This document shows, piece by piece, positions 1 to 64,000 of a stretch of 64,000 bases of DNA. The DNA lies in contig OZ245838.1 of the NCBI GenBank assembly GCA_965228735.1, positions 4,320,001 through 4,384,000 on the forward strand, given 5' to 3'. Origin of the DNA: Planctomycetota bacterium (GTDB taxonomy: Bacteria; Planctomycetota; UBA1135; UBA2386). The stretch's first letter is position 1, and each line of letters opens with the position of its first letter. Made by a program: the position numbers and the translations under genes. The notes under the pieces were generated by a model. That model was not told the origin of the DNA. It worked only from the letters and a program-made list of their open reading frames with translations, and did not search any database.

Positions 1-648
1 ATCGCCGAGGTCCCGACCGACGAACTGCTCGACACTGCGAGCGCGGCGTTGCGTGCGCTGATCGCGCACGAGGGCGGCGACGTCGAGATCGAGGCCCCGG
101 CCCGCGTCCGCCGCGTGCACACGCCGCCCGGTCGCATGTCGCGCGAACTGCGTGCGCGCGTGCGCGGCGGCAAGACCGGCCTCGGCACCGCCGTCGTCGA
201 CGTCGAAGTGCTCGTCGATGGCAAGCCGTTCAAGCGCGTGCCGCTGCAGTACCGCCTGCAGCGCTTCCGCATGCTGCTCAAGACCACCGGTGTGATCCGC
301 AAGGGCGAGCGCTTCGGCGCCCACAACGTCCAGCTGTCGCGTCAGCCGCAGATCCAGGCGACGGGGCTCTACCTCGACCGGCTCGATCTCGTCGACGGGA
401 TGATCGCGAGCCGCAACCTGCAGGCCGACTCGCGCCTGACACTCACCGACGCCGCGCCGCCTGCTGCGGTTCGCAAGGGCGAAGTCGTCACCGCGGTGCT
501 CACGAACGGCCGCGTGAAGATCACGACCAAAGCGGTGGCCAACGGCGACGCCCCGCTCGGCGGCCGCCTGGCCATGACCAACCTGCGCACGCGCCGCGTG
601 CTCACCGGGATCGTCGTCGCACCCGGCGTCGTCGTGATCCCCAACTGA
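1..648 (+). CDS. flgA: Flagellar P-ring formation chaperone FlgA (5' truncated by window edge)
   Basis: Frame open from base 1. SAF/ChapFlgA-like C-terminus (AVRKGEVVTAVLTNGRVKITTKAVANGDAPLGGRLAMTNLRTRRVLTGIV). Lies upstream of flgH/flgI. Confidence 0.85.
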   Translation: MAEVPTDELLDTASAALRALIAHEGGDVEIEAPARVRRVHTPPGRMSRELRARVRGGKTGLGTAVVDVEVLVDGKPFKRVPLQYRLQRFRMLLKTTGVIRKGERFGAHNVQLSRQPQIQATGLYLDRLDLVDGMIASRNLQADSRLTLTDAAPPAAVRKGEVVTAVLTNGRVKITTKAVANGDAPLGGRLAMTNLRTRRVLTGIVVAPGVVVIPN

Positions 649-679
649 GAACCGCGCCCCGAGACCACCCGGACAACCC

Positions 680-1297
680 ATGAAAAACCTCACCCTGACA
701 GCAGCCGTGGCCCTCATCGCGACGCTCCCCAGCCTCGTCGCGCAGAACCCCTACGTCCGCGCCGGCGCCGCGATCTCGGTCGCGACCGACCCGCGCGCCC
801 GGGCGATCGGCGACGTGCTGACCGTCACGATCCAGGAGCAGACCCAGGTGCGCAACGAGGAGCGCGTCGAACGGCGTCAGGACACCTCCCTCGCCGCCCG
901 CCTCGAGGCGTTCTCGCTCAGCGACAAGACGTTCAAGGGCAGCACGCTGCCACGCCTCGACGTGCGCAAGGAGTCGGACTTCAACGGCGAGGCGCTGCAG
1001 AACTCGGGCTCCGACGTCCGCGCGAACATCGCGGTCATCGTCGTCGACGTGCAACCGAACGGCAATCTGGTGATCGCGGGCGCCCGCGAGGTCACCGTCA
1101 ACGACGAGACCCGAACGCTGAAGATCAGCGGCATCGTGCGCGCGCTCGACGTCACCCCGGACAACACCGTCGGCAGCCAACTGGTCGCCGAAGCGCGGAT
1201 CGCGATCTGTGGCTCGGGTCCGAACACGCAGCAGGTCACCCGCGGCCCCGTCGGCCAGATGTTCGACACGCTCATGTGGGCCGTCTGGCCCTTCTAG
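680..1297 (+). CDS. flgH: Flagellar L-ring protein FlgH
   Basis: D.RARAIGDVLTVTIQE and VVDVQPNGNLVIAGAREVTVNDE..LKISGIVRALDV motifs. Confidence 0.92.
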   Translation: MKNLTLTAAVALIATLPSLVAQNPYVRAGAAISVATDPRARAIGDVLTVTIQEQTQVRNEERVERRQDTSLAARLEAFSLSDKTFKGSTLPRLDVRKESDFNGEALQNSGSDVRANIAVIVVDVQPNGNLVIAGAREVTVNDETRTLKISGIVRALDVTPDNTVGSQLVAEARIAICGSGPNTQQVTRGPVGQMFDTLMWAVWPF

Positions 1298-1330
1298 GCC
1301 CCGCTCGCCCCCAGAACCCGAGATCCACCG

Positions 1331-2584
1331 ATGCAACTCAGAACCGCCATGATCGCCCCGGCACTGACGGCCGTCCTGTCGTCGGCGCTCGTCGCCCAGG
1401 ACCCGCAGCCGCAGCCGCCGGGCAGCGAGCCGGCCCCGGCGACGACGGGCACGCCGTCGATCACGTCGCTCACTCCGCGCAACGCGCAGGGTGGCGGCAC
1501 GCAACCGATCGTGCTGAACGGCCTCGGCGAGACCGTGCTGTCGCCGCGCATCCGGACGATCACCGAACTGCACAACTCGATGCCGCACAAGCTGGTCGGC
1601 CTAGGGCTCGTGACCGGCCTCCCGAACACGGGCTCGAGTGACCGCGGCTCCCGCCAGGCGATCCTCAACCTGGTCCGCAAGAACGGCTACAACGTGACGA
1701 TCGCGGACGTCGTCGGCGGCACGACGACGCTCGTGACCCTGACGTGCGAGCTGCCGCCGTTCGCCAAGGAGGGTGAGCGCCTCGACATCAAGTGCGCGGT
1801 CATGACGGACGCGACCTCGCTGCGCGGCGGCGTGCTGCTGCGCGCCGAGCTCTTCGGCGTCGACGGCAAGTCCTACGTGGTCGCCGACGGCTCGATCCTG
1901 ACGCCGGGCTACGTGGCGCAGGGCCAGAACGCGCAGATCAAGAAGAACCCCGCGGCCACGGGCTGGATCCAGAGCGGCGGCCTCGTCATCCGGGAGGAGG
2001 GCTCGTCGTTCTACAGCGAATCCGGCGCGCTCGAGCTGCGCCTGCGCAACCCGAGCCCGTTCAACGCCGCGTCCGTCGCGCAGGGCATCGCCACGGCCCT
2101 CGACGGCACCGCCGCGGTCGTGTCGCCGGTCGACTCGGCGCTGGTCCGCATCGAGCTGCCTGACGAGCAGCGCACGAACGCCAACGCCATCCGCGTTCTC
2201 AACCTGATCGGCGACGTTCGCGTTCCGGTGCAGAACCCCGCGAAGGTCACGGTCGATCAGACGAGCGGCACCGTGCTCGCCGGCGAGGGCGTGCTCATCA
2301 GCCCGTGCGTCGTCGGCCTCAGCGAGCTCACCATCTCGATCGTGGAGGACGAGAACGTGGCTCAGCCCCTGCCGTTCTCGCAGGGCGAGACCGCGCGCAT
2401 CGGCGCGACGCGGGTCGAAGCCAGCGAGAACAACAAGGCACTCAAGAAGGTCGGCGGCGGCGCCACCGTCGCAGACCTGCTGCAGAACCTCGAGCGCATC
2501 GGCCTCACGCCGGCGCAGCTCGTCATCGTGTTCCAGGCGCTCGATCAGGGCGGCTTCTTGCACGCCGAGCTGGAGGTGCGCTGA
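1331..2584 (+). CDS. flgI: Flagellar P-ring protein FlgI
   Basis: LVGLGLVTGLPNTG, LPPFAKEG, DATSLRGGVLL and C-terminal GFLHAELEV motifs; signal peptide. Confidence 0.93.
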   Translation: MQLRTAMIAPALTAVLSSALVAQDPQPQPPGSEPAPATTGTPSITSLTPRNAQGGGTQPIVLNGLGETVLSPRIRTITELHNSMPHKLVGLGLVTGLPNTGSSDRGSRQAILNLVRKNGYNVTIADVVGGTTTLVTLTCELPPFAKEGERLDIKCAVMTDATSLRGGVLLRAELFGVDGKSYVVADGSILTPGYVAQGQNAQIKKNPAATGWIQSGGLVIREEGSSFYSESGALELRLRNPSPFNAASVAQGIATALDGTAAVVSPVDSALVRIELPDEQRTNANAIRVLNLIGDVRVPVQNPAKVTVDQTSGTVLAGEGVLISPCVVGLSELTISIVEDENVAQPLPFSQGETARIGATRVEASENNKALKKVGGGATVADLLQNLERIGLTPAQLVIVFQALDQGGFLHAELEVR

Positions 2585-3018
2585 TGCAGGCCACGCCAGC
2601 GATGACCTCCAGGGTCGGGCGCGAGGCCCTTGACGGCGGCAACGCCCGCGTCGGCACGCGTGAACACGCCGAACAGACCGCGAAGCAGTTCGAGGCGATG
2701 TTCATCCAGCAGCTCGTCAGCAGCCTGCGGGCCAGCTCTTCGATCAGCGAGGACGGCGGCCTGTTCGGCAACGGCACGGGCAGCGACACGTATGCAGGCT
2801 GGTTCGACCAGCACGTCACCGAGCACCTCGGTGCGCACCAATCGATCGGTGTGCAGGAGGTCGTCATCCAGGACATGGTCCGCCACGGCCAACTGGCCGA
2901 GGCGCCGAAGGCCGCTGCCGACCGCAAGCAACAGCTGGTCACCGCGCAGCGCGCCATGGACCGCAGTTCGTTCGCCGCCCTCTCGGCCATCAGGAGCTCT
3001 ATCGATGTCGCGCTCTGA
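2584..3018 (+). CDS. flgJ: Short FlgJ-like rod-binding protein (no muramidase domain)
   Basis: ATG overlaps flgI stop (TGATG). AKQFEAMFIQQLVSSLR...GLFG rod-binding motif. Confidence 0.75.
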   Translation: MQATPAMTSRVGREALDGGNARVGTREHAEQTAKQFEAMFIQQLVSSLRASSSISEDGGLFGNGTGSDTYAGWFDQHVTEHLGAHQSIGVQEVVIQDMVRHGQLAEAPKAAADRKQQLVTAQRAMDRSSFAALSAIRSSIDVAL

Positions 3019-3553
3019 CGCCTCACTGACCGAACTGGCGGCGACGCTCGAACGGTCGTTCCGCACCACCCACGGCCTCCTCGAGGAGCTCGTGGCCGGG
3101 CTGCGCGACCGCCGCTCGGCGTGGGTCTCGGCGCGGCCGGATACGATCGCCCCGTCCGCCGACCTCGAAGGCCTGGCGCAGCGCCTCGCGGCTGAAGACG
3201 AAGCACGCCGCGTGCTCGTCGAGGAGCTCGCGAGGTCGTTGCCGGGCCACCCTGGCGTCGCGGCAACGGCGACGCGCGTCAACGTCTCACGAATCGTGGC
3301 CGCACTGCCGGCCGCGGTCGGGGCGCGATTGCGGCAGGTTGCCGACGCAGCCACCAAACTCGCGTGCGAGGTTCGCACCGAGCTCGCGCTCGGGCGACGC
3401 CTGCTCGAGTTCTCGCAGCGCACGCACGACGGCCTGGTCACCGAACTCTCGGCCCAACCGCACTCGGGCGCGCCGCGCGGCTACGACCGCACGGCGACGG
3501 CCCGACCCGCTGCGGGGCCCGCGAGCGCGACCATCATCGACGGCAGGATGTAG
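3005..3553 (+). CDS. flgN: Flagellar export chaperone FlgN-like
   Basis: Helical 182-aa protein between flgJ and flgK, ending GYDRTA...TIIDGRM; called mainly from position. Confidence 0.6.
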   Translation: MSRSDASLTELAATLERSFRTTHGLLEELVAGLRDRRSAWVSARPDTIAPSADLEGLAQRLAAEDEARRVLVEELARSLPGHPGVAATATRVNVSRIVAALPAAVGARLRQVADAATKLACEVRTELALGRRLLEFSQRTHDGLVTELSAQPHSGAPRGYDRTATARPAAGPASATIIDGRM

Positions 3554-3570
3554 GGACAGGAGGAAGGACC

Positions 3571-5928
3571 ATGGGACTCGGCTTCGGTTTCGGCTCGGGC
3601 TTGCGTGCGCTCAGCGCAGCGCGCCTCGGCATGCAGGTCGCGGGCAACAACATCGCCAACGCCAACACGGTGGGCTACTCGCGTCAACGCGTCGAGCTCA
3701 GCGCCGCGTTGCCGTACCAGACCGGCCGCGGCTTCCAGATCGGCAGCGGCGTGGATGTCAGCGGCATCTTCGGCGTCGTCGACCAGGGTCTCGAACGGCG
3801 CATCCAGCTGCAGACCGGACTCGTCGGCGCCGCGCGCGTCGACCAGCTCCGCATGGCGGAGCTCGAGGGCATCCTCGGCGAGCCCGAAGGCCTGTCCGAG
3901 ACGCTGCAGGGCTTCTTCGGTTCGATCGGCGCGCTGCAGACCGACCCGGCCGATCGCGCGCTGCGCGGCGGCGTCATCCAGTCCGGGGCGCTCCTCAGCC
4001 AGGGCTTCCGGCTGATCTCCGATCGCGTCGGTGAGCTTCGGGGCAGCTCGTTCGACGAAGTCCGCGGTCACGTGCGCGAGGTCAACGAACACGCGGCTGC
4101 GATCGCCGAACTCAACAGTCAGATCATCGGCGTCGAGGCGAACGGCTCGGCCGCGAACGACCTGCGGGACGCGCGCCGTGAGCACGTGCGACAGATCAGC
4201 GTGCTGCTGGACACCCGCGCCATCGAACGCAGTTCGGGCTCCGTCGACGTGCTCGTCGGCGGCCACCTGCTCGTCGCCGGATCGCAGTCCACCCAGCTCG
4301 GCGTGGGCCGCGGCGCCGACGGACTGACGCGCGTCACCGCCGGCGAGAACGCCGCCACCGTGAACGTTCGCGAAGGGCGCATCGCCGCGCTGCTGCGCCA
4401 GGAGGCCACGGACCTGCCGGGCACGCTGAGCCGCATCGACGATCTCGCGCGCAGCACGATCCTCGAGTTCAACCGGCTGCACTCCACCGGCATGCCGCGC
4501 TCCGGCCCGTTCCAGTCGCTGCGTTCGGCCTACGGCGTGCTGGACGGCAACAACAACAACGTGTTCGGCGACGAGCTGTTGTCGCAGGCGGGCCTCGAGT
4601 TCGCGGTCCAGAACGGTGAGCTCTACGTCAACGTCAGCAACCTCGAGAGCGGCGGCATGGAGCGCACGCGAATCGCGATCGACCCGGCCTCGATGACGCT
4701 GCGGGACGTCGCGGACGAGCTGACTGCCATCGACCACATCAGCGCGAGCATCGACCCGACGGGCCGGCTCCGCATCAGCGCCGACAACGGCTACGGCTTC
4801 GATTTCTCGCCCCGCCTCGATCCCGACCCGGACGGGAACGGTACGTTCGGCGGCACGAACCCGTCGATCGGCGCGACCGGCGCGGGACCGTACGACATCT
4901 CGGGGCAGACGTTCCCCGTGACCTTCACCGTGACGACGGGCAGCGCCACGGCGCCGGTGAACACGACGGTCACGCTGCAGGCGACGGACTTCGCGAACTC
5001 GTCGACGGCGACCACCGCCGAGCTCATCGCCGCGATCAACGACGACCTCGGGACCGCGGGCACCGCGCAGGAGGTCGCCGGTCGGCTCGTGATCCAGGGT
5101 TCGCAGGGCGGCGACAGCTCGATCCTGCAGTTGACGAACGGCAGCGGCACCGTGCTCGGCGATCTCGGCCTGTCGACCGCCCAGACGACGGGTCGCGACC
5201 ACACGCTGCCGATCACGGTCGAGGGCACCTACACCGGCGCGGACAACGACCGCTTCACGTTCGTCCCCGCGGGCGACGGTCAGATCGGCCGCACCGCGGG
5301 CCTCAAGATCAACGTGTTCAACAGCGCCGGCGACCTCGTCACGGAGCTCGACGTCGGGCAGACCTACCAGCCCGGCGAAATGATCGAGGTCGCGGACGGC
5401 GTCCAGGTCTCGTTCGGCCCCGGCACGATCTCCGGCACCGCCGGCCAGGTCTTCGGGCTCGACGTGCTCAACGACAGCGATACGGCCGACCTGCTCGTCG
5501 GCATCGGGATGAACTCGTTCTTCCTCGGGTCTTCGGCGAACGACATCGAGGTCGATCCCGCGATCCTGTCGAACCCGGACCGGCTCGCGGCCGCACTCGG
5601 CACGGCCGACGGCGACGCGAGCAATCTCGAACGCTTCACCGCGATGCGCGACCGCGCGATCGGCTCGCTCGACGCGAACACGATCGAGGACTTCTACGCC
5701 GATCTGGTCGGTGACGTCGGATTCGAGACCGCCGGCGCGACGACCGCGCTGATCGCGGAGGAGGACCTGCTCGGCTACCTGCAGGCCGAACGCGAAGGCG
5801 TATCCGGCGTCAACATCGACGAGGAGATGGTCTCAATGGTGCAGTACCAGCAGTCCTACGAGGCGGCGGCGCGCTTCATTTCGGTGGCGCAGCAGATGCT
5901 CGACACCCTGATCAACCTCGGGAGGTGA
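3571..5928 (+). CDS. flgK: Flagellar hook-associated protein FlgK
   Basis: AGGAGG RBS at 3558-3563. N-term GNNIANANTVGYSRQRV; C-term SGVNIDEEMVSMVQYQQSYEAAARFI. Confidence 0.95.
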   Translation: MGLGFGFGSGLRALSAARLGMQVAGNNIANANTVGYSRQRVELSAALPYQTGRGFQIGSGVDVSGIFGVVDQGLERRIQLQTGLVGAARVDQLRMAELEGILGEPEGLSETLQGFFGSIGALQTDPADRALRGGVIQSGALLSQGFRLISDRVGELRGSSFDEVRGHVREVNEHAAAIAELNSQIIGVEANGSAANDLRDARREHVRQISVLLDTRAIERSSGSVDVLVGGHLLVAGSQSTQLGVGRGADGLTRVTAGENAATVNVREGRIAALLRQEATDLPGTLSRIDDLARSTILEFNRLHSTGMPRSGPFQSLRSAYGVLDGNNNNVFGDELLSQAGLEFAVQNGELYVNVSNLESGGMERTRIAIDPASMTLRDVADELTAIDHISASIDPTGRLRISADNGYGFDFSPRLDPDPDGNGTFGGTNPSIGATGAGPYDISGQTFPVTFTVTTGSATAPVNTTVTLQATDFANSSTATTAELIAAINDDLGTAGTAQEVAGRLVIQGSQGGDSSILQLTNGSGTVLGDLGLSTAQTTGRDHTLPITVEGTYTGADNDRFTFVPAGDGQIGRTAGLKINVFNSAGDLVTELDVGQTYQPGEMIEVADGVQVSFGPGTISGTAGQVFGLDVLNDSDTADLLVGIGMNSFFLGSSANDIEVDPAILSNPDRLAAALGTADGDASNLERFTAMRDRAIGSLDANTIEDFYADLVGDVGFETAGATTALIAEEDLLGYLQAEREGVSGVNIDEEMVSMVQYQQSYEAAARFISVAQQMLDTLINLGR

Positions 5929-5932
5929 CGCG

Positions 5933-7357
5933 ATGACGATCCGCATCACGCAAGGCATGCTCTACTCGCGCGCGTTGGCCGACGTCCAACGCGGCCTGCG
6001 GCGCTACTCGCAACTGCAACAACAGGTGGCGACCGGGCGACGCATCAACCGCCCGTCGGACGACCCGGCCGCCGCGCTGCGGATCCTGCCGCTGCGCAAC
6101 GAACTCCGCGAGCTCGACCAGCTCAAGGACAACGTCAACCTCGCACGCGAAACGCTCGACACGGGCGCCGCCGCGATGGAGGACGCGTCCGGGCTCATGC
6201 AACGACTGCGCGAACTCACGACGCAGGCGAGCAACGGCACTCTGAGCGTCGAAGACCGCGAGAGCATCGCGGCCGAGGTCGACCAGATGCTCGGTCAGCT
6301 CGTGAGCATCGGCAACAGCCGGCGTGGGGACCGCTACCTCTTCGGCGGCACTGCGAGCAGCTCGGCGCCGTTCGAGCTTCAGAACACTGCAAGCGGCTCG
6401 CGAGTCGTCTACCACGGCAACCACGACACTCTCGACATCGAGGTCGCGCCCGGCGTGACGACGAGCCTCAACCTGCCGGGCGACGGGGTCTTCCTCAGCC
6501 GCAATCGTGGCAGCACGGTGTTCTCGGCCCTGCCCGGCCAATTCCCGACCGGCGCGGCCTCGGCCGGCGGCGGCGACACCGGCGTGGGCTACGGCGAACT
6601 GCAGGTCACCTACACCGGCCTGCACACGAACGCGCCATCGACGGTCAGCGCCGGCAACGGCACGACGAACGCCATCGGTGACCTGTCGTTCGCATTCACG
6701 TCGGCGCCCGACACGCTGAGCGTCGGCGGCGGCCCCGCCCTCAACCTCCCGATCACGGACGGCGATTTCACGACGGGCGACGGGCGCCGCATCTCGCTGA
6801 CCGTCACCGGCGTGCCCGCGACGACGAGCGGCACCTTCACGGCGAAGGCCGGCCTGTCGACGGATGGCGGTCAGACCGTCCAGGAGGTCACGTCGTTCGC
6901 CGACGTCGCGACCGTGCGGCACTCGGAGACCGGCGAAGTGCTCAACGTGGACGTAACGGCCCTCGCCCGGACGGGCGCGGATCAGGTCAAGTACGAGGGC
7001 ACGTTCGACGCGTTCACGACGCTGATCTCGCTGCGCGATCTGTTGCGCAACGACGACGGGCTCGATCCGGAGCTCGCGCGCAGCCGCATCGCGGAGATGC
7101 TCGCGGAGGTCGACGGGTCGCACAACAGCGTGCTCGACGGCCTGCGCGAGCTCGGCTTCCGCTCGTCGAGCATGGACAACCTGAGCAACCGCGTCGAAGG
7201 CCTGTCGATCTCCCGCCAGGAGTCGCTGTCGCGCGTGCAGGACACCGACATCGCCGAGGCGATCGTCGAACTGCAGGCCCAGGACCTCGCGTACCAGGCC
7301 GCGCTGCAGGTCACCTCCCGCGTGATCCAGACCAGCCTGTCGGGGTTGCTCCGATGA
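5933..7357 (+). CDS. flgL: Flagellar hook-associated protein FlgL
   Basis: QVATGRRINRPSDDPAAA, RYLFGG, C-term DTDIAEAI...YQAALQ...SL; follows flgK. Confidence 0.93.
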   Translation: MTIRITQGMLYSRALADVQRGLRRYSQLQQQVATGRRINRPSDDPAAALRILPLRNELRELDQLKDNVNLARETLDTGAAAMEDASGLMQRLRELTTQASNGTLSVEDRESIAAEVDQMLGQLVSIGNSRRGDRYLFGGTASSSAPFELQNTASGSRVVYHGNHDTLDIEVAPGVTTSLNLPGDGVFLSRNRGSTVFSALPGQFPTGAASAGGGDTGVGYGELQVTYTGLHTNAPSTVSAGNGTTNAIGDLSFAFTSAPDTLSVGGGPALNLPITDGDFTTGDGRRISLTVTGVPATTSGTFTAKAGLSTDGGQTVQEVTSFADVATVRHSETGEVLNVDVTALARTGADQVKYEGTFDAFTTLISLRDLLRNDDGLDPELARSRIAEMLAEVDGSHNSVLDGLRELGFRSSSMDNLSNRVEGLSISRQESLSRVQDTDIAEAIVELQAQDLAYQAALQVTSRVIQTSLSGLLR

Positions 7358-7632
7358 GCATCGATCCGAATCAGACAAGCGCGCCGCGGATCGGCGCGAC
7401 CGGCGACCTCAACGCGCAGGCGGCCAATCCGGCCAACGCGACCGACTTCGCCGCGTTCCGCCGCCTGCTGGAGTCGTTCGAGCAGATCGCCGCGGCCCAT
7501 CGCGAATCCCCACCGGCAATCGTTGGCCCCGACGAGGTCAGCGACGCCCTCGCGCGCGCGGACGAGGAGTTCTCCCTCGCCATGGACCTGCGGCGGCGAC
7601 TCGAGGACGCGTTCCAGAAGCGGATGCCATGA
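7354..7632 (+). CDS. Hypothetical 92-aa protein coupled to flgL
   Basis: ATGA overlaps with both flgL and the next gene; host-like codon usage. Confidence 0.6.
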   Translation: MSIDPNQTSAPRIGATGDLNAQAANPANATDFAAFRRLLESFEQIAAAHRESPPAIVGPDEVSDALARADEEFSLAMDLRRRLEDAFQKRMP

Positions 7633-8531
7633 CGGCGGCGGCGACGCTCGGACCGGTGACGTGCCTCGGCCGCAGCGCGGTCCAGCGCTGGCTGCGGCAG
7701 CTCGACGAGTGGTTGCTCGAGGGCGCGCCGTACAGCGTGCACCACACCTGGCCCGCGCTGTATCGCAGCGACGGTCACGGCAAGTTCTTCACGTTGTTCG
7801 ACGGCGACGAACTCGTGAGTCACTGCGCAACCCGCGACGTCACGGTCCGGACCTCGACGGGCGAGGTCCGTATCACCCTGCTCGGCAGCGTCGCGACCGC
7901 GCCTGCGCATCGGGGCCGGGGGCTCGCTGGCCGCGTCCTCGAGAGCGCCCTCGCCGAGTCGCGCCAGACCGCCGGACACGTGGTGCTGTGGGCCGAGCGC
8001 CCCGAGCTGTACGCCCGCCACGGTTTCGTTCCCGGTCCCGAAGAGCACTGCCTCGTGCTCGCACGCCGACCGCATCAGCAGAACGCCGAGACCGCATTGC
8101 GGGTCCGGCCGGCCACCATCGCGGACCACCCGAGGATCCACGCGCTCCACGAGCAGAAGCCCGTCGGCGTCGTCCGTTCGCCGCACGAGACCTCGGGGCT
8201 CCTCACGACCCCCGGGATGACGACGATGGTCGGAGAACGGGCCGGCACGGTGACGAGCTACGCGTGCTGCGGCAAGGGCGCCGATCTCGAGAACCACTGG
8301 CACGAGGTCGGCGGCCCGGACGGGGACATCGCCGAGCTGCTGCACGGCGCCATGCACGCGTGCGACCAGATCGACACGGTGCTGCTGCTGCCGCCGTACC
8401 GCCCCGGTCTGCGCACCGCACTGGGCCCCACGATCGTGGGCGAATTCGGAATTTCAGGGCCGATGTCGTGCAGCCACGATCCCGGCGCCGAGCTGCCGGA
8501 CTGCTGGATCGACGGCCTCGATTCCGTCTAG
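7629..8531 (+). CDS. GNAT-family N-acetyltransferase (Eis-like, probably two GNAT folds)
   Basis: Acetyl-CoA motif LGSVATAPAHRGRGLAG and LYARHGF. Confidence 0.8.
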   Translation: MTAAATLGPVTCLGRSAVQRWLRQLDEWLLEGAPYSVHHTWPALYRSDGHGKFFTLFDGDELVSHCATRDVTVRTSTGEVRITLLGSVATAPAHRGRGLAGRVLESALAESRQTAGHVVLWAERPELYARHGFVPGPEEHCLVLARRPHQQNAETALRVRPATIADHPRIHALHEQKPVGVVRSPHETSGLLTTPGMTTMVGERAGTVTSYACCGKGADLENHWHEVGGPDGDIAELLHGAMHACDQIDTVLLLPPYRPGLRTALGPTIVGEFGISGPMSCSHDPGAELPDCWIDGLDSV

Positions 8532-8663
8532 GGCCAGAGCTATAGTCCTCGCCCCTCGAACGCGACGGCCACGGCCGGTATCGCGTTCCGAACCCGCGCC
8601 GATCGCCCACCGCACTCCCGCGGTGAGCCCCCGGCGCTCGCACTGCCACGCCCCCAATACGCC

Positions 8664-9416
8664 ATGGACATCGTAGTCTGCATCAAGCGGGTCCCTGCCT
8701 CGGACACGGCGATCAAGGTCGCCGCCGACGGTAAGTCGATCGACACTTCCGGAGTCAAGTACGAGCTCAACCCGTACGACGAGTTCGCCATCGAGCAGGG
8801 GCTCCGGATCAAGGAGCAGCTCGGCACCGGCACCGTGACCGTGGTCACGATCGGCAGCAAGGACGCGCAGAAGGAGCTGCGGGACGCGCTCGCGCGCGGC
8901 GCCGACAAGGCGGTGCTGCTGACGACGGATCAGTGGATGTTCGACGGCGCGAGCACCGCCGCCGCGCTCGCCGCGTGGATCAAGACGCAGTCGTGCGACC
9001 TCGTGCTCTGCGGTCGCCAGGCGATCGACTCGGACAACAACCAGCTCGCCCCCAACCTGGCGACCCGGCTCGGCTTCGCGTGCGTGACCGAGGTGAACAA
9101 GCTCGAGCTCGCCGACGGCGCGTTCACCGCCGAGCGCGACATCGAAGGCGCGCGCGAGGTCGTGACCTGCAAGACACCCGCGGTGCTCAGCTGCCAGAAG
9201 GGCCTCAACGAGCCGCGCTACCCCAACCTCAAGGGCATCATGGCGGCGAAGAAGAAGCCGCTCGAGGAAGCCGCGGCGGAGCTGCCGGATGCGGCACTCG
9301 AGGTCACCGCGATCGCGCTGCCGCCGGCGCGCAGCGGCGGCAAGATCGTCGGCGAGGGCGCGGATGCCGTGCCGGCGCTGATCGATGCACTGCAGAACGA
9401 GGCCAAGGTCCTCTAG
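8664..9416 (+). CDS. etfB: Electron transfer flavoprotein beta subunit
   Basis: MDIVVCIKRVP, NPYDEFAIE, GRQAIDSD, NEPRYPNLKGIMAAKKKP. Confidence 0.96.
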   Translation: MDIVVCIKRVPASDTAIKVAADGKSIDTSGVKYELNPYDEFAIEQGLRIKEQLGTGTVTVVTIGSKDAQKELRDALARGADKAVLLTTDQWMFDGASTAAALAAWIKTQSCDLVLCGRQAIDSDNNQLAPNLATRLGFACVTEVNKLELADGAFTAERDIEGAREVVTCKTPAVLSCQKGLNEPRYPNLKGIMAAKKKPLEEAAAELPDAALEVTAIALPPARSGGKIVGEGADAVPALIDALQNEAKVL

Positions 9417-9434
9417 AGCGCAGGAACTACGAAC

Positions 9435-10418
9435 ATGAGCAACATTCTGGTCATTGCGGAGGTGCGCGACGGCGCGCTGAAGCGTTCTTCGCTCGAAGCC
9501 GTCACCGCCGCGATCGAGCTCGCGGGTCAGACCGGGGGCAAGGCGATCGCGATCGCCTGCGGTTCGAACCTCGACGCGGCAGTCTCGGAACTGCAGAACT
9601 CGGGCGTCGCCCAGGTCGTCGCGATCGACGGCAGCAGTTTCGCGCAGTACTCGGGTGACGCCTACGCCAAGGCGATCGCCGAACAGGCCCAGGGGCTGTC
9701 CGCGACGGGCGTGCTGATGACGCACACGGCGATGGGCAAGGACCTGCTGCCCCGCGTCGCGGCCGCACTCGACGCGACCGTCGCCACGGATGCGATCAAG
9801 GTCACGTTCGAAGGCTCGGCGTTCTCGGTGCAGCGGCCCGTCTTCGCCGGCAAGGCGACGATGAGCGCAAAGGCCAAGAAGCCGACGTTCTGCGCGACGA
9901 TCCGACCCAACAACTACGCTGCCGCGGGCGGCGGCAGCGGCGCGGAAGTCACCAAGGTCGATGCACCGGCCGGCGATCTGCTGAGTGTCGTGAAGGAGGT
10001 CGTGGCGTCGAGCTCCGACCGCACCCCGCTGCAGGAAGCGAAGGTCATCATCTCGGGCGGCCGCGGCCTCAAGGAAGCCGAGCACTTCAAGCTCGTCGAA
10101 GACCTCGCGGCCGCGTTCGGCCCAGGGGTCGCGGCGGTCGGCGCCTCGCGCGCCGTCGTCGACGCGGGCTGGCGCCCGCACCGCGAACAGGTCGGCCAGA
10201 CCGGCAAGGTCGTGAGCCCGCCGCTCTACATCGCGATCGGCATCAGCGGCGCGATCCAGCACCTCGCGGGCATGCGCACCGCGGGCACGATCGTCGCAAT
10301 CAACAAGGACCCGGACGCGCCGATCTTCAAGGTCGCCGACTACGGCATCGTCGGCGATGCGTTCGAGATCGTGCCGGCGCTGACCTCGGCGATCGCCGAG
10401 GTCGTGGCGAGCAAGTAG
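9435..10418 (+). CDS. etfA: Electron transfer flavoprotein alpha subunit
   Basis: [45 protein letters not shown]. Confidence 0.97.
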
Positions 10419-10422
10419 CGAT

Positions 10423-10443
10423 CCGGCGGCGGAGCGCCGCCGG
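10423..10443. terminator. GC-rich hairpin between convergent genes, possible terminator
   Basis: CCGGCGGCG-GAG-CGCCGCCGG, a perfect 9-bp stem just after the etfA stop; no U-tract. Confidence 0.4.
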
Positions 10444-10468
10444 CTGCCTCCCGGCCGGCAGAGCGCCG

Positions 10469-11269
10469 CTACTCCTCGTCTTCTTCGTTCGCCGAAGCGA
10501 GGACCGTGCCGGTTGCGGCCTTCATCGGCACGCTGCGCTCGACCGGCGTCCCCGGCGTCGGCTGGGCGGGCGCTCCCTGGCGCGCGACGAGCAGCGCTTC
10601 CTGCGCCGCTTCGTAGGTGCGGAGGCGGCGGCGGTAGTCGTCGCTGTTGCCGCCGGCCGCGATAGCCCGCTTCTGCAGGTCGACCGCGCGGTCGACCTGA
10701 CCGTTGAGGAAGCGCGCGAGCGCGATCGTGTCGATGTAGTGGTGCCGCAGCTTGCGCGACTTCTCCATCTGGTCGGCGAGCGCCAGCGCGACGCGATCGA
10801 ACTTGCCGACCGTGTCCTTGTCCGTCATCAGATCCCACGCGAGGGAGTTGAGACGACCGACGTCCTTGCCGGCGGCCGCGACGATCGTGTTGAGCGACTT
10901 CTCGGCGCGCTTCTCGTGGCCATTGTGATCGAGCCACTGATAGTGCGACATCAGCGCGCGGTTGCGCGACGGCGCGCAGCTCCGGTGCTGCTGCTTGGCG
11001 AACTGCGCATCCATCGTGTCCAGGATCTCACCGAGCTGCCGGCGCATGTCGGCGAGCTCGCGCTTGGCCTCGGCGAGCTCGCGCCGGACCTTCTTGAGCT
11101 CCTTCTGCTGGTGCCGCGTCAGCGACTGGTCCGGCTGCGGCTCCTGCACGTGGCCCGCGAGCTGGACCTCGGTGACGACGCCAGCCGCACGTTCCGGGGT
11201 CGACTCGGTGAGCAGGCACAGCGGGGTCGAGACGAGGACGGCACCGAGACAAAAGCCTTTGATCAGCAT
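10469..11269 (-). CDS. Secreted hypothetical protein with coiled coil and TPR-like helices
   Basis: GGAGAG RBS before ATG at 11269; signal peptide; LNSLAW...YIDTIALARFLNGQVDRAVDLQKRAI TPR-like motif. Confidence 0.65.
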   Translation of the reverse strand: MLIKGFCLGAVLVSTPLCLLTESTPERAAGVVTEVQLAGHVQEPQPDQSLTRHQQKELKKVRRELAEAKRELADMRRQLGEILDTMDAQFAKQQHRSCAPSRNRALMSHYQWLDHNGHEKRAEKSLNTIVAAAGKDVGRLNSLAWDLMTDKDTVGKFDRVALALADQMEKSRKLRHHYIDTIALARFLNGQVDRAVDLQKRAIAAGGNSDDYRRRLRTYEAAQEALLVARQGAPAQPTPGTPVERSVPMKAATGTVLASANEEDEE

Positions 11270-11544
11270 GAGAACTCTCCGGGGAGCGGGGTCAGACAGG
11301 GAAACAGGCGCCGCGCACCGGCCCGGGCGCGCAGCATGGCCGATACGCATTCTCCCCCGCTCCGGAGAGATTTGCAGAACGACGGCGCACGGTTCGGGTC
11401 GGGCGATTTGCCCCAGTCGTGCGGAAGCACCAGCACTCGTGCCTTCCACTCACTGAGAGGCCCACCCGTGGTCCCGTCGCGACTCGCGGCGGCCCTGGAC
11501 CGGCGCAGAAAAACCGACGCTCGCGAGGAACGGTTCGTTTGCGG

Positions 11545-12855
11545 CTAGCCGAATTCCTCGCGCGCGCCCGCCTGGCTCCCGGCGGCGAGCTCGGCAGCGG
11601 TCCTCTCCTGCTGCTGCCACTGCCCGTAGAGCGCGCCGGCGCTCGACATCTGCACGAGCCGCCGGCGCACGTTCGGCGTCAACGCCCCGGCGGCCGCCCG
11701 TCGGAACGGCGTCCCCGGCAGCGGCATGAACGTGTGCCCGTGCACCTTCGCGCCGAGCCGAACGAGCCGGTCCATGAGCCCGAACGTCGCCTCGACGTCC
11801 GTCGACTCCTCGCCCGGCAGCCCGAACAGGAAGTCGACGTGCGGCACGAAGCCGTGCTCGACGCAGAGCGCCGTCGCCCGCTCGATCGTCGCGACGTCGT
11901 GACCGCGCCGGCTCTTCTGCAACACGCGGTCGCTGCCCGACTGCCCGCCGAGGATCAGGGTGCGATTGCTCGCGTAACGCCGGATGAGCCGCAGCGCTGC
12001 CGCGGTGACGTGCTCGGGCCGGACCTCGCTCGGGAACGTGCCGAACCACAGCTTGCGCCCGGGCCCGATGTCCTCGCGAACGCCGGCGAGCAACGCCTCG
12101 ACGGCCGCGAGGTCCGGCTCGGGCCCGGTCGCGCCGTAGCTCAACGAGGTCGGCGTGAGGAAGCGCAGATCCCGGAAACCGCGCGGCACGAGATAGCGCA
12201 CCCACTCGCGCACGTTCGCGACGGAGCGATGCCGGAACATCGCGCCCGCAAAGAACGGCGTCTGGCAGAAGCGGCACGCGTAGACGCACCCGCGCGTGAT
12301 CTCGATGGGGCCATAGCGCCGGTGCTCGGGGCCGAACGGCGGGAACGCGTCGAGCTCGATGCGGTCCGCGCGACCCTGCCGCTGCAGCTCGCCCGATTCG
12401 TCGAGCCAGCCGATCCCGCGGATGTGCCGCAGGTCATCGCCGTGAACGAACGCGACCACGAGCTCGCGAATCAGCGCCTCCCCTTCCCCGGCTGCCACGA
12501 GGTCGAAGCCCGCCTGCAGCGTCGCCACCGGTTCGGCCGTCGCGTGCACGCCGCCCGCGACGTGCGTGACCCGGCGCGCGAATCCGGTCGTTCGCGCCTT
12601 CACCGCCGCGAGTTCGGAACTGAGCTGCGCGAAGTCCGGCGAGTAGAACGACCAGCCGACGAGCACGCGGCGCCCGCTGCCCACGACCTCTTCGATCGCC
12701 GCGACGACCGCGTCGACGCCGTTGCCGAACCGGATCTCGACGTCGCGGGTCCGCGGATCGGACTCGAGCGCGCCGGTCAGGACATGGAACGCGAACTTGC
12801 CGGTCCGGCGATACGCCCAGACGACGGCCGCCGGCAGGGAGTCCGGCCGCCCCAC
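11545..12855 (-). CDS. B12-binding domain/radical SAM protein (TIGR04013-like)
   Basis: CxxxCxxC (EITRGCVYACRFCQT); AGGVHATAEP B12-domain motif; GTFPSEVRPE; HTFMPLPGTP. Confidence 0.85.
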   Translation of the reverse strand: MGRPDSLPAAVVWAYRRTGKFAFHVLTGALESDPRTRDVEIRFGNGVDAVVAAIEEVVGSGRRVLVGWSFYSPDFAQLSSELAAVKARTTGFARRVTHVAGGVHATAEPVATLQAGFDLVAAGEGEALIRELVVAFVHGDDLRHIRGIGWLDESGELQRQGRADRIELDAFPPFGPEHRRYGPIEITRGCVYACRFCQTPFFAGAMFRHRSVANVREWVRYLVPRGFRDLRFLTPTSLSYGATGPEPDLAAVEALLAGVREDIGPGRKLWFGTFPSEVRPEHVTAAALRLIRRYASNRTLILGGQSGSDRVLQKSRRGHDVATIERATALCVEHGFVPHVDFLFGLPGEESTDVEATFGLMDRLVRLGAKVHGHTFMPLPGTPFRRAAAGALTPNVRRRLVQMSSAGALYGQWQQQERTAAELAAGSQAGAREEFG

Positions 12856-12856
12856 G

Positions 12857-13639
12857 TCACGCTCCGCGCGACTCGACGCGCACCCGCACGGTCGCCGCGC
12901 GATCGACCCAGGGACCGCCGGGCGCGACGTCGCCTTCGCGCGACGGACAGATCTCGAACAGCGGGCAGTTCTCGCAGTCCGGCTCGCGGGCGAGGCACAG
13001 GTAGCGGCCGAACAGCAGCAGGCGGTGGCCGCCGTCGATCCACTGGTCCTGCTCGAGCAGCGCGCACAGATCCTTCTCGACCTTGTCGGGCTTGGTCTCG
13101 GTAGTGAGTCCGAGCCGTTGCGCCACGCGCATCACGTGCGTGTCGACGACGATGCCCGACGCGATGCCGAACGCGACGCCGAGCACCACGTTCGCCGTCT
13201 TGCGCGCGACGCCCGGCAGCTGCAGCAGCGCCGTCATGTCGCGCGGCACCTCGCCACCGTACTCCTCGTGGAGCGCGAGGCTCGCGCCCTGGATCGCCTT
13301 CGCCTTGTTGCGGTAGAAGCCCGTCCGATGCACGACGGCTTCGACGTCCTCGCGCGGCGCCGCCGCCAGCGCTTCGGGCGTCGGAAACTTGTCGAACAGC
13401 ACCGGCGTCACCGTGTTGACCGTCCGATCCGTGCTCTGCGCGCTGAGGATCGTCGCGATCAGCAGCGTCCACGCGTCCGTGTGGTCGAGCTCGCACTGCG
13501 GCTTCGGGATCGCCGCCGACAGGCGACGCATCAACTCACCGATCTCGGCGGGTTCGCCGGTCGGCAACTTGGGAGCTGGTTTCTTCCGGCGGGCGGCCAC
13601 GGGTCGGCAAGAAGCTACAGCCTGCGCTCCAGGCCTCAA
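12857..13639 (-). CDS. nth: Endonuclease III (start uncertain)
   Basis: LIATILSAQSTD, HhH LPGVARKTANVV, VDTHV, Fe-S motif CLAREPDCENCPLFEICP. Confidence 0.95.
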   Translation of the reverse strand: MRPGAQAVASCRPVAARRKKPAPKLPTGEPAEIGELMRRLSAAIPKPQCELDHTDAWTLLIATILSAQSTDRTVNTVTPVLFDKFPTPEALAAAPREDVEAVVHRTGFYRNKAKAIQGASLALHEEYGGEVPRDMTALLQLPGVARKTANVVLGVAFGIASGIVVDTHVMRVAQRLGLTTETKPDKVEKDLCALLEQDQWIDGGHRLLLFGRYLCLAREPDCENCPLFEICPSREGDVAPGGPWVDRAATVRVRVESRGA

Positions 13640-14352
13640 CCGCGCGCCCCGAACACCGCGGTGCCGACCCGCACGAGCGTCGAGCCGGCCGCGATCGCGG
13701 CCTCGAGGTCACCCGACATGCCGAGGCTGAGCACGGGAAGTGCCGCGCCGGAGCGGGACCGCAGCTCGTCCCGCAGCCGCGCCACCCGCTCGAACACCGG
13801 GGCGGGGTCGCCGTCGAGCGGCCCCATCGCCATGAGGCCGGTCACGGCGATGCGCGGACAGTCGCGGTGGACGTGCTCGAGAAGAGCCGCCGCGTCCTCG
13901 GGTCGACAGCCGTGCTTCTGCGCCTCGCCGGTCGCGTTGATCTGCAGCAACGCGTCGAGGCTCGGCAAGGCCCCCGGATCGGCTGCGGCACGCCGGTCGA
14001 GCTCCTTGTGCAGCGCATCGGCGAGCCCCGCCCGGTCGAGGCTGTGCAGCAGGGCGAGCCCGGGAACGGCGAGCAACTGCCGCACCTTGTTGGTCTGCAC
14101 CGAACCGATCATGTGCCACCGCAACCCGGCCGCAGCCGCGAGGTCCGGCGCCTTGCCCATGAGTTCCTGCACGCGGTTCTCGCCGAAGTCACGCTGGCCG
14201 GCCGCGAGCGCGTCGCGAATCCGCGCGACGGGGTGCCGCTTGCTCACCGCGACGAGTTCGACCGAGTCGGGCGCACGGCCCGCGCGTTCACACGCCGCCG
14301 CGATCCGCCGCCGCACGGCAGCCAGCCCTTCCGCGACCTCGGACCCGCTCAT
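13636..14352 (-). CDS. yggS: YggS/PLPBP pyridoxal phosphate homeostasis protein
   Basis: LVAVSK, FGENRVQE, WHMIGSVQTNK, LSLGMSGD, GSTLVRVGTAVFGAR. Confidence 0.95.
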   Translation of the reverse strand: MSGSEVAEGLAAVRRRIAAACERAGRAPDSVELVAVSKRHPVARIRDALAAGQRDFGENRVQELMGKAPDLAAAAGLRWHMIGSVQTNKVRQLLAVPGLALLHSLDRAGLADALHKELDRRAAADPGALPSLDALLQINATGEAQKHGCRPEDAAALLEHVHRDCPRIAVTGLMAMGPLDGDPAPVFERVARLRDELRSRSGAALPVLSLGMSGDLEAAIAAGSTLVRVGTAVFGARG

Positions 14353-14356
14353 CGCC

Positions 14357-14737
14357 TCAGTACCCGTAGCCGTCGACCGAGTCCCAGTGCGCCGTCAGCG
14401 TGCCCGGGAACAGGACCTTGCCGCGCCGCAGGAGCGCTTCGCGGTCATCGACGACGAAGCCGCTGAGCAACGCGTCCCAGGCCTCGTAGTGATCCGTGAA
14501 CCCGACCCACTCCTGCAGCGCGTGACCGACGCGCGCGTCGCCGCTGTGCCGATCGCCGAGGTGGCGCGCGAGTCGCCGCATGAACGTCGCCGTCTCGTTC
14601 TGGAACGTCCCGGGGGTGACCTCGTCGTCGCGAAAGCCGAACTCTTCGATCAGCTCGTCGCGATACTCCGCCGCGATCTGCCGCATCGACGCCCCGAGCA
14701 GGACGTCGGCGGCCGCATTCTCGACGTTCTTGGCCAT
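14357..14737 (-). CDS. Hypothetical protein (126 aa)
   Basis: ATG 5 nt after the purH stop; fills the gap in the operon; typical codon usage. Confidence 0.65.
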   Translation of the reverse strand: MAKNVENAAADVLLGASMRQIAAEYRDELIEEFGFRDDEVTPGTFQNETATFMRRLARHLGDRHSGDARVGHALQEWVGFTDHYEAWDALLSGFVVDDREALLRRGKVLFPGTLTAHWDSVDGYGY

Positions 14738-14742
14738 CGATC

Positions 14743-16323
14743 TCAGTGCCGGAAGTGCCGGCGCCCGGTCATCGCCATGGCCATCCCGTGTTCGTCGGCG
14801 ACGGCGATCACCTCGTGATCGCGCTTGCTGCCGCCGGGCTGGATCGCCGCCGTCACGCCGGCCTGGGCGCACACCTCGAGACCATCGGGGAACGGGAAGA
14901 ACGCGTCACTCGCGACGACGGTTCCGCGAGCGTGCTCGCCGGCCTTGCTGACCGCGATCCGAGCCGCGTCGACGCGACTCATCTGGCCCGCACCGATGCC
15001 GAGCGTGGCACACGCACCGTCGGGCTCGACCTTGGCGAGCACGATCGCGTTGCTCTTGACGTGCTTGCACACTTTCCAGGCGAACAGCATCGCCGTGCGC
15101 TCGTCGTCCGTGGGCTCGCGACCGGCGGCGGACTTCAGTTCGGGATCGCCATCGACGACGTCCGGCGTCTGCAGCAGCGCGCCGCCGGACACGGGGCGCC
15201 ACGTCGGCGCGCGCCGCGCCTCCGGTCCGGGCATGCCGCCGAGCCCGAGCAGGCGAACGTTGGCACCCCACTTCGCGTTCTTCAGCTCGACGACGGCACT
15301 CGTCTCGATCTCCGGCGCGACGACGACCTCGAGGAACGTCCCGCTCGCGACGACGGCCTTGGCCAGCTCACGCGTGAACGGCCGGTTGACCGCGAGGATC
15401 CCGCCGAACGCCGAGACCGGATCGCACGCCCGCGCGAGCTCGAACGCGCGCTCCGTCGTCTCCGCGGTCGCGACGCCGCACGGATTGTTGTGCTTCACGA
15501 GGACGCACGCCGGCCGCTCGAAGTCGAGAACGGCGGCGAGCGCCGCGTCGGCGTCGAGGATGTTGTTGTAGCTCAGCTCCTTGCCGCCCAACTGCCGCGC
15601 GTTCGCGAGCGTCGGACCGGCGTCGCCGCCGACGTAGAACGCCGCGCGCTGATGCGGATTCTCGCCGTAGCGCAGGTCCTGGCGCTTCTGGTAGGCGACG
15701 GACGTGTTGGCGGCGAAGAACGGCTCGTCGGGCTCCGCTCGCCGCTCGCCGTCGAACCACTCGGCGATCGCCGCGTCGTAGGCCGCGGTGTGCGCGAACG
15801 CCTTCGCGGCGAGCCGGCGACGCAGCCCGGCTACCGCGCCCGGATCGGAGGACTCGAGCGCCTCGAGCACGGCGCCGTAGTCGCTCGGATCCACTACGAC
15901 GTAGACGCTGGCGTGGTTCTTCGCCGCGCTGCGCAGCATCGCGGGGCCGCCGATGTCGATGTTCTCGACGATGTCGTCGCGCGTCGCATCCGGCCGCGCG
16001 ACCGTCTCGCGAAAGCGATAGAGGTTGACGCCGAGCAGATCGATCGACTCGATGCCGTGCTCCGCCATCGAGGCGGCGTCGCTCTCGACGTCACGCCGCG
16101 CGAGCAGGCCACCGTGCACGCGCGGATGCAGCGTCTTGATGCGCCCCGCCATCATCTCGGGGAAGCCGGTGTAGTCCGCGACCTCACGCGCCTCGACGCC
16201 CGCGGCCTGCAGCGCACGACGCGTGCCGCCGGTCGAGAGGATGCCGTAGCCGAGCCGCGTCAGCCCCTTCGCGAAGTCGACGATCCCGTTCTTGTCGGTG
16301 ACGGACAGCAGTGCCCACTTCAT
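14743..16323 (-). CDS. purH: Bifunctional AICAR transformylase/IMP cyclohydrolase
   Basis: ALLSVTDK, GRIKTLHP, IDIGGP, LRYGENPHQ, KHVKSNAIV, ASDAFFPF, TGRRHFRH. Confidence 0.98.
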   Translation of the reverse strand: MKWALLSVTDKNGIVDFAKGLTRLGYGILSTGGTRRALQAAGVEAREVADYTGFPEMMAGRIKTLHPRVHGGLLARRDVESDAASMAEHGIESIDLLGVNLYRFRETVARPDATRDDIVENIDIGGPAMLRSAAKNHASVYVVVDPSDYGAVLEALESSDPGAVAGLRRRLAAKAFAHTAAYDAAIAEWFDGERRAEPDEPFFAANTSVAYQKRQDLRYGENPHQRAAFYVGGDAGPTLANARQLGGKELSYNNILDADAALAAVLDFERPACVLVKHNNPCGVATAETTERAFELARACDPVSAFGGILAVNRPFTRELAKAVVASGTFLEVVVAPEIETSAVVELKNAKWGANVRLLGLGGMPGPEARRAPTWRPVSGGALLQTPDVVDGDPELKSAAGREPTDDERTAMLFAWKVCKHVKSNAIVLAKVEPDGACATLGIGAGQMSRVDAARIAVSKAGEHARGTVVASDAFFPFPDGLEVCAQAGVTAAIQPGGSKRDHEVIAVADEHGMAMAMTGRRHFRH

Positions 16324-16331
16324 AGGTCGCC

Positions 16332-17430
16332 TCAGTTTTGCCGCTTCTTCAGGTAAGCCTCGATGAACGGGTCCAGATCGCCGTCCAACACGCCCTGCAC
16401 GTTCGACGTCTCGATCTCCGTCCGCAGGTCCTTGCACATCTGGTAGGGCTGCAGCACGTAGCTGCGGATCTGGTTGCCCCAGCTGATCGAGCCGCGATCG
16501 CCGTAGAACTTGGCGAGCTCCTCCTCGCGCTTGGCGAGCTCCAGCTGATAGAGCTTGGACCGCAGCGTGCGCATCGCGCTGTCGCGGTTCTTGTGCTGGC
16601 TGCGCTCGTTCTGGCAGCTCACGACGATACCCGTCGGCAGGTGGGTGATGCGGATCGCGGACTCCGTCTTGTTGACGTGCTGCCCGCCGGCGCCCGACGC
16701 GCGGAACGTGTCGACGCGCAGGTCGTCCTTCTTGATTTCCACGGACACGTCGTCGTCCATCTCGGGCACGACCTCGACGGACGCGAACGATGTCTGCCGC
16801 CGGGCGTTGCCGTCGAACGGCGAGATCCGCACGAGCCGATGCACGCCCTGCTCGGCCTTGAGCCGGCCGTAGGCGTGCGGCCCCTTGACGTGCACCGTCG
16901 CCGTCTTGATGCCGGCCTCCTCGGCCATCTGCATGTCGTACTCTTCGACGTCGTAGTCGTGCCGCGCCGACCACTTCACGTACATCCGCAGCATCATCTC
17001 GGCCCAGTCCGAGGCATCGACCCCACCCGCGCCCGGCACGATCGTCACGAACGCGTTCTTCACGTCGTGCTCGCCGCCGAGCATGAGCTGGAACTCGAGG
17101 TCGTGCAGCTTGGCGTCGATCTGCTCCCGCACCGCGGCGAGGTCGTCCGCGACGGCGGCCGGGTCCTCCTCACCGAGCTCGAGCAGCACGCGACCATCGT
17201 CGATCAGACGGGTGACGACGTCGATCGGCTCGACGACCTGGAAGCAGAGCTTCTTCTGCAGCACAAGCGGCTGCGCGCGCTCGGGCTCGTCCCAGAAGCC
17301 CGGCTGGGTCATCTGGTGCTCGATGTCCGCTAGCTCACGATGGCGCCGGACGTAGTCAAAGACTCTCCTTGAGCGTGGCCAAACGCTGGTCGGCACGATC
17401 GAGGAGGGAGCGATAGTCGGACACTGCCAT
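16332..17430 (-). CDS. prfB: Peptide chain release factor 2, with programmed +1 frameshift
   Basis: SPF and GGQ motifs (LVRISPFD, GAGGQHVNKTES). The short first ORF MAVSDY...LKESL ends at CTT TGA C. Confidence 0.97.
17355..17370 (-). promoter_or_regulatory. RF2 autoregulatory frameshift site (internal SD plus CTT-TGA-C)
   Basis: Minus strand reads AAGGAGAGT CTT TGA C; the UGA is at 17356-17358. Confidence 0.95.
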
Positions 17431-17816
17431 CAGACGCGCGATTGAAGCGCGGCCAGGGTGGAATTCCAAACCTGTCGCACGGCAGGCCCGTGGTCCCGCC
17501 GGGAGCGGCAGGAAAAGGAAACTCGCGGCGGGCACTGCAGGCAAAGGATCGAAGTCGGCGAATCAAGGCCCGCCGCGAGTTTCATGTGCGGTCGTCTCGT
17601 TGGGACGAAGTCGGCCACGGGGATGATCGGCCCCGTCCGCGACCGCATGAGCGCGGGCCAGCCGCCGACACCGAGGAACGGTGGGGGCAGCGGGCGGGCC
17701 CGGCGCTCGCATCGGCGACTCGTGCGCCGGGGGTCAGGCAAAGTTTTTTGGCGCTTCGGCGCCGCTCGGCGGCCGGCGGCCCGCCCGGACCGCCATTCTG
17801 GATCACGCAGCAGCGC

Positions 17817-17880
17817 GCCGGATCAGCTGCCGGCCGAACCAGATGCCAGCCGAATCAGATGATCGCCGAATCAGATGATC
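17817..17880. repeat. Tandem 16-bp repeat, 4 copies (2 identical, 2 degenerate)
   Basis: gccggatcagctgccg / gccgaaccagatgcca / gccgaatcagatgatc / gccgaatcagatgatc. Confidence 0.7.
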
Positions 17881-18284
17881 GTCTGCGACGCCGACTTCGC
17901 GAGGCGGCGGCGCGCGACGGCTTCGGCGGACTGGTAGCTCTTGAGCTTGTTGTAGAGCGTCTTCGTGTCGATGCCGAGGATGCGCGCCGCGCGCGTCTTG
18001 TTGCCGCCCGTCGAGGCGAGCACGCGGTGGATGTGGCGCTTCTCGATCTCGGCGAGCGGCAGCTGCAGCACGTCTTCGGGATCGGTCTCGGCGACGAGCT
18101 GACGCAGCGCGGTCGACGGTTCGGCGAGCACCATGTCGTACTCGGCGCCCTGCAGGCGGCCGCGCAGTTCATCGATCGAGGAGCAGCTGCTCGTGAGGCA
18201 GCCCCACTCGGCCGTCGCACGGGTCATCGAGGTCGCGGAAGGGTCGTTCGCGGAGAAGAGAAGCAGTCGTTTTCCGAGTGTCAT
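17871..18284 (-). CDS. Small Fis-family HTH protein with degenerate receiver-like N-terminus
   Basis: LAEIEKRHIHRVLASTGGNKTRAARILGIDTKTLYNKLKSY is an HTH_8 signature. Confidence 0.85.
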   Translation of the reverse strand: MTLGKRLLLFSANDPSATSMTRATAEWGCLTSSCSSIDELRGRLQGAEYDMVLAEPSTALRQLVAETDPEDVLQLPLAEIEKRHIHRVLASTGGNKTRAARILGIDTKTLYNKLKSYQSAEAVARRRLAKSASQTII

Positions 18285-18640
18285 GGTGCTGGGGATGGCA
18301 GTGCTGAGTCGTCATCTGCGGGCGTCGAAACGGCGATCGCAGCGGTCCGTGCGCAAGAGGGGTCTCAGTGAGGAGCTAGGCAAAACAAGCTCGGGGGCGT
18401 TGGGCTTGCTACGTCATGTCGCCTGGGCCGTGAGGCGCCTTACGACTTTTTTCTGTTTCTGCTTCAGCCGCCCGGTACTCGCGCATTCCGAACTATTCGC
18501 AGAATTCGCATTCTTCTTCCCGACCCACGAATCACACCAGGGCGGGATCGCACGGCGAACTCGGGGTTCTCCCCGACGACCGCGCCGTATCGCACGCAGC
18601 GTGAGGATTCGAACAGCGGCGTCGCGCCGCGCGCAGCGCG

Positions 18641-19558
18641 CTACTCGAACGCCTTCGAACCGAGCGACAGGTGACCCTTGCCCGTGCGCAGCATGATGCG
18701 CGTCGTCGCGTCACCGCGCGCACCGATCATCACCGCGCTGTACTTCGCCGGGTTCTCGACCGGGAACCCGAACGCGCTGTGGCACTTGCCGATCTGCGCT
18801 CTGGCGTCGAGCCGGAAGCTCGCGGTCGGCGGCACGTAGCACTGGATCGTGCCGACGCCGGTCTCGAGCCGGACCTCCTGGTCCGGCTCGCGCACGAAGA
18901 CCTGCATGTCACCGACGTCGGCCCGCAGCACGAGGTCACCGCGGTGCTCGTACGCGATCGTGTTGCCGCGGCCCGTCGCCGCCTCGATCCGACCGACGCA
19001 CGTCTCGAAGTGCAGGTCGCCGCGGCCCGTGCGCACGGTGAGCGGACCCCGCCGGTCCTTCGCCGTGACATGACCGTTCTGCGCGATTTCGATCGTGACG
19101 GGCAGCTCCGCCGGCAACCGGAACCCGACGCGCAGGGCCAGCAGGCCGGGCTGGCCGGCCGAAAGCTGGGGCGACCGCACGACGAGCGTCGACGGATCCT
19201 CGGGGTCCGGCACCGCCGCTACGGCGAGCTCGATCGCCTCGATGGCCTGCAGCTGCTCGGGCGTATTTGCGGCCCGCCGCGCACCGCCGCCCACGAGGAT
19301 CGCGGGCTCATCGGTCACGTGCAGTTCGACCGTGCCGTTGTCGACCTCGAAGCGAACCCGCTCGATGCCAGCGGGCAGCTCGACCCGGTCCTCGAACTCG
19401 GCCACCGACCGGTGCGACAAATCGCCCGAACACCCGGTCAGAAGTGGGATTACGGAAATTAGGAGTACGCTCCCGAGCACCGACCCGCGACCGACCCGGC
19501 GGCCGTGGGACCCGGACGCGGGCTGGAGCGGGACGTTCGCGCAAGAGGAATCGGACAT
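18641..19558 (-). CDS. Lipoprotein with DUF4097/adhesin-like beta-strand repeats
   Basis: Lipobox LTGC; repeated xTGxGxI/L motifs (RTGRGDL, ATGRGNT, ETGVGTI, RTGKGHL). Confidence 0.7.
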   Translation of the reverse strand: MSDSSCANVPLQPASGSHGRRVGRGSVLGSVLLISVIPLLTGCSGDLSHRSVAEFEDRVELPAGIERVRFEVDNGTVELHVTDEPAILVGGGARRAANTPEQLQAIEAIELAVAAVPDPEDPSTLVVRSPQLSAGQPGLLALRVGFRLPAELPVTIEIAQNGHVTAKDRRGPLTVRTGRGDLHFETCVGRIEAATGRGNTIAYEHRGDLVLRADVGDMQVFVREPDQEVRLETGVGTIQCYVPPTASFRLDARAQIGKCHSAFGFPVENPAKYSAVMIGARGDATTRIMLRTGKGHLSLGSKAFE

Positions 19559-19656
19559 CGCAATGGCAACGCGGGCAGGGCTCGCTTTTTCGTCGCTCAG
19601 GAGTTTCCTGTCCAGTGCCGCGTTGAGTCGCGGCCCCGCAGATCCGATCCAAACCC

Positions 19657-20394
19657 ATGCCTGCCATGCGATTCCTTCCGATTCTGGCCGCGGCCACGGC
19701 GCTCTCGACGATCCCGGCCCAGGACGCCGCCAGCGCGTTCTCCCCGGCGCAGCGGCAGGAACTGCGCGCGATGATCCGCGCCGAGATCCGCGCCGCGCTG
19801 CAGGACCTGCGGGCGGAGACCACGGCGGTCGCGAAGCCGCGGGCGCTCCAGGCCGTCGAGGTCCTGCCCGTGCGAGCCGTGAAGGCGGTCGATCCCGTGA
19901 CGGCGGTCCGGCCAGTCGAGCGGGTCCGCCCCGTGAAGGCGGTCGCGGTCGAACCGGTGAAGGCCCGGCGCGTGCGAACCCTGCCGGTGAAGTCGCTGCC
20001 CGTCGGACTCCATGCGGTGGAAGCCGAGCCGGTCGAGGCGGTTCAGGCCGAGGCGGTGAAGACGGAACCGGTCAAGGCGCGCCGTCCGATGAAGATCCTC
20101 AGCGGCACGACCGAGGCAGCACCCATCGATCCGGCAATCCTCGAACGACTGCGTTCGGGCGCCAACAAGGAGCTGCTCGACAAGCTGAAGCGCCGCGCGC
20201 GCGTCGTGCCGAGTGAGGACGGTCTGGCCGTCGCGATCACGTTCGACGCCGAGCCCGAGGCCCCTGCGGTCGACGCCGAGAAGGCGACGACGACGTCAGC
20301 CCGCATCGAGACCCGGCTGGCCAAGCTGGCCGAACTCGAGGACCGCCTCGCCCGACTCGCGAAGCGGCTACAACAGCTGCGGCGCCGCCGCTGA
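19657..20394 (+). CDS. Secreted hypothetical protein with Pro-Val repeats and C-terminal coiled coil
   Basis: Signal peptide ending PAQD; repeats such as PVRAV, PVKAV, EPVKA. Confidence 0.65.
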   Translation: MPAMRFLPILAAATALSTIPAQDAASAFSPAQRQELRAMIRAEIRAALQDLRAETTAVAKPRALQAVEVLPVRAVKAVDPVTAVRPVERVRPVKAVAVEPVKARRVRTLPVKSLPVGLHAVEAEPVEAVQAEAVKTEPVKARRPMKILSGTTEAAPIDPAILERLRSGANKELLDKLKRRARVVPSEDGLAVAITFDAEPEAPAVDAEKATTTSARIETRLAKLAELEDRLARLAKRLQQLRRRR

Positions 20395-20424
20395 TCCCCG
20401 CTGCCCTTCGACGAGACGATTCCG

Positions 20425-20985
20425 ATGACGACCAACGCCGCGACCCAGGAGCCGGATCCGGTCACCATGGTGGCCTACCACCGCGCGCTGGCGGACCACT
20501 CGGACGGACTCAAGACCTACGCGACGCGTCTGCTCGGCGACTCGATCGCCGCGGAGGACGTCGCCCAGGACTCGTTCCTCGCGCTCTACCGCCACCTCAA
20601 CCAGGTGCCGACCGCGGCGTTCCGACCCTGGCTGTTCCGCGTCGCGCGCAACCTGTGTCTCGACCAGCTGCGCCGCCGCAAGTTCAAGCTCAGCCTCTTC
20701 CGCGACCTGCAGAAGGACGAGGACAACCCGTTCACACCCGCGGACGGCGATCACGCGGCCCCCGATCAGGTCGCCGAGACCAAGGAAGCCAACGCCGCGA
20801 TCGAGAAGGCGATCGAGGAGTTGCCGCTGAAGTTCCGGGAGGCATTCCTGCTCTGCGAAGTCGAAGGACTGAGCTACGAGGACGCGGCGGCCGTGATGGG
20901 CTGCCCCGTCAAGACCGTGTCGACGCGCCTGTTCCGGGCGCGCCAACGCTTCAAGTCACTGGTCAGTCGACTGATCAAGGTCTGA
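20425..20985 (+). CDS. ECF RNA polymerase sigma factor
   Basis: AEDVAQDSFL, WLFRVARNLCLD, LP.KFREAFLL.EVEGLSYEDAAAVMGCPVKTVSTRLFRAR. Confidence 0.95.
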   Translation: MTTNAATQEPDPVTMVAYHRALADHSDGLKTYATRLLGDSIAAEDVAQDSFLALYRHLNQVPTAAFRPWLFRVARNLCLDQLRRRKFKLSLFRDLQKDEDNPFTPADGDHAAPDQVAETKEANAAIEKAIEELPLKFREAFLLCEVEGLSYEDAAAVMGCPVKTVSTRLFRARQRFKSLVSRLIKV

Positions 20986-21010
20986 TCCGAACGCTGACCA
21001 CCGCACTGCA

Positions 21011-22255
21011 ATGAACTGCAACACCTGCCGCTACGAACTGTCACAGTGCCTCGACGGGCGCCTGCCGTCGGGCCGCCGCACCGTCGTGATGCAACACGTC
21101 TCCGAATGCGAGGCGTGTGCGAGCTTCTGGAACGAGATGCAGGCTGCGCAACGACTGACGCTGCGCCTGCCGCGTGAGGAGGTCGGGGCCGACTTCCGCG
21201 AACGCCTCTTCGAACGCATCGGTGCCGGCGAAGGCTCGCCCGAGGCCATGTTCCGCGACCCCGTGCCGGTGATGGCCAAGGTGCGCTACGCGTTCACGGG
21301 CGCCGCCGCCGCCGCCGCGATGCTGTTCGTCGGCCTGTGGCTGCAGGACGGCGATCGGAACCTGCAGCCGAACGACATGGCGCCGACCGCCGCGCGGGGT
21401 GTGAGCGATGAGGATGTGAGCGATCGGGGTTCGAACGAGACCGGCTCGAACGACGGCACGGTCAGCACGACGGCAATGGCGCAGGTGGCCTCGGCCGGCG
21501 GCACCACCTCAGCTGGTGGCATCAACGGCCTCGGCATCTCCGAGCGCCGCCCCGGCAACGGCGGCTACTACTACGCGGGCCGCAACGTCGACGTCGACGC
21601 GTTTGCCTACGAAGCGGGCACCCGTCCGTTCGGCGGCGTCGCGCTGATCCAGGCCGCGCAGCCGATGGGCACGATGGTGACCGCGCAGGAGACCGCGCGG
21701 CAGCTCGAAGCCCGCTACCGCTCGGTCAACTACCAGCTGGGCCTGCTGCGCCGGCAGCCGCAGCAGATCGACGTGCAGATCGTCGTTCGCCGCATGGTCG
21801 ACGACGCGAGCGAGCTGCGCCTCTTCGCCGACCTCCTGCTCGAGATGCAGCGCCACCAGCGCGTGCGGTTCGACGATCCGGAGATCGGCTCGGAGCTTGA
21901 GCTCGCGGCCGACTCGTTCCGCGACGTGCGGGTCGACCACAGCCTCGACGCGGTGCGCACCGTCGTCGCGACGACCGTGGAGCGCAGCCCGCGCCTCGGC
22001 ACGATCTCGCGCAAGATCGCGGTCAGGCCGGGCGATCGGGCCGAGGACGCGCAGATCCTGATGTGGCTCAACCGCACGCGGCCGGAGGTCTTCCGCATGC
22101 TGTTCATCCCGCTCGGCCCGGGCGACGTGTTCAGCCCCGAGTTCGGGATCATGCGGCAGAGTCACGTGCTCTACTTCTCCGACCCGTGCGGCAACAACCT
22201 CGTCGCGCCGCGCAGCGAGGTCGAGATGCTGAACGGCGCGCCGCAGGTGCGCTGA
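21011..22255 (+). CDS. Anti-sigma factor (zf-HC2, single TM, extracytoplasmic domain)
   Basis: N-term C...HxxxCxxC (HVSECEAC); TM segment; directly follows the ECF sigma. Confidence 0.85.
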   Translation: MNCNTCRYELSQCLDGRLPSGRRTVVMQHVSECEACASFWNEMQAAQRLTLRLPREEVGADFRERLFERIGAGEGSPEAMFRDPVPVMAKVRYAFTGAAAAAAMLFVGLWLQDGDRNLQPNDMAPTAARGVSDEDVSDRGSNETGSNDGTVSTTAMAQVASAGGTTSAGGINGLGISERRPGNGGYYYAGRNVDVDAFAYEAGTRPFGGVALIQAAQPMGTMVTAQETARQLEARYRSVNYQLGLLRRQPQQIDVQIVVRRMVDDASELRLFADLLLEMQRHQRVRFDDPEIGSELELAADSFRDVRVDHSLDAVRTVVATTVERSPRLGTISRKIAVRPGDRAEDAQILMWLNRTRPEVFRMLFIPLGPGDVFSPEFGIMRQSHVLYFSDPCGNNLVAPRSEVEMLNGAPQVR

Positions 22256-22416
22256 GAGGCTCCGAGACGGCGCCGGGGCCGCGAGAACGGCCCCGCCCGA
22301 GCCCGCTGGCCGCGGGCGACGCGAGCGCCGGCACGGAGATCCGGGAGAAGGCGCAACCGCGGCGGCGATCCTCGCTACAGTAGGTCGCCCCTCCCGCCTG
22401 CCCGCCTCCCGACCCA

Positions 22417-24294
22417 ATGCTCGCATCCCTCCTGAGCGCGGCGTTCGCCGCGGCGCCATCGCCGCTTCCCTCGTCCGAGCCCAACCCGCCCACGCCGGTG
22501 ACCGCTGCGGCCGCCGCGCCCGCGACGATCCGCGCCGAGAAGGCGCTCAAGGCGCTCTCCACGTGGCTCAAGGCCTACCGGAGCGGCAAGGTCAATCTGC
22601 TGTCGGACAAGTTCATCAACCGGGCCCCGGTGCTCGTGGACTGGAAGGACGCGGAGATCGAGCCCAAGCAGTCGTTCGCCGTGCGCGCCGGCCTCGTCGA
22701 GAAGGACGGGCTGGATGTCTGGACCGCCCGCGAGGACTTCGTGGTCATCATGGATGCCGCGGGCAAGCTCGAGACGGCCGAGGCCGCCGCGCTGCTCGTC
22801 GAGGTCGCGGCACTCGGCTTCGCCCAGGAGGAGTACAAGCGCGCCCAGGAGGTCCACTTCGTCCGTGACTTGGGCATGAAGAAGGTCGAGGCGCTCGCGA
22901 GCACCGCGGCCCGGAAGGAAGTGGCGCGCATCGCGGCCGGCGAGGCTCGGCTGAACAAGAAGCGCGAGATCGCGATGCGCGGCGTGGCCCTGCGCGCGCT
23001 CGCGGCGTACGGCCAGGACCATGTGGCGACGCTGACGGCGCAGATCCTGCACGAGGATCCGCTGCTGCGCTTCCACGCCGCCGAAGCGCTCGCCCGGGTG
23101 GGCGGCGAGCCGGCAGCCGAGGCGCTCATCATCGCGTTGGGGAAGGAGTCGACCGAGGTCGCGATGCCCGCGATGGTCGAGGCGCTGCGCACGATCTATG
23201 CGAGCTATCGCACGCAAGACACCGGCGGCGACGCGGGCGGCGACGACAAGGACAAGGACGACAAGGACAAGACCGGCGACGACGGAGCCGAGGGCGGGGA
23301 CACCCCGGCGGCGGCACCCGCGGTCAAGCTGCCCCCGTCCGCGCGCCAGGCCGTCAAGGTCGCGATCGGTGCGATCGGCCGCACGAGCTGGCGCGGCGAC
23401 ATGGCGCTGCTGCGTCTGCTCGACGACCTGCGCAGCAAGGACGCCGTGCCGGCGCTCATCAAGATCCTCGCGCGCTACCAGCAGAATCCGGACCTCGTGA
23501 AGAGCGGCCAGCTCTCGGGCCTCGTGCTGCACCGCGCCCACGAACTGCTGATGACGATGACGGGCGCCGTCTATCCGGTCGATCAGGTCGCGCAGTGGCA
23601 GGAGTTCTGGCAGAAGGAGAAGGACAAGGTCGACATCCAGAAGCGCCACGCAGCCGAGGGCGCCCAGCGCACCGCGGGATTCTGCGGCATCCCGGTCGAA
23701 GGGTCGCGCGTCGTGTTCATCCTCGACCTGTCGCGCAGCATGACGTTCGCGATGCAGCGCGACGGCGACGGCGGCGCGACGCGGATGGACTTCGCTCGGC
23801 GTGAGCTCGAGCGCGCGATGAACGAGATCTCCGACCAGTCGGCGTTCAACCTCATCACGTTCAACGGCGACGACGAGGCCGAGGTCTGGAGCCGCAAGCT
23901 GCTGCCGGCGACGCCGAAGAACCGCGAGAAGTTCATCAAGTACCTCGGCAAGCTCGAGCCCGACGGCGGCACCAACCTGTGGAGCGCGATCGAAGAGGCG
24001 CTCACGGTCAGCCGCCTCACCTACGCCGAGAACTACGAGAAGGTCATCGACGAGATCTTCATCCTCTCCGACGGCGCGCCGTCGGTCGGCGAGGTCGTCG
24101 ACCCGGTCGAGATCCTGCGCCTCGTGAAGGAAGCCAACCGCTTCGCCAAGGTCCGGATCAACACGGTGTTCATCAACAGCAAGGACCCCGAGGAGTTCCG
24201 GCGCCAGCGCACGCCGTGGATGGGCGACATCAAGCCCCAGGAACTCATGCGCCGCCTCGCCGAAGAGAACGGCGGCCGCTGCGTGATCCTGTAG
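22417..24294 (+). CDS. Secreted HEAT-repeat plus vWA domain protein
   Basis: HEAT-like helices; MIDAS motif VFILDLSRSM, GGTN, ILSDGAP. Confidence 0.85.
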   Translation: MLASLLSAAFAAAPSPLPSSEPNPPTPVTAAAAAPATIRAEKALKALSTWLKAYRSGKVNLLSDKFINRAPVLVDWKDAEIEPKQSFAVRAGLVEKDGLDVWTAREDFVVIMDAAGKLETAEAAALLVEVAALGFAQEEYKRAQEVHFVRDLGMKKVEALASTAARKEVARIAAGEARLNKKREIAMRGVALRALAAYGQDHVATLTAQILHEDPLLRFHAAEALARVGGEPAAEALIIALGKESTEVAMPAMVEALRTIYASYRTQDTGGDAGGDDKDKDDKDKTGDDGAEGGDTPAAAPAVKLPPSARQAVKVAIGAIGRTSWRGDMALLRLLDDLRSKDAVPALIKILARYQQNPDLVKSGQLSGLVLHRAHELLMTMTGAVYPVDQVAQWQEFWQKEKDKVDIQKRHAAEGAQRTAGFCGIPVEGSRVVFILDLSRSMTFAMQRDGDGGATRMDFARRELERAMNEISDQSAFNLITFNGDDEAEVWSRKLLPATPKNREKFIKYLGKLEPDGGTNLWSAIEEALTVSRLTYAENYEKVIDEIFILSDGAPSVGEVVDPVEILRLVKEANRFAKVRINTVFINSKDPEEFRRQRTPWMGDIKPQELMRRLAEENGGRCVIL

Positions 24295-24297
24295 TCG

Positions 24298-24894
24298 TTA
24301 CTCCGGCGGCTCCCGGGTAACCGCCGCGTACCGCCACGCCCCGAGGGCGGTGATCGAGATCCCGCCCAGCTCGAGGAGCCAGTTCCAGCGCAGCCCGAGC
24401 ACCCGTTCGCCGAGGAACGCATCGACACGGTGGAAGGACGCCGCGCGCACGAGCACGAACGTCACGACGAGCGCCGTGCCGAGCAGCGCCACCCACATCC
24501 GCCGCAGGGCCGTCCGCGACCACCAGACCACGAGGCCGACGACCGTCGCTCCCACCGCGAGGACGGCCGCGATGAACGCGAGCTGCACGGTGCGACGGTG
24601 TTCGTACCAGCCGTCACGCCGCGCCAGGACCCGGCCGGTCTCGGTGAGCGCCGACTGCAGGTCCAGCTGCTTGTTGATGCCGAGCAGCACGAAGCCGATC
24701 GCCAGGAGCAACCACGTCGAACGCGGGCCAGTCGCCTCGCCCTCGATCGCCCGGCTCCGGCGCGCCGCGCGCAACGCGAGGCCGGCGGCGAACAGGTAGG
24801 CCAGGACCGTGAGCCAGCCGAACACGGTCGGATCGCCGATCTGCGGCGACCACTTGCCGATCCAACCCTGGACCTCCTGCGCGACCGCGCTCAT
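24298..24894 (-). CDS. Uncharacterised multi-pass membrane protein
   Basis: About 5 TM segments; WSPQIGDPT, LGINKQLDLQS and RAASFH motifs. Confidence 0.7.
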   Translation of the reverse strand: MSAVAQEVQGWIGKWSPQIGDPTVFGWLTVLAYLFAAGLALRAARRSRAIEGEATGPRSTWLLLAIGFVLLGINKQLDLQSALTETGRVLARRDGWYEHRRTVQLAFIAAVLAVGATVVGLVVWWSRTALRRMWVALLGTALVVTFVLVRAASFHRVDAFLGERVLGLRWNWLLELGGISITALGAWRYAAVTREPPE

Positions 24895-25265
24895 CGCTTG
24901 CTCGCACCCTTCGCCGGCGGCTTCGCCGGCATCTTGGCTGGCCCGGTCCCGCGCTGCCGCACCCGCCACAACGGCACCGTGACTGCGAGCAGGCCGCCGA
25001 GCGCGATGAGCACCCACGCGACGCGGTCCGACTCCTTCAACGATTCGGCCGGCACTTCCCGCATCGCGAGCGCCAGGCGGGTCTCGCCGCCCTGCAGGTA
25101 GAACGTCGCCTCGCCGATGGCGCGCCAGAGGACGAACGTGTTCTCGACCTCGGCGCGCGCGTGCCGGGCGAGCGCGACCTGACCATGCAGCGTGAGCCCG
25201 CAGCCGATCAGCACGCCGCCGAGCAGGATCAGGAACCAGCGGACGCAGCGCACCATTGCCGCCAA
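24891..25265 (-). CDS. Small 2-TM hypothetical protein
   Basis: Two hydrophobic segments; ATGA overlap with the downstream gene. Confidence 0.6.
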   Translation of the reverse strand: MAAMVRCVRWFLILLGGVLIGCGLTLHGQVALARHARAEVENTFVLWRAIGEATFYLQGGETRLALAMREVPAESLKESDRVAWVLIALGGLLAVTVPLWRVRQRGTGPAKMPAKPPAKGASKR

Positions 25266-25289
25266 CGCTACGCCCGCGCGACCCGAGGT

Positions 25290-27911
25290 CTATTCCTTGC
25301 CGGTCTTGGCGGCGGCCCGTTTCGCGCCCGGCTTCCCCGCGTCCTTCGCGCTCGAGCCTGCCGACCTCTGATCGCCATCCTGCTTCTCGCCCTGCTTCTC
25401 CTTGGGCTGATCCTTCGGCTTGACGTGCACGATGCGCTTGCCGTCGCGGAACACGACGCGGTCACCGAGCGCCAGGACGGCGCTCAGCCTGGGGTTGCTC
25501 TTCAGCAGCTCGAAGTAGCTCTTCGAGAACGCCTCGACGACGACGGCCTGGCTGGCCCAGTCGGCCGGCAGCCCCTGTTCGACGAGGTCGGCGCCGACCG
25601 GCACGAAGACCCGGCCAGCGGCGCGGCGCAGCAGTCGCTTGCCGCTGCCGGAGTCTCGGAGTTCGTCGAGCTCGACGTTCTCCGCCGGGTCGGCCTCGGC
25701 GCGCAGAACGTCACTCTTCCGCGCCGCCCCGAGGTAGAAGTCGTCGGACGCGGTCACGAGGCTCTCACGCACGGCCTCGGCGCCGGTGCGCTTCTTGCCG
25801 AGGCGCCGCAGGCGCTCGAGCGCCGGCTGGTTCTTGGCTTCGCTCGCGGAACCGTCGCCGCGCGCTCCCCACCGCGCGACCGGGCTCGCGGCTCCCCGCG
25901 GGCCGGGAGTCGACGGCCCGCTCGGCCCTGCCGAAGCCGGGCCGCCCGGCCCACCCGTGGCCGGGCCGCCGGCGGCCGGTCCACCTGCTACCGGTCCACC
26001 TGGGGCCGCCCGATCGGCGCCGCCGCCGAGTCCCACCGCGGTATTCCAAGCGCCGCTGGCCCCCGGCCGGCCGACGCGACCGCCCCGCCGCGACTCACGC
26101 TGGCGCAGCGGCTGGTTGGCGAGGCGCATGCCCTCTTCGACGATCAGCTGCGACGTGTAGGGCGTGACGATGCCGTAGCGCGTCGCGAGCTGCTTCACCT
26201 CGCTGACGAGCTCGGGTTTGGCGCCGTTCCGCCGGATCGCGTCGAGCAGGCTCGCGACGTGCTGCCGCGCCCAGATCGTCTGCACGAAGGTGTGCTCCTC
26301 CGCGAGCTTCGGGAAGTCGACCTCGAACACGAACTCGCGCTTCTTGCCGCCCTGCGTGCCGCACAGGCGCACGACCTTGCTGCCGTGGTCACGATAGCGC
26401 CCGACGACCTGCAGCATCTCGCCGCAGAACATGTCACGCGTGCGCGCCGGGTGCACGTCGAACGAGTCGAGCCCGTCGCACCGGATCTCGACGTCGGTCA
26501 GGGCCGGCTGCGAGATCTTCTGGCACAGCGCGTCGACCTTGAGCTCGATCTTCTCCTTGTTCCGCACGAAGTCGCGCGCGCCGCGGTGCTGCTGCACGAG
26601 GTCGTCGATGAGCCGAACGTCGATGTCGTTGCCGACGCCGAGCGCGAAGACGCGCGTCTTGTGCTCGTCCGACTGCTTCGCGAGCTGCAGGATCTCCTTC
26701 GGCTCCGTGATGCCGACCGTCGGCTCGCCGTCGGTGACGAACACGATCTGGCCGAGCCACGGGCCGTCGCCGTCCGCCTTCGGCGTATCGACCGCGAGCG
26801 CCGCCCGCAGCGCCTCGGCGATGTTCGTGCCGCCCTTGGCCTCGAGCCGTTCGATGCGTTCGAGCGCCGCGGTGATGTGCTCCTTGGTCGCGAGGCGCGG
26901 CGCGTCGAAGAACGTCTGCACCGAGGAACTGAACGTCACGATCTGGAACAGGTCCTCGCTTTGCAGGCTGCGCAGGAACATCCGCAGCGATTCCTTCGCC
27001 TGGCGAATCTTGTCGCCCTTCATCGAACCCGAGGTGTCGACGACGAACTGCACGCAGCGGCGCGGCGTCGTTTCGAGCGCGCGCGGCGGCGACAGCAGCA
27101 TGACGAAGTAGCCCGGATCGGCGAGCTGACGCCACGTCAGCAGGTGCAGGCCGAACTCCTGCTCGCTGAGCCCGTAGAGCACGCTGAGGTCTTCGCTCGG
27201 CACGCCCTTGCACTCGAACGTGACGCGCGCCTCGCGGTCCCCCTGCTGCACGACCTCGGCGCTCTGCTGCGGCGAGACGACGGTCGCGAGCCGCGTCTGC
27301 GACGTGATCTTCACGTCCATCGTGAGCTGGCCCTGCCCCGTGTCACCGTACTTCGTCGCGCGCAGCGGCCACTGCCATTCGAACACGTTGCCGCGCGGCT
27401 CGAGGATCTGCCGCAGCCGCACGGTCACGACGACGTCCTGCTGGGCCGGGATCGGGTAGACCCGCGCGCGCAGCATGCCTTCGCCCGCGTATTCGAGCAG
27501 GCCCGGGTCGCGCTTCCGCCGCACGATCGCCTCGTAGACCGAGCGTGCCTGATCGGCGCCGAGGACCTCGCCCTCGAGCTCGACGCCGCCGACGGCCATC
27601 GTGAAGCCGTCCGCGACCGCACCGCGCGGCAGCGGCATGAACCACGTGCCCTCGGCCTCGCGCCGTCCGTGATTGTGGAACGTCTGCTCGATCGTCGTGG
27701 TCGCGACGCCGTCGACGATCTGCGCGCGGATGGCCGTCTTCTGCAGCTCGACGCTCGGGCCGCGGCGGATCGTCGGGCGCGGCGGCCGCGGCGTGCCGTG
27801 ACGCGGCTGGTCGCGATCCGGCCGGTCCGGGCGGTCGGGGTCGGGGGTCAGCAGCAGGCCTTGGGCGGCGAGCGGAACGGAGAGCAGCAGCGGAATCAGG
27901 AATCTGGCCAT
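25290..27911 (-). CDS. Secreted VIT plus vWA domain protein
   Basis: Signal peptide; VIT (ATTTIEQTFHN...DPGLLEY); MIDAS VVDTSGSM, GGTNI, FVTDGEPT; YGIVTPYTS; Gly/Pro-rich linker. Confidence 0.9.
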   Translation of the reverse strand: MARFLIPLLLSVPLAAQGLLLTPDPDRPDRPDRDQPRHGTPRPPRPTIRRGPSVELQKTAIRAQIVDGVATTTIEQTFHNHGRREAEGTWFMPLPRGAVADGFTMAVGGVELEGEVLGADQARSVYEAIVRRKRDPGLLEYAGEGMLRARVYPIPAQQDVVVTVRLRQILEPRGNVFEWQWPLRATKYGDTGQGQLTMDVKITSQTRLATVVSPQQSAEVVQQGDREARVTFECKGVPSEDLSVLYGLSEQEFGLHLLTWRQLADPGYFVMLLSPPRALETTPRRCVQFVVDTSGSMKGDKIRQAKESLRMFLRSLQSEDLFQIVTFSSSVQTFFDAPRLATKEHITAALERIERLEAKGGTNIAEALRAALAVDTPKADGDGPWLGQIVFVTDGEPTVGITEPKEILQLAKQSDEHKTRVFALGVGNDIDVRLIDDLVQQHRGARDFVRNKEKIELKVDALCQKISQPALTDVEIRCDGLDSFDVHPARTRDMFCGEMLQVVGRYRDHGSKVVRLCGTQGGKKREFVFEVDFPKLAEEHTFVQTIWARQHVASLLDAIRRNGAKPELVSEVKQLATRYGIVTPYTSQLIVEEGMRLANQPLRQRESRRGGRVGRPGASGAWNTAVGLGGGADRAAPGGPVAGGPAAGGPATGGPGGPASAGPSGPSTPGPRGAASPVARWGARGDGSASEAKNQPALERLRRLGKKRTGAEAVRESLVTASDDFYLGAARKSDVLRAEADPAENVELDELRDSGSGKRLLRRAAGRVFVPVGADLVEQGLPADWASQAVVVEAFSKSYFELLKSNPRLSAVLALGDRVVFRDGKRIVHVKPKDQPKEKQGEKQDGDQRSAGSSAKDAGKPGAKRAAAKTGKE

Positions 27912-28086
27912 GTGTCGCACCTTGCGGGGACCGCGCCCATGCACGCGGCGTGCCGCAGAGAAGCGACGAACGCGACCCGTTCCCGGCAGTTCCCGAAAGC
28001 CGGCCGAAGGCTCCGATCGGGGCGAGAACGGCCGCCCCGCGGCCGGCGGTGTCACGCCGGCGAAACGACAAGGCCGACCGGCGGCG

Positions 28087-28839
28087 TCAGCGGCCGGCCG
28101 GTGCGAGCGGCAGGTCGAGGCCGCGGGCGTCGAAGATGACCTCGAACCGGGGCGCGAGCCGGCGCACGAGGTCGGCCGGCGTCTTGATGTCCTGCGCCGC
28201 GATTCGAGCCGTGACCTGCCGGTCCCCCGTCTTCTTCAGCGTCTTGGTCCAGAGGTAGACCTTGCCCGGCACGTCGATCCGAAGCTTCAGATCGAGGCCC
28301 TCGAGTTGCTGCTGCCGCTTCACGAAGAAGCCGGCGATCACCGGGTCGACGGTCTCCGCGAGCGCTGCGGCCTTCTTGCGAGCCTCGAGCCAGGCCGTCC
28401 GACCCTGCGGGTAGAACGTCAGCTTGGCCGTGCCGGCCTTGGGGCCCGCCTGCAGCGTCCACTCGGCCTGGGTGCCGTTGAGCGGGCACTTCTGCAGCGT
28501 CTGGAAGTCCGCGAAGGTCGCCGCCAGCTCGACCGTTCGACGCCCGCCGTCGCGCTTCGTCTCGTAGCCGGTGAGCTCGAGGCCGGCCGCGACGAGATCC
28601 GCCTGCGTCTTCTCGCGGTCGAAAACGGCTGCCGGATCCGTCGCCCCGCCGAACCGGGCCGCGGCCGCGGCGGTCTTGACCTCGGCGATCGTGCTCTCGC
28701 GCATCGTCATCGCGAACACGAACTCGCCGCTGCCGTCGGCCCGCAACGTCACCTTCTGGTCGAGCTCGAGACAGCCCGCGAGCGGCAGCGGCAGAACGAG
28801 CGCCAACGCAGCCAGAGTCCGGGTCCTGATTCGTCGCAT
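28087..28839 (-). CDS. Lipoprotein (LppM-like N-terminus)
   Basis: Lipobox LAGC followed by LELDQKVTLRADGSG. Confidence 0.65.
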   Translation of the reverse strand: MRRIRTRTLAALALVLPLPLAGCLELDQKVTLRADGSGEFVFAMTMRESTIAEVKTAAAAARFGGATDPAAVFDREKTQADLVAAGLELTGYETKRDGGRRTVELAATFADFQTLQKCPLNGTQAEWTLQAGPKAGTAKLTFYPQGRTAWLEARKKAAALAETVDPVIAGFFVKRQQQLEGLDLKLRIDVPGKVYLWTKTLKKTGDRQVTARIAAQDIKTPADLVRRLAPRFEVIFDARGLDLPLAPAGR

Positions 28840-28934
28840 ACGAACTTGATCGGCCCTTGGCATCGGCGAACTGGAGCTTTCAGGCCGGCGACCGCTCGAT
28901 CGGTCGCGGCCCCGGCGTAGGCTGGGCCGAACCG

Positions 28935-29921
28935 ATGCTGGCACAAGAATCCGAGGTGGCCCAGTGGATCACCGACCTGCCCTACCTGGCCGTGGTCGTG
29001 GGCCTCGCCGGACTCGTGATCGGCGCCGAGCTGCTCGTGCGCGGGGCGGTCTGGGTCGCCCTCGTGCTCGGGATGAGCCGCATGGCGGTCGGCCTCACGC
29101 TCGTGGCGATCGGCACGTCGCTGCCGGAGCTGCTCGTGAGCCTCAACGCAGCGCGCAAGGGTGAAGCCGGCATGGCACTCGCGAACGTGCTCGGCAGCAA
29201 CGTGTCCAACACGCTGCTCATCGTCGGCGCGACCGCGGCGATCTGCGCGATCCGGCTGCAGGTGCGCTGGCTCGAGCTCAACTACATGCTGATCGCGACG
29301 GCGATCCTCGGCGTGCCGTTCGTGTTCGGCCTCGGCATCGAACCGATCGTGTCGTGGCTGATGCTCGCGATGCTCATCGTGTTCATCTCGCAGCTCATGA
29401 TGCGCGAACGCAAGAACCGCAAGGCCAACGCGAGTGCGGAGGAGCGCCCGGCCGGCACGGCGATCGGCTGGGTCCTCCACGTCGGCCTGTTCATCGGCGG
29501 CTTCTACGGGCTGCAATACGGCGCCAACTGGCTCGTCGATGGTGCCGTCGTGATCGCGGTGGACTACGGCATGTCGACCGAGCTCGCCGGTCTCACGATC
29601 GTCGCGGTCGGCACGAGCCTGCCCGAGCTCGCGACCTCCGCGCTCGCCGCGATCCGCAGCCAGCCCGAGATCTGCATCGGCAACATCCTCGGCAGCAACA
29701 TCTTCAACGTCGGCGCGGTGCTCGGTGTCGCGGGGCTGCTGCAGCCGTTCGCAGTCGAGCCGGAGCTGTGGCGCTCGATGGCCTGGGCCGCGGGCTCGGC
29801 CATTCTGCTCGTTCTCGTGCTGCGCGGCAGCAAGGGCGTGCCGCGGCTCGTTGGCATCGGCTTCGTGATCGCATTCGCGGCATTTCTCACCATCGAAGTG
29901 CTGCTCCAACCGCCGAGTTGA
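28935..29921 (+). CDS. Calcium/sodium antiporter (YrbG/CaCA family)
   Basis: Two GTSLPEL alpha-repeats, each followed by GSN; about 10 TM. Confidence 0.92.
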   Translation: MLAQESEVAQWITDLPYLAVVVGLAGLVIGAELLVRGAVWVALVLGMSRMAVGLTLVAIGTSLPELLVSLNAARKGEAGMALANVLGSNVSNTLLIVGATAAICAIRLQVRWLELNYMLIATAILGVPFVFGLGIEPIVSWLMLAMLIVFISQLMMRERKNRKANASAEERPAGTAIGWVLHVGLFIGGFYGLQYGANWLVDGAVVIAVDYGMSTELAGLTIVAVGTSLPELATSALAAIRSQPEICIGNILGSNIFNVGAVLGVAGLLQPFAVEPELWRSMAWAAGSAILLVLVLRGSKGVPRLVGIGFVIAFAAFLTIEVLLQPPS

Positions 29922-29969
29922 GCCGGCGGGCTGCCGGCCACCGGCGAGTCGCGGTATCCTTCGGAGGCC

Positions 29970-30779
29970 ATGCTGCCCGCCCTCATCACCGTCAGTCTGC
30001 TGGTCTGTCAGGATCCGGGTTCCGAAAAGCCCCCGGCCGGCAAACCCGCCGTCGAGAAGGCCGCCGACGCGAAGAAAGCTGCCGAAGCCGCCGCAAAGAA
30101 GAAGACCGCCAAGAAGGTCGTCTTCATCGAGGATTGGGACGACAAGCGCGCCAAGGCCGCGGCCAAGGAGCTCGGCAAGGTCGTCAGATCGAAGAAGTCA
30201 TCGATGCGCGACCGCAACAAGGCGCTCGAGGTCATCGCGACGGCGCGCAACGACGCGTTCGTCAAGCCGCTCGTGCGCTGCATCGAGCGCGATGAGTCCG
30301 TCGTGATCCGGCGCCGCGCCGCGCAGCTGCTCGGCAACCAGCCGCCGAAGAAGGCCGGCCGCGCGATCCTCAAGCTCGTGAACAACGGCCGCGTCTCGTC
30401 CCACCCGACGCTGCAGGCCGAGATGATCAAGGCGCTATCGCGCTGCGGCTACGAGGCCAGGCACTGGCAGGAACTCGACGACCTGTTCGAACGCTACTAC
30501 GAGCTCGATCGCGTGCCGCTGCAGGAGGCGATCCTCGAGCTCGTGGCGCAACACAAGGAGAAGCAGGCGATCCCGATCCTGCTGCGCAACCTCGACGAAC
30601 CGATTCCGACCAACGTGCACGGTGGCGACAACCCGCCGGCCTCGTACTGGGAGGCGCGCTGGAAGTCGTGGAAGCGCTGGCGCCCGAAGGTGAAAGAGGC
30701 GCTGTTCGCGATCACGGGTCAGCGCTTCAGCACTGCCGAAGAAGCCAAGGTTTGGCTCGAGAAGAACAAGCTGAAGTAG
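29970..30779 (+). CDS. Secreted HEAT-repeat protein
   Basis: Signal peptide; HEAT-like helices; ALFAITGQRF terminal motif. Confidence 0.7.
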   Translation: MLPALITVSLLVCQDPGSEKPPAGKPAVEKAADAKKAAEAAAKKKTAKKVVFIEDWDDKRAKAAAKELGKVVRSKKSSMRDRNKALEVIATARNDAFVKPLVRCIERDESVVIRRRAAQLLGNQPPKKAGRAILKLVNNGRVSSHPTLQAEMIKALSRCGYEARHWQELDDLFERYYELDRVPLQEAILELVAQHKEKQAIPILLRNLDEPIPTNVHGGDNPPASYWEARWKSWKRWRPKVKEALFAITGQRFSTAEEAKVWLEKNKLK

Positions 30780-32155
30780 GCCCCGCAGGCCGCGCTGCGG
30801 CTGCCGAAGCCGCTGCTGCCGCCGATCCCGTCGGCTTCGTGCGGCAGCACGCGCCGTGGCTCCTGGCAGAAGAACTCGGAGCCTGCGTCGTCGGTTCGAC
30901 GGCCCTGCGGATGCGCTGCGAGCGGGACGGCGTTGCCGGTCCGCGGTCGGCCGACCTCGACCTGGCGTGGGCGCTCGATCCGACGGCTGGGTGCACGTTG
31001 CTCGAGCAGCACGGCGCGTTCCTCAAGGCGACGGAGGGCAACCTCGGGCGCGGCACGGTCGCGGCGAGCATCGGTGGAGTGCGGCTCGAGATCACGACGT
31101 TCCGCGGCGCAGCGACGGAGAACGCGCCTCTCGCGGAACGAATTCGGGCCGACCTCGCCGAACGCGACATGACGATCGGCGGCGTCGCGGTCGAGCTTCG
31201 GACGGGCACGATCCACGATCCACACGACGGCTTTCGGCACTGGCACGAACGTCGCATCGCGCCGATCGGCGATCCCGCGGAACGCGTTCGTGAGCACCCC
31301 GTGCGCTGGCTGCGCTACTTCCGCAAGGCGCACGAGTTCGGCTTCGCCGTCGACCCCAAGGTGCGCGCGCTCGCGCTCGATCCCGCGCTGCTGCACGACC
31401 TGCCGCCCGAGGCGGTCGCGGGCGAACTCCGCGCGATCCTGCTCAAGTGCGGCTCGCCCGGCCGCTGCCTGCTCGAGCTGCACGAGGCCAATTTGCTCGA
31501 GACGATCGCGCCGGAGCTCGCGCGCCAGTTCGACGGCCGGCCGGCCGGGCCGCAGCGCTGGCACCCCGAGGTCTCCCAGGCGCTGCACCTGATCCTCGCG
31601 CTCGAGTGGATCGTCGAGCACTCCCGCCACCTCGACGAACGCGACCGACTCACCGTGCTGCTCGCCGTGCTCACCCACGACCTCGGCAAGGGCTACACCG
31701 AAGCCGAGCGACTGCCGAGCCACCCCGGCCACGAGCACGACGGCGTCCCGCACGTCGAACGCTTCCTCGACCGCTGGCCCGGCCTCGCCGACGCCCGCGC
31801 GCGCAACCTCGCGCGCCACGTCTGCGCGCAGCACCTCACCGTTCGCAACTTCGAACGCCTCCGCCCGGGCACGCTCGCGAAGCTCTACGACGACTGGTTC
31901 CGCCAGCAGGACTACCCGATCGAGCTCTTCGCCCTCGCCGTCGCCGCGGACAGCGCCGGCCGCCTCGGCCTCGAGAACACGGGCCACGAGGTGCAGGCCG
32001 CGGTGCAGGCCCGCCTCGAATGGCTACGCAGCGCCTGCACGAGCGTCGACGCCGCCGCGATCCGCGCCGCGCATCCCGACGACGTGAGCGCGTTCAAGAC
32101 CGCCCTGCACGAAGCCCGAGCCCGCGCGCTCCGCAGCGCGGAACCGCGACCGTAA
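30752..32155 (+). CDS. tRNA nucleotidyltransferase (CCA-adding/poly(A) polymerase class II) with HD domain; start uncertain
   Basis: DLDLA, EITTFR, DLAERDMTI, EHPVRWLRYFR, HPE...H, HDLGKG, GHE. Confidence 0.8.
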   Translation: MAREEQAEVGPAGRAAAAEAAAAADPVGFVRQHAPWLLAEELGACVVGSTALRMRCERDGVAGPRSADLDLAWALDPTAGCTLLEQHGAFLKATEGNLGRGTVAASIGGVRLEITTFRGAATENAPLAERIRADLAERDMTIGGVAVELRTGTIHDPHDGFRHWHERRIAPIGDPAERVREHPVRWLRYFRKAHEFGFAVDPKVRALALDPALLHDLPPEAVAGELRAILLKCGSPGRCLLELHEANLLETIAPELARQFDGRPAGPQRWHPEVSQALHLILALEWIVEHSRHLDERDRLTVLLAVLTHDLGKGYTEAERLPSHPGHEHDGVPHVERFLDRWPGLADARARNLARHVCAQHLTVRNFERLRPGTLAKLYDDWFRQQDYPIELFALAVAADSAGRLGLENTGHEVQAAVQARLEWLRSACTSVDAAAIRAAHPDDVSAFKTALHEARARALRSAEPRP

Positions 32156-32165
32156 CCCCCGTAAC

Positions 32166-32259
32166 CCCGTACGGTACCTGGTTCATGCTGCCGGCCGCGA
32201 GGGCGTTACTCGCGGGTGGCGTTTCGGCGGCCGGCAGCATGAACCAGGTACCGTACGGG
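32166..32259. repeat. REP/REPIN-like palindromic element, copy 1 (perfect 33-bp inverted repeat)
   Basis: CCCGTACGGTACCTGGTTCATGCTGCCGGCCGC at 32166-32198, exact reverse complement at 32227-32259; between convergent genes. Confidence 0.85.
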
Positions 32260-32266
32260 CCCCCTG

Positions 32267-35236
32267 TCACTTCGGGAGTTGGAGGTCGGCCGTCGCCGTT
32301 TTGCCGGCCTCGATCTCGACCTCGAGTTCGGGAGTCGAGGCGCGGGATGCGCCCGGGCCCATGCCGACGGACTGGCCGCGGAGCACGTAGCGGCCCGTCG
32401 GTAGCGAGTCGATCGTGAACGCGCCGTTCATCGCCATCGTCGGCTGACCTTCTTCGCCGTCGATCGGGCGGTGGAAGACCAGGCCCATGCGCACCGGCTT
32501 GCCATCCGCGCCGAGGATGCGGCCGCGCACGCGCCCGGCCTCCTGCAGCACGACCCGGCCGGCGTCGGCCTCCTGGAGCTCACGAACGGCGACCTTCGTG
32601 GTGCCCGGCGCGTGGCCATCCTCCGTGAGGCGCACCTCGTACTCGCCGGCCGGCACGTCCTCGATCACGGCCCAACCCTCGCGGTCGGTCTTCACGGTCT
32701 GACCGCCGACGGTCATCATCGTGCTGTCCTGACCCATGTCGCCGTCCGACGACACGGTCACCATCATCACGCGCACTTCGCGCCGCTCACCCTGCGCCTC
32801 GGCACGCGCGCGCGTCAGTCGCACCTCGACGCCCTCGAGCGCGCGGTTCTGCGACTGGCTCCACGCCTGCACGCGTACGGTGCCGGCGCGCAGAACGAGA
32901 TCCTGCCGCAACTCGGGGAGCTCCGGCGGGACGACGACCTCGGTCTCGGCCTTCACGAACTGGCCCGGCTTGCCGTAGCTCAGTTCGTACGTGCCGCGCT
33001 CGACGTCGGTGAACTCGAACACCCCGTTCGCGTCCGCCGTCACCGACCGGCCGCCGGCGAGCCCCATCGGCACACCGCCGGGCATCGTCGCTGCCGCGCC
33101 GCCCTTCTCGAGTTCGACCACCGCGCCGGCGATCGGTCCCGTCGCCCCGCTCACGACGCCGTGCACGCGGGTCAGCAGCGGCCGCTGAATGTTCACGACC
33201 GCCGTCTTCCCGGCCTCGACGCGGAACGTCTGCTCCGACCCCGCGATCCCCTGCGGACCGTCACCGGAGAACGAGATCATCGCGCCGCCGATGTTCTGAC
33301 CGCCGGGAGCGCGCACGAGCTCGGCCACGTAGTTGCCCGGCGCGAGCGGACCGACGACCGCCTTGCCCTCGCGATCCGTGCGCCCCGTCGACTCGTCCTC
33401 GTCCGGCTGTGCCTTCGGCCCGCGAACACGATAGCGCGCCCGCTCCGTCGCGGTGCCGTCCGTGCCGGTGATTCGCAGCTCGGCGTAGCCGGGCGTCCGC
33501 ACCGTGAGGTCGACGTCGATCGTGCCGTTCTTCACGAGCGCGAGCGTGACCGGCAGCGCCGGCGCGAAGTCCGGATGCTCGGCGTGGAACGCGACCCGCT
33601 CGCCCGGCAGACCCGCGATCACGGCGACGCCGTTCTCGTCCGTCTCGCCGGACCCGAGGGGCGCCGAACCGTCGCGAATGAGCACCTCGCCATCCACGTC
33701 CTCGACCTCGCGCGACCGCATCCGCAGCCCCATCCCCTCCTGGGCCGCCGGCGGTTCCTGCACCTTGATCTCGGCGCCGGCCACGGGCTCGCCGTCCTCG
33801 TTGCGCACGACGACGGTCGCGACCGCGCCGCGTTCGGCGACGAGATCGACGCCGGTGAGCTGCTGCGCGGGCGCCACCGCGATGCCCGACTTCTTCGCCG
33901 GCAGGTGGCCGTCGCCCGACGCGCTCAACGTGATCGCGCCGGGCGGCACGCCCTCGACCGTGAACGAGCCGTCCGCGGCCGTGCGCGTGCGCGCCATGCG
34001 ACCCTCGATCAGGCCATCGATGCCGTGCGACGCGAGCATCGAGTCCGTCGGCCCCGCCATCGCGCGGATTCGACTGCCGCCGATCGGCTTCCCGTCCTGA
34101 CCGCGCAGAACGCCCGAGATCGACGCCAGCCGCTCGACGCGCAGCAGCAGATCGCTCGTGCCGACCTCGACGTCGGCCGCGACCGCGGTGCCGTAGCCCG
34201 CGCCGGTCGCGCGCACCGTCGTGCGCTCGCCTTCGATGCCGGACAACGTGAAGAACCCGCGCGCGTCCGTCGTCGCCGCCTCGTCGTTGGTGAAGCGCTC
34301 GACCTCGATGCCGCCGCGCTGCTCGATGCGCTTCGCGCCGACCTGCATGCCTTCGACCGGCCGCCCGCGATCGTCGACGACCTGACCCGCGATCGCGGCA
34401 CCGACCGCGACCGTGAGCACGACGTCGCGCATCTTGACACCCTCCTGCACCGTCACTTCCTGCCGCGCCGGCAGGTGCTTCGCGGATGCCGTTCGCAGCG
34501 TCCACTTGCCCGACCGCAGTCGGCCGACGACGAACTCACCCTTCTCGTTGGTCCGACTCATGCTCATGTCGCCCAACGCCAACACCCCACGGACGGCCGA
34601 GACGCCGACATCGGCGACGGGGACACCGTGTTCGTCCTGCACGACACCCGTGATCGACGCGCTGCGCTCGACCACGACATCGCCGATGTCCTGATCACCG
34701 CGGAAGCCGTGCACGAGGTGGTGCTGGCTCGCCATCACGTACTCGCTCTGCGGCAACTCGAGCCCGGCGCTCCGATCACGGCCGAGCTCGAACATGAAAC
34801 GCCCGTCCGCGCCGAGCTTCAGCTCGTGGCGCGGCGCGTTCTCGCCGCCGGCTTCTGGCCCGAGGAACTCCGAACGTCCCGGGTTGCGGATCTCGCGCCA
34901 CCGCAGCTGCACGTCCGTGATCGCCGCGCCCGCGCCGTCGACGAGCCGACCCTCGATCCGCGCGCTGCGGTCGTTGGTCTCGGCCGGCGTGTCGACGGCC
35001 GTGCGCTCGGGATCCGAACCCGCGCCAGCGGCCTGGTCGGCCGTGTCGGCGTCCGCGACAGGCGCCTGTGCGATCCCGGCAGGATCGCCGCCGCCGCCGG
35101 CCTTGACCGGCGTCGTGACGTTGCCCCCGGGCGGCGTCGGCCCGGGCTGCGCGTCGTCACCGCGACCGAAGAGGAACCATGCCGCGGTCAGGAGACCCGC
35201 GACGAGGAGAACGAGAACGATGGGTTTGGCGTTCAT
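32267..35236 (-). CDS. Membrane-anchored protein with multiple carboxypeptidase-regulatory-like beta-sandwich repeats
   Basis: N-term TM; repeated I.G.V.D..G.P and T...G.F....L..G.Y motifs. Confidence 0.85.
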   Translation of the reverse strand: MNAKPIVLVLLVAGLLTAAWFLFGRGDDAQPGPTPPGGNVTTPVKAGGGGDPAGIAQAPVADADTADQAAGAGSDPERTAVDTPAETNDRSARIEGRLVDGAGAAITDVQLRWREIRNPGRSEFLGPEAGGENAPRHELKLGADGRFMFELGRDRSAGLELPQSEYVMASQHHLVHGFRGDQDIGDVVVERSASITGVVQDEHGVPVADVGVSAVRGVLALGDMSMSRTNEKGEFVVGRLRSGKWTLRTASAKHLPARQEVTVQEGVKMRDVVLTVAVGAAIAGQVVDDRGRPVEGMQVGAKRIEQRGGIEVERFTNDEAATTDARGFFTLSGIEGERTTVRATGAGYGTAVAADVEVGTSDLLLRVERLASISGVLRGQDGKPIGGSRIRAMAGPTDSMLASHGIDGLIEGRMARTRTAADGSFTVEGVPPGAITLSASGDGHLPAKKSGIAVAPAQQLTGVDLVAERGAVATVVVRNEDGEPVAGAEIKVQEPPAAQEGMGLRMRSREVEDVDGEVLIRDGSAPLGSGETDENGVAVIAGLPGERVAFHAEHPDFAPALPVTLALVKNGTIDVDLTVRTPGYAELRITGTDGTATERARYRVRGPKAQPDEDESTGRTDREGKAVVGPLAPGNYVAELVRAPGGQNIGGAMISFSGDGPQGIAGSEQTFRVEAGKTAVVNIQRPLLTRVHGVVSGATGPIAGAVVELEKGGAAATMPGGVPMGLAGGRSVTADANGVFEFTDVERGTYELSYGKPGQFVKAETEVVVPPELPELRQDLVLRAGTVRVQAWSQSQNRALEGVEVRLTRARAEAQGERREVRVMMVTVSSDGDMGQDSTMMTVGGQTVKTDREGWAVIEDVPAGEYEVRLTEDGHAPGTTKVAVRELQEADAGRVVLQEAGRVRGRILGADGKPVRMGLVFHRPIDGEEGQPTMAMNGAFTIDSLPTGRYVLRGQSVGMGPGASRASTPELEVEIEAGKTATADLQLPK

Positions 35237-35356
35237 GGCGTGGAGTGGCGCCGCCGCAACGAGCGGAGCGCGGCAGAACTTCCGACAGGCTTGCAGCGAC
35301 CGCACGAACCCGGAGACTGCGGAATCCCGCCCGAACCGCCGCCTGGAGACCCCGTC

Positions 35357-36769
35357 ATGCCCACTGTCAGCAACTTCAAGAAGCGCCGCCAGCAGTTCCT
35401 CGCCAGCATCGACTCCCCGGTCCTCCTCATGGCCGGCGGGTGGCTCGCGCGCAACTACCCCGCCAACCCGTTCCCGTTCCGCGCGGACAGCACGTTCTTG
35501 TTCTTTTTCCCCGAACCCGAGGCCAATTCAGCCGCGCTGTTCGACCCGAAGGACAGCTCCGTCACGCTCTTCCTCGACGAGCGCACGGCCGAGGACGCGC
35601 TGTGGCACGGCCCGTTGCCGAGCTTCGACGACATCAAGAAGAAGACCGGGGTGACGGCCGTCGAGAAGCGCGCCGACCTCGCGAAGCTGGTCGGCAAGAA
35701 GTGCGGCAAGCGGCAGGTGCGCGGCGTCGCGATCGCCGACCACAACGCGACGGCCGAGCTCAAGTCGATCACCAAGGAACGGCTCGACTTCCAGAACACC
35801 AAGAAGGTCGGCGACCCCGAACTGCTGCACGCGATCGCCAGGCTGCGCAACGTGCGAACGGCCGCCGAGGTCGCCGAGATGCGCGCGGCCGCCGCGGTGA
35901 CGCGCGAAGCGCACACGCTCGCGATGGCCCGCACGCGCGCGGGCATCACCGAGCAGGAACTCACGGGTCTCGTCCAGGGCACGTTCGCGCTGCACGGCTG
36001 CACCGAGGCGTACATGACGATCCTGTCCGTGCGCGGCGAGGTGCTGCACAACCACGACCACGACAACGTGCTGCACGACACCGACCTCGTGCTGCTCGAC
36101 GCGGGCGCCGAGATGCCGAGCGGTTGGTGCGCCGACGTCACGCGCACGTGGCCGGTGGGCGGGCGCTTCTCGCCCGAGGCCGGCGACATCTACGACATCG
36201 TGCTCGAGGCCGAGAAGCAGGCGATCGCCGCGGTCGAGCCCGGCGCGCGCTACCGCGACCTGCACATGATCAGCAGCCGCGTGATCGCCGACGGCCTCGC
36301 GCAGCTCGGCATCCTGAAGGGCAATGCGGACGATCTCGTCGAGAGCGGCGCGCACGCGCTGTTCTTCCCGCACGGCGTCGGCCACCTGATCGGCATCGAC
36401 GTGCACGACATGGAGGGCTTCGGCGACATCATCCACTACGCGCCCGGTCGCAAGCGAAGCACGCAGTTCGGCACGAGGAACCTCCGCCTCGACATCGATC
36501 TCGAGGCGGGCATGTGCTTCACGATCGAGCCCGGCATCTACTTCGTGCCGGCGATCCTGCGCGACCCCGAGATGCGCAAGCAGTTCAAGGACCAGGTCGA
36601 CTTCAAGAAGTGCGAACCGTTCCTGAAGATGAACGGCCGCGGCTTCGGCGGCGTGCGCATCGAGGACGACGTGATGTGCACGAAGCGCGGCCCGGACGTG
36701 ATCACCGCTGCGGTGCCGAAGGAACGCGCCGCCGTCGAGGCGCTCGTCGGCAGCGCGGGCAGTCTCTGA
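35357..36769 (+). CDS. pepP: Xaa-Pro aminopeptidase (M24B)
   Basis: FRADSTF, LLDAGAE, ADVTRTWP, HGVGHLIGIDVHD, TIEPGIYF, GVRIEDD. Confidence 0.93.
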   Translation: MPTVSNFKKRRQQFLASIDSPVLLMAGGWLARNYPANPFPFRADSTFLFFFPEPEANSAALFDPKDSSVTLFLDERTAEDALWHGPLPSFDDIKKKTGVTAVEKRADLAKLVGKKCGKRQVRGVAIADHNATAELKSITKERLDFQNTKKVGDPELLHAIARLRNVRTAAEVAEMRAAAAVTREAHTLAMARTRAGITEQELTGLVQGTFALHGCTEAYMTILSVRGEVLHNHDHDNVLHDTDLVLLDAGAEMPSGWCADVTRTWPVGGRFSPEAGDIYDIVLEAEKQAIAAVEPGARYRDLHMISSRVIADGLAQLGILKGNADDLVESGAHALFFPHGVGHLIGIDVHDMEGFGDIIHYAPGRKRSTQFGTRNLRLDIDLEAGMCFTIEPGIYFVPAILRDPEMRKQFKDQVDFKKCEPFLKMNGRGFGGVRIEDDVMCTKRGPDVITAAVPKERAAVEALVGSAGSL

Positions 36770-38031
36770 TGACCGCACCGCAGCTCGATGCCGACACCGT
36801 CGCGGCGCTTCGCATCGCGGCGCAGGGTCTGCCCGCTCCGCGTGACGCCGGCGTCTCGGACCAGATCGCGACGAGCGGCTACCAGCGCACGCTCGGCGGC
36901 GCGGACGCCTACATCGCGGTGCGTGCCCGCGTGCCCAAGCTCGTTCGAGCGGACCTCGAAGCGCTGATCCAGGAAGGCGAACTCGTCGTCATCCCCGCCG
37001 TGCGCGGCTGCATCTATGTCGTGCCCGCGAGCGAGGCGCCGATGTGCCTGTCGATCGCCGGCAAGCTCACCGAACGACGCGACGAGCGCGACGCCGAGAA
37101 GGCCGGCATCCGCGAGGGTGAGCTCGACGAGGTCAGCGACGCCGTGCACGAAGAACTTCGCGCGGGCGGCCCGCGCACGACGGCCGGCCTGCGCAAGGCG
37201 CTCGGCACCGACCTGATCCGCAGCCTCGGCGATCGCGGCAAGAAGGTCGGCGTGAGTTCGACGCTGCCGCCGGCACTCCGGCGCCTCGAGTTCAGCGGTC
37301 GCATCTCGCGCGTGCCCGTCGACGGGCGGCTCGATCACGAGAAGTACGAGTGGCGCGCCGCGGACGGCGATCCGCTCGGGCGCGCGGAGCTGCCCGAGGA
37401 GCCCGCTCGACTGCACGCGCTGCTGCTCCATGGCTTCGTGCAGCGCGCCGGGGTCACGAACCTCGACGCGTTCTGCGCGTGGTCCGGGCTCACCAAGCGC
37501 GACGCCAAGGCCGCGCTCGCCGCTGCCGGCGACGAGGTCCAGGTCGTCGCTGCCGTTGGCATCGACGGCGACGCCCTCGCGCCGCAGGCCATGGGCGAAC
37601 TGCAGACGCGCGCCAAGAAGAGCGACGACGCGACCGCGTTCCTGCCGTTCGAGGACAACCTGATCCACCTGCACGGGGCGGTCGCCAACTGGATCGCACC
37701 CGAGCACCACGACCTCGAGGTGCCGGCCTGGAGCAACATGCGCGATGCCAAGGACACGACGCGGCTCGGCGACGCCCGCCACGTGCGTTGGCGCAGCATC
37801 CTCTGTGAAGGGAGAATTCGAGGATTCTGGGACTACGACCCCGTAGAGCAGGTCGTTGTGACCGGCATGTTCGATCCACCGTCCAAGACAGGCAGGCAGC
37901 GCGTCGAGACGCTCGCGGGCGAGCTCACGGCGTTCCTCCGTGACGAGATCGGCCACGGCCTGTCGTTCTCCATCGACACCGACGAGTCCCTGACCAGGCG
38001 CTGCCAACTGCTGCGCGACCTCATCGGCTGA
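36769..38031 (+). CDS. Winged-helix HTH_42 (AlkZ/YcaQ-like) DNA glycosylase-family protein
   Basis: TGATG-coupled to pepP; AYIAVRAR, AVRGCIYVVP, FCAWSGLT, FLPFED, IL.EGRIRGFW. Confidence 0.7.
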   Translation: MTAPQLDADTVAALRIAAQGLPAPRDAGVSDQIATSGYQRTLGGADAYIAVRARVPKLVRADLEALIQEGELVVIPAVRGCIYVVPASEAPMCLSIAGKLTERRDERDAEKAGIREGELDEVSDAVHEELRAGGPRTTAGLRKALGTDLIRSLGDRGKKVGVSSTLPPALRRLEFSGRISRVPVDGRLDHEKYEWRAADGDPLGRAELPEEPARLHALLLHGFVQRAGVTNLDAFCAWSGLTKRDAKAALAAAGDEVQVVAAVGIDGDALAPQAMGELQTRAKKSDDATAFLPFEDNLIHLHGAVANWIAPEHHDLEVPAWSNMRDAKDTTRLGDARHVRWRSILCEGRIRGFWDYDPVEQVVVTGMFDPPSKTGRQRVETLAGELTAFLRDEIGHGLSFSIDTDESLTRRCQLLRDLIG

Positions 38032-38735
38032 TGTTCGACGCACTCAGTAAGGCCATCAACCAGCTGTTCGATCCGCGCATCCTGCGCGTGGTCGGAATCT
38101 CGCTGCTGCTGTCGATCGTGAGCTTCGTGCTCGTGCTGGTCGCGGTCTACTGGGCGCTCGACACGTTCGAGCTGTCGAGCATCGGCTGGCTCGAGGCCAC
38201 GGTCGACTGGCTCGGCATCTTCGCGGCGGTCGTCATCGCGCTGTTCTTGTTCCCGCCGGTCGCGGTCGTCTTCCTCGGCCTCTTCCTCGAGTCGATCGCG
38301 AGAGCCGTTGAAGCCCGCCACTATCCCGAACTCGACAAGGCGCCGGGCGTCTCGTTCACGCAGGGCCTCGTAGCTACGCTGCGGTTCTTCGCGCTGATCG
38401 TCGTCGTCAACATCGCGCTGCTGTTCCTGCTGCTGTTCCCACCCGCGTATCCGATCGGGTATCTGGTCGCGAACGGCTTCCTCATCGCGCGGGAGTATTG
38501 GGACCTCGTCGCACTGCGCCGCATGCAGCCGCGCGAGGCGAAGGCGCTGTTCTCACGTCACACAGCGGAGCTGGTGATGCTCGGGATGGGCACCGCGTTC
38601 TTGCTGACGATCCCGTTCGCCAACTTCATCGCGCCGGTGATTGCGACTGCGGTGATGGTGCACCGGTTTGAGGCGTGGCGGGGGTTGCCGCCGCCGGGGG
38701 CGATTTCGACGGGGCGCGGTGTAACGAGGTCGTGA
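38031..38735 (+). CDS. EI24/CysZ-like membrane protein
   Basis: FLESIARAVEARHYP, NGFLIAREYW.LVALRR, IPFANFIAPV. Confidence 0.85.
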   Translation: MFDALSKAINQLFDPRILRVVGISLLLSIVSFVLVLVAVYWALDTFELSSIGWLEATVDWLGIFAAVVIALFLFPPVAVVFLGLFLESIARAVEARHYPELDKAPGVSFTQGLVATLRFFALIVVVNIALLFLLLFPPAYPIGYLVANGFLIAREYWDLVALRRMQPREAKALFSRHTAELVMLGMGTAFLLTIPFANFIAPVIATAVMVHRFEAWRGLPPPGAISTGRGVTRS

Positions 38736-38806
38736 GCTCGCACCGCGCAATCACTCATCGGTTACTCGAGACACCCCCTCGACGGGACTGTTCCGCGCTC
38801 AGGTCA

Positions 38807-39088
38807 CTTCCGTGGATACAGCAAGTTCTCTTCGCCCACTCGTAAAGCTGCGTCGAACAGATCGCCGGGTTCAAAACGCTCACCAGCGGCGCGTTGCCGC
38901 TCCGCGGCCGTACGGCGCTGAACGCGCTCACGGCGTTCTACATCTGACAGAGCGTCAAACCCGCCGTCCGATCCGCAGAAATCGATGCGAAGCCCGGTCC
39001 TATCCGGTAGATCGACGCCTCGATCTCCGGTCTTGTCGATACCCGTCCTGCTTGGTGTTTGGTGAACCATGGCCATCGCGGCTTGTAA
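38807..39088 (+). pseudogene. Possible degraded gene fragment
   Basis: One frame shows strong GC3 bias but has 3 internal stops (38843, 38945, 39008); no family recognised. Confidence 0.3.
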
Positions 39089-39107
39089 AGAAGTCGGCTT
39101 AGAGGAG

Positions 39108-40565
39108 CTACTGCGCCAAGAGCAATGCTGTCTCGGCGGCAAGCTTGCTTATGTCCGCCGACTTGCTCGTCAAAGCGAGCCGCTCGACGTCCACGGCCAA
39201 CTCTCTTAGCGGACTCCTTTTGAGGGCCGACAGGACGTACCGTTGCGACTCCATGGCGCTCGCATCCGCACTGGAAAGGCACTGCCTGAACAGGCGTATC
39301 GCTTCCCCTCGGTTGTTTGAGTCGACCATTCTGGCTGTATCAACTGCCGAGTAGAACCCCACTTGGAGCGCACTATTGTGCACTGCGGCTGGATCCGCAG
39401 CCACGACTTCAACAAACAGCTTGCGAACCTCGTCAATGGGTTGCGTATTTGCCAACTTCATGAATGCGGTCACCCGCACACCGTCTAACCGCCCATGCTT
39501 CGCAAGCTCCCGGAGAAACGTCACGGCTTGTGGAGACGCTCGCTCGCCGATGACCTCCAGCATCATTCGATGAAACGCATTTGCCTCGGTTGGCTCACTT
39601 GGCCACTCGGTCGCGAGAAGTTCGTCGACCAGATCTAGGCGGGTCAAGTGCGATACCGCATCCGCTTGGCTCGGCGTCCCGTCTACGAGCCGCCTCATCG
39701 CTACCGCCCAAGCGCTCATACTAGAGTTCCAAACTCCGAAACGTTTCACCGTCCCCCGACTAGATTCGTTAAGCTTCGCCAGGAATTGATCTCCAATTCT
39801 CGTTGCACCCGTGGTCACTGCCGCGATCGCGTCCCCTGGATCCGAGAACGAGAACATTGCTTCCATCACTAGTGTGATTCGCGCAATATCCGGCGGCCTC
39901 GCATCGGCCAGAGGAAGGCTCGCTTCGACTATTCCGCCCAGCGCCTGCGAACCCTCTCGCAACAGAAGCTCTCGCAGAAGCGCCCACAGAGCGTCGCCAT
40001 CGAGCCCCGCAATTGCCGCAGCTACGGATGCCTGGCACGAAGCTGCATCGAAACACGGCCACCCTGCAAGTAGGGCTTGGAGAGCGCGGTGGTGCCCAGG
40101 CGGCACGACGGAGCGCACGTATGCATGAACATCTGCGACCAGCGCCGGCCCGGGCTTCTGGTCCTGACGAATCATCGTCGCCACGGGCGCATCAATTGCT
40201 AGATTCGGATCTTCAAGTAGCGCATCTTCCCGAAGTAGCTCCAGCGTGAGTCGGCTGACGGCTTCCAAGCCGAACTGTCCGCTACGAACGCCCTCCGCCA
40301 AGCGCAAGCCTGCCGGACCCGACCGCACGGTGAAGAGCCACTCCTTCAGGAGGTCGCGCAGGACCGGGCTAGCTTTCGGCACCGAGACAACGGACCGGTT
40401 TGGAACCTCCACATCTTCTGCCACACCAACCTCGACGTCGTCACTGTGGCGAGACGCATGGTCCTCGAGCGGACTAACAACGCCCCCTTCGATAAAAAAG
40501 CAAATCACACCGACGCACGCCGTGCCGATGCCCGCCAGCAGGGCCACACGCATTAGCCTTCGCAT
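39108..40565 (-). CDS. Membrane-anchored alpha-helical hypothetical protein (island)
   Basis: ATG 10 nt after the Cys-rich gene stop; N-term TM; HEAT-like C-terminal part; atypical lower-GC codon use. Confidence 0.65.
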   Translation of the reverse strand: MRRLMRVALLAGIGTACVGVICFFIEGGVVSPLEDHASRHSDDVEVGVAEDVEVPNRSVVSVPKASPVLRDLLKEWLFTVRSGPAGLRLAEGVRSGQFGLEAVSRLTLELLREDALLEDPNLAIDAPVATMIRQDQKPGPALVADVHAYVRSVVPPGHHRALQALLAGWPCFDAASCQASVAAAIAGLDGDALWALLRELLLREGSQALGGIVEASLPLADARPPDIARITLVMEAMFSFSDPGDAIAAVTTGATRIGDQFLAKLNESSRGTVKRFGVWNSSMSAWAVAMRRLVDGTPSQADAVSHLTRLDLVDELLATEWPSEPTEANAFHRMMLEVIGERASPQAVTFLRELAKHGRLDGVRVTAFMKLANTQPIDEVRKLFVEVVAADPAAVHNSALQVGFYSAVDTARMVDSNNRGEAIRLFRQCLSSADASAMESQRYVLSALKRSPLRELAVDVERLALTSKSADISKLAAETALLLAQ

Positions 40566-40575
40566 CGCACTCGCG

Positions 40576-41001
40576 CTACTGAGTACAATCAGCGTGTTGG
40601 TTACCGTTGGTGCATGCAAGCGGCGTCGCCTGCGTGAATGCTTGGTCGTTCTGCCATTGCGAAGCAACGCACGCAGCGCCATTGCAGGACCAGGATCGCT
40701 TCTCGCTGAACTTGGTAAACGACTTGCAGCAGGACTCCGGGACCGGTGTACCTGGATTACACTCGAAGATGGCGGGCCACTTGTACTCAGTATACCCACA
40801 CTCGTTGTCGCCGTCGTTATTGCAATCGGTAGTCGGCTGGTCGCTGTAAGTGTAGGCTTTCTCCGTGAGCTTGACCCCGATGTTGCTGCATGGGTCATTC
40901 CCGTGATCTGCAGGGCTCGAATCAAGGAAAAGACTAGCCGAGGCCATTCCAACGATGAGCATCATCGAATAGACGGCGTGGTTGATCGCTGAGGCGGACA
41001 T
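40576..41001 (-). CDS. Small secreted cysteine-rich protein (141 aa, 10 Cys)
   Basis: GAAGGAG RBS; hydrophobic signal; 10 Cys including a CC pair; DCNNDGDNE Dx[DN]xDG-like loop. Confidence 0.75.
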   Translation of the reverse strand: MSASAINHAVYSMMLIVGMASASLFLDSSPADHGNDPCSNIGVKLTEKAYTYSDQPTTDCNNDGDNECGYTEYKWPAIFECNPGTPVPESCCKSFTKFSEKRSWSCNGAACVASQWQNDQAFTQATPLACTNGNQHADCTQ

Positions 41002-41113
41002 GGTTGTGCTCCTTCGTTCTTGTTCGTTCTCGTTCGTTCTCGTGGTTTGAACGCCTGGGCCGCCGACCAATTCCAGCGCCTCCAGGCATGGGTTAGGCGT
41101 TTGAGGTAAGAGA

Positions 41114-41123
41114 GGGGGGGGGG
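41114..41123 (-). repeat. C10 homopolymer tract (G10 on + strand) in the sigma/Cys-peptide intergenic region
   Basis: Minus strand reads TCCTCGGATCGAGGA-CCCCCCCCCC-TCTCTTA. Confidence 0.85.
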
Positions 41124-41146
41124 TCCTCGATCCGAGGAAAATCCGT

Positions 41147-41671
41147 TCAGCGGCCGCCTTCCCGCTGTCCCAACGTCGTAAGTGCGCGCTGAAACGCTCG
41201 GCGCAGGTTCGAGCGATCCATCCCCAACTCCTTCGCCGCGCGATGCTTCGACATGCCGGGCTCGGCCAGCTTCTCGACGACTCGAGCCTGCACTGGTGTC
41301 AGCTTCTTCCGCATGTGGCGGAAACGACTGCGCAGCTTCTCACGACTCCCCGGCACGCTACCCGACTGCTCGTCAACCGCGAGGCCGGCCTCGGCGTAAG
41401 CCAGGGCTCCGGACCCGACGCGCTTCACATGGTTCACCGCGACGCGAAACGCCCACGCGCTGGCATCCGCCGGCTCGTCGTCTTCGAGGATCCTTCGAAT
41501 CCAGATCGAGCGGGTCGCGTCGACTGCGTCTTCCACGAGCTGCCGCTCGGACGAGACAGAACTCGCCCCGCGTCGAGCCGAACGCTCGACATCGCGAAGT
41601 TGCGTCGTTAGTTGGGGGTCTGACTCGTTCAACAGAACGGGCGAGGGCGAAGGTTTTTCCGAGGCGGGCAA
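41147..41671 (-). CDS. Divergent minimal ECF-like sigma factor (start uncertain)
   Basis: Region-2-like VEDAVDA...AWAFRVAVNHVKR; region-4 HTH LTPVQARVV...GMSKHRAAKELGMDRSNLRRAFQRAL. Confidence 0.7.
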   Translation of the reverse strand: MPASEKPSPSPVLLNESDPQLTTQLRDVERSARRGASSVSSERQLVEDAVDATRSIWIRRILEDDEPADASAWAFRVAVNHVKRVGSGALAYAEAGLAVDEQSGSVPGSREKLRSRFRHMRKKLTPVQARVVEKLAEPGMSKHRAAKELGMDRSNLRRAFQRALTTLGQREGGR

Positions 41672-41841
41672 GCATGCCGCGCGGCGACCAAGCGTCTTCC
41701 GAACACCGATCGCGCCACGACTCTCTGATGATTAACGTGCATGCGCGAGGCGATCCGGTCAACCCCCTCGGCTCTCGCCGCCGCGGGCGAGTGCGCTGAC
41801 GACGGGGCGCGAGTATTCCCACTCAGTCGTTCGACGCGCGC

Positions 41842-43473
41842 TCAGCGCCGCCGTTCCGTCAGCGTGCACTCGGCAACCCAAGCATTGTGTTGCCCGGACC
41901 GCACGAGCCGGATCGGCACTTCTTCCCAACCGCGAACGTACACGTCCATAGTCGCCACGAGGTGACGCATCCAGAACGTGCAACCACCGCGGCTGTCACG
42001 CATCGCATCCGCCACGTAGCCGTTGCCGTCTCGGTAGAACAGGAACTGGCCGAAGGGCACTTCGGGCGCCCCGTCGATCTCGACGCGGTAACAGTGCACG
42101 CCTTCGCGCCACTTCATCTCGAAGACCGCATCGTCCGAGGTCGCCAGCTCGAAGGTCGTCTTCTCGAGAGCGGCGCTCCCTTCGACGACCGGACTGACCC
42201 GGTAGCGACCCAACGGCAGCTCGATCCGATCCCCGAGCCTCGCGCGGAGCCTCGACTTCGTCCCAATGCCCAGGACCGTCACTCGAAACCGCAGATCGTC
42301 GATCGGGTAGACGCCTTCCGGTGGCGGCAGCAACGTGACGAACGCCGTCTCGATCACGGGACCTTCGGCCTCGACCCGGATCTCGCGAGCCCCCTCGAAC
42401 TCGCTGAGACGTTCCAGCACCATCCGTTCCTCGCGCTCACCGCCCTGCCGCAACGCCACCTTCGCGATCGCGCTCCGCTCGCCCCAACGCACCGACGTCG
42501 GATCGGGCAAGAACAGCGCGCCTGTGACGTGCTTGCCGTCGCCGATCAGCGCCTCCCGCAGTTCGGCCAGCCGCGTGAGGCTCGCCGGGCGCATCGAATG
42601 CGGTGGCAGGGCGCCGCCAGCGCGCACGCGTTGCGTGACAATCTCGGTTCCGACGAATCGGATCGCACCGACCGCGGGTGTTTGAACGCGGATACGAGCC
42701 GTCCCGCCAACGCCGAGCCCCATGGTCCGGGGCTCGTCCCGCGCAACGAGGTAGTGCGGATGATCGACTTCGAAGTGCCATGCCTCGACGCCCGCGGGCA
42801 CTGCGACGACGCCGCGGCCATCGTCGTCCGATTTGCTCGCATAGATCGCGTTCGCGGAATCGGGGCCCGGCACTGCGCCTCCGGGTGGATACGTGCGGAT
42901 CAGCTTCTGTGACACACAGAGCCGCGCGTTCGCGATCGGCTCGAGGGTCTCGGTGTCGAAGACGAAGAACGCAGCGTTGTCGTACGGCGTGAGCTCGACG
43001 GTATGGCGTTGCCCTCGGTCGGGAGCGTGCAGCTCGACCGTCGCGTAGCCGTCGGCACCAACGAGTACAGTGCCGGTGTCCGCCGGCAGCATCGCAACAT
43101 CGAGGCCCAGCCAGCCGTCCTCGTTCACCGACGCAGCCGCGCGCTCGGCAACCCGGCCCTCCGCAGCAGCGACACCGATCGAAGCGGCGTGGATCGACTC
43201 CCCGGATGGATCGACTGCCATGACCCATAGTCGCCCATCGGGAACCCACCGGGGCTTCGCCCGCTCGACGGTCACGGGGTCGGCTTCGGTCGCCACGAGG
43301 ACGGAGCTGTCAGGGGCGGCCGACTTGGCAGTCGAGCGATCGCGGGCGAGGTCGCGGCGTGTCTCGCCCACGGCGTGGGGAGCCTTCTCGGGGTCGGTGA
43401 GGAGCAGCAGGAAAGCGGCGCAGCAGACGACCAGGATCGCGCTCAGAACGAGGTTCTTTCGTTGCCTCGACAT
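41842..43473 (-). CDS. Membrane-anchored beta-rich protein (carboxypeptidase-regulatory-like repeats)
   Basis: GGAG RBS; N-term TM; AVDPSGESI, VFDTETLEPIANA and SDDDGRG motifs. Confidence 0.65.
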   Translation of the reverse strand: MSRQRKNLVLSAILVVCCAAFLLLLTDPEKAPHAVGETRRDLARDRSTAKSAAPDSSVLVATEADPVTVERAKPRWVPDGRLWVMAVDPSGESIHAASIGVAAAEGRVAERAAASVNEDGWLGLDVAMLPADTGTVLVGADGYATVELHAPDRGQRHTVELTPYDNAAFFVFDTETLEPIANARLCVSQKLIRTYPPGGAVPGPDSANAIYASKSDDDGRGVVAVPAGVEAWHFEVDHPHYLVARDEPRTMGLGVGGTARIRVQTPAVGAIRFVGTEIVTQRVRAGGALPPHSMRPASLTRLAELREALIGDGKHVTGALFLPDPTSVRWGERSAIAKVALRQGGEREERMVLERLSEFEGAREIRVEAEGPVIETAFVTLLPPPEGVYPIDDLRFRVTVLGIGTKSRLRARLGDRIELPLGRYRVSPVVEGSAALEKTTFELATSDDAVFEMKWREGVHCYRVEIDGAPEVPFGQFLFYRDGNGYVADAMRDSRGGCTFWMRHLVATMDVYVRGWEEVPIRLVRSGQHNAWVAECTLTERRR

Positions 43474-43491
43474 TGGACTGGTCTCCAACTC

Positions 43492-44763
43492 CTACTGAAT
43501 GGTCAGCAACGCCGTATTGCTCGCATAGAGCGCTCCAGCACCAGCGGTATCCAAAGTGACCGACTGGGCCGCCAATCGCACACCGCTCAAACCCGGGTTG
43601 TTCGGAACCGGGATGTCGAGCACCGCCTCGCCGTTGGCGTTGTTGTGGGTCACCCACACGCTGTTCCACGCCCTGGCAGCGTCGATCCCGACCAATCCCT
43701 GAAGGGGGGCGAGCGCGGCACCACTCGCCAAGAACTGCGGGCTGGCCACGCAGAGGGATCGCCGCGGCGTTGCCGACGTGATCGGTGGCGCGAACATCCG
43801 CACCTGCATCGTGCCCCCGACCGGGGCGCTGCCGCCCGTCGTCCAGTACGAATCCACCGCCCGCAGCCTGGTGAGCGCGCTCGGATTGTTTTGATCCCAT
43901 TCGCTGAAGAACACCCGTCCTCCGGCGACTCCAGACATGTCGGTCTGAGTCACGGTGTCCGACACCCGAATCGATGGCGTCAACGGATCGAGGTCAAGAG
44001 CGATGTAGCGATCTGTTTCCGACCCAGCGCCGAGGTAGCCGAGGACGCTGTGAAAGACGCCGAGAATCTCGCCGCTCGCGTCTTCGATGGGAACCGGGTT
44101 CGTCGCCCGAACGGGAGCCGGCATGTCAACGATGACAGTCGGCGGGCCCAACGCAGTCGTGATTGTCGCGTCGAACGGGACCAGCGCGATGTCCCAGCTT
44201 GGCTGGATGTAGACCAGATGAAGTTGCCCGTTCCGATCCGTAAGCGCTGACCGCCAGGTCTTGTGCCCCCCGCAGCATGGCAAGCCCCAGACCGATCCGG
44301 CGACCTGCCACGGCGAACTCAACGTGGGCCGCGTCGCGAACTGCGGCGGCGAATACTGCAAGTACAGCGGGCGTTCGAAGACAGCCATGAGACCACTGTG
44401 GTGCAGCTTCATGAAACCCTCGGGTCCCGTCGTGTTCAGCGCCGCCGCATCGCTGTTGGCAGTGAACGTGTCGGTCGCGATGTCGTAGCGCCCACAGAGC
44501 AGATCCCAACTGCCGGCGCCCCCGGCCCCCGCCCCCAAACCCTGCACCATGATCGCGCAGTAAAACTCCGATTCGGGGCTGCCGGACAAGTGCACCATGT
44601 GCATCGCTCCCACTGCCGCGACCCCGAGCGTTGTCGCGTTCAACCCGAGCGGGGAACTCGGCGCTGCGGGCTCGAACGGGCCGACGGTGCCCTGTGAGCG
44701 CACGTTCAGCGCCAGGCTGAGCCCGACGGTGATTACGACAACGGCTGTGGGCCTCGTGTTCAT
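43492..44763 (-). CDS. Secreted beta-rich protein with a putative C-terminal sorting-like domain
   Basis: Signal peptide ending SQ; C-term GEAVLDIPVPNNPGLSGVRLAAQ...SNTALLTIQ. Confidence 0.7.
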   Translation of the reverse strand: MNTRPTAVVVITVGLSLALNVRSQGTVGPFEPAAPSSPLGLNATTLGVAAVGAMHMVHLSGSPESEFYCAIMVQGLGAGAGGAGSWDLLCGRYDIATDTFTANSDAAALNTTGPEGFMKLHHSGLMAVFERPLYLQYSPPQFATRPTLSSPWQVAGSVWGLPCCGGHKTWRSALTDRNGQLHLVYIQPSWDIALVPFDATITTALGPPTVIVDMPAPVRATNPVPIEDASGEILGVFHSVLGYLGAGSETDRYIALDLDPLTPSIRVSDTVTQTDMSGVAGGRVFFSEWDQNNPSALTRLRAVDSYWTTGGSAPVGGTMQVRMFAPPITSATPRRSLCVASPQFLASGAALAPLQGLVGIDAARAWNSVWVTHNNANGEAVLDIPVPNNPGLSGVRLAAQSVTLDTAGAGALYASNTALLTIQ

Positions 44764-44929
44764 GACGACTCGCAGGAAGCGATGCTCCCCCTCGATCCCA
44801 TGGTGAAGCGCGGGAACGGGTCCGGTCAAGCCCACGCGGTCGGCAGCAACCGCGCAGGAGAGCATTCCCACCGCAAACCGCAGCGGCACGCCAGCTGCCC
44901 CACCGCCAAGGGTATGATCGCCCGCCGCC

Positions 44930-46822
44930 ATGCGAACCGCCCTCCCACTCGCAGCGGCACTTGCCGCCACCGTTCTGCTGCCGGCGCAGCGGGACGTTCA
45001 TCCCGATGAGCTGAAGCTCAAGCCCGACATCGACAAGGCGATCGCCAAGGGGGTCAAGCACCTCATCGATACGCAGTATCGCGACGGCACGTGGGGGCAG
45101 TGGGGGCACTATCGCGGTGGCAAGACGGCGCTCGTCACCTATGCGTTGCTGAAGAGTGGGGTCGATGTCGACCATCCCGCGGTGCAGCGCGCGTTCTTGT
45201 ATCTCGACGACGTGATCCCGGCCGAGACCTACACGCTCGGCTGCATGATACTGTGTTACGCCGCCGCCGGGCGCGTGACGCTCGGCGAACGGCTCGAGGA
45301 GTGGACGGAGCTGCTGCTCGACTGGCAGCGCACGGGCGACTGGGCGTATCCGGGCGGCAACGCGGATCTGTCCAACACGCAGTACGCCGCGCTCGGCATG
45401 TGGGTCGCGCAGAAACACGGCATCGAGGTGCCGCGCAAGGCGTGGACCGACCTCGCGGCGGCGACGTTGCGTTACGCGGAGAAGGCGACCAGGGTCGAGG
45501 TCGAGACGAGCGGCAAGGGCACGGTGCGGAACGGCGGCATGGTCGAGATCGCGGGTTTCGGTTACCGGAAAGGGCAGAAGGCCACCGGCTCGATGACGAC
45601 GGCTGGAATCTCGACGTTGGCGATCTGCAAGATCGGGCTCGGCAGTCGCGCGGGCAAGCTGCGACGCGAGGCCGATCGGGCGATCGACGCCGGCATCGAG
45701 TGGCTGGGGCACCACTTCTCGGTCGAGAAGAACCCCAACAAGGGCGACTGGCACTACTACTACCTCTACGGCATGGAGCGCACGGGTTCGCTCACGCGGC
45801 GCGAGCAGTTCGGCAGTCACTGGTGGTACATCGAAGGCGCGCGCGAGCTGCTGAAGAAGCAGAACAAGGACCAGGGGCACTGGGGTGGCGGCGCGCAGAA
45901 GAAGGCGGTGCGGGCCGCGTTCGCCCTGTTGTTCTTGCGGCGGGCGACGGCGCAGGAGGCCGCGACGACCGGGGAGGGTCAGGCGACGGACGTCGTGAGC
46001 CACATCTTCGAGGGTGGCTCGGAAAAGGATGATGTCACGGTCGGGGGCGCGGGCCAGCAACCGCTCGCGGTCTGGGTGCCGGGCTTCGGCAAGGAGCTGC
46101 AGAAGCGGCACGAGAAGTTCGGGCTGCGCGTCGTCAAGGTCGAGTACTACGAAGGTGACGACGTCCTCGGCCAGGTCGCGGGCGATCCGACGAAGGCGTG
46201 GCAGAGCGACGCGTATCTCTACCGCGTGCCAGCGCTGGCGCGCGGGGAACATGAGATCCACGCCCGCGTCGAGCTGCTCGCGCCCGACGCGATGCCCGGC
46301 GAGGACGACGTCGAGGTCGAGACCGAGGAGGTGCGATCACCGCCGATGAAGGTCGTGATCCGCGACGTGTTCGCGCCGTGGATGGCGCAGGCCGCGCGCG
46401 CCGCGAAGAGCAACCTCGTCGCCCTCGCCGAGCCGGTCGCGGAGGCCAGCAGCACGGGCAAGACCGCGAAGCACGCGTGTGACGGCAAGGAGAACTCGCA
46501 CTGGGTGTGCAGCAAGGACGACAAGGCCCCGCGCATCTCCGTTCGCCTCGGCGGCTCGGTTCGCGCGAGTCAGCTGCTGCTGAGCCAGGCCGGCTCGTGC
46601 GCGACGGATATCGGCATCTACGACCGGATCACGGCGATCGAGGTCGCGATCAACCGCGGCACGCCGATCCGCGTCGAGATGGATCCGGACCAGCTCGCGG
46701 TCACGTCGATCCCGTTCGAGAAGAAGCGCCGCGTGCGTCAGATCGAGATCCGCATTCTCGACCGCGTGCCAGGCAAACGCGCGGGTCAGGCAGGGTTCAC
46801 CGAGATCGCGCTGATCGAGTGA
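44930..46822 (+). CDS. Secreted prenyltransferase/squalene-cyclase-repeat protein with C-terminal discoidin-like domain
   Basis: QW-like repeats (QYRDGTW, QRTGDWAY); DLSNTQYAALG; YYYLYGMER; ACDGKENSHW...GFTEIAL. Confidence 0.75.
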   Translation: MRTALPLAAALAATVLLPAQRDVHPDELKLKPDIDKAIAKGVKHLIDTQYRDGTWGQWGHYRGGKTALVTYALLKSGVDVDHPAVQRAFLYLDDVIPAETYTLGCMILCYAAAGRVTLGERLEEWTELLLDWQRTGDWAYPGGNADLSNTQYAALGMWVAQKHGIEVPRKAWTDLAAATLRYAEKATRVEVETSGKGTVRNGGMVEIAGFGYRKGQKATGSMTTAGISTLAICKIGLGSRAGKLRREADRAIDAGIEWLGHHFSVEKNPNKGDWHYYYLYGMERTGSLTRREQFGSHWWYIEGARELLKKQNKDQGHWGGGAQKKAVRAAFALLFLRRATAQEAATTGEGQATDVVSHIFEGGSEKDDVTVGGAGQQPLAVWVPGFGKELQKRHEKFGLRVVKVEYYEGDDVLGQVAGDPTKAWQSDAYLYRVPALARGEHEIHARVELLAPDAMPGEDDVEVETEEVRSPPMKVVIRDVFAPWMAQAARAAKSNLVALAEPVAEASSTGKTAKHACDGKENSHWVCSKDDKAPRISVRLGGSVRASQLLLSQAGSCATDIGIYDRITAIEVAINRGTPIRVEMDPDQLAVTSIPFEKKRRVRQIEIRILDRVPGKRAGQAGFTEIALIE

Positions 46823-46837
46823 CGCTACGGCGCCTTG

Positions 46838-46889
46838 CGTACGGTACACGGTTCACGCCGGCGTGCCGGCGTGAACCAGGTTCCGTACG
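46838..46889. repeat. REP/REPIN-like palindromic element, copy 2
   Basis: CGTACGGTACACGGTTCACGCCGGC-GT-GCCGGCGTGAACCAGGTTCCGTACG; between convergent genes. Confidence 0.85.
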
Positions 46890-46895
46890 GCGTGG

Positions 46896-47537
46896 TTACT
46901 TCGGGGTGACTCGGAGGTTGCGGAACTCGCCGGTGTCGTCGAAGGAGCCGACGCCGATGCGGCCCTTGCCGAGCGGGGCCTTGGCGGTGATGACGCGTTC
47001 GCCGTCGAAGAAGACTTCGACGTGTTCACCGCGGCGCGTGAGCTTGAGACTGTGCCAGGTGTCGCCCCAATCGACGCCCTCGGTGCGCTCGGTCGTCACC
47101 GGGCGCCGCGGCGCGCCGTCGACGAGCATCACGTGGTGTGCGTTGGGGTCCGCCTTGGCCGCGAGGTGGGCGTAGAGGTAGTGCGCCGGGTCGCGGTAGC
47201 CGAAGATCAGGCAAAGGTCGAGGTGGCCGTAGTACTCCTTGGTCGACTTCGCCTCGACCTCGAGGTCGAAGTCCTGCAGCTCGATGCCCTGCGCCAGCGC
47301 GAGGGAGTGTGGCGAGCGATGCGGCGGCTGGTAGTCGGCGCGCTTCTCGAGAACGAGCAGCGGGGTGCCGGTGCCGGCCTCCTTGCACCACTCCCACGCG
47401 TCGTCGTCGCTGTAGTCCCAGCCCGACGCTTCGTCGAACGTCGTCGCCCCGCCGAGCCCCGCGCAGGCGCTCACGCCGACGACGACCGGAAGCGCTGCCA
47501 GCGCGACTGCCTTGATCCACCTGTTCGAGTTCGTCAT
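46896..47537 (-). CDS. Lipoprotein with concanavalin-A/DUF1080-like fold
   Basis: Lipobox VSAC; WHSLKLTR, VEVFFDG, GRIGVGSFDDTGEFRNL. Confidence 0.65.
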   Translation of the reverse strand: MTNSNRWIKAVALAALPVVVGVSACAGLGGATTFDEASGWDYSDDDAWEWCKEAGTGTPLLVLEKRADYQPPHRSPHSLALAQGIELQDFDLEVEAKSTKEYYGHLDLCLIFGYRDPAHYLYAHLAAKADPNAHHVMLVDGAPRRPVTTERTEGVDWGDTWHSLKLTRRGEHVEVFFDGERVITAKAPLGKGRIGVGSFDDTGEFRNLRVTPK

Positions 47538-48472
47538 GCGTTCTCCAACCATCGAAAGTCCGTGTTGCCGCCGCTGATCACGACGCCGACGCGCTTGCCC
47601 GCGAGCTCCGGCGCGAGGCGACGAAGTGCGGCGAGCACCGTCGCGCCACTCGGTTCGACGACGAGCTTCATCCGTTCGAGGAAGAAGCGCGCGGCCTGCG
47701 CGATGTCGGCCTCCTCGACCGTCTGCACGCGCACGCCGTGCTGCTGCATGAGCTCGAAGTTGATCGCGCCGAGGCCGGTGAGCAGGCCGTCGGCCCACGT
47801 CGTCGGATCGGGCACGCCGGGCTGCCGCACGCCGGTCGCCATCGAACGCGCGGCGTCATCGACGGCGAGCGGCTCGGCCGCGATCACGGCAGCGTCGGGC
47901 CGCATCGCCGCGACGGTCACGGCGGTGCCGGCACACAGGCCGCCGCCGCCGACCGGCACCATGACGACATCGAGATCGGGCACGTCCTCGAGCAGTTCGA
48001 GCGCCGCCGTCCCCTGGCCCGCGATCACGTGCGGGTTCTCGAACGGGTGGATCATCGTCGCGCCGCGCTCGTCCTGCACGCGCTGACACGTCGCCTCGCG
48101 CTCGCTCCGCTCACAGAACACGATCTCCGCGCCGTAGCCGCGGACGGCATCGACCTTCACCCGCGGCGCGTTCTCGGGCATCACGACGATCGCCGGGATG
48201 CCGCGGCTCCTCGCCGCGTAGGCGAGCGCCGCCGCGTGATTGCCGCTGCTGTGCGCCGTGACACCGCGCTCGGCCTCGGCGTCACTCAGCGCCGCGACCG
48301 CGTTGCACGCGCCGCGCGCCTTGAACGCGCCGACCTTCTGCAGGTTCTCGCACTTGCAGAAGACCTCTGCCGAGAGCTCGCGGTCGAGCGTCGCGGATGT
48401 CACGACCGGGGTGCGGTGCACGCGACCCCGGATGCGCGCTGCTGCGGCCTGAACGTCCGAGAACTCGACCAT
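47534..48472 (-). CDS. PLP-dependent serine/threonine dehydratase or serine racemase
   Basis: KCENLQKVGAFKARGA, HSSGNH, VPVGGGGL, VEPSGA, ISGGN. Confidence 0.92.
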   Translation of the reverse strand: MVEFSDVQAAAARIRGRVHRTPVVTSATLDRELSAEVFCKCENLQKVGAFKARGACNAVAALSDAEAERGVTAHSSGNHAAALAYAARSRGIPAIVVMPENAPRVKVDAVRGYGAEIVFCERSEREATCQRVQDERGATMIHPFENPHVIAGQGTAALELLEDVPDLDVVMVPVGGGGLCAGTAVTVAAMRPDAAVIAAEPLAVDDAARSMATGVRQPGVPDPTTWADGLLTGLGAINFELMQQHGVRVQTVEEADIAQAARFFLERMKLVVEPSGATVLAALRRLAPELAGKRVGVVISGGNTDFRWLENA

Positions 48473-48493
48473 GGCGCGCGCGGCCCGACCGGA

Positions 48494-50623
48494 CTACTGC
48501 GGCGAGACCTTGAGCTTGCCGCTCTTGCGCTCGACGTCGTAGATCTTGTTGCCGAGCGGCATGCCCTGCAGCTTGAAGTCGATCGAGTCGCCGATCTGGT
48601 CGTCCTGCACCTCGCCGTAGCGGACGGCGAAGCCGCACGCGATGCGGAAGATGTTGTCGAGCATGAACGCGTTGAGCGACAGGTCGATGCCGCGGTAACG
48701 CGAACCGAGCCCGGTCTCCGGGTTGAAGTGCTCGAGCGAGTTGGGGAACTCGGTGTTCTCGAGCTCGCCGCTCATCATCGTGACCGTGCGCTGCAGCAGC
48801 TGATTGGCGAGCCGCACCGCGCGCTTGTTGCCGCGCTCGGCCCAGTAGGTCAGACCCTCGAGGATGTGGCAGTTGACGCCCGGCCAGGTGCGACCGTTCC
48901 ACGGCGCTTCCTTGCGCGTGTCCTTCCAACGCCCCGCGGGCTCGAACGTCGAATCGCTCATCGCGATGCTCGGCACCGGGTACTTCGCCCAGAACTCCTG
49001 CCGACTCGCGAGCTGCTCGATCATCTTGTCGACCTGCTTGCTGTTCGGGATGTCCGTCGCGAGCGGGTAGAAGCCGACCGCCGCCTTGACGTTGGTCTTG
49101 CGGCGGTTCTTCGGATCGAGATCCATGAACATGCCGGACTTCTCGTCCCACATCTTGCGACGGATCGTGTCCAGGATGACCTCGACCTCCGCGTGGAAGC
49201 GGTTGGCCATCGCCTTCTCCTGGATCTCCTCGGCGACCGCGTGCAGCCACTTCACGAGGCGGTAGCGGAACACCGACGCGTCGATGCCCTTGAGCCGGAA
49301 CTGCTCCTCGAACTCGACCGCGCGATCGTGCTTGCTGTCGACGATCGCGTAGCGCCGCGAGAACTCCTGCCGCGCCTCGAAGTGGTTGACGATGTCGGTC
49401 AGGCCGCTGCCTTCCGGATCGCGGTTGTTGCCGATCCACTTGACGTAGCGCTGCATCGCCGCGAGCACGGCCTTCTTCGTCGCCTTGTCGGGGTGGATCG
49501 CATCGAGCGCCTCGAAGCCACCGCCCCAGTCGGCGTGGAAGAAGTCGGCCGAGTCGAGCCCGCCGAGCTGCACGCGACCGGGCACCTGGCCGCTGTGCAT
49601 GATGTTCTCGAAGAACAGCTTGAGGTTGCCGCGCGCGAGCGTCGGGTCCTGCAGCCAGCGCGCTTCACGGATCGCGGCGGGCGCCGAGAACGACGTCGGG
49701 AAGTGCTGCGGGCCGTTGCCCTCGCAGATCGCGGGCGAGCTGAACTTGCCGGCGCCATGCGGCTGCCGCAGCAGGTAGAGCAGCTCGAAGCGGCTCTTCA
49801 CGACGCGCTCGAGCGCCTTGTCCTCGCACTTGAACGTCGGGACCGTGCTCCAGAACGCGTGGTAGCCGTTCTCGTCCTTGCTGTCCGGGCGACGCGGCCG
49901 GTAGTTGATCTTCTTGGCCTTGAACGCGACGTTGGCCTCGAAGCGCTGCTCGCTCTTGCCGTTGCCCTTGAACGTGATCGTGCGGAACAGCCCGCAGTAG
50001 ACGCGCGACTCCGCGATGATCGGGCTCGGCTTCTCCATCGGCCGCTTCGCGCGCGGCGTCGGCAGAGCGTGCATGTCGTACCACGGCGTCTCCTCGAAGT
50101 CGGGGCGATCGCTGCCGCCCTCGCAGAAGAAGCCCTGCAGGCAACGCGCGCCCTTCGGCCCGGGGTTGCTGAAGATGATTTCGCACGGCACGTCGGAGCC
50201 GACGCCGGGGAACGCGCGCTTGATGCGGAAGCTATCGCCCTCGAGCGAGACCGGTTCGCCCTCGGGGTCGGTCGTCGTCCACAGCACGCAGGAGAGCTCG
50301 CGCTCCTTCTTCGTCGAGTTGTGCAGCAGCAGCTCGGACACGAAGCGATCGTCCTGCGTGACGAAGCGGTGCTCGGTGACCTTCAGTCCGCCGGCCTCTT
50401 CATAGGTCAGGATCGCCTTGCCGTCCTTCTCCTCGATCTTGGTGCAGTTCAGGGTCAGCGGGATGCCGTCCTCGATCACCGCGAGGAAGAACACCGACGG
50501 CAGCATCGCGTTGGCGATGCACGCTTCGTCCGCGAAACCCGGCGACTCGAAGAAGCGCGGGTAGCGCGGCGCGTAGAGGCAGTAGCCGCCGCCAGCGAGG
50601 GCGATCTTTTTGTTCTGATTCAT
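48494..50623 (-). CDS. (alpha/alpha)6-barrel glycoside hydrolase (GH63/MGH1-like)
   Basis: MWDEKSGMFMD, GFYPL, YPVPS, WNGRTWP.VN, EHFNPETG. Confidence 0.75.
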   Translation of the reverse strand: MNQNKKIALAGGGYCLYAPRYPRFFESPGFADEACIANAMLPSVFFLAVIEDGIPLTLNCTKIEEKDGKAILTYEEAGGLKVTEHRFVTQDDRFVSELLLHNSTKKERELSCVLWTTTDPEGEPVSLEGDSFRIKRAFPGVGSDVPCEIIFSNPGPKGARCLQGFFCEGGSDRPDFEETPWYDMHALPTPRAKRPMEKPSPIIAESRVYCGLFRTITFKGNGKSEQRFEANVAFKAKKINYRPRRPDSKDENGYHAFWSTVPTFKCEDKALERVVKSRFELLYLLRQPHGAGKFSSPAICEGNGPQHFPTSFSAPAAIREARWLQDPTLARGNLKLFFENIMHSGQVPGRVQLGGLDSADFFHADWGGGFEALDAIHPDKATKKAVLAAMQRYVKWIGNNRDPEGSGLTDIVNHFEARQEFSRRYAIVDSKHDRAVEFEEQFRLKGIDASVFRYRLVKWLHAVAEEIQEKAMANRFHAEVEVILDTIRRKMWDEKSGMFMDLDPKNRRKTNVKAAVGFYPLATDIPNSKQVDKMIEQLASRQEFWAKYPVPSIAMSDSTFEPAGRWKDTRKEAPWNGRTWPGVNCHILEGLTYWAERGNKRAVRLANQLLQRTVTMMSGELENTEFPNSLEHFNPETGLGSRYRGIDLSLNAFMLDNIFRIACGFAVRYGEVQDDQIGDSIDFKLQGMPLGNKIYDVERKSGKLKVSPQ

Positions 50624-50836
50624 TCCGTGATCCCGAAGCGAAAGTGGCCGGTTCCCGGTGCTCGGCACGTGGGCGGCCAGGGGGCCTGCGCCTGCGCGTC
50701 CGGCTCGATCGCGTTAGTCACTGATGCGGTAACCACTTGCGTGGCGTCATTGGGCCTGGGCAGGCCGCTGGCGAGTCCGATGCCACCGGATTTTCAACGG
50801 GTATGTGACCGCATCTTGGTCGCCTTCCCTTGACAG

Positions 50837-51547
50837 TCAAGAGGTTTCCTGACAGGCGGACTCGCCCGCGGATTCGGCACGCAGGCGCTGCAACACGGCC
50901 TCGAGCTCGTCCGGCAACGGGTCGACGAGCTCGAGCGGCTCGCCCGTCGTCGGATGGCGCATGCTCACGCGCTCGAGGTGGAGAAACAGCCGAGGCAGCC
51001 CGTATTTCTCGCGAAACAGCGCGTTCATCCGGCCCTTCCCGTGCGTCGTGTCCCCGAGGATATGGCGCCCGCAGTGATTGGCGTGGCGCCGGATCTGGTG
51101 ATAGCGGCCCGTGTGGATCCGGCAGCGCACGAGCGCACAGCCGCGGAACGTTTCGAGCATCGCGAAGTCGGTGCGCGCCGCCTGCGGGCGGTCGTCGTCG
51201 GTGTGCAGCGTCTGCTCACACGTCCATTCGTCACCGAGCTGCCCGAGCGTGCCGCGGCTGCCGGGCCAGCGCATGAGCGCGAGGTATTCCTTCACCGCGG
51301 CTGCGTCCGACAGCGACGCCTGCAACCCGGCTGCGGCGGCCGACGACAGACCGAAGATCAGGATCCCCGACGACGGCCGATCGAGCCGATGGAACGGCCA
51401 CAGCTTGCGCCCGAGCTGATCGCGCACGATCTGCAGCGCGGCCGGCGCGTCGGGGTGATGCTCGTCGCGGTGCACGAGGAGGCCGCCCGGCTTGCTCACC
51501 GCGACGAGGTCGTCGTCGAGGTGCAGAACCCTCAGGGACTCCGTCAC
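50837..51547 (-). CDS. RluA-family pseudouridine synthase (TruC-like)
   Basis: KPGGLLVH, catalytic HRLDRPSSG, TGRYHQIRRH, ILGDTTHG, RLFLH. Confidence 0.9.
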   Translation of the reverse strand: MTESLRVLHLDDDLVAVSKPGGLLVHRDEHHPDAPAALQIVRDQLGRKLWPFHRLDRPSSGILIFGLSSAAAAGLQASLSDAAAVKEYLALMRWPGSRGTLGQLGDEWTCEQTLHTDDDRPQAARTDFAMLETFRGCALVRCRIHTGRYHQIRRHANHCGRHILGDTTHGKGRMNALFREKYGLPRLFLHLERVSMRHPTTGEPLELVDPLPDELEAVLQRLRAESAGESACQETS

Positions 51548-51603
51548 GGCGTCTTTGCTGCCCCGTTCTTTGAGCCGGTCATCGCTTCGGTTCTAACACG
51601 GCG

Positions 51604-53115
51604 ATGAACGTCTGGCACCTGCTCGACCGCGCTGCCGAGGACCCGCGCGGCGCGTTGATCGAGCCGGGGCCCGGAGCGGGACGCGAACTCGACTACGTCG
51701 CAGCGCGGGCCGCTGCGCTCGCGCTGGCGCAGCGACTGCGAGACGCCGGTGCGGCGCCCGGCGATCGCGTCGCGGTGCTGATGCACAACTCGATCGAATA
51801 CTGGCTCGCCTACTTCGCGGCCGCAGCCGCCGGCGCGATCCTCGTGCCGCTCAACACGCGGCTGACCGCGGCCGATCACCGGCGCGTGCTCGCGCACAGC
51901 GGCGCGACCGTTCTGCTGCACGACGACGCGCACGCGGTGATCGCGGGTGAGCTCGGCATTCCCCGACTGCGCATCGATGCGGCTTCGACGGGCGCGAGTT
52001 CCGACGTCGCGCCGACGCTCGCCGGACCGGACGATCCCGCCCAGCTCTACTACACGAGCGGCACGACGGGCGCGCCGAAAGGGGTCGTGCTGACGCACCG
52101 CAACGTGTGCACGCACGCCGAGTCCGCGATCGTCGAGCTCGGCCTGAACGGAGCGGATCGCTGGGCGCACATAGCGCCGATGTTCCACCTCGCCGACGCG
52201 TGGGCCGTCTTTGCGATCACCGCGGTGGCCGGCACGCACGTGTTCGAACCACGGTTCGAACCGCGACGCGCGCTCGACCTGCTCGCCGAAGAACGCATCA
52301 CGATCACCAACCTCGTGCCGACGATGCTCAACCTGATGGTGGCCGAACCCGGCGCGCAGACGCGCACCTACGCGCTGCGCCGGATGCTCAGCGGCGGGGC
52401 GGCGATCGCGCCCGAGACCGTGCAGCGCATCCTTGCGACGTTCGGCGACGAGGGCCGCGCGTTCGAGTACGTGCAGACCTACGGCATGACGGAGACGAGT
52501 CCATACCTGACGCTGAGCCTGCTGCCGAAAGCGCTGCGATCGCTGCCGGCCGCCGATCGGCTGCGACTGGTATGCCGCACGGGGCGCCCGTTCCGCGGCG
52601 TCGCGCTGCGCGTCACGCGCGAGGACGGCAGCGAGGTCGCGCGCGATGACGTGGAGGTCGGCGAGATCCGCGTGCGCGGCGCGACCGTGACCCCGGGTTA
52701 TTGGCAGAACGACGAAGCCACGGCAGCCGCGTTCGACGCCGACGGCTTCCTCTACACCGGCGACCTCGCGACGATCGACGAGCACGGCTTCGTCAACATC
52801 GTCGATCGCAAGAAGGACGTCGTGAACACCGGCGGTGAGCTGGTCTACTCGATCGAGGTCGAGAACACGCTGCACGAGCATCCGGCCGTGCTCGAGTGCG
52901 CGGTGTTCGGCCGGCCCGACGATGTCTGGGGCGAACGCGTGACCGCGGCCGTCGTGTTGCGCGCCGATGCGGCGGCTCTCGACGGCGACGCCCTGATCGC
53001 GTTCTGCCGCGACCGTCTCGCGGCCTACAAGGTGCCGAAGGCGATCGAATTCCTGGCCACCCTGCCGCGCACGGGTTCGGGCAAGATCAGCAAGCGCGCG
53101 CTGCGTGAGAGCTGA
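51604..53115 (+). CDS. Acyl-CoA synthetase (AMP-binding)
   Basis: YTSGTTGAPKG, YGMTET, TGDLA, DRKKD, PRTGSGKI. Confidence 0.93.
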   Translation: MNVWHLLDRAAEDPRGALIEPGPGAGRELDYVAARAAALALAQRLRDAGAAPGDRVAVLMHNSIEYWLAYFAAAAAGAILVPLNTRLTAADHRRVLAHSGATVLLHDDAHAVIAGELGIPRLRIDAASTGASSDVAPTLAGPDDPAQLYYTSGTTGAPKGVVLTHRNVCTHAESAIVELGLNGADRWAHIAPMFHLADAWAVFAITAVAGTHVFEPRFEPRRALDLLAEERITITNLVPTMLNLMVAEPGAQTRTYALRRMLSGGAAIAPETVQRILATFGDEGRAFEYVQTYGMTETSPYLTLSLLPKALRSLPAADRLRLVCRTGRPFRGVALRVTREDGSEVARDDVEVGEIRVRGATVTPGYWQNDEATAAAFDADGFLYTGDLATIDEHGFVNIVDRKKDVVNTGGELVYSIEVENTLHEHPAVLECAVFGRPDDVWGERVTAAVVLRADAAALDGDALIAFCRDRLAAYKVPKAIEFLATLPRTGSGKISKRALRES

Positions 53116-53130
53116 CCCGAGTTCGCCGGA

Positions 53131-53721
53131 TCAGAGCAGGAAGTCGTAGACGAGCCAGACCGCCGCGCCGGCGATCGCCCAGCCGACGAGCGCCAGCACG
53201 CCGTCGTACGCCATCACCGCGAGGCCCAGCAGCATCGCGCTCGCCGCCGGCACCGCAGCACCGAACGGCACGATCTCGAGCGGTGGCATCAGGCAGCCCA
53301 TGACGACGACCGCGAGCGCGTTGATCGGCTGGGCCACGCTCTTCGTGAGGAACGTCAGGCGCGGGTGCACCCAGCGATCGATGCGTTTCGCCCACGGCCG
53401 CACCTTCTCGAACCCGCTCTCGAGCTTCTGCCGGTCGATGCTGCGCTCGCGGATCCGGCGCGGCAGCCACGGGTTCTTCAGGCCGACCGCGCGCTGACCG
53501 GCGATCAGGACGAGCAGGATGCCGACGATCGTCGGCAGTAGCGGAATCGCGCCGAGTGGGCTCACGATGATGAACCCGAGCAGCGCGATCGCGGGGCCGA
53601 GCAGGCGGTGCGAGAACGTGTCGAGCACGTCCTGGACCTCGACCTCGTCCTCGCCTTCGGTCCCTTCGAGCAGGGCATCGATCGCCTCCTCGATCGACCG
53701 CACGTCGCCGTTGCCGCTCAT
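53131..53721 (-). CDS. ExoD-family membrane protein
   Basis: SPLGAIP, PWLPRRI, PRLTFL, PLEIVPF, DG motif; 3-4 TM. Confidence 0.85.
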   Translation of the reverse strand: MSGNGDVRSIEEAIDALLEGTEGEDEVEVQDVLDTFSHRLLGPAIALLGFIIVSPLGAIPLLPTIVGILLVLIAGQRAVGLKNPWLPRRIRERSIDRQKLESGFEKVRPWAKRIDRWVHPRLTFLTKSVAQPINALAVVVMGCLMPPLEIVPFGAAVPAASAMLLGLAVMAYDGVLALVGWAIAGAAVWLVYDFLL

Positions 53722-54944
53722 GGCCGCCGCAACAGCACGATGCGGTTGGTGTTGGTGCCGCGACGGTTGTTGTCGACGCCCCAGCAGTTGGCGGTCTTGG
53801 TGAACTCCTGCGCATTGACCATCACGAGCTCGGGCTCGAGACCGGCGCTCACGGCGGCCGGCACGACGGCCTCCTCGAGTCGCACCTTGCCGCCGCGCAC
53901 CTCTCCGACCTCGAACGCGATGTGCCCACCGGGGCGCACGACGCGGTGCAGCTCGACGAACACCTCGGTCATCGCGGCCTGCCAGGCATCGACCGTGCGC
54001 GCCATCGTGATCGGCACGGTCGCCGCATCGATCCCGGCGAACCAGCAGCGCAGCCAGTTGTCATTCGCGTACTGCACGACGTCGAGGAACGGCGGCGACG
54101 TGACGACGAGCTGCACGCTCGCGTCGAGAACCCCGGCAAGCTCGGCCGCCGCGCCGGTCGTGAGCACGGCCCGTTGCGCGAGCGCGCTGCTCGCGGCGCG
54201 CCAGAGCGGGTCGACGTTCTTGAACAGTGCCGCCGACTTCTTGCGCAGGATCGCCTTGACGTCGCGGACGGGCGGCTCTTGCGCGCGCTTCTCGTTGATC
54301 TTGCGCTGGGCCGCGACGGTGACCGCCTGGTTGGGCGGCATTGTGTAGACCGAGAAGAACCCGGCCGAGTGTCCCGTGAGCCGGTTGATCGCGACCATGC
54401 GCAGCCAGTCGTCGACCGCGTCGAGCTCACCCGCCGCGTCGCGCTGCAGCAGGTACTCGCGCAGGGCCCGGATCGCGCCCAGCGTCTCGGGATGGAAGAA
54501 CACGAGCAGGTCGTCGTCCGCTTCGTCCGCCACGCCCGCCGCGGACTCGGCGAGATCCAACGCGTCGATCCGTTCGAGCACCCGCGAGAGCGGCGGCGGG
54601 TCGAGCCGCGGCCGCACGAGCATCGTCGACAGCGGGTTGACGTCGTTGCCGCCCGGCACGCGTTCGCGCAGCACGGCTTCGAGCGGGGTCGTGCCGCGCC
54701 CCATGAACGGATCGAAGACGAGATCGCCGGGCTTCGACAGCCGTTCGATGAAGAAGGCGGGCAGCGACGGCTTGAAGCACGCCCGGTAGCTGACCTCGTG
54801 CAGGCTGTGCCCTTCGCGTTGCGCCGACGTCCAGAACTCGTTGGTCAGCATCGGCACGCGCCGGCCGTCGACCGCGAGCGCGTCACGGTGCGTCGCCGCG
54901 CCGAACTCGGCGAAGTCCTCGAGCTCTCGTAGCAACGACGTCAC
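53718..54944 (-). CDS. Orphan site-specific DNA methyltransferase (amino-MTase, motif I before motif IV)
   Basis: SAM motif DPFMGRGTT; catalytic-like VTSPPF; SYRACFKP. Confidence 0.85.
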   Translation of the reverse strand: MTSLLRELEDFAEFGAATHRDALAVDGRRVPMLTNEFWTSAQREGHSLHEVSYRACFKPSLPAFFIERLSKPGDLVFDPFMGRGTTPLEAVLRERVPGGNDVNPLSTMLVRPRLDPPPLSRVLERIDALDLAESAAGVADEADDDLLVFFHPETLGAIRALREYLLQRDAAGELDAVDDWLRMVAINRLTGHSAGFFSVYTMPPNQAVTVAAQRKINEKRAQEPPVRDVKAILRKKSAALFKNVDPLWRAASSALAQRAVLTTGAAAELAGVLDASVQLVVTSPPFLDVVQYANDNWLRCWFAGIDAATVPITMARTVDAWQAAMTEVFVELHRVVRPGGHIAFEVGEVRGGKVRLEEAVVPAAVSAGLEPELVMVNAQEFTKTANCWGVDNNRRGTNTNRIVLLRRP

Positions 54945-55004
54945 GGCGGGATGCGAACCCTTCGGCGGCCGCGCCGCAAGCTACGATCCGGGTTCGTGGA
55001 GACC

Positions 55005-56423
55005 ATGATGTTGACGACCCTCGTTCTCTCGATCGCCGGCGCCGTTTCCGGGCTCGACGCGGAGCCAGCTACCACAACGATGACCGCTCCCGCCGCTGCC
55101 GCGGCCGCGGCGACGATGCCGCGCGGCGAGACCCCGCCGCCCGGCCCACCGTGGCTCCTGACCTACCGCGAAGCGCGCCGCGACGCGCTGCTGCGCGGTC
55201 GGCCGGTCATGGTCTACTTCACCAAGACCTATTGACCGCACTGCCTCCCCCTGGAGCAGCAGGTGCTGTCCAACGAGAAACTCGCCGCGCACTACGACAA
55301 GGTCACGTGGCTGTTCGTCACGCGCAACTTCAAGAACGACGCGAAGGACCGCGAGGCGGCGCGGACGCACGATCGCTTCGGCATCACGTCGTGGCCGCAC
55401 TGCGAGCTGTTCGATCCGCGCGACGATCGCGTGCTCGCGGACCTGCCGCGCGATCTCGCGGGCTTCGTCGCGGACATCGACCGGCACGCTGGCGCGGTGA
55501 AGAAGGCCGGCCGCCGGAGCGAACGAGCCGCGGCGACGGTCGCGCGGGCCACCGCGTTGTTCGAAGCCGGCAAGACGAAGGCCGCGCTGACGAGCATCGC
55601 GCCGGTCGCCAACGGGAAGGACGATGCGTTCGTCCATCTGTGGGCGCGCGAGCTCGAACGTGAGTGGCGCGGCAAACCCGTCCCGATCGCCGACCGGCTC
55701 GCCGACCCGGACGTGCGCGAGCGCGCGATCGGGCTCGAGGAGGCCTTCGAACGCGAGGCTCGCAAACTGCGCCCCCTGCAGGAACGCATCCGCGAGCTGC
55801 TGCTCGATACCGACGAACACCTCGTCGTTCGCCTGCGCGCGCTCGCGATCGTCGCGCGCGACGAACCCGAGCTCGTGCGCGATCACGCCGCGGATCTGCT
55901 CGCGATCGAGAACGACAACTTCCGCTTCCAGGTGCTGCAGACGCTCAGCAAGCACGCGGATCCCGAACTCGTTCCATTGCTCGTGATGATGTTCGAGGGT
56001 GCCGGGACGAAGGTCAGGAGCGGCAACCCCAACGTGCTCCGCATCCACATCGCGCGCTGCCTCGGCGCCGCCGGCGATCCGCGCGGCCTGCCGCCGCTGC
56101 AGTCGATCGCCGAGGCCGCGGACCCGCGCAACGGCCTCACCCACGTCGGCCTGAAGGCCCTCGGCACGCTCGGCCGCGACGGCGACCGCAAGCTGCGCGC
56201 GCAGGTCGTCGACATCCTGCGCGGGGCGTTGCCGCCGGCGATCGCGGACGCGGATCCGAGCCTCGGCGAACATGCCGAGCGCCGCTTGTTGGGCGTCGTG
56301 CGCAGCCTGCGCGAAGCGCTCGATGGCAACGTGACCGCGGTGCCACCGCTGCCTTCGGGCTGGACGAAACGCGACCGCACGGCGTTCGCCAAGGCACTCG
56401 AGCGAGCGCGCCCGCGCCGCTGA
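55005..56423 (+). CDS. Putative secreted selenoprotein: thioredoxin-like (UxxC) plus HEAT repeats, UGA at 55233-55235
   Basis: GGAG RBS then ATG 55005. The two listed ORFs share a frame and are separated by one TGA, reading VMVYFTKTY-U-PHC. Confidence 0.8.
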
Positions 56424-56428
56424 ACTGG

Positions 56429-56485
56429 CGTACGGTACCGGGTACATCCTGCCGGCACCCGGCAGTTTGAACCAGGTACCGTACG
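56429..56485. repeat. REP/REPIN-like palindromic element, copy 3
   Basis: CGTACGGTACCGGGTACATCCTGCCGG...CCGGCAGTTTGAACCAGGTACCGTACG. Confidence 0.85.
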
Positions 56486-56517
56486 GGTGCCTTGTTAGGA
56501 TCCGCGGCCCGTTTTCG

Positions 56518-58806
56518 ATGTCGATTCGCCGCGAAGGACCCGTTGCCGAGCGTCTGCTCGAGCTGTTGCAGAACCATCCGGGGGCGGATCGGGCGCGCGC
56601 CGGGGCGCTCGACGGGCCGATCGCGCCGCACGCGTCGATGACGCGACGGCAGGCCGTCGCGATCTTCGAGTCGGCGATCCAGTCGCGCCTGCAGGACCTG
56701 CTGTCGCGCGAGCTCAAGGACCGGGGCCTGAGCTACTACACGATCGGCAGCAGCGGGCACGAGGCGAACGCGATCTTCGGCGCGCTGCTGCGGCCCACGG
56801 ACACCGCGTTCTTGCACTACCGCAGCGGCGCGTTCATGGCGGCGCGACTGCGGCAGGGGCGCGGCGAGACGCCGTTCTTCGACGCGATGCTGTCGTTCTG
56901 CGCGTCGGCCGAGGATCCGATCAGCGGCGGGCGACACAAGGTGCTCGGCTCGCCGACGATGCACGTGCCGCCGCAGACGAGCACGATCGCGAGCCACCTG
57001 CCGAAGGCGCTCGGCTTCGCGATGGCGATGTCACGACTGCGGCGCCAGGGCATCGAGCCGGGCTCGGGCGTGCCGCTCGACAGCATCGTCTACTGCAGCT
57101 TCGGCGACGCGTCGCTCAACCATGCGACGGCGCAGGCCGGCCTGCACAGCGCGGGTGCTGCGGTGCTGCACGCGCAACCGTGCCCGGTGCTGTTCGTCTG
57201 CGAGGACAACGGCATCGGCATTTCGGTCAAGACGCCGGCGGACTACGTCGAGCGCATGATGCGGCACCGGCCGGGGATCAAGTACTTCGCGTGCGACAGC
57301 CAAGACTTCCCCGGCGTCTGGTCGACCGCGCAGCGCGCGATCGAGTTCGTGCGACAGCAGCGCCGACCGGCGTTCCTGCACGTGCGGACCGTTCGCCTCA
57401 TGGGGCACGCGGGCTCGGACGTCGAGGCCAACCACATGCCGCTCGAGCAGATCGAGGAGAACGAACGACGCGACCCGTTGCTCGCGTTCACCGATCTGCT
57501 GCTGACGACGGGTGCGATCAGCAAGGACGGCATCCTCGCGCTCTATCGCGATACCGACGCTCGCCTGCGCCGCGCCGCCGACGAGGCGGCGACGCGCAAG
57601 AAGCTCACGACCGTCGCGCAGATCACCGCGCCGCTGATCCGGCCGACCGCCGGTCAGTGCGAGGTGCAGGTCGCCAGCAACGAACGGCGGCTCGAGGTCT
57701 TCGGCGGCAAGCTGCCCGAGGACGACAAGCGCAAGCGCCACCTCGCCTACCGCATCCCGCAGGCGCTGACCGACATCCTCGCGGCCTACCCCGAGGCGTT
57801 CGTCTTCGGCGAGGACGTCGCGAAGAAGGGCGGCGTCTACAACGCGACCAAGGGCCTGCACGAGCGCTTCCGCGGCGGACGCGTGTTCAACACGATCCTC
57901 GACGAGACGACGATCCTCGGCCTCGCGCAGGGCATGGCGCAGGCCGGGTGCCTGCCGATCCCTGAGATCCAGTATCTCGCCTACCTACACAACGCGATCG
58001 ACCAGATCCGCGGCGAGGCCGCGTCGCTGCAGTTCTTCAGCACGGGCGCGTCGCATCGGGACATCAAGGACGCGCAGTTTCCGAGCTACGCCAACCCGAT
58101 GGTCGTGCGCATCGCCGGGCTCGCCTACCAGAAGGGCTTCGGCGGCCATTTCCACAACGACAACTCGGTCGGCGCGCTGCTCGAGATCCCCGGCATCATC
58201 CTCGGTGTGCCGGCGCGCGCCGACGACGCGGTGCTGATGCTGCGCGCGATGACGGCGGCGGCGCACGAGCACGGCATGGTCAACGTCTGCCTCGAACCGA
58301 TCGCGCTCTACATGCAGAAGGACCTGCACGAGCCGGGCGACGGGGAGTGGCAGTTCGACTACCCGGCACCCCACGAGGTCATGGACGTCGGCGAAGGTCG
58401 CGTCTACGACGAGGGCGACGACGACGCGCTGACGATCGTGACCTACGGCAACGGTCTGTGGATGAGCCTGCGCGTGCAGCGGCGACTGCGGCAGGAGGGC
58501 ATCAAGGCGCGCGTGTTCGATCTGCGCTGGCTGCTGCCGCTGCCGATCGAGCAGATCAAGGAGCACGTGCGTGCGACGAAGCGGTGCCTCGTCGTCGACG
58601 AGTGCCGCAGCACGCACGCCGGCCCGAGCCCGATGATCCTCACCGAGCTCTGCCAGGATCCCGAGCTGCGCGGCGCTGTCCTGCGCCGAGTCGCCGCGGC
58701 GGACAGCTACGTGCCGCTCGCCGCGGCCGCCAATCTCGTGCTCGTGCAAGAACCCGACATCGAGCGCGCCGCGCGCGAGATCGTCGAAGTGGAGGTCGGT
58801 CGATGA
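56518..58806 (+). CDS. Fused 2-oxoacid (branched-chain-type) dehydrogenase E1 alpha/beta, TPP-dependent
   Basis: GSSGHE, TPP motif FGDAS...EDN, GHAGSD, FGEDV, EIQYLAY, GGHFH. Confidence 0.9.
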   Translation: MSIRREGPVAERLLELLQNHPGADRARAGALDGPIAPHASMTRRQAVAIFESAIQSRLQDLLSRELKDRGLSYYTIGSSGHEANAIFGALLRPTDTAFLHYRSGAFMAARLRQGRGETPFFDAMLSFCASAEDPISGGRHKVLGSPTMHVPPQTSTIASHLPKALGFAMAMSRLRRQGIEPGSGVPLDSIVYCSFGDASLNHATAQAGLHSAGAAVLHAQPCPVLFVCEDNGIGISVKTPADYVERMMRHRPGIKYFACDSQDFPGVWSTAQRAIEFVRQQRRPAFLHVRTVRLMGHAGSDVEANHMPLEQIEENERRDPLLAFTDLLLTTGAISKDGILALYRDTDARLRRAADEAATRKKLTTVAQITAPLIRPTAGQCEVQVASNERRLEVFGGKLPEDDKRKRHLAYRIPQALTDILAAYPEAFVFGEDVAKKGGVYNATKGLHERFRGGRVFNTILDETTILGLAQGMAQAGCLPIPEIQYLAYLHNAIDQIRGEAASLQFFSTGASHRDIKDAQFPSYANPMVVRIAGLAYQKGFGGHFHNDNSVGALLEIPGIILGVPARADDAVLMLRAMTAAAHEHGMVNVCLEPIALYMQKDLHEPGDGEWQFDYPAPHEVMDVGEGRVYDEGDDDALTIVTYGNGLWMSLRVQRRLRQEGIKARVFDLRWLLPLPIEQIKEHVRATKRCLVVDECRSTHAGPSPMILTELCQDPELRGAVLRRVAAADSYVPLAAAANLVLVQEPDIERAAREIVEVEVGR

Positions 58807-59810
58807 GCCGCCCCACCGCCGTTCTGTTGTGCCCCGGTCGCGGGGCCTACACGCGCGAAGAGCTCGGCTTCCTCGGTCGCACCGTTGCACCCGGTCCGGT
58901 GCAGGACGCGCTGACCGCGAGCGACGAAGCGCGACGCGCAACGGGCCGACCACCGCTGAGCGAGATCGACGCAGCCGAGAAGTTCCGCCCCGGCCTGCAC
59001 CTCGACGGCGAGAACGCGGCCGAGCTCATCTACTTCTCGACGATGGCGCACGTCGAGCAGCTGCGCGAGCGCTACGACATCCTGGCGGTCTCCGGCAACT
59101 CGCTCGGCTGGTACACCGCGCTGCCGGCGAGCGGCGCGCTCGACCCGACCGCGGGCTGGCGACTCGTGAGCACGATGGCCGCGCTGCAGAAGGAGGTCGC
59201 GGGCGGGCAGCTGCTGACGACGGCCGTCGACGAGCAGTGGCGTCCCGACCTGAAGGCGCGTTCCACGATCCGCGAACTGCTCGTCGAACTCGACGACCGG
59301 GGACCGGAATGGGCCTGCGACTACAGCATCCACCTCGGCGGTCACATCGTGCTCGCGGGCACGGACCGCGCGATCACGGAGTTGCTCGACCGTCTGCCGA
59401 AGCACAAGGTCGGCGCGCGCGAGTTCCCGTTCCGCCTCGCGGGTCACGGCCCGTTCCATACGCAGCTCTGTCAGCCGACATCGGACGCCGCGGCCGAGCG
59501 CCTCGCGGACCTGCCGATCCAGCAGCCGCGCTGTCACCTCATCGACGGCTTCGGCAACGTGCACTCGCCGTGGTCGGCCGACCCGCGCGAGCTGCTCTAC
59601 TACACGACGCACGAGCAGGTCGTCGACACGTTCGACTTCACCGCGTGCGTGCGGACCGCGATGCGCGAGTTCCAGCCCGACGTGCTCCTGTGCGCGGGTC
59701 CGGGATCGTCACTGCGCGCGCCCGTCGGCCACTGCGTCGTCGCGGAAGGCTGGCGCGGCGTGAACGACAAGGACGCGCTCTTCGCGAGCAACCTCGTCGC
59801 CATCGACTGA
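58803..59810 (+). CDS. FabD-like ACP S-acyltransferase
   Basis: ATGA-coupled to E1; CPGRG, nucleophile motif GNSLG, GPFHT, GPG. Confidence 0.8.
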   Translation: MSRPTAVLLCPGRGAYTREELGFLGRTVAPGPVQDALTASDEARRATGRPPLSEIDAAEKFRPGLHLDGENAAELIYFSTMAHVEQLRERYDILAVSGNSLGWYTALPASGALDPTAGWRLVSTMAALQKEVAGGQLLTTAVDEQWRPDLKARSTIRELLVELDDRGPEWACDYSIHLGGHIVLAGTDRAITELLDRLPKHKVGAREFPFRLAGHGPFHTQLCQPTSDAAAERLADLPIQQPRCHLIDGFGNVHSPWSADPRELLYYTTHEQVVDTFDFTACVRTAMREFQPDVLLCAGPGSSLRAPVGHCVVAEGWRGVNDKDALFASNLVAID

Positions 59811-59812
59811 CC

Positions 59813-59834
59813 GCGCTGGCGGTACCGCCAGCGC
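59813..59834. terminator. Perfect 22-bp palindrome between convergent genes
   Basis: GCGCTGGCGGTACCGCCAGCGC. Confidence 0.45.
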
Positions 59835-60350
59835 TCACCCGACCCCGTAGCGCTCGCGCAGCACCTCGAGGTGATGCAGTTCGTGCCCGGCGATCATCCA
59901 CGGCAACGCGCGCACGCTGACCGGTGACCCATTGGCCGTGCCGCGGCGCTCCCACGCCGCGGCGTCGAAGCCCTCGAACAGCGCAATCGTCGCGCGCCGC
60001 ACCGCGAGGAACTCCTGCAGCACGTCGGCGAGCGGCCGCGTGTCGCTGCCGTCCTGCGCGGCGTAGGCGTTCTCGTCGAAGCCCGGCAGCGGAGCCGTGT
60101 CGCCGCGCGCGATGCACATCGCGCGATAGCAGAACATCCGCTCGCTGTCGCTGAGGTGCTGCAGCAGCCGCTTCACCGACCACTTGTCGTCCGCGTAGGC
60201 GTGGTCGCCCTGCTCCTCGGTGACGCCCTCGAACAGCGCCTCGGATCGTTCGGCCTGCGCCCGCAGCCGGGCGAGCACGTCGCCGTCCGGGACCTTGCCG
60301 ACGTAGCCGGTGAACATCGGGTCGAACTCGTCGGCGGCGGGACGCTGCAT
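59835..60350 (-). CDS. DinB-family protein
   Basis: YA..KWSVK..LQHLSDSER, LPGFDENAYA, IAGHELHH. Confidence 0.9.
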   Translation of the reverse strand: MQRPAADEFDPMFTGYVGKVPDGDVLARLRAQAERSEALFEGVTEEQGDHAYADDKWSVKRLLQHLSDSERMFCYRAMCIARGDTAPLPGFDENAYAAQDGSDTRPLADVLQEFLAVRRATIALFEGFDAAAWERRGTANGSPVSVRALPWMIAGHELHHLEVLRERYGVG

Positions 60351-60399
60351 GCCACTTCGAATACTCTGCGCCCTTCGCCGCATCCACCCCCAGTCACCA

Positions 60400-60732
60400 A
60401 TGAAGACCTTCGTCTGCGTCCTCTCCGCTGCCGTCGCCGCCGGCCTGTTGACCTATTTCGGGTTCGACGCAATGAACGCGTTCGGCCTCATGAGCAATCG
60501 CGTCCACGTGAACATCAGCGTGTTCATCGGGTTCATCGCGATCCTCGCGTTGCTGGCCGCGCTGCTCGCCGTGACGTTTCGCGGCGCCGTCGCGCGCGCG
60601 GACGACCGACTCGTCGCGCGACTCGAAGCCCGGGTCGCCCAACTCGAGAGCGACGCGGTTGCGGCGGCGCCGCGGCCGACCCCGCCCGCGCAGGGCTCGC
60701 CGGCGGCCGTGCCCCCGCCGCCCCCCGCCTGA
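60400..60732 (+). CDS. Small 2-TM hypothetical protein with Pro-rich tail
   Basis: Two hydrophobic segments and a short coiled coil. Confidence 0.55.
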   Translation: MKTFVCVLSAAVAAGLLTYFGFDAMNAFGLMSNRVHVNISVFIGFIAILALLAALLAVTFRGAVARADDRLVARLEARVAQLESDAVAAAPRPTPPAQGSPAAVPPPPPA

Positions 60733-60735
60733 CGT

Positions 60736-62418
60736 TCAGCGCGCCTCGACGCGCACGGCTGCCGCGACCTTGTCGGGCTCCTTGAACATGCCGTCGTAGT
60801 AGCGCACGAAGCGCTTCGCCTCTTCGGCCTCGACCTCGCGCAGCGCGTCGACCCAGACCGGCGGCACGGGCTGGTAGTAGAGCTGCGCGATCACGCGCAA
60901 CCGGCTGCGGCGCCCCTCGGGCAGCGGCAGGTCGAACTGCACCGTGTCGCTGCCGCCGACGAAGTCCGCGTCCCCGTCGATGCCGACCGGCTGCGTCTCG
61001 CCGACGTGCGGTCCGTCCGCGCGCCAGCCCCTCGGCAGCAGCCGGTTGTCCTTGAGCTTGCGCTTCATCTTCGACAGGTACGTCGTCGGCACGTCATGCT
61101 CGTCGCCGGCGACCATCTCGTAGACGACGACGTCATCCTCCGTGCGCACGGTCTGCACATGCGGGATATTGAGCTCGTCGACGATCTCCTCGAGCCGGCC
61201 GCTGTCCTCGTCGACCGCGCCCGTCTCGAACAGCAGGCGCCGTCCGTTCACCACCTGCACGTGCAGCCACGCGCGGCGCGCCGGATAGCCCGTCGGGAAC
61301 TTGTGGCCCGTGAGGTTCTCGACCGTGATCGCGAAGCGCGCGCGCCCGTCCTCGCGGCGGATCTCCGAGATCGACAGTTTCGCGGTGCGTTCGGCGAGCT
61401 GCTTGCGCGTCGCCGCGGCCATCAGCGCCAGCTTGTCCGGGTCCGCAGTGACGTCGAGCTCCTCCGCGTTCTCCGCGAGGATGTCGAGCATGAACGCGTT
61501 CCCCCCGACGAAGCCGTGACCGCGGTAGCCGTCGCGCACCGCGATGTTGAAGTCCGCGCCCATCGGGCTGCGCGCGATCCGGGCGCTGCCGAGGTCGGGC
61601 ATGTGGCACTGCTGGCACGTGCGACCTTCCGCGTTGTCACCGTCGCCCTCGTTGTTGAACACGCTGTTGCGCCACTCGAGGTAGGGCGTCTGCTCCGGGA
61701 ACGCCGTGCCGGTGTGCTCGGTGAACAGCGTGTGACACGTCGCGCACAGCGCCGAGCTGCTGACGTGCGGCGCGTGCTCCGGCGTGTAGTTCACGAGGTT
61801 CTGCATCGGCCGCACCGCGGGCTCCTCGAACGGGCCGAAGATCGCGCGCCGGTGGTTGAACTCAGGCTGGCCCGACCACGTCGACGGCTCGCCGAGTCCC
61901 GCCGGCGAGATCATGTGACACACCGTGCAGGACACGCTGTCGTCCGCGAAGATGCTGCCGACGACGTCCTTCAACCGCGGCGCGGGCTTGCCGCGTCGCA
62001 CCCGGTCGTGGTGCTCCATCGGCGTGTGGCAGCGCAGGCACAGCTCCTGGATCTGCTCCCCCGCGGCCGCGGTCTCCTTCATGATCTGGGCGCGGAAGTA
62101 GGGGTCGCGGAACGAGTTCGCCATCATCGTGCCCTGCCACGTGCCATACGGCGAGATGTCACCGCCGAGGCGGCCGGTCATCGCCGTCGCGCCGGGGGCG
62201 GGCGTGTGGCAGACCGCGCACTGTTCGGACGTCGTGAAGAAGTCGTCGCGCGCGAGCTCACCGAACGCGTCGCCGAACGGGGCGTGCGGATCCGGCGATT
62301 CGGCGCGTTCTTCGCGTAGCGCGCTCGCCGCGCCGGGTTCGACTGCCGTCGACACGGTGATCGCGCCAATGGCCAACACGGGCAACAGCCAGACGGGCAG
62401 GGTCGAAGTAGCAGTCAT
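60736..62418 (-). CDS. Secreted multiheme c-type cytochrome (5 CxxCH)
   Basis: CAVCH, CLRCH, CTVCH, CATCH, CQQCH; signal peptide; GHKFPTG motif in the C-terminal domain. Confidence 0.9.
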   Translation of the reverse strand: MTATSTLPVWLLPVLAIGAITVSTAVEPGAASALREERAESPDPHAPFGDAFGELARDDFFTTSEQCAVCHTPAPGATAMTGRLGGDISPYGTWQGTMMANSFRDPYFRAQIMKETAAAGEQIQELCLRCHTPMEHHDRVRRGKPAPRLKDVVGSIFADDSVSCTVCHMISPAGLGEPSTWSGQPEFNHRRAIFGPFEEPAVRPMQNLVNYTPEHAPHVSSSALCATCHTLFTEHTGTAFPEQTPYLEWRNSVFNNEGDGDNAEGRTCQQCHMPDLGSARIARSPMGADFNIAVRDGYRGHGFVGGNAFMLDILAENAEELDVTADPDKLALMAAATRKQLAERTAKLSISEIRREDGRARFAITVENLTGHKFPTGYPARRAWLHVQVVNGRRLLFETGAVDEDSGRLEEIVDELNIPHVQTVRTEDDVVVYEMVAGDEHDVPTTYLSKMKRKLKDNRLLPRGWRADGPHVGETQPVGIDGDADFVGGSDTVQFDLPLPEGRRSRLRVIAQLYYQPVPPVWVDALREVEAEEAKRFVRYYDGMFKEPDKVAAAVRVEAR

Positions 62419-62455
62419 CGGGGGCCGAGAGCTTAGCCGTTCTGCGCCGCGACGA

Positions 62456-63658
62456 TCAGCGGAGAACGGCCCGCGTCACGACCTCGCCGATCGCATCGAG
62501 CACGGGGTCGGCCAATTCCTCGTAGGCGTAACGGTCGTCGTTGAGGATGCCGTCGGGATTGGTGTAGAGCACGATCGCGAGGAAGAAGCCGCGGCCCGTG
62601 CGCGTGTCCTCGATGTACGCGTTCTCGGTCGAGAAGCCGTAGGCCCGCCCGATCTTGTCGTAGACCCGCAGGTGTTCCGCCGCCACGACGCGCCGCGCGC
62701 CGCGCAGCACGAACTTGCAGTGGTGGTCCGCGACGCCTTCGAACGACGGGTCCTGCGATTCGCGCGGCAGCTGGCCGAGGGACTGCGCGACGAACGCGCG
62801 CTGCGCGACCGTCAGCTCGGGAAACCCGCGCTTGCCCGTCGCGATGTCCGGCCGCACGACCGCGACGAGCACGTCCTGCAGATCGCGCAGGTCGATCGCG
62901 TTCTTCGGTGCGAACGACATCGGCCCCTCGACCTTCTTGCCGCCGGACATGTAGCCGTCGCCGACCTCGAGATCGTGCCACGCCGAATTGTCGAGCTCGA
63001 TCGGGGTCTCGCGCGCGGGCAAGCCGAACCGCTGCGGACCACGACCGATCGCGACCGGGCGCGTCTGGCGGTTCTCTTCGAGCGTGCGCCACTCGGACAG
63101 CCGGTGCCACAGGCGCGCCGACTCGCAGCCGGCCGCCCACATCGAGCGATTGAGCCGGTCCGCGCCGACGACCTCGATGCAGTGGTTGTAGGCCGCGTTG
63201 TCGCTCACGAGGAACAGCTGCCGCAGCATGTGCGCGACGCTCGGCACGGCGCGTTCCTCGTCGCCGTCGAAGCGCTTCCCGATCGTGAGCGGCGTGTCGA
63301 GCCCGAACGCGGTGCCGTGCTCGGCGTTGATGCGGTTGAGCTCTTGCAGCAACGCGATCGCGCCGCAGAGCTTGATCGAGCTCGCGGGGTAGAAGTACTG
63401 CCCCGGGTCACCGAGCCGCGATCGTCGCAACTCGACCCGGCCGCCCGCGCCAGTGACCGGCTCGGCGACCGGCTCCGCGAGCAGCACGTGCAGGCGATGC
63501 GCCGCCGGGTCCGCGAGGATCGGACCGAGGAGCTCGGCGTGCGCGGACTCCGCGAGCAGCGCCGCGAGATCACGCGAACCCGGATCCTGCGCCGGTGCCA
63601 GAGCAGCGGTCACGGCCATCAGACCGGGGAGGAGGAACGGGCGGGGGCGAGCAACCAC
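62456..63658 (-). CDS. Secreted serine hydrolase (class A beta-lactamase-like fold)
   Basis: SxxK (PASSIK), SDN, KIG. Confidence 0.8.
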   Translation of the reverse strand: MVARPRPFLLPGLMAVTAALAPAQDPGSRDLAALLAESAHAELLGPILADPAAHRLHVLLAEPVAEPVTGAGGRVELRRSRLGDPGQYFYPASSIKLCGAIALLQELNRINAEHGTAFGLDTPLTIGKRFDGDEERAVPSVAHMLRQLFLVSDNAAYNHCIEVVGADRLNRSMWAAGCESARLWHRLSEWRTLEENRQTRPVAIGRGPQRFGLPARETPIELDNSAWHDLEVGDGYMSGGKKVEGPMSFAPKNAIDLRDLQDVLVAVVRPDIATGKRGFPELTVAQRAFVAQSLGQLPRESQDPSFEGVADHHCKFVLRGARRVVAAEHLRVYDKIGRAYGFSTENAYIEDTRTGRGFFLAIVLYTNPDGILNDDRYAYEELADPVLDAIGEVVTRAVLR

Positions 63659-63700
63659 TCCAGCAAGCCTAACCGACGCCCGGCCGGATCCACGGCGGAC

Positions 63701-64000
63701 CTACCGATCGTCGGCGGCGACGGTGCGCATGCCGATGCGCAACGCGGCCAGCATGCGGGCACAGTCGCCGGCCAGCAGCGCGGGCACATCGAGCCAGAGC
63801 CCGGCGAAGACCGCGCTGCGCAGCATCCCGGCCGCGTCTGGCGCGAGCCGTTCGTGGGCGCTGCGGCGCAGGACGAACCAATCGACCGCGGCGTCCTCAC
63901 TGCGCAACACGAGATACTCGCGCACGCCGGCCCGCAGGTAGGCCCGCTTCTGCTGGTGCATGTCGCGGCTCACCGAACTGGCGGCGACCTCGACGAGCAG
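63701..64000 (-). CDS. Uma2-family endonuclease (5' truncated by window edge)
   Basis: LLVEVAASSVSRD...KRAY.RAGVREYLV, LRSAVFAGLWLD. Confidence 0.85.
   Translation of the reverse strand: MLVEVAASSVSRDMHQQKRAYLRAGVREYLVLRSEDAAVDWFVLRRSAHERLAPDAAGMLRSAVFAGLWLDVPALLAGDCARMLAALRIGMRTVAADDR

Follow-up and report, generated by a model that had tools for sequence, protein, structure and literature searches.

A family-restricted sigma gene, a poly-C motif and exchangeable Cys-rich cargo pairs in a Planctomycetota lineage

Do a sigma-like gene, a gene for a small cysteine-rich protein and a gene for a membrane-anchored protein that follow one another on the same strand belong together, and what would they do? 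The question is raised by a window of 64,000 nucleotides from a Planctomycetota genome (G000, 7.19 Mb), for which the first-pass annotation had proposed a self-contained, horizontally acquired module under a dedicated sigma factor. Here, we describe the three genes, the loci in which they recur, and the readings that their arrangement allows.

The three genes and their surroundings

A check of the open reading frames and coordinates of the window confirmed three co-oriented genes on the minus strand, encoding a sigma-like protein, a Cys-rich protein and its partner (Table 1). The close spacing of the partner gene and the helical nature attributed to its product were borne out by the coordinates and by a predicted structure, respectively, which is all-helical; the strong ribosome-binding site of the Cys-rich gene is also present, secretion of its product being a prediction.

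Table 1. Features of the cassette and of the stretch around it (positions within the window).
Feature	Position	Strand	Description
Minimal ECF-like sigma gene	41147..41671	-	174 aa from TTG; regions 2 and 4, no extension; family-restricted clade
Cys-rich protein gene (P0002)	40576..41001	-	141 aa, 10 Cys, hydrophobic N-terminus, predicted signal peptide
Ribosome-binding site AAGGAG of the Cys-rich gene	41009..41014	-	7 nt upstream of ATG
Partner gene (P0003)	39108..40565	-	485 aa; start 10 nt past the Cys-rich stop
Poly-C cis motif: purine-rich element, C10 (41114-41123), TCT	41109..41133	-	Candidate sigma target promoter
Housekeeping-type promoter candidate, weak (TTGAC, 17 nt, nAnnnT)	41734..41762	-	Upstream of the sigma gene
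Foreign stretch, ends approximate	38700..46900	none	Contains the triad plus three more genes; missing from the syntenic position in two congeners

In agreement with a horizontal acquisition, the GC content of the cassette is 0.605 compared with 0.694 for the genome, and only 14 of 2805 tiles of the same size have a value that low. Codon use is atypical, with GC3 values of 0.65-0.75 in the cassette and 0.89-0.95 in five flanking genes, and CAI values of 0.31-0.44 and 0.65-0.80, respectively. Two congeneric genomes carry both flanks in the same order, with ~1.1 kb of other DNA replacing the ~8.2 kb of the window (38.7-46.9 kb). The triad is thus foreign by composition, by codon use and by its absence from both congeners, and the acquired stretch extends well beyond the three genes to which the earlier proposal had confined it. 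No direct repeats were found at the ends of this stretch, strict rules gave neither a sigma-70 promoter nor an intrinsic terminator between positions 38600 and 42000, and PADLOC models of known anti-phage defence systems matched 0/8 proteins.

The lengths of homologues point to TTG 41632 as the likely start of the sigma gene (161 aa), the alternative TTG 41671 giving the longer form listed in Table 1; the form called in the database, P0006, is shorter still (129 aa). Both sigma regions were matched weakly by Pfam (Sigma70_r2, E 0.03, positions 30-83; r4_2, E 0.016, positions 122-167). TIGR02989 matched with E 7e-8, every match to an ECF model being below the curated cut-off; for TIGR02937, with a cut-off of 42.9 bits, the window sigma reached 20.3 and its homologue P0026 28.6 bits. 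Region 2 is followed by a short linker and region 4, without region 3, which is the layout of group 4, and a profile of the clade aligned end to end (positions 12-152) to the solved ECF factor SigL with E 1.1e-7. The protein ends directly after region 4 and carries no fused extension, and no anti-sigma factor was found: the gene at +1, where a canonical ECF pair has its anti-sigma, codes for the secreted protein or for a partner whose N-terminus is very short. The initial view of a divergent sigma factor with regions 2 and 4 only was upheld.

Word-index searches returned no homologue of the sigma, P0002 or P0003; homologues came only from HMMER on representatives and from genome searches. A profile of two sigma sequences matched in 27 of 301 genomes of the order and in 22 of 90 in the family, and with a profile of 20 sequences at E 1e-15, 19 of 74 family genomes matched, compared with 0 of 226 genomes belonging to other families in that class. 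Five of 301 genomes matched in a sample of the phylum, with one weak match outside the family, and no cargo was found behind the three weak sigma matches of this sample. In a tree with 82 other ECF cores of G000, all 28 clade sequences grouped together with one G000 ECF (SH-aLRT 99.8), and 27 of the 28 grouped alone (SH-aLRT 76). A TTGAC-17-nAnnnT pattern, chosen after viewing the sequences, precedes 11/27 clade sigmas, compared with 11/417 gene-upstream controls.

Recurrence of the cargo and the motif behind the sigma gene

Recurrence was scored throughout with one fixed rule, a secreted Cys-rich ORF at most 1.5 kb downstream of the sigma gene. An earlier pass over the first 30 loci, the window's own included, gave 14 loci with such cargo. 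On longer loci, where 30 of 33 sigma matches were testable, 17 of the 30 clade sigmas passed, and so did 12 of the 14 among those scoring at least 150 bits, counts that come from kindred genomes and are not independent tests. None of 149 other ECF sigmas from G000, the control set drawn from 152 matches, passed the same rule, which 3 of 1500 random windows did. Hence, the expectation of the first-pass annotation that homologues of the sigma recurrently precede variable Cys-rich secreted ORFs and transmembrane partners was confirmed. Of the 13 sigmas that fail, nine are without both cargo and poly-C tract by rule, two of these having an IS element at the position of the tract and one being a pseudogene. 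Inspection by eye revealed frameshifted Cys-rich genes in L084 and L096, a 9-Cys gene in L093, a divergent pair in L098 and a fusion of sigma and cargo in L102.

Between sigma and cargo lies a conserved poly-C motif that the first-pass annotation had missed. It stands directly behind the sigma stop codon and consists of a purine-rich element, a C tract and TCT. The C10 tract of the window is one of only five C/G runs of at least 10 in the whole genome. A tract was found in 17 of the 30 loci, compared with 15 of 5000 random 80-mers, and the cargo rule was passed by 13/17 loci with a tract and 4/13 without; three of the other four tract loci hold, as judged by eye, frameshifted or Cys-poorer versions of the cargo. 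The co-occurrence of sigma, tract and cargo far exceeds what the controls show. In L007, an insertion with an 8-nt duplication parts the full motif from the sigma stop, and the motif remains next to the cargo.

Runs of C8-C15 are present in 12 of the 33 sigma matches (longest run within 70 nt), and L007 has C11 besides. As in contingency loci, a homopolymer of at least about eight nucleotides occupies what is putatively a promoter position. In Neisseria opc, a poly-C promoter tract (11-12 C) sets the expression of a surface adhesin (PMC3447861). Because of this analogy, the motif looks like a candidate target promoter of the sigma factor with a slippage-prone spacer. Its -35-like part is loosely conserved, at a distance from TCT of about 12-22 nt, mostly 14-16, and is atypical in the window. 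No length variants of C10 were found in five runs with contigs spanning the tract, contigs being assemblies that drop rare variants. Among nine genome matches to C7+TC(T/A), none was a further tract motif before a cargo pair, and because no other copy precedes such a pair, no trans regulon is seen.

The tract could instead be a hot spot of recombination or insertion, or a pause or Rho-loading sequence, with the sigma as a passenger and mobile cargo pairs gathering behind the tract, expressed by read-through or from housekeeping promoters. IS elements at or just past the tract in L088, L089, L090 and L097 would fit such a landing site, as would the 8-nt duplication at the tract of L007, the deletions by which sigma and cargo became fused in L082 and L102, and the TTGAC-type sequences that cassettes without a sigma have upstream. 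However, the orientation, position and TCT end of the motif are kept across sigmas that are only 25-50% identical, regions 2.2-2.4 and 4.2 of the sigma are conserved across the clade while the linker is variable, and the cargo nearly always belongs to one functional class, which makes a passenger sigma improbable.

The Cys-rich protein and its anchored partner

A small protein of the window type is followed by a partner of the window type in 5/5 loci, four of them identified by tblastn and one by eye at a contig end. This pair has a clade sigma upstream in L007, on a plasmid-like ParA/RepA island, and none in L005 or L006, the upstream sequence of L008 and L009 being too short for the check. 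Six more pairs without a clade sigma, one of them split by an IS element, were found in G000, which contains at least seven pairs overall. Because the pair occurs without a clade sigma in L005, L006 and these six further cassettes, the term self-contained is only partly right, the stable unit being the protein pair.

The 31 cassettes collected by hand comprise 21 unrelated Cys-rich groups. Of the 465 possible pairwise comparisons between cassettes, 12 show similarity in both genes, 6 for the small protein alone, 3 for the partner alone and 444 in neither gene; nine of the 12 doubly similar pairs lie inside the window's family, whose members are kin and not independent. Eight short partners form one family (8/8 above 200 shuffles in a leave-one-out comparison), and their small proteins all end in CxxC. 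Two sigmas of G143 that are 94% identical have unrelated cargo, and the same is true of the sigmas of G009 and G188 at 65% identity. The cargo can be exchanged between loci, and a given Cys-rich type stays with its own type of anchored partner.

For the small protein of the window, five homologues were found among 1.84 billion representatives. Seven Cys are invariant and two nearly invariant in 11 sequences of its family. Its mature part is acidic (net -8), and in 30 of the 31 cassettes the small protein, once mature, has a net negative charge; the Cys count is even in 22 of the 28 complete ones. The small protein is predicted to be exported and disulfide-bonded, and its hydropathy suggests cleavage of the signal peptide. 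The predicted structure is all-beta, with long strands and a mean pLDDT of 83, with values mostly >90 over residues 41-130. Foldseek gave no match to this model at E 0.001, and the best Z value with VIA, 4.7, is within background and no proof of a new fold. No Pfam or NCBIfam family matched the Cys-rich proteins, and in line with the first reading of the locus, the cassette matched no named family. Heme binding was ruled out, with CxxCH in 0/31 small proteins, and the plant repeat protein P0011 was dropped as a match in Cys spacing.

Among 51 proteins scanned with Pfam, CarboxypepD_reg matched in four partners and MauE at three loci. The MauE matches, together with the acidic, beta-rich character of the small proteins, their 10-17 Cys and their length of 130-230 aa, would also suit a periplasmic redox or metal-handling subunit with a maturation partner, like the small subunit of methylamine dehydrogenase with MauD/MauE. 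Such a role is very improbable given the number of unrelated groups, the lack of any invariant catalytic residue beyond Cys and one Pro in the window family, and the fact that neither MauA nor any solved fold was matched.

The partner is predicted to fold into an N-terminal helix, a low-confidence linker and a HEAT/ARM-like helical solenoid (residues ~65-485), which in Foldseek resembled only generic ARM/HEAT solenoids (TM about 0.3), with Atlas leads under 0.9. Hydropathy suggests that its N-terminus is an anchor rather than a cleaved signal, and the large domain is predicted to face outward from the cytoplasm. A strong hydrophobic segment near the N-terminus is present in 24/31 partners and lies within the first 25 residues in most. 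Because only ~6 residues precede this segment in the window partner, a classical receptor or anti-sigma role is unlikely, which speaks against the receptor named among the initial suggestions. If the anchor lies in the inner membrane, the pair would be periplasmic, which speaks against exposure at the surface. Of two distant homologues of the partner, one stands behind a 10-Cys protein of another type, and upstream of the other there is no such protein. A search with a partner profile gave three weak matches in G000 and lent no support to the idea that the partners derive from fused ECFs by separation of their extensions; for the fused form P0013, the joint was not seen in eight runs.

The co-variation of cognate small-protein and partner families is what a pherotype-like ligand and receptor would produce, the small protein being a diffusible signal that, once bound to the partner, would act back on the sigma, for instance via proteolysis or an unlinked transducer. 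In G000, sigma-less cassettes at 3005 kb and 4933 kb do adjoin ECF sigmas whose long extensions are membrane-bound. Yet, the N-terminus of the partner is too short for an anti-sigma or output domain and the loci contain no conserved kinase or protease, and we regard such signalling as quite improbable.

Greater weight is due to a polymorphic antibacterial effector with its immunity protein, although we consider it doubtful. The small protein would harm kin, the partner would neutralise it in the periplasm of the producer, and sigma and tract would control production. Tight two-gene pairs in which cognate types travel together, extreme diversity, frequent decay of the cassettes and their location on plasmid-like or IS-rich islands (L007; G000, 555 kb and 5058 kb) are in agreement with this. 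In contrast, partners of 230-690 aa, often with beta-sandwich repeats, are large for immunity proteins, the small proteins are acidic, not cationic, and the gene order is reversed in 5/31 cassettes. Furthermore, neither a dedicated exporter nor a toxin fold was found in the family and fold searches, and a single switch before both genes would silence the immunity as well.

Proposed mechanism and comparison with known systems

With a probability of roughly 0.4, we favour a sigma-switched, polymorphic recognition pair of the cell envelope, whose anchored member would hold, fold or display the small protein that belongs to it. This reading is preferred because there is no cytoplasmic output domain, the partners are large, MauE is occasionally present and a single putative switch precedes both genes. 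The layout, its contrast with the controls, the pairing, the swapping and the motif were observed; transcription of the cargo by the sigma, switching, export and binding, as well as the purpose of the pair, are what we infer. The sigma gene and the tract at its 3' end would form a constant front with an exchangeable two-gene cargo behind it. Because no anti-sigma adjoins the sigma, it would be controlled by its own production, presumably from a housekeeping-type promoter. It would then read a promoter overlapping its own 3' end, with the purine-rich element as -35-like part, the C tract as spacer and TCT as -10-like element; a change in tract length by slippage would turn the cargo on or off or adjust its level. 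The small protein would be exported and disulfide-bonded, in some cassettes possibly with the help of the accompanying MauE-type oxidases, and the partner, its large domain outside the cytoplasm and without a cytoplasmic signalling domain, would hold, fold or display it. Swapping of the cargo may be driven by diversifying pressure on an exposed product from neighbours, phage, predators or a host.

A bolder version, which we put forward only tentatively and think unlikely, is a new bacterial identity system: a platform of sigma and slippage-controlled promoter with swapped lock-and-key pairs, providing each lineage with switchable recognition tags. It would cover at least 20 disulfide-rich sequence groups that are unrelated to one another and may include several new folds.

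Eukaryotes are well known for large, secreted proteins that are rich in disulfides and have matched binders, whereas in bacteria such proteins are poorly charted; genomes of the present lineage each hold several putative pairs of this kind, none of them named in a family library. With the sigma clade and the motif, there is a handle for collecting them and a testable pair of orphan ECF and promoter without an anti-sigma, and phase variation may occur in this environmental lineage of Planctomycetota. Compact disulfide scaffolds with putative natural binding partners could also be drawn from the small proteins. We found no description of the system in the literature; work by Wiegand and Jogler on ECFs of Planctomycetes may bear on its novelty.

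Among the descriptions compared, the nearest groups are ECF54 and ECF58, which share the minimal ECF without an anti-sigma (PMC7826278). ECF54 is actinobacterial, with a carboxypeptidase-regulatory-like domain protein at +1, a domain also found in some partners here, and subtilase and CHAT neighbours; ECF58 is from Planctomycetaceae and has a DUF3470/4Fe-4S neighbour. Both differ in taxon and neighbours, a separation drawn from the descriptions, and the passages compared mention neither variable Cys-rich secreted cargo nor a poly-C motif. Neisseria opc has a poly-C tract of similar length at its promoter, as the candidate promoter has here, but that is a housekeeping promoter driving a single outer-membrane protein, whereas the present tract lies behind a dedicated sigma and before a swappable pair, and its switching is presumed.

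Polymorphic toxin-immunity pairs and class II microcins are likewise adjacent, cognate, highly variable and carried on mobile islands, but here no toxin domain, exporter or delivery scaffold was found, the partners are large and the small proteins acidic. Some cassettes are like MauA/MauD/MauE in combining a small, predicted periplasmic protein rich in disulfides with a membrane oxidase of its own, whereas there is no similarity to MauA, no large subunit, and no MauE in the window and at most loci. Plant SCR/SRK and Bacillus ComX/ComP offer an analogy, a polymorphic small ligand inherited with a matched partner, without homology and, unlike here, with a kinase or output domain in the partner. 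In its working, the cassette resembles an anti-sigma-less ECF operon, a contingency promoter and a polymorphic cognate pair combined.

Genes flanking the triad

Three further genes lie upstream of the minimal ECF-like sigma (clade sigma) in the window (table). The nearest, coding for a single-TM protein, has a GC3 of 0.80. Compared with the 31 partners of the hand-collected cassettes, its product shows a weak similarity (E 1e-5) to the beta-sandwich partner of locus L080, and it may be a leftover partner from another cassette. The next protein, secreted and without a match in Pfam or NCBIfam, shares 38-40% identity with its paralogues, and its C-terminal segment is common to many secreted proteins in the lineage. 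The 630-aa gene has native codon use; despite this, it is also absent at the syntenic place in both congeners, the two same-genus genomes compared.

Genes flanking the triad in the window, and Cys-rich protein plus partner cassettes without the clade sigma elsewhere in the same genome (G000)
Feature	Location	Strand	Remark
Single-TM protein, 543-548 aa	window 41842-43488	-	directly upstream of sigma
Secreted protein	window 43492-44763	-	two genome paralogues
Secreted protein, 630 aa	window 44930-46822	+	weak squalene-hopene-cyclase-like and F5/8 type C matches
Sigma-less cassette	G000:C1 270901-273719		split by IS
Sigma-less cassette	G000:C1 555036-556486		
Sigma-less cassette	G000:C1 3005376-3010796		
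Sigma-less cassette	G000:C1 3202496-3204203		
Sigma-less cassette	G000:C1 4933427-4934955		
Sigma-less cassette	G000:C1 5058218-5059600		

Sigma-less, fused and disrupted cassettes

Six more cassettes of a Cys-rich protein and a partner, lacking the clade sigma, were found in G000. Two tandem Cys-rich paralogues are present in one of them, and one is followed by additional genes for secreted proteins together with a MauE-like gene (labelled by eye).

In the public 608-aa record P0013, residues 1-127 of the small protein are joined to the partner, equivalent to window 39108-41001. A joint of this type was not found across 8 runs, and the fusion may be an assembly artefact or a rare deletion. 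At loci L082 (G208) and L102 (G192) a single reading frame covers the sigma and the Cys-rich gene, with full read-through in the former and loss of region 4 in the latter.

In the related genome G154, loci L089 and L097 both carry an insertion of the same IS end right at the C tract, the poly-C run just behind the sigma stop. Arrays of small paralogous genes, whose proteins start with MIDAQ or MIDAE, are observed at L089 and L099, beside long Cys-rich ORFs and clade sigmas that are no longer intact.

Sister group and other ECF sigmas

At four loci (L043, L044, L116 and L117) a sister group of the clade sigma adjoins an XRE-like HTH gene and a gene for a secreted, glycoside-hydrolase-like protein, both labelled by eye, with no Cys-rich cargo. 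A sigma match of 45 bits at G000:C1 3522805-3523398 may be a member of this group. Searched with the ECF sigma model, the whole G000 genome gave 152 matches. Many of them lie in frames that stay open for 800-1200 aa, which means that they carry long extensions.

Follow-up and report, generated by a model that had tools for sequence, protein, structure and literature searches.

Two open reading frames (54951-55235 and 55263-56423) share one frame in the window, the 64,000-nucleotide stretch of Planctomycetota DNA analysed here, and the sole separator is the TGA at 55233-55235. The question is whether the locus encodes two products or one protein in which UGA is read as selenocysteine (Sec). The original prediction joined the frames through a TGA placed at the first Cys of a thioredoxin CxxC, and reading the frame reproduces this. 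From ATG 55005 or 55008 the frame is open to TGA 56421-56423, apart from the TGA in question. Translated with TGA as U it reads ...YFTKTY-U-PHCLPLEQQVLSNEKL..., with U at residue 77 counted from ATG 55005. Cys80 of the U-P-H-C motif is encoded at 55242-55244. The two features concerned are as follows.

55005..56423, forward strand: the whole gene, 472 amino acids with predicted Sec77, the in-frame TGA being read as U and TGA 56421-56423 being the true stop.
55233..55235, forward strand: the in-frame TGA, predicted Sec77 of U-P-H-C, at the first Cys position of the thioredoxin motif.

ATG 55005 or 55008 was preferred over the start at 54951 because GGAG at 54998-55001 reads as a Shine-Dalgarno sequence. 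Its spacing is better for ATG 55008 than for 55005. The start at 54951 is only 6 nt from the beginning of a divergent DNA methylase gene. A sequencing error at the TGA, in place of TGC or TGT, was ruled out. Contigs of 4/4 public runs, from four studies and with none flagged as a possible source, match the gene with 0 differences. In addition, JGI contig L030 agrees fully (100% identity) across residues 1-228, TGA included.

We examined the domains of the read-through product. They are listed below in order.

55005..55052, forward strand: hydrophobic N-terminus (about residues 1-16), a predicted signal peptide.
55146..55502, forward strand: thioredoxin-fold domain of Thioredoxin_7, DsbH or DsbD-gamma type, residues 48-166.
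55521..56411, forward strand: alpha-solenoid of HEAT/ARM type, residues 173-469.

The N-terminus has a Kyte-Doolittle value of 1.7-2.0 over residues 1-15, lacks a basic n-region and is followed by an Ala/Thr/Pro-rich linker. Homologues also carry hydrophobic N-termini, ahead of a conserved PPPGPPW. Export of the protein is thus plausible, and we regard it as probable. Pfam Thioredoxin_7 (PF13899) spans the TGA with 34.1 bits, against a gathering threshold of 27 (E 3e-8), and HEAT_2 matches downstream of it (E 1.5e-6). PF13098 scores 24.6 bits on the query (threshold 27; E 3.4e-5), while some Cys relatives exceed the threshold, P0059 with 30.7 bits. An AlphaFold2 model of the read-through has pLDDT 87 and pTM 0.84, with residues 1-49 disordered (pLDDT<50). 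The TGA cuts within a single folded domain, the thioredoxin domain. Using VIA-align, residues 46-166 matched DsbH (2ju5; Z 12.7, rmsd 2.9, 117 aligned), a human UAS domain (2dlx; Z 12.5) and DsbD-gamma-type domains (3f9u, Z 11.4; 6dnu, 10.2; 1vrs, 9.8). DsbA is absent from the best 50 structure matches listed for this domain. We infer that the invariant W130-P131 sits at the cis-Pro loop position. Residues 173-469 matched armadillo, alphaRep and HEAT solenoids with Z values of about 11-12, which are modest for helical repeats. The solenoid carries a conserved SxNPNVLR motif (S339-R346) and N376. Foldseek gave no match in the PDB at E<=0.001. A PDB sequence search returned, besides designed HEAT repeats, a single thioredoxin, 2lst (E 3e-4).

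The pattern of codons at homologous sites bears directly on how the TGA is read. We collapsed 49 loci to 36 distinct sites, including that of the window. TGA occupies 33 and TGC the other 3, while TAA and TAG occur at none. U/C-P-x-C is retained at 36/36 DNA sites, and homologues P0012 and P0015 have CPHC. The aligned read-throughs are only 35-56% identical. Both sides of the TGA are conserved and there is no second stop.

Protein databases largely miss the active site. A first homologue search gave 45 sequences. Of the 35 aligned, 33 start beyond the motif, and the other 2 have CPHC. In a profile search, 100 representatives were found at E<=1e-30. Among these, 67 begin at most 30 residues past the motif and 17 are fragments that start still later. 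The other 16 cover the motif region, where 13 have CxxC and 3 do not. The analysis hence corrects an annotation error for most database members of the family. Four full-length relatives (P0074, P0096, P0102 and P0142) have the same thioredoxin-like and HEAT layout with CxxC absent. Their sequences suggest a non-catalytic branch.

Records for the homologous loci are mostly labelled Planctomycetota, and two are labelled Gemmatimonadota. The gene is patchy; it occurs in 12 of 201 genomes of the class, the host (G000) included, and was not found in the single same-genus genome examined (90% complete). Where relatives carrying TGA were tested, selA and selB were present in 8/8 genomes and tRNA-Sec in 7/8. 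We also considered that Cys forms arise where the Sec machinery has been lost. This is unsupported; 3/3 Cys-form genomes keep selB, and G193 (79% complete) is the only one in which selA was not found. No conserved gene neighbourhood or operon was seen over the 35 loci compared. Neighbours are common to close relatives only, for example L011 and the window, or the group L022, L024, L025 and L033-L035.

The host genome (7.19 Mb, 93% complete) encodes the means to decode UGA as Sec. We detected selA (454 bits; curated cut-off 268), selB (337 bits; cut-off 242), selD (367 bits; cut-off 125) and tRNA-Sec (76.6; cut-off 47), so that all four components score above their curated cut-offs. The selD gene itself carries 1 internal TGA.

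Decoding by SelB calls for a hairpin downstream of the UGA. Two mutually exclusive folds were compared.

55238..55266, forward strand: hairpin with a CCCU loop, taken as the SECIS in the original prediction and rejected as such here.
55252..55272, forward strand: predicted bacterial SECIS, an 8-bp stem with one bulge and an AGGU loop (55261-55264), 25 nt after the UGA, -10.2 kcal/mol.

The CCCU-loop hairpin does exist, as the original prediction held; it is the minimum-energy fold of the window's own sequence alone when folded from the UGA. Its stability is no better than that of shuffled sequences (z -0.86; 38/200 shuffles as good). The further proposal, that it is a lineage-specific SECIS, did not survive comparison with homologues. 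For this, 29 TGA rows were reduced to an alignment of 22 by leaving out L043 and six duplicates or near-duplicates. On these 22 sites, pairing in the CCCU-loop structure was 68.6%, compared to 69.2% for shuffles. Covariation was 0.061 versus 0.075, and 468/500 shuffles were at least as high.

The AGGU-loop hairpin behaves differently on the same 22 sites. Pairing was 87.7% versus 70.5% in shuffles, and covariation was 0.432 versus 0.149 (0/500 shuffles for each), for a structure that was drawn by eye from the related sequences on which it was tested and that, slid by -3, reached covariation of 0.239. Cells changed on both sides numbered 21, against 7.4 in shuffles (0/500). The number of pairs showing a double change (3 versus 2.8) did not rise above shuffles (411/500). 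RNAalifold predicts this hairpin. It is also the minimum-energy fold when folding starts from +12 onward. By energy alone it is not significant (z -1.84 and -1.22 versus shuffles), and folding of the complete region favours the competing CCCU-loop hairpin.

The consensus bacterial SECIS, as given in the Fig. 2A legend of PMC13188914, has G in the first two loop positions, a loop of 3-9 nt, a stem of 4-16 bp, a spacing of 16-37 nt and an energy of <= -7.5 kcal/mol. Hairpin 55252-55272 agrees with each of the four rules listed there, having a loop of 4 nt whose second position is G, along with the stem, spacing and energy given above. No difference from the consensus was found; in the host sequence a competing hairpin overlaps the element. 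Because the AGGU-loop hairpin covaries and fits the consensus, a lineage-specific SECIS is not needed, and the SECIS assignment is corrected accordingly. A G-loop hairpin (>=4 bp) follows 31 of the 33 TGA sites, and also 2 of the 3 TGC sites. Across the host genome, such a hairpin (<= -5 kcal/mol) was found at 25/34 domain-supported Sec sites, versus 324/1893 terminal TGAs and 481/3000 internal Cys codons, by a rule tuned on an earlier survey of the same genome; 7 of the 34 sites came via the SECIS filter, and without them the count is 18/27. Alone, the genome-wide filter is unspecific, passing 88/602 coding-like TGAs and 91/982 TAG decoys. Hence, candidates elsewhere in the genome were assessed by whether a domain runs across the TGA.

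The features by which bacterial selenoproteins are recognised thus occur together. The UGA aligns to Cys in homologues, selA, selB, selC and selD are in the genome, and the bacterial SECIS rules hold. From these sequence data, it is very likely that the in-frame UGA is decoded as selenocysteine, and decoding looks canonical. Other readings were weighed. The TGA might be a true stop, in a pseudogene or between two genes that encode a short exported peptide and a HEAT protein with its own start at GTG 55263. The 67 representatives called as the downstream piece fit this, as does the patchy distribution. Such a stop would, however, have to be of one type and at one position across divergent sequences that are conserved on both flanks, with no second stop, and would cut inside one folded domain. 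We consider this extremely improbable. The same can be said of UGA standing for Cys or Trp, whether the codon is reassigned throughout the genome or a Cys-charged SelC-like tRNA decodes it. Cys-charged SelC-like tRNAs exist, and the Cys-form homologues show that Cys works at the site. Set against this, TGA is the main stop codon of the host, terminating 1893 of 2867 long coding-like ORFs, and SelA and SelD are intact. That the CCCU-loop hairpin serves as a lineage-specific SECIS is highly unlikely; although it is the preferred fold of the window sequence from the UGA, it does not covary, its loop lacks G, and an ordinary G-loop hairpin is present at most domain-supported Sec sites of this genome (25/34). 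Sec insertion is therefore the reading we carry forward. Domains, Sec machinery, homologous sites and database entries starting after the motif agree with the original prediction of one Sec-containing thioredoxin-HEAT protein split by gene callers. Overall, we are confident that this is one gene with a Sec-decoded UGA, encoding a predicted exported thioredoxin-fold oxidoreductase (U77-P-H-C80) with a HEAT solenoid, most likely a reductase or isomerase fed by DsbD.

We compared the predicted protein with known selenoprotein families. Like the NF041199 Trx7/PDZ (seleno)protein (Table 1 of PMC13188914), it has an N-terminal Sec domain of Thioredoxin_7 type fused to a protein-interaction module. 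Unlike that family, which has CxxU and PDZ, it has UxxC and a HEAT solenoid. NF041199 is the sole NCBIfam match of the query (residues 68-110 of P0001), with 15.7 bits against a cut-off of 300, and Pfam found no PDZ domain at E<=0.1. The thioredoxin fold, UxxC and in-frame SECIS are shared with the PF13098 'Thiol:disulfide interchange protein' and PF00085 Sec-thioredoxin selenoproteins (UxxC; Table 1 of PMC13188914). The query differs in scoring below the PF13098 cut-off, in having no PF00085 match and in its ~300 extra HEAT-solenoid residues. DsbH (2ju5) and DsbD-gamma (3f9u, 6dnu, 1vrs) are the closest solved folds for residues 46-166. However, they rely on Cys and lack a HEAT domain, identity to 2ju5 is 15%, and a shared fold shows no function.

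The family has no entry in NCBIfam or in the 2026 table of 119 families (PMC13188914), and 'HEAT' and 'Planctomyc' occur 0 times in the available portion of that source. The BSepDB survey, in the portion available, included Planctomycetota genomes and has no 'HEAT' (PMC13326102); members might stand in the database under a generic thioredoxin label. Both terms also occur 0 times in the available portions of PMC12013277 and PMC13745706. For other planctomycetes, Sec machinery and a few selenoproteins are reported in the accessible part of PMC4807772. A literature search, whose coverage left subscription papers largely outside, found no paper on the family. The Trx7-HEAT architecture thus appears to be absent from the selenoprotein lists compared; it would add an architecture to a known kind of selenoprotein, which is unsurprising.

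What might the protein do? Three Cys-form relatives among the 100 representatives (P0063, P0095 and P0097) have a DsbD-alpha-like N-terminal region. In P0063, which is 26% identical to the query (E 5e-33), Pfam DsbD_N matches with E 0.0028, below the Pfam cut-off; in P0095 and P0097 the region was recognised by eye alone. The host has a single DsbD_TM gene, in which alpha (DsbD_N) and TM domains share a frame that continues across a TGA to a gamma domain with U-G-S-C. DsbH is a periplasmic reductase. These sequence features are consistent with a DsbD-fed disulfide reductase or isomerase in the cell envelope. We give this role roughly even odds, against an oxidase or scaffold, because of the CPHC motif and the relatives that lack CxxC.

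A mechanism can be drawn from established thioredoxin and Dsb chemistry. A ribosome holding the UGA in its A site would cover or melt the 5' arm (+3 to +13) of the competing hairpin. The AGGU-loop SECIS could then fold, and SelB would deliver Sec-tRNA. In the exported protein, the reaction would begin with attack of the Sec77 selenolate on a substrate disulfide, and Cys80 would then resolve the intermediate. DsbD would re-reduce the oxidised Se-S form, and the HEAT solenoid may select the protein substrate.

Alternatively, Sec is inserted but the protein is an oxidase, a handler of metal or selenium, or mainly a binding scaffold with an accessory redox centre. The HEAT motif SxNPNVLR is among the most strongly conserved parts, and P0074, P0096 and P0102 retain the architecture without CxxC. 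The dipeptide of C-P-H-C is that of E. coli DsbA. The fold argues the other way, being of DsbH, DsbD-gamma or UAS type with no DsbA among the best 50 matches listed, as do the DsbD-alpha-like fusions in three relatives and the invariant U/C-P-x-C. We see this alternative as possible, if somewhat doubtful.

The gene is one of many Sec candidates in its host. In a survey that was not exhaustive, the genome had 32 candidate selenoprotein genes with domain support and as many as 44 in all, the thioredoxin-HEAT gene included. Beside the latter, 44 TGA read-through candidates were sorted into 31 with a Pfam or NCBIfam match across the TGA (some below curated cut-offs), 12 without a family across the TGA and 1 rejected. 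L100 was dropped as a Sec gene, its TGA being a genuine stop that precedes an HTH gene. A Sec formate dehydrogenase was not seen, since the 5 molybdopterin-domain matches in the genome all lack an internal stop, and a search for glutathione peroxidase gave nothing. In the available part of PMC13188914, bacteria rich in selenoproteins belong for the most part to anaerobic Thermodesulfobacteriota, Synergistota and Clostridia, and the top ten BSepDB genomes have 46-63 selenoproteins in that of PMC13326102. Many candidates in the host have apparent export signals. With a Planctomycetota host this rich in Sec, the reason for using Sec outside the cytoplasm becomes a testable question. Tentatively, the thioredoxin-HEAT gene may be among the outputs of a selenium-based reducing chain outside the cytoplasm. 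Here, Sec-DsbD would feed many exported Sec proteins of thioredoxin fold with substrate-selecting modules, within a selenoproteome of about 44 genes that lacks Sec formate dehydrogenase and has about a dozen genes in families missing from the catalogues compared.

Several other candidates were recorded. L072, L077, L085, L092, L096 and L097 have apparent export signals and no Pfam or NCBIfam match, with TGA in C-U-S-N, C-T-U-G/N-N-G, Q-T-U-N-N-G or F-A-U-S-A contexts; presumably, they resemble eukaryotic selenoprotein N. FG-GAP repeat genes L061, L075 and L094 have U-C and a common hairpin core, CCAC[AGUUC]GUGG, and the FG-GAP/ASPIC gene L091 has C-U. The term 'FG-GAP' occurs 0 times in the available portion of PMC13188914. 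L057 (G000:C1:1929-2561, minus strand) is a small gene with two in-frame TGAs and a G-loop hairpin after each; it is HMA-like by eye and has no family match. L087 (G000:C1:5150211-5152226, plus strand) is a read-through frame of 672 codons that contains W-L-U-M-C and has a DsbD_N domain at its C-terminal end; no family spans its TGA. Multi-Sec genes L063, L064 and L095 comprise a U-x-x-U heavy-metal domain, tandem HMA domains with two U-G-G-C and a VPGUxxT thioredoxin-MsrA fusion, the last of which passes NF041383. L083 lies at G000:C1:4263182-4265605 on the minus strand.

Downstream of the gene, a palindromic REP-like repeat (56429-56489) directly follows the stop codon. It has 88 BLAST matches in the genome (E<=0.01), often as inverted pairs, and may double as a terminator. 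At 56467-59810, on the forward strand, lie a fused E1 alpha/beta 2-oxoacid dehydrogenase-like gene and then a weak acyltransferase-like gene; the E1 gene is also downstream of the homologue in L011. Further on, the reverse strand encodes a 560-residue multiheme cytochrome c (60736-62418), with weak matches to MtrC/MtrF-like proteins and cytochrome c3.
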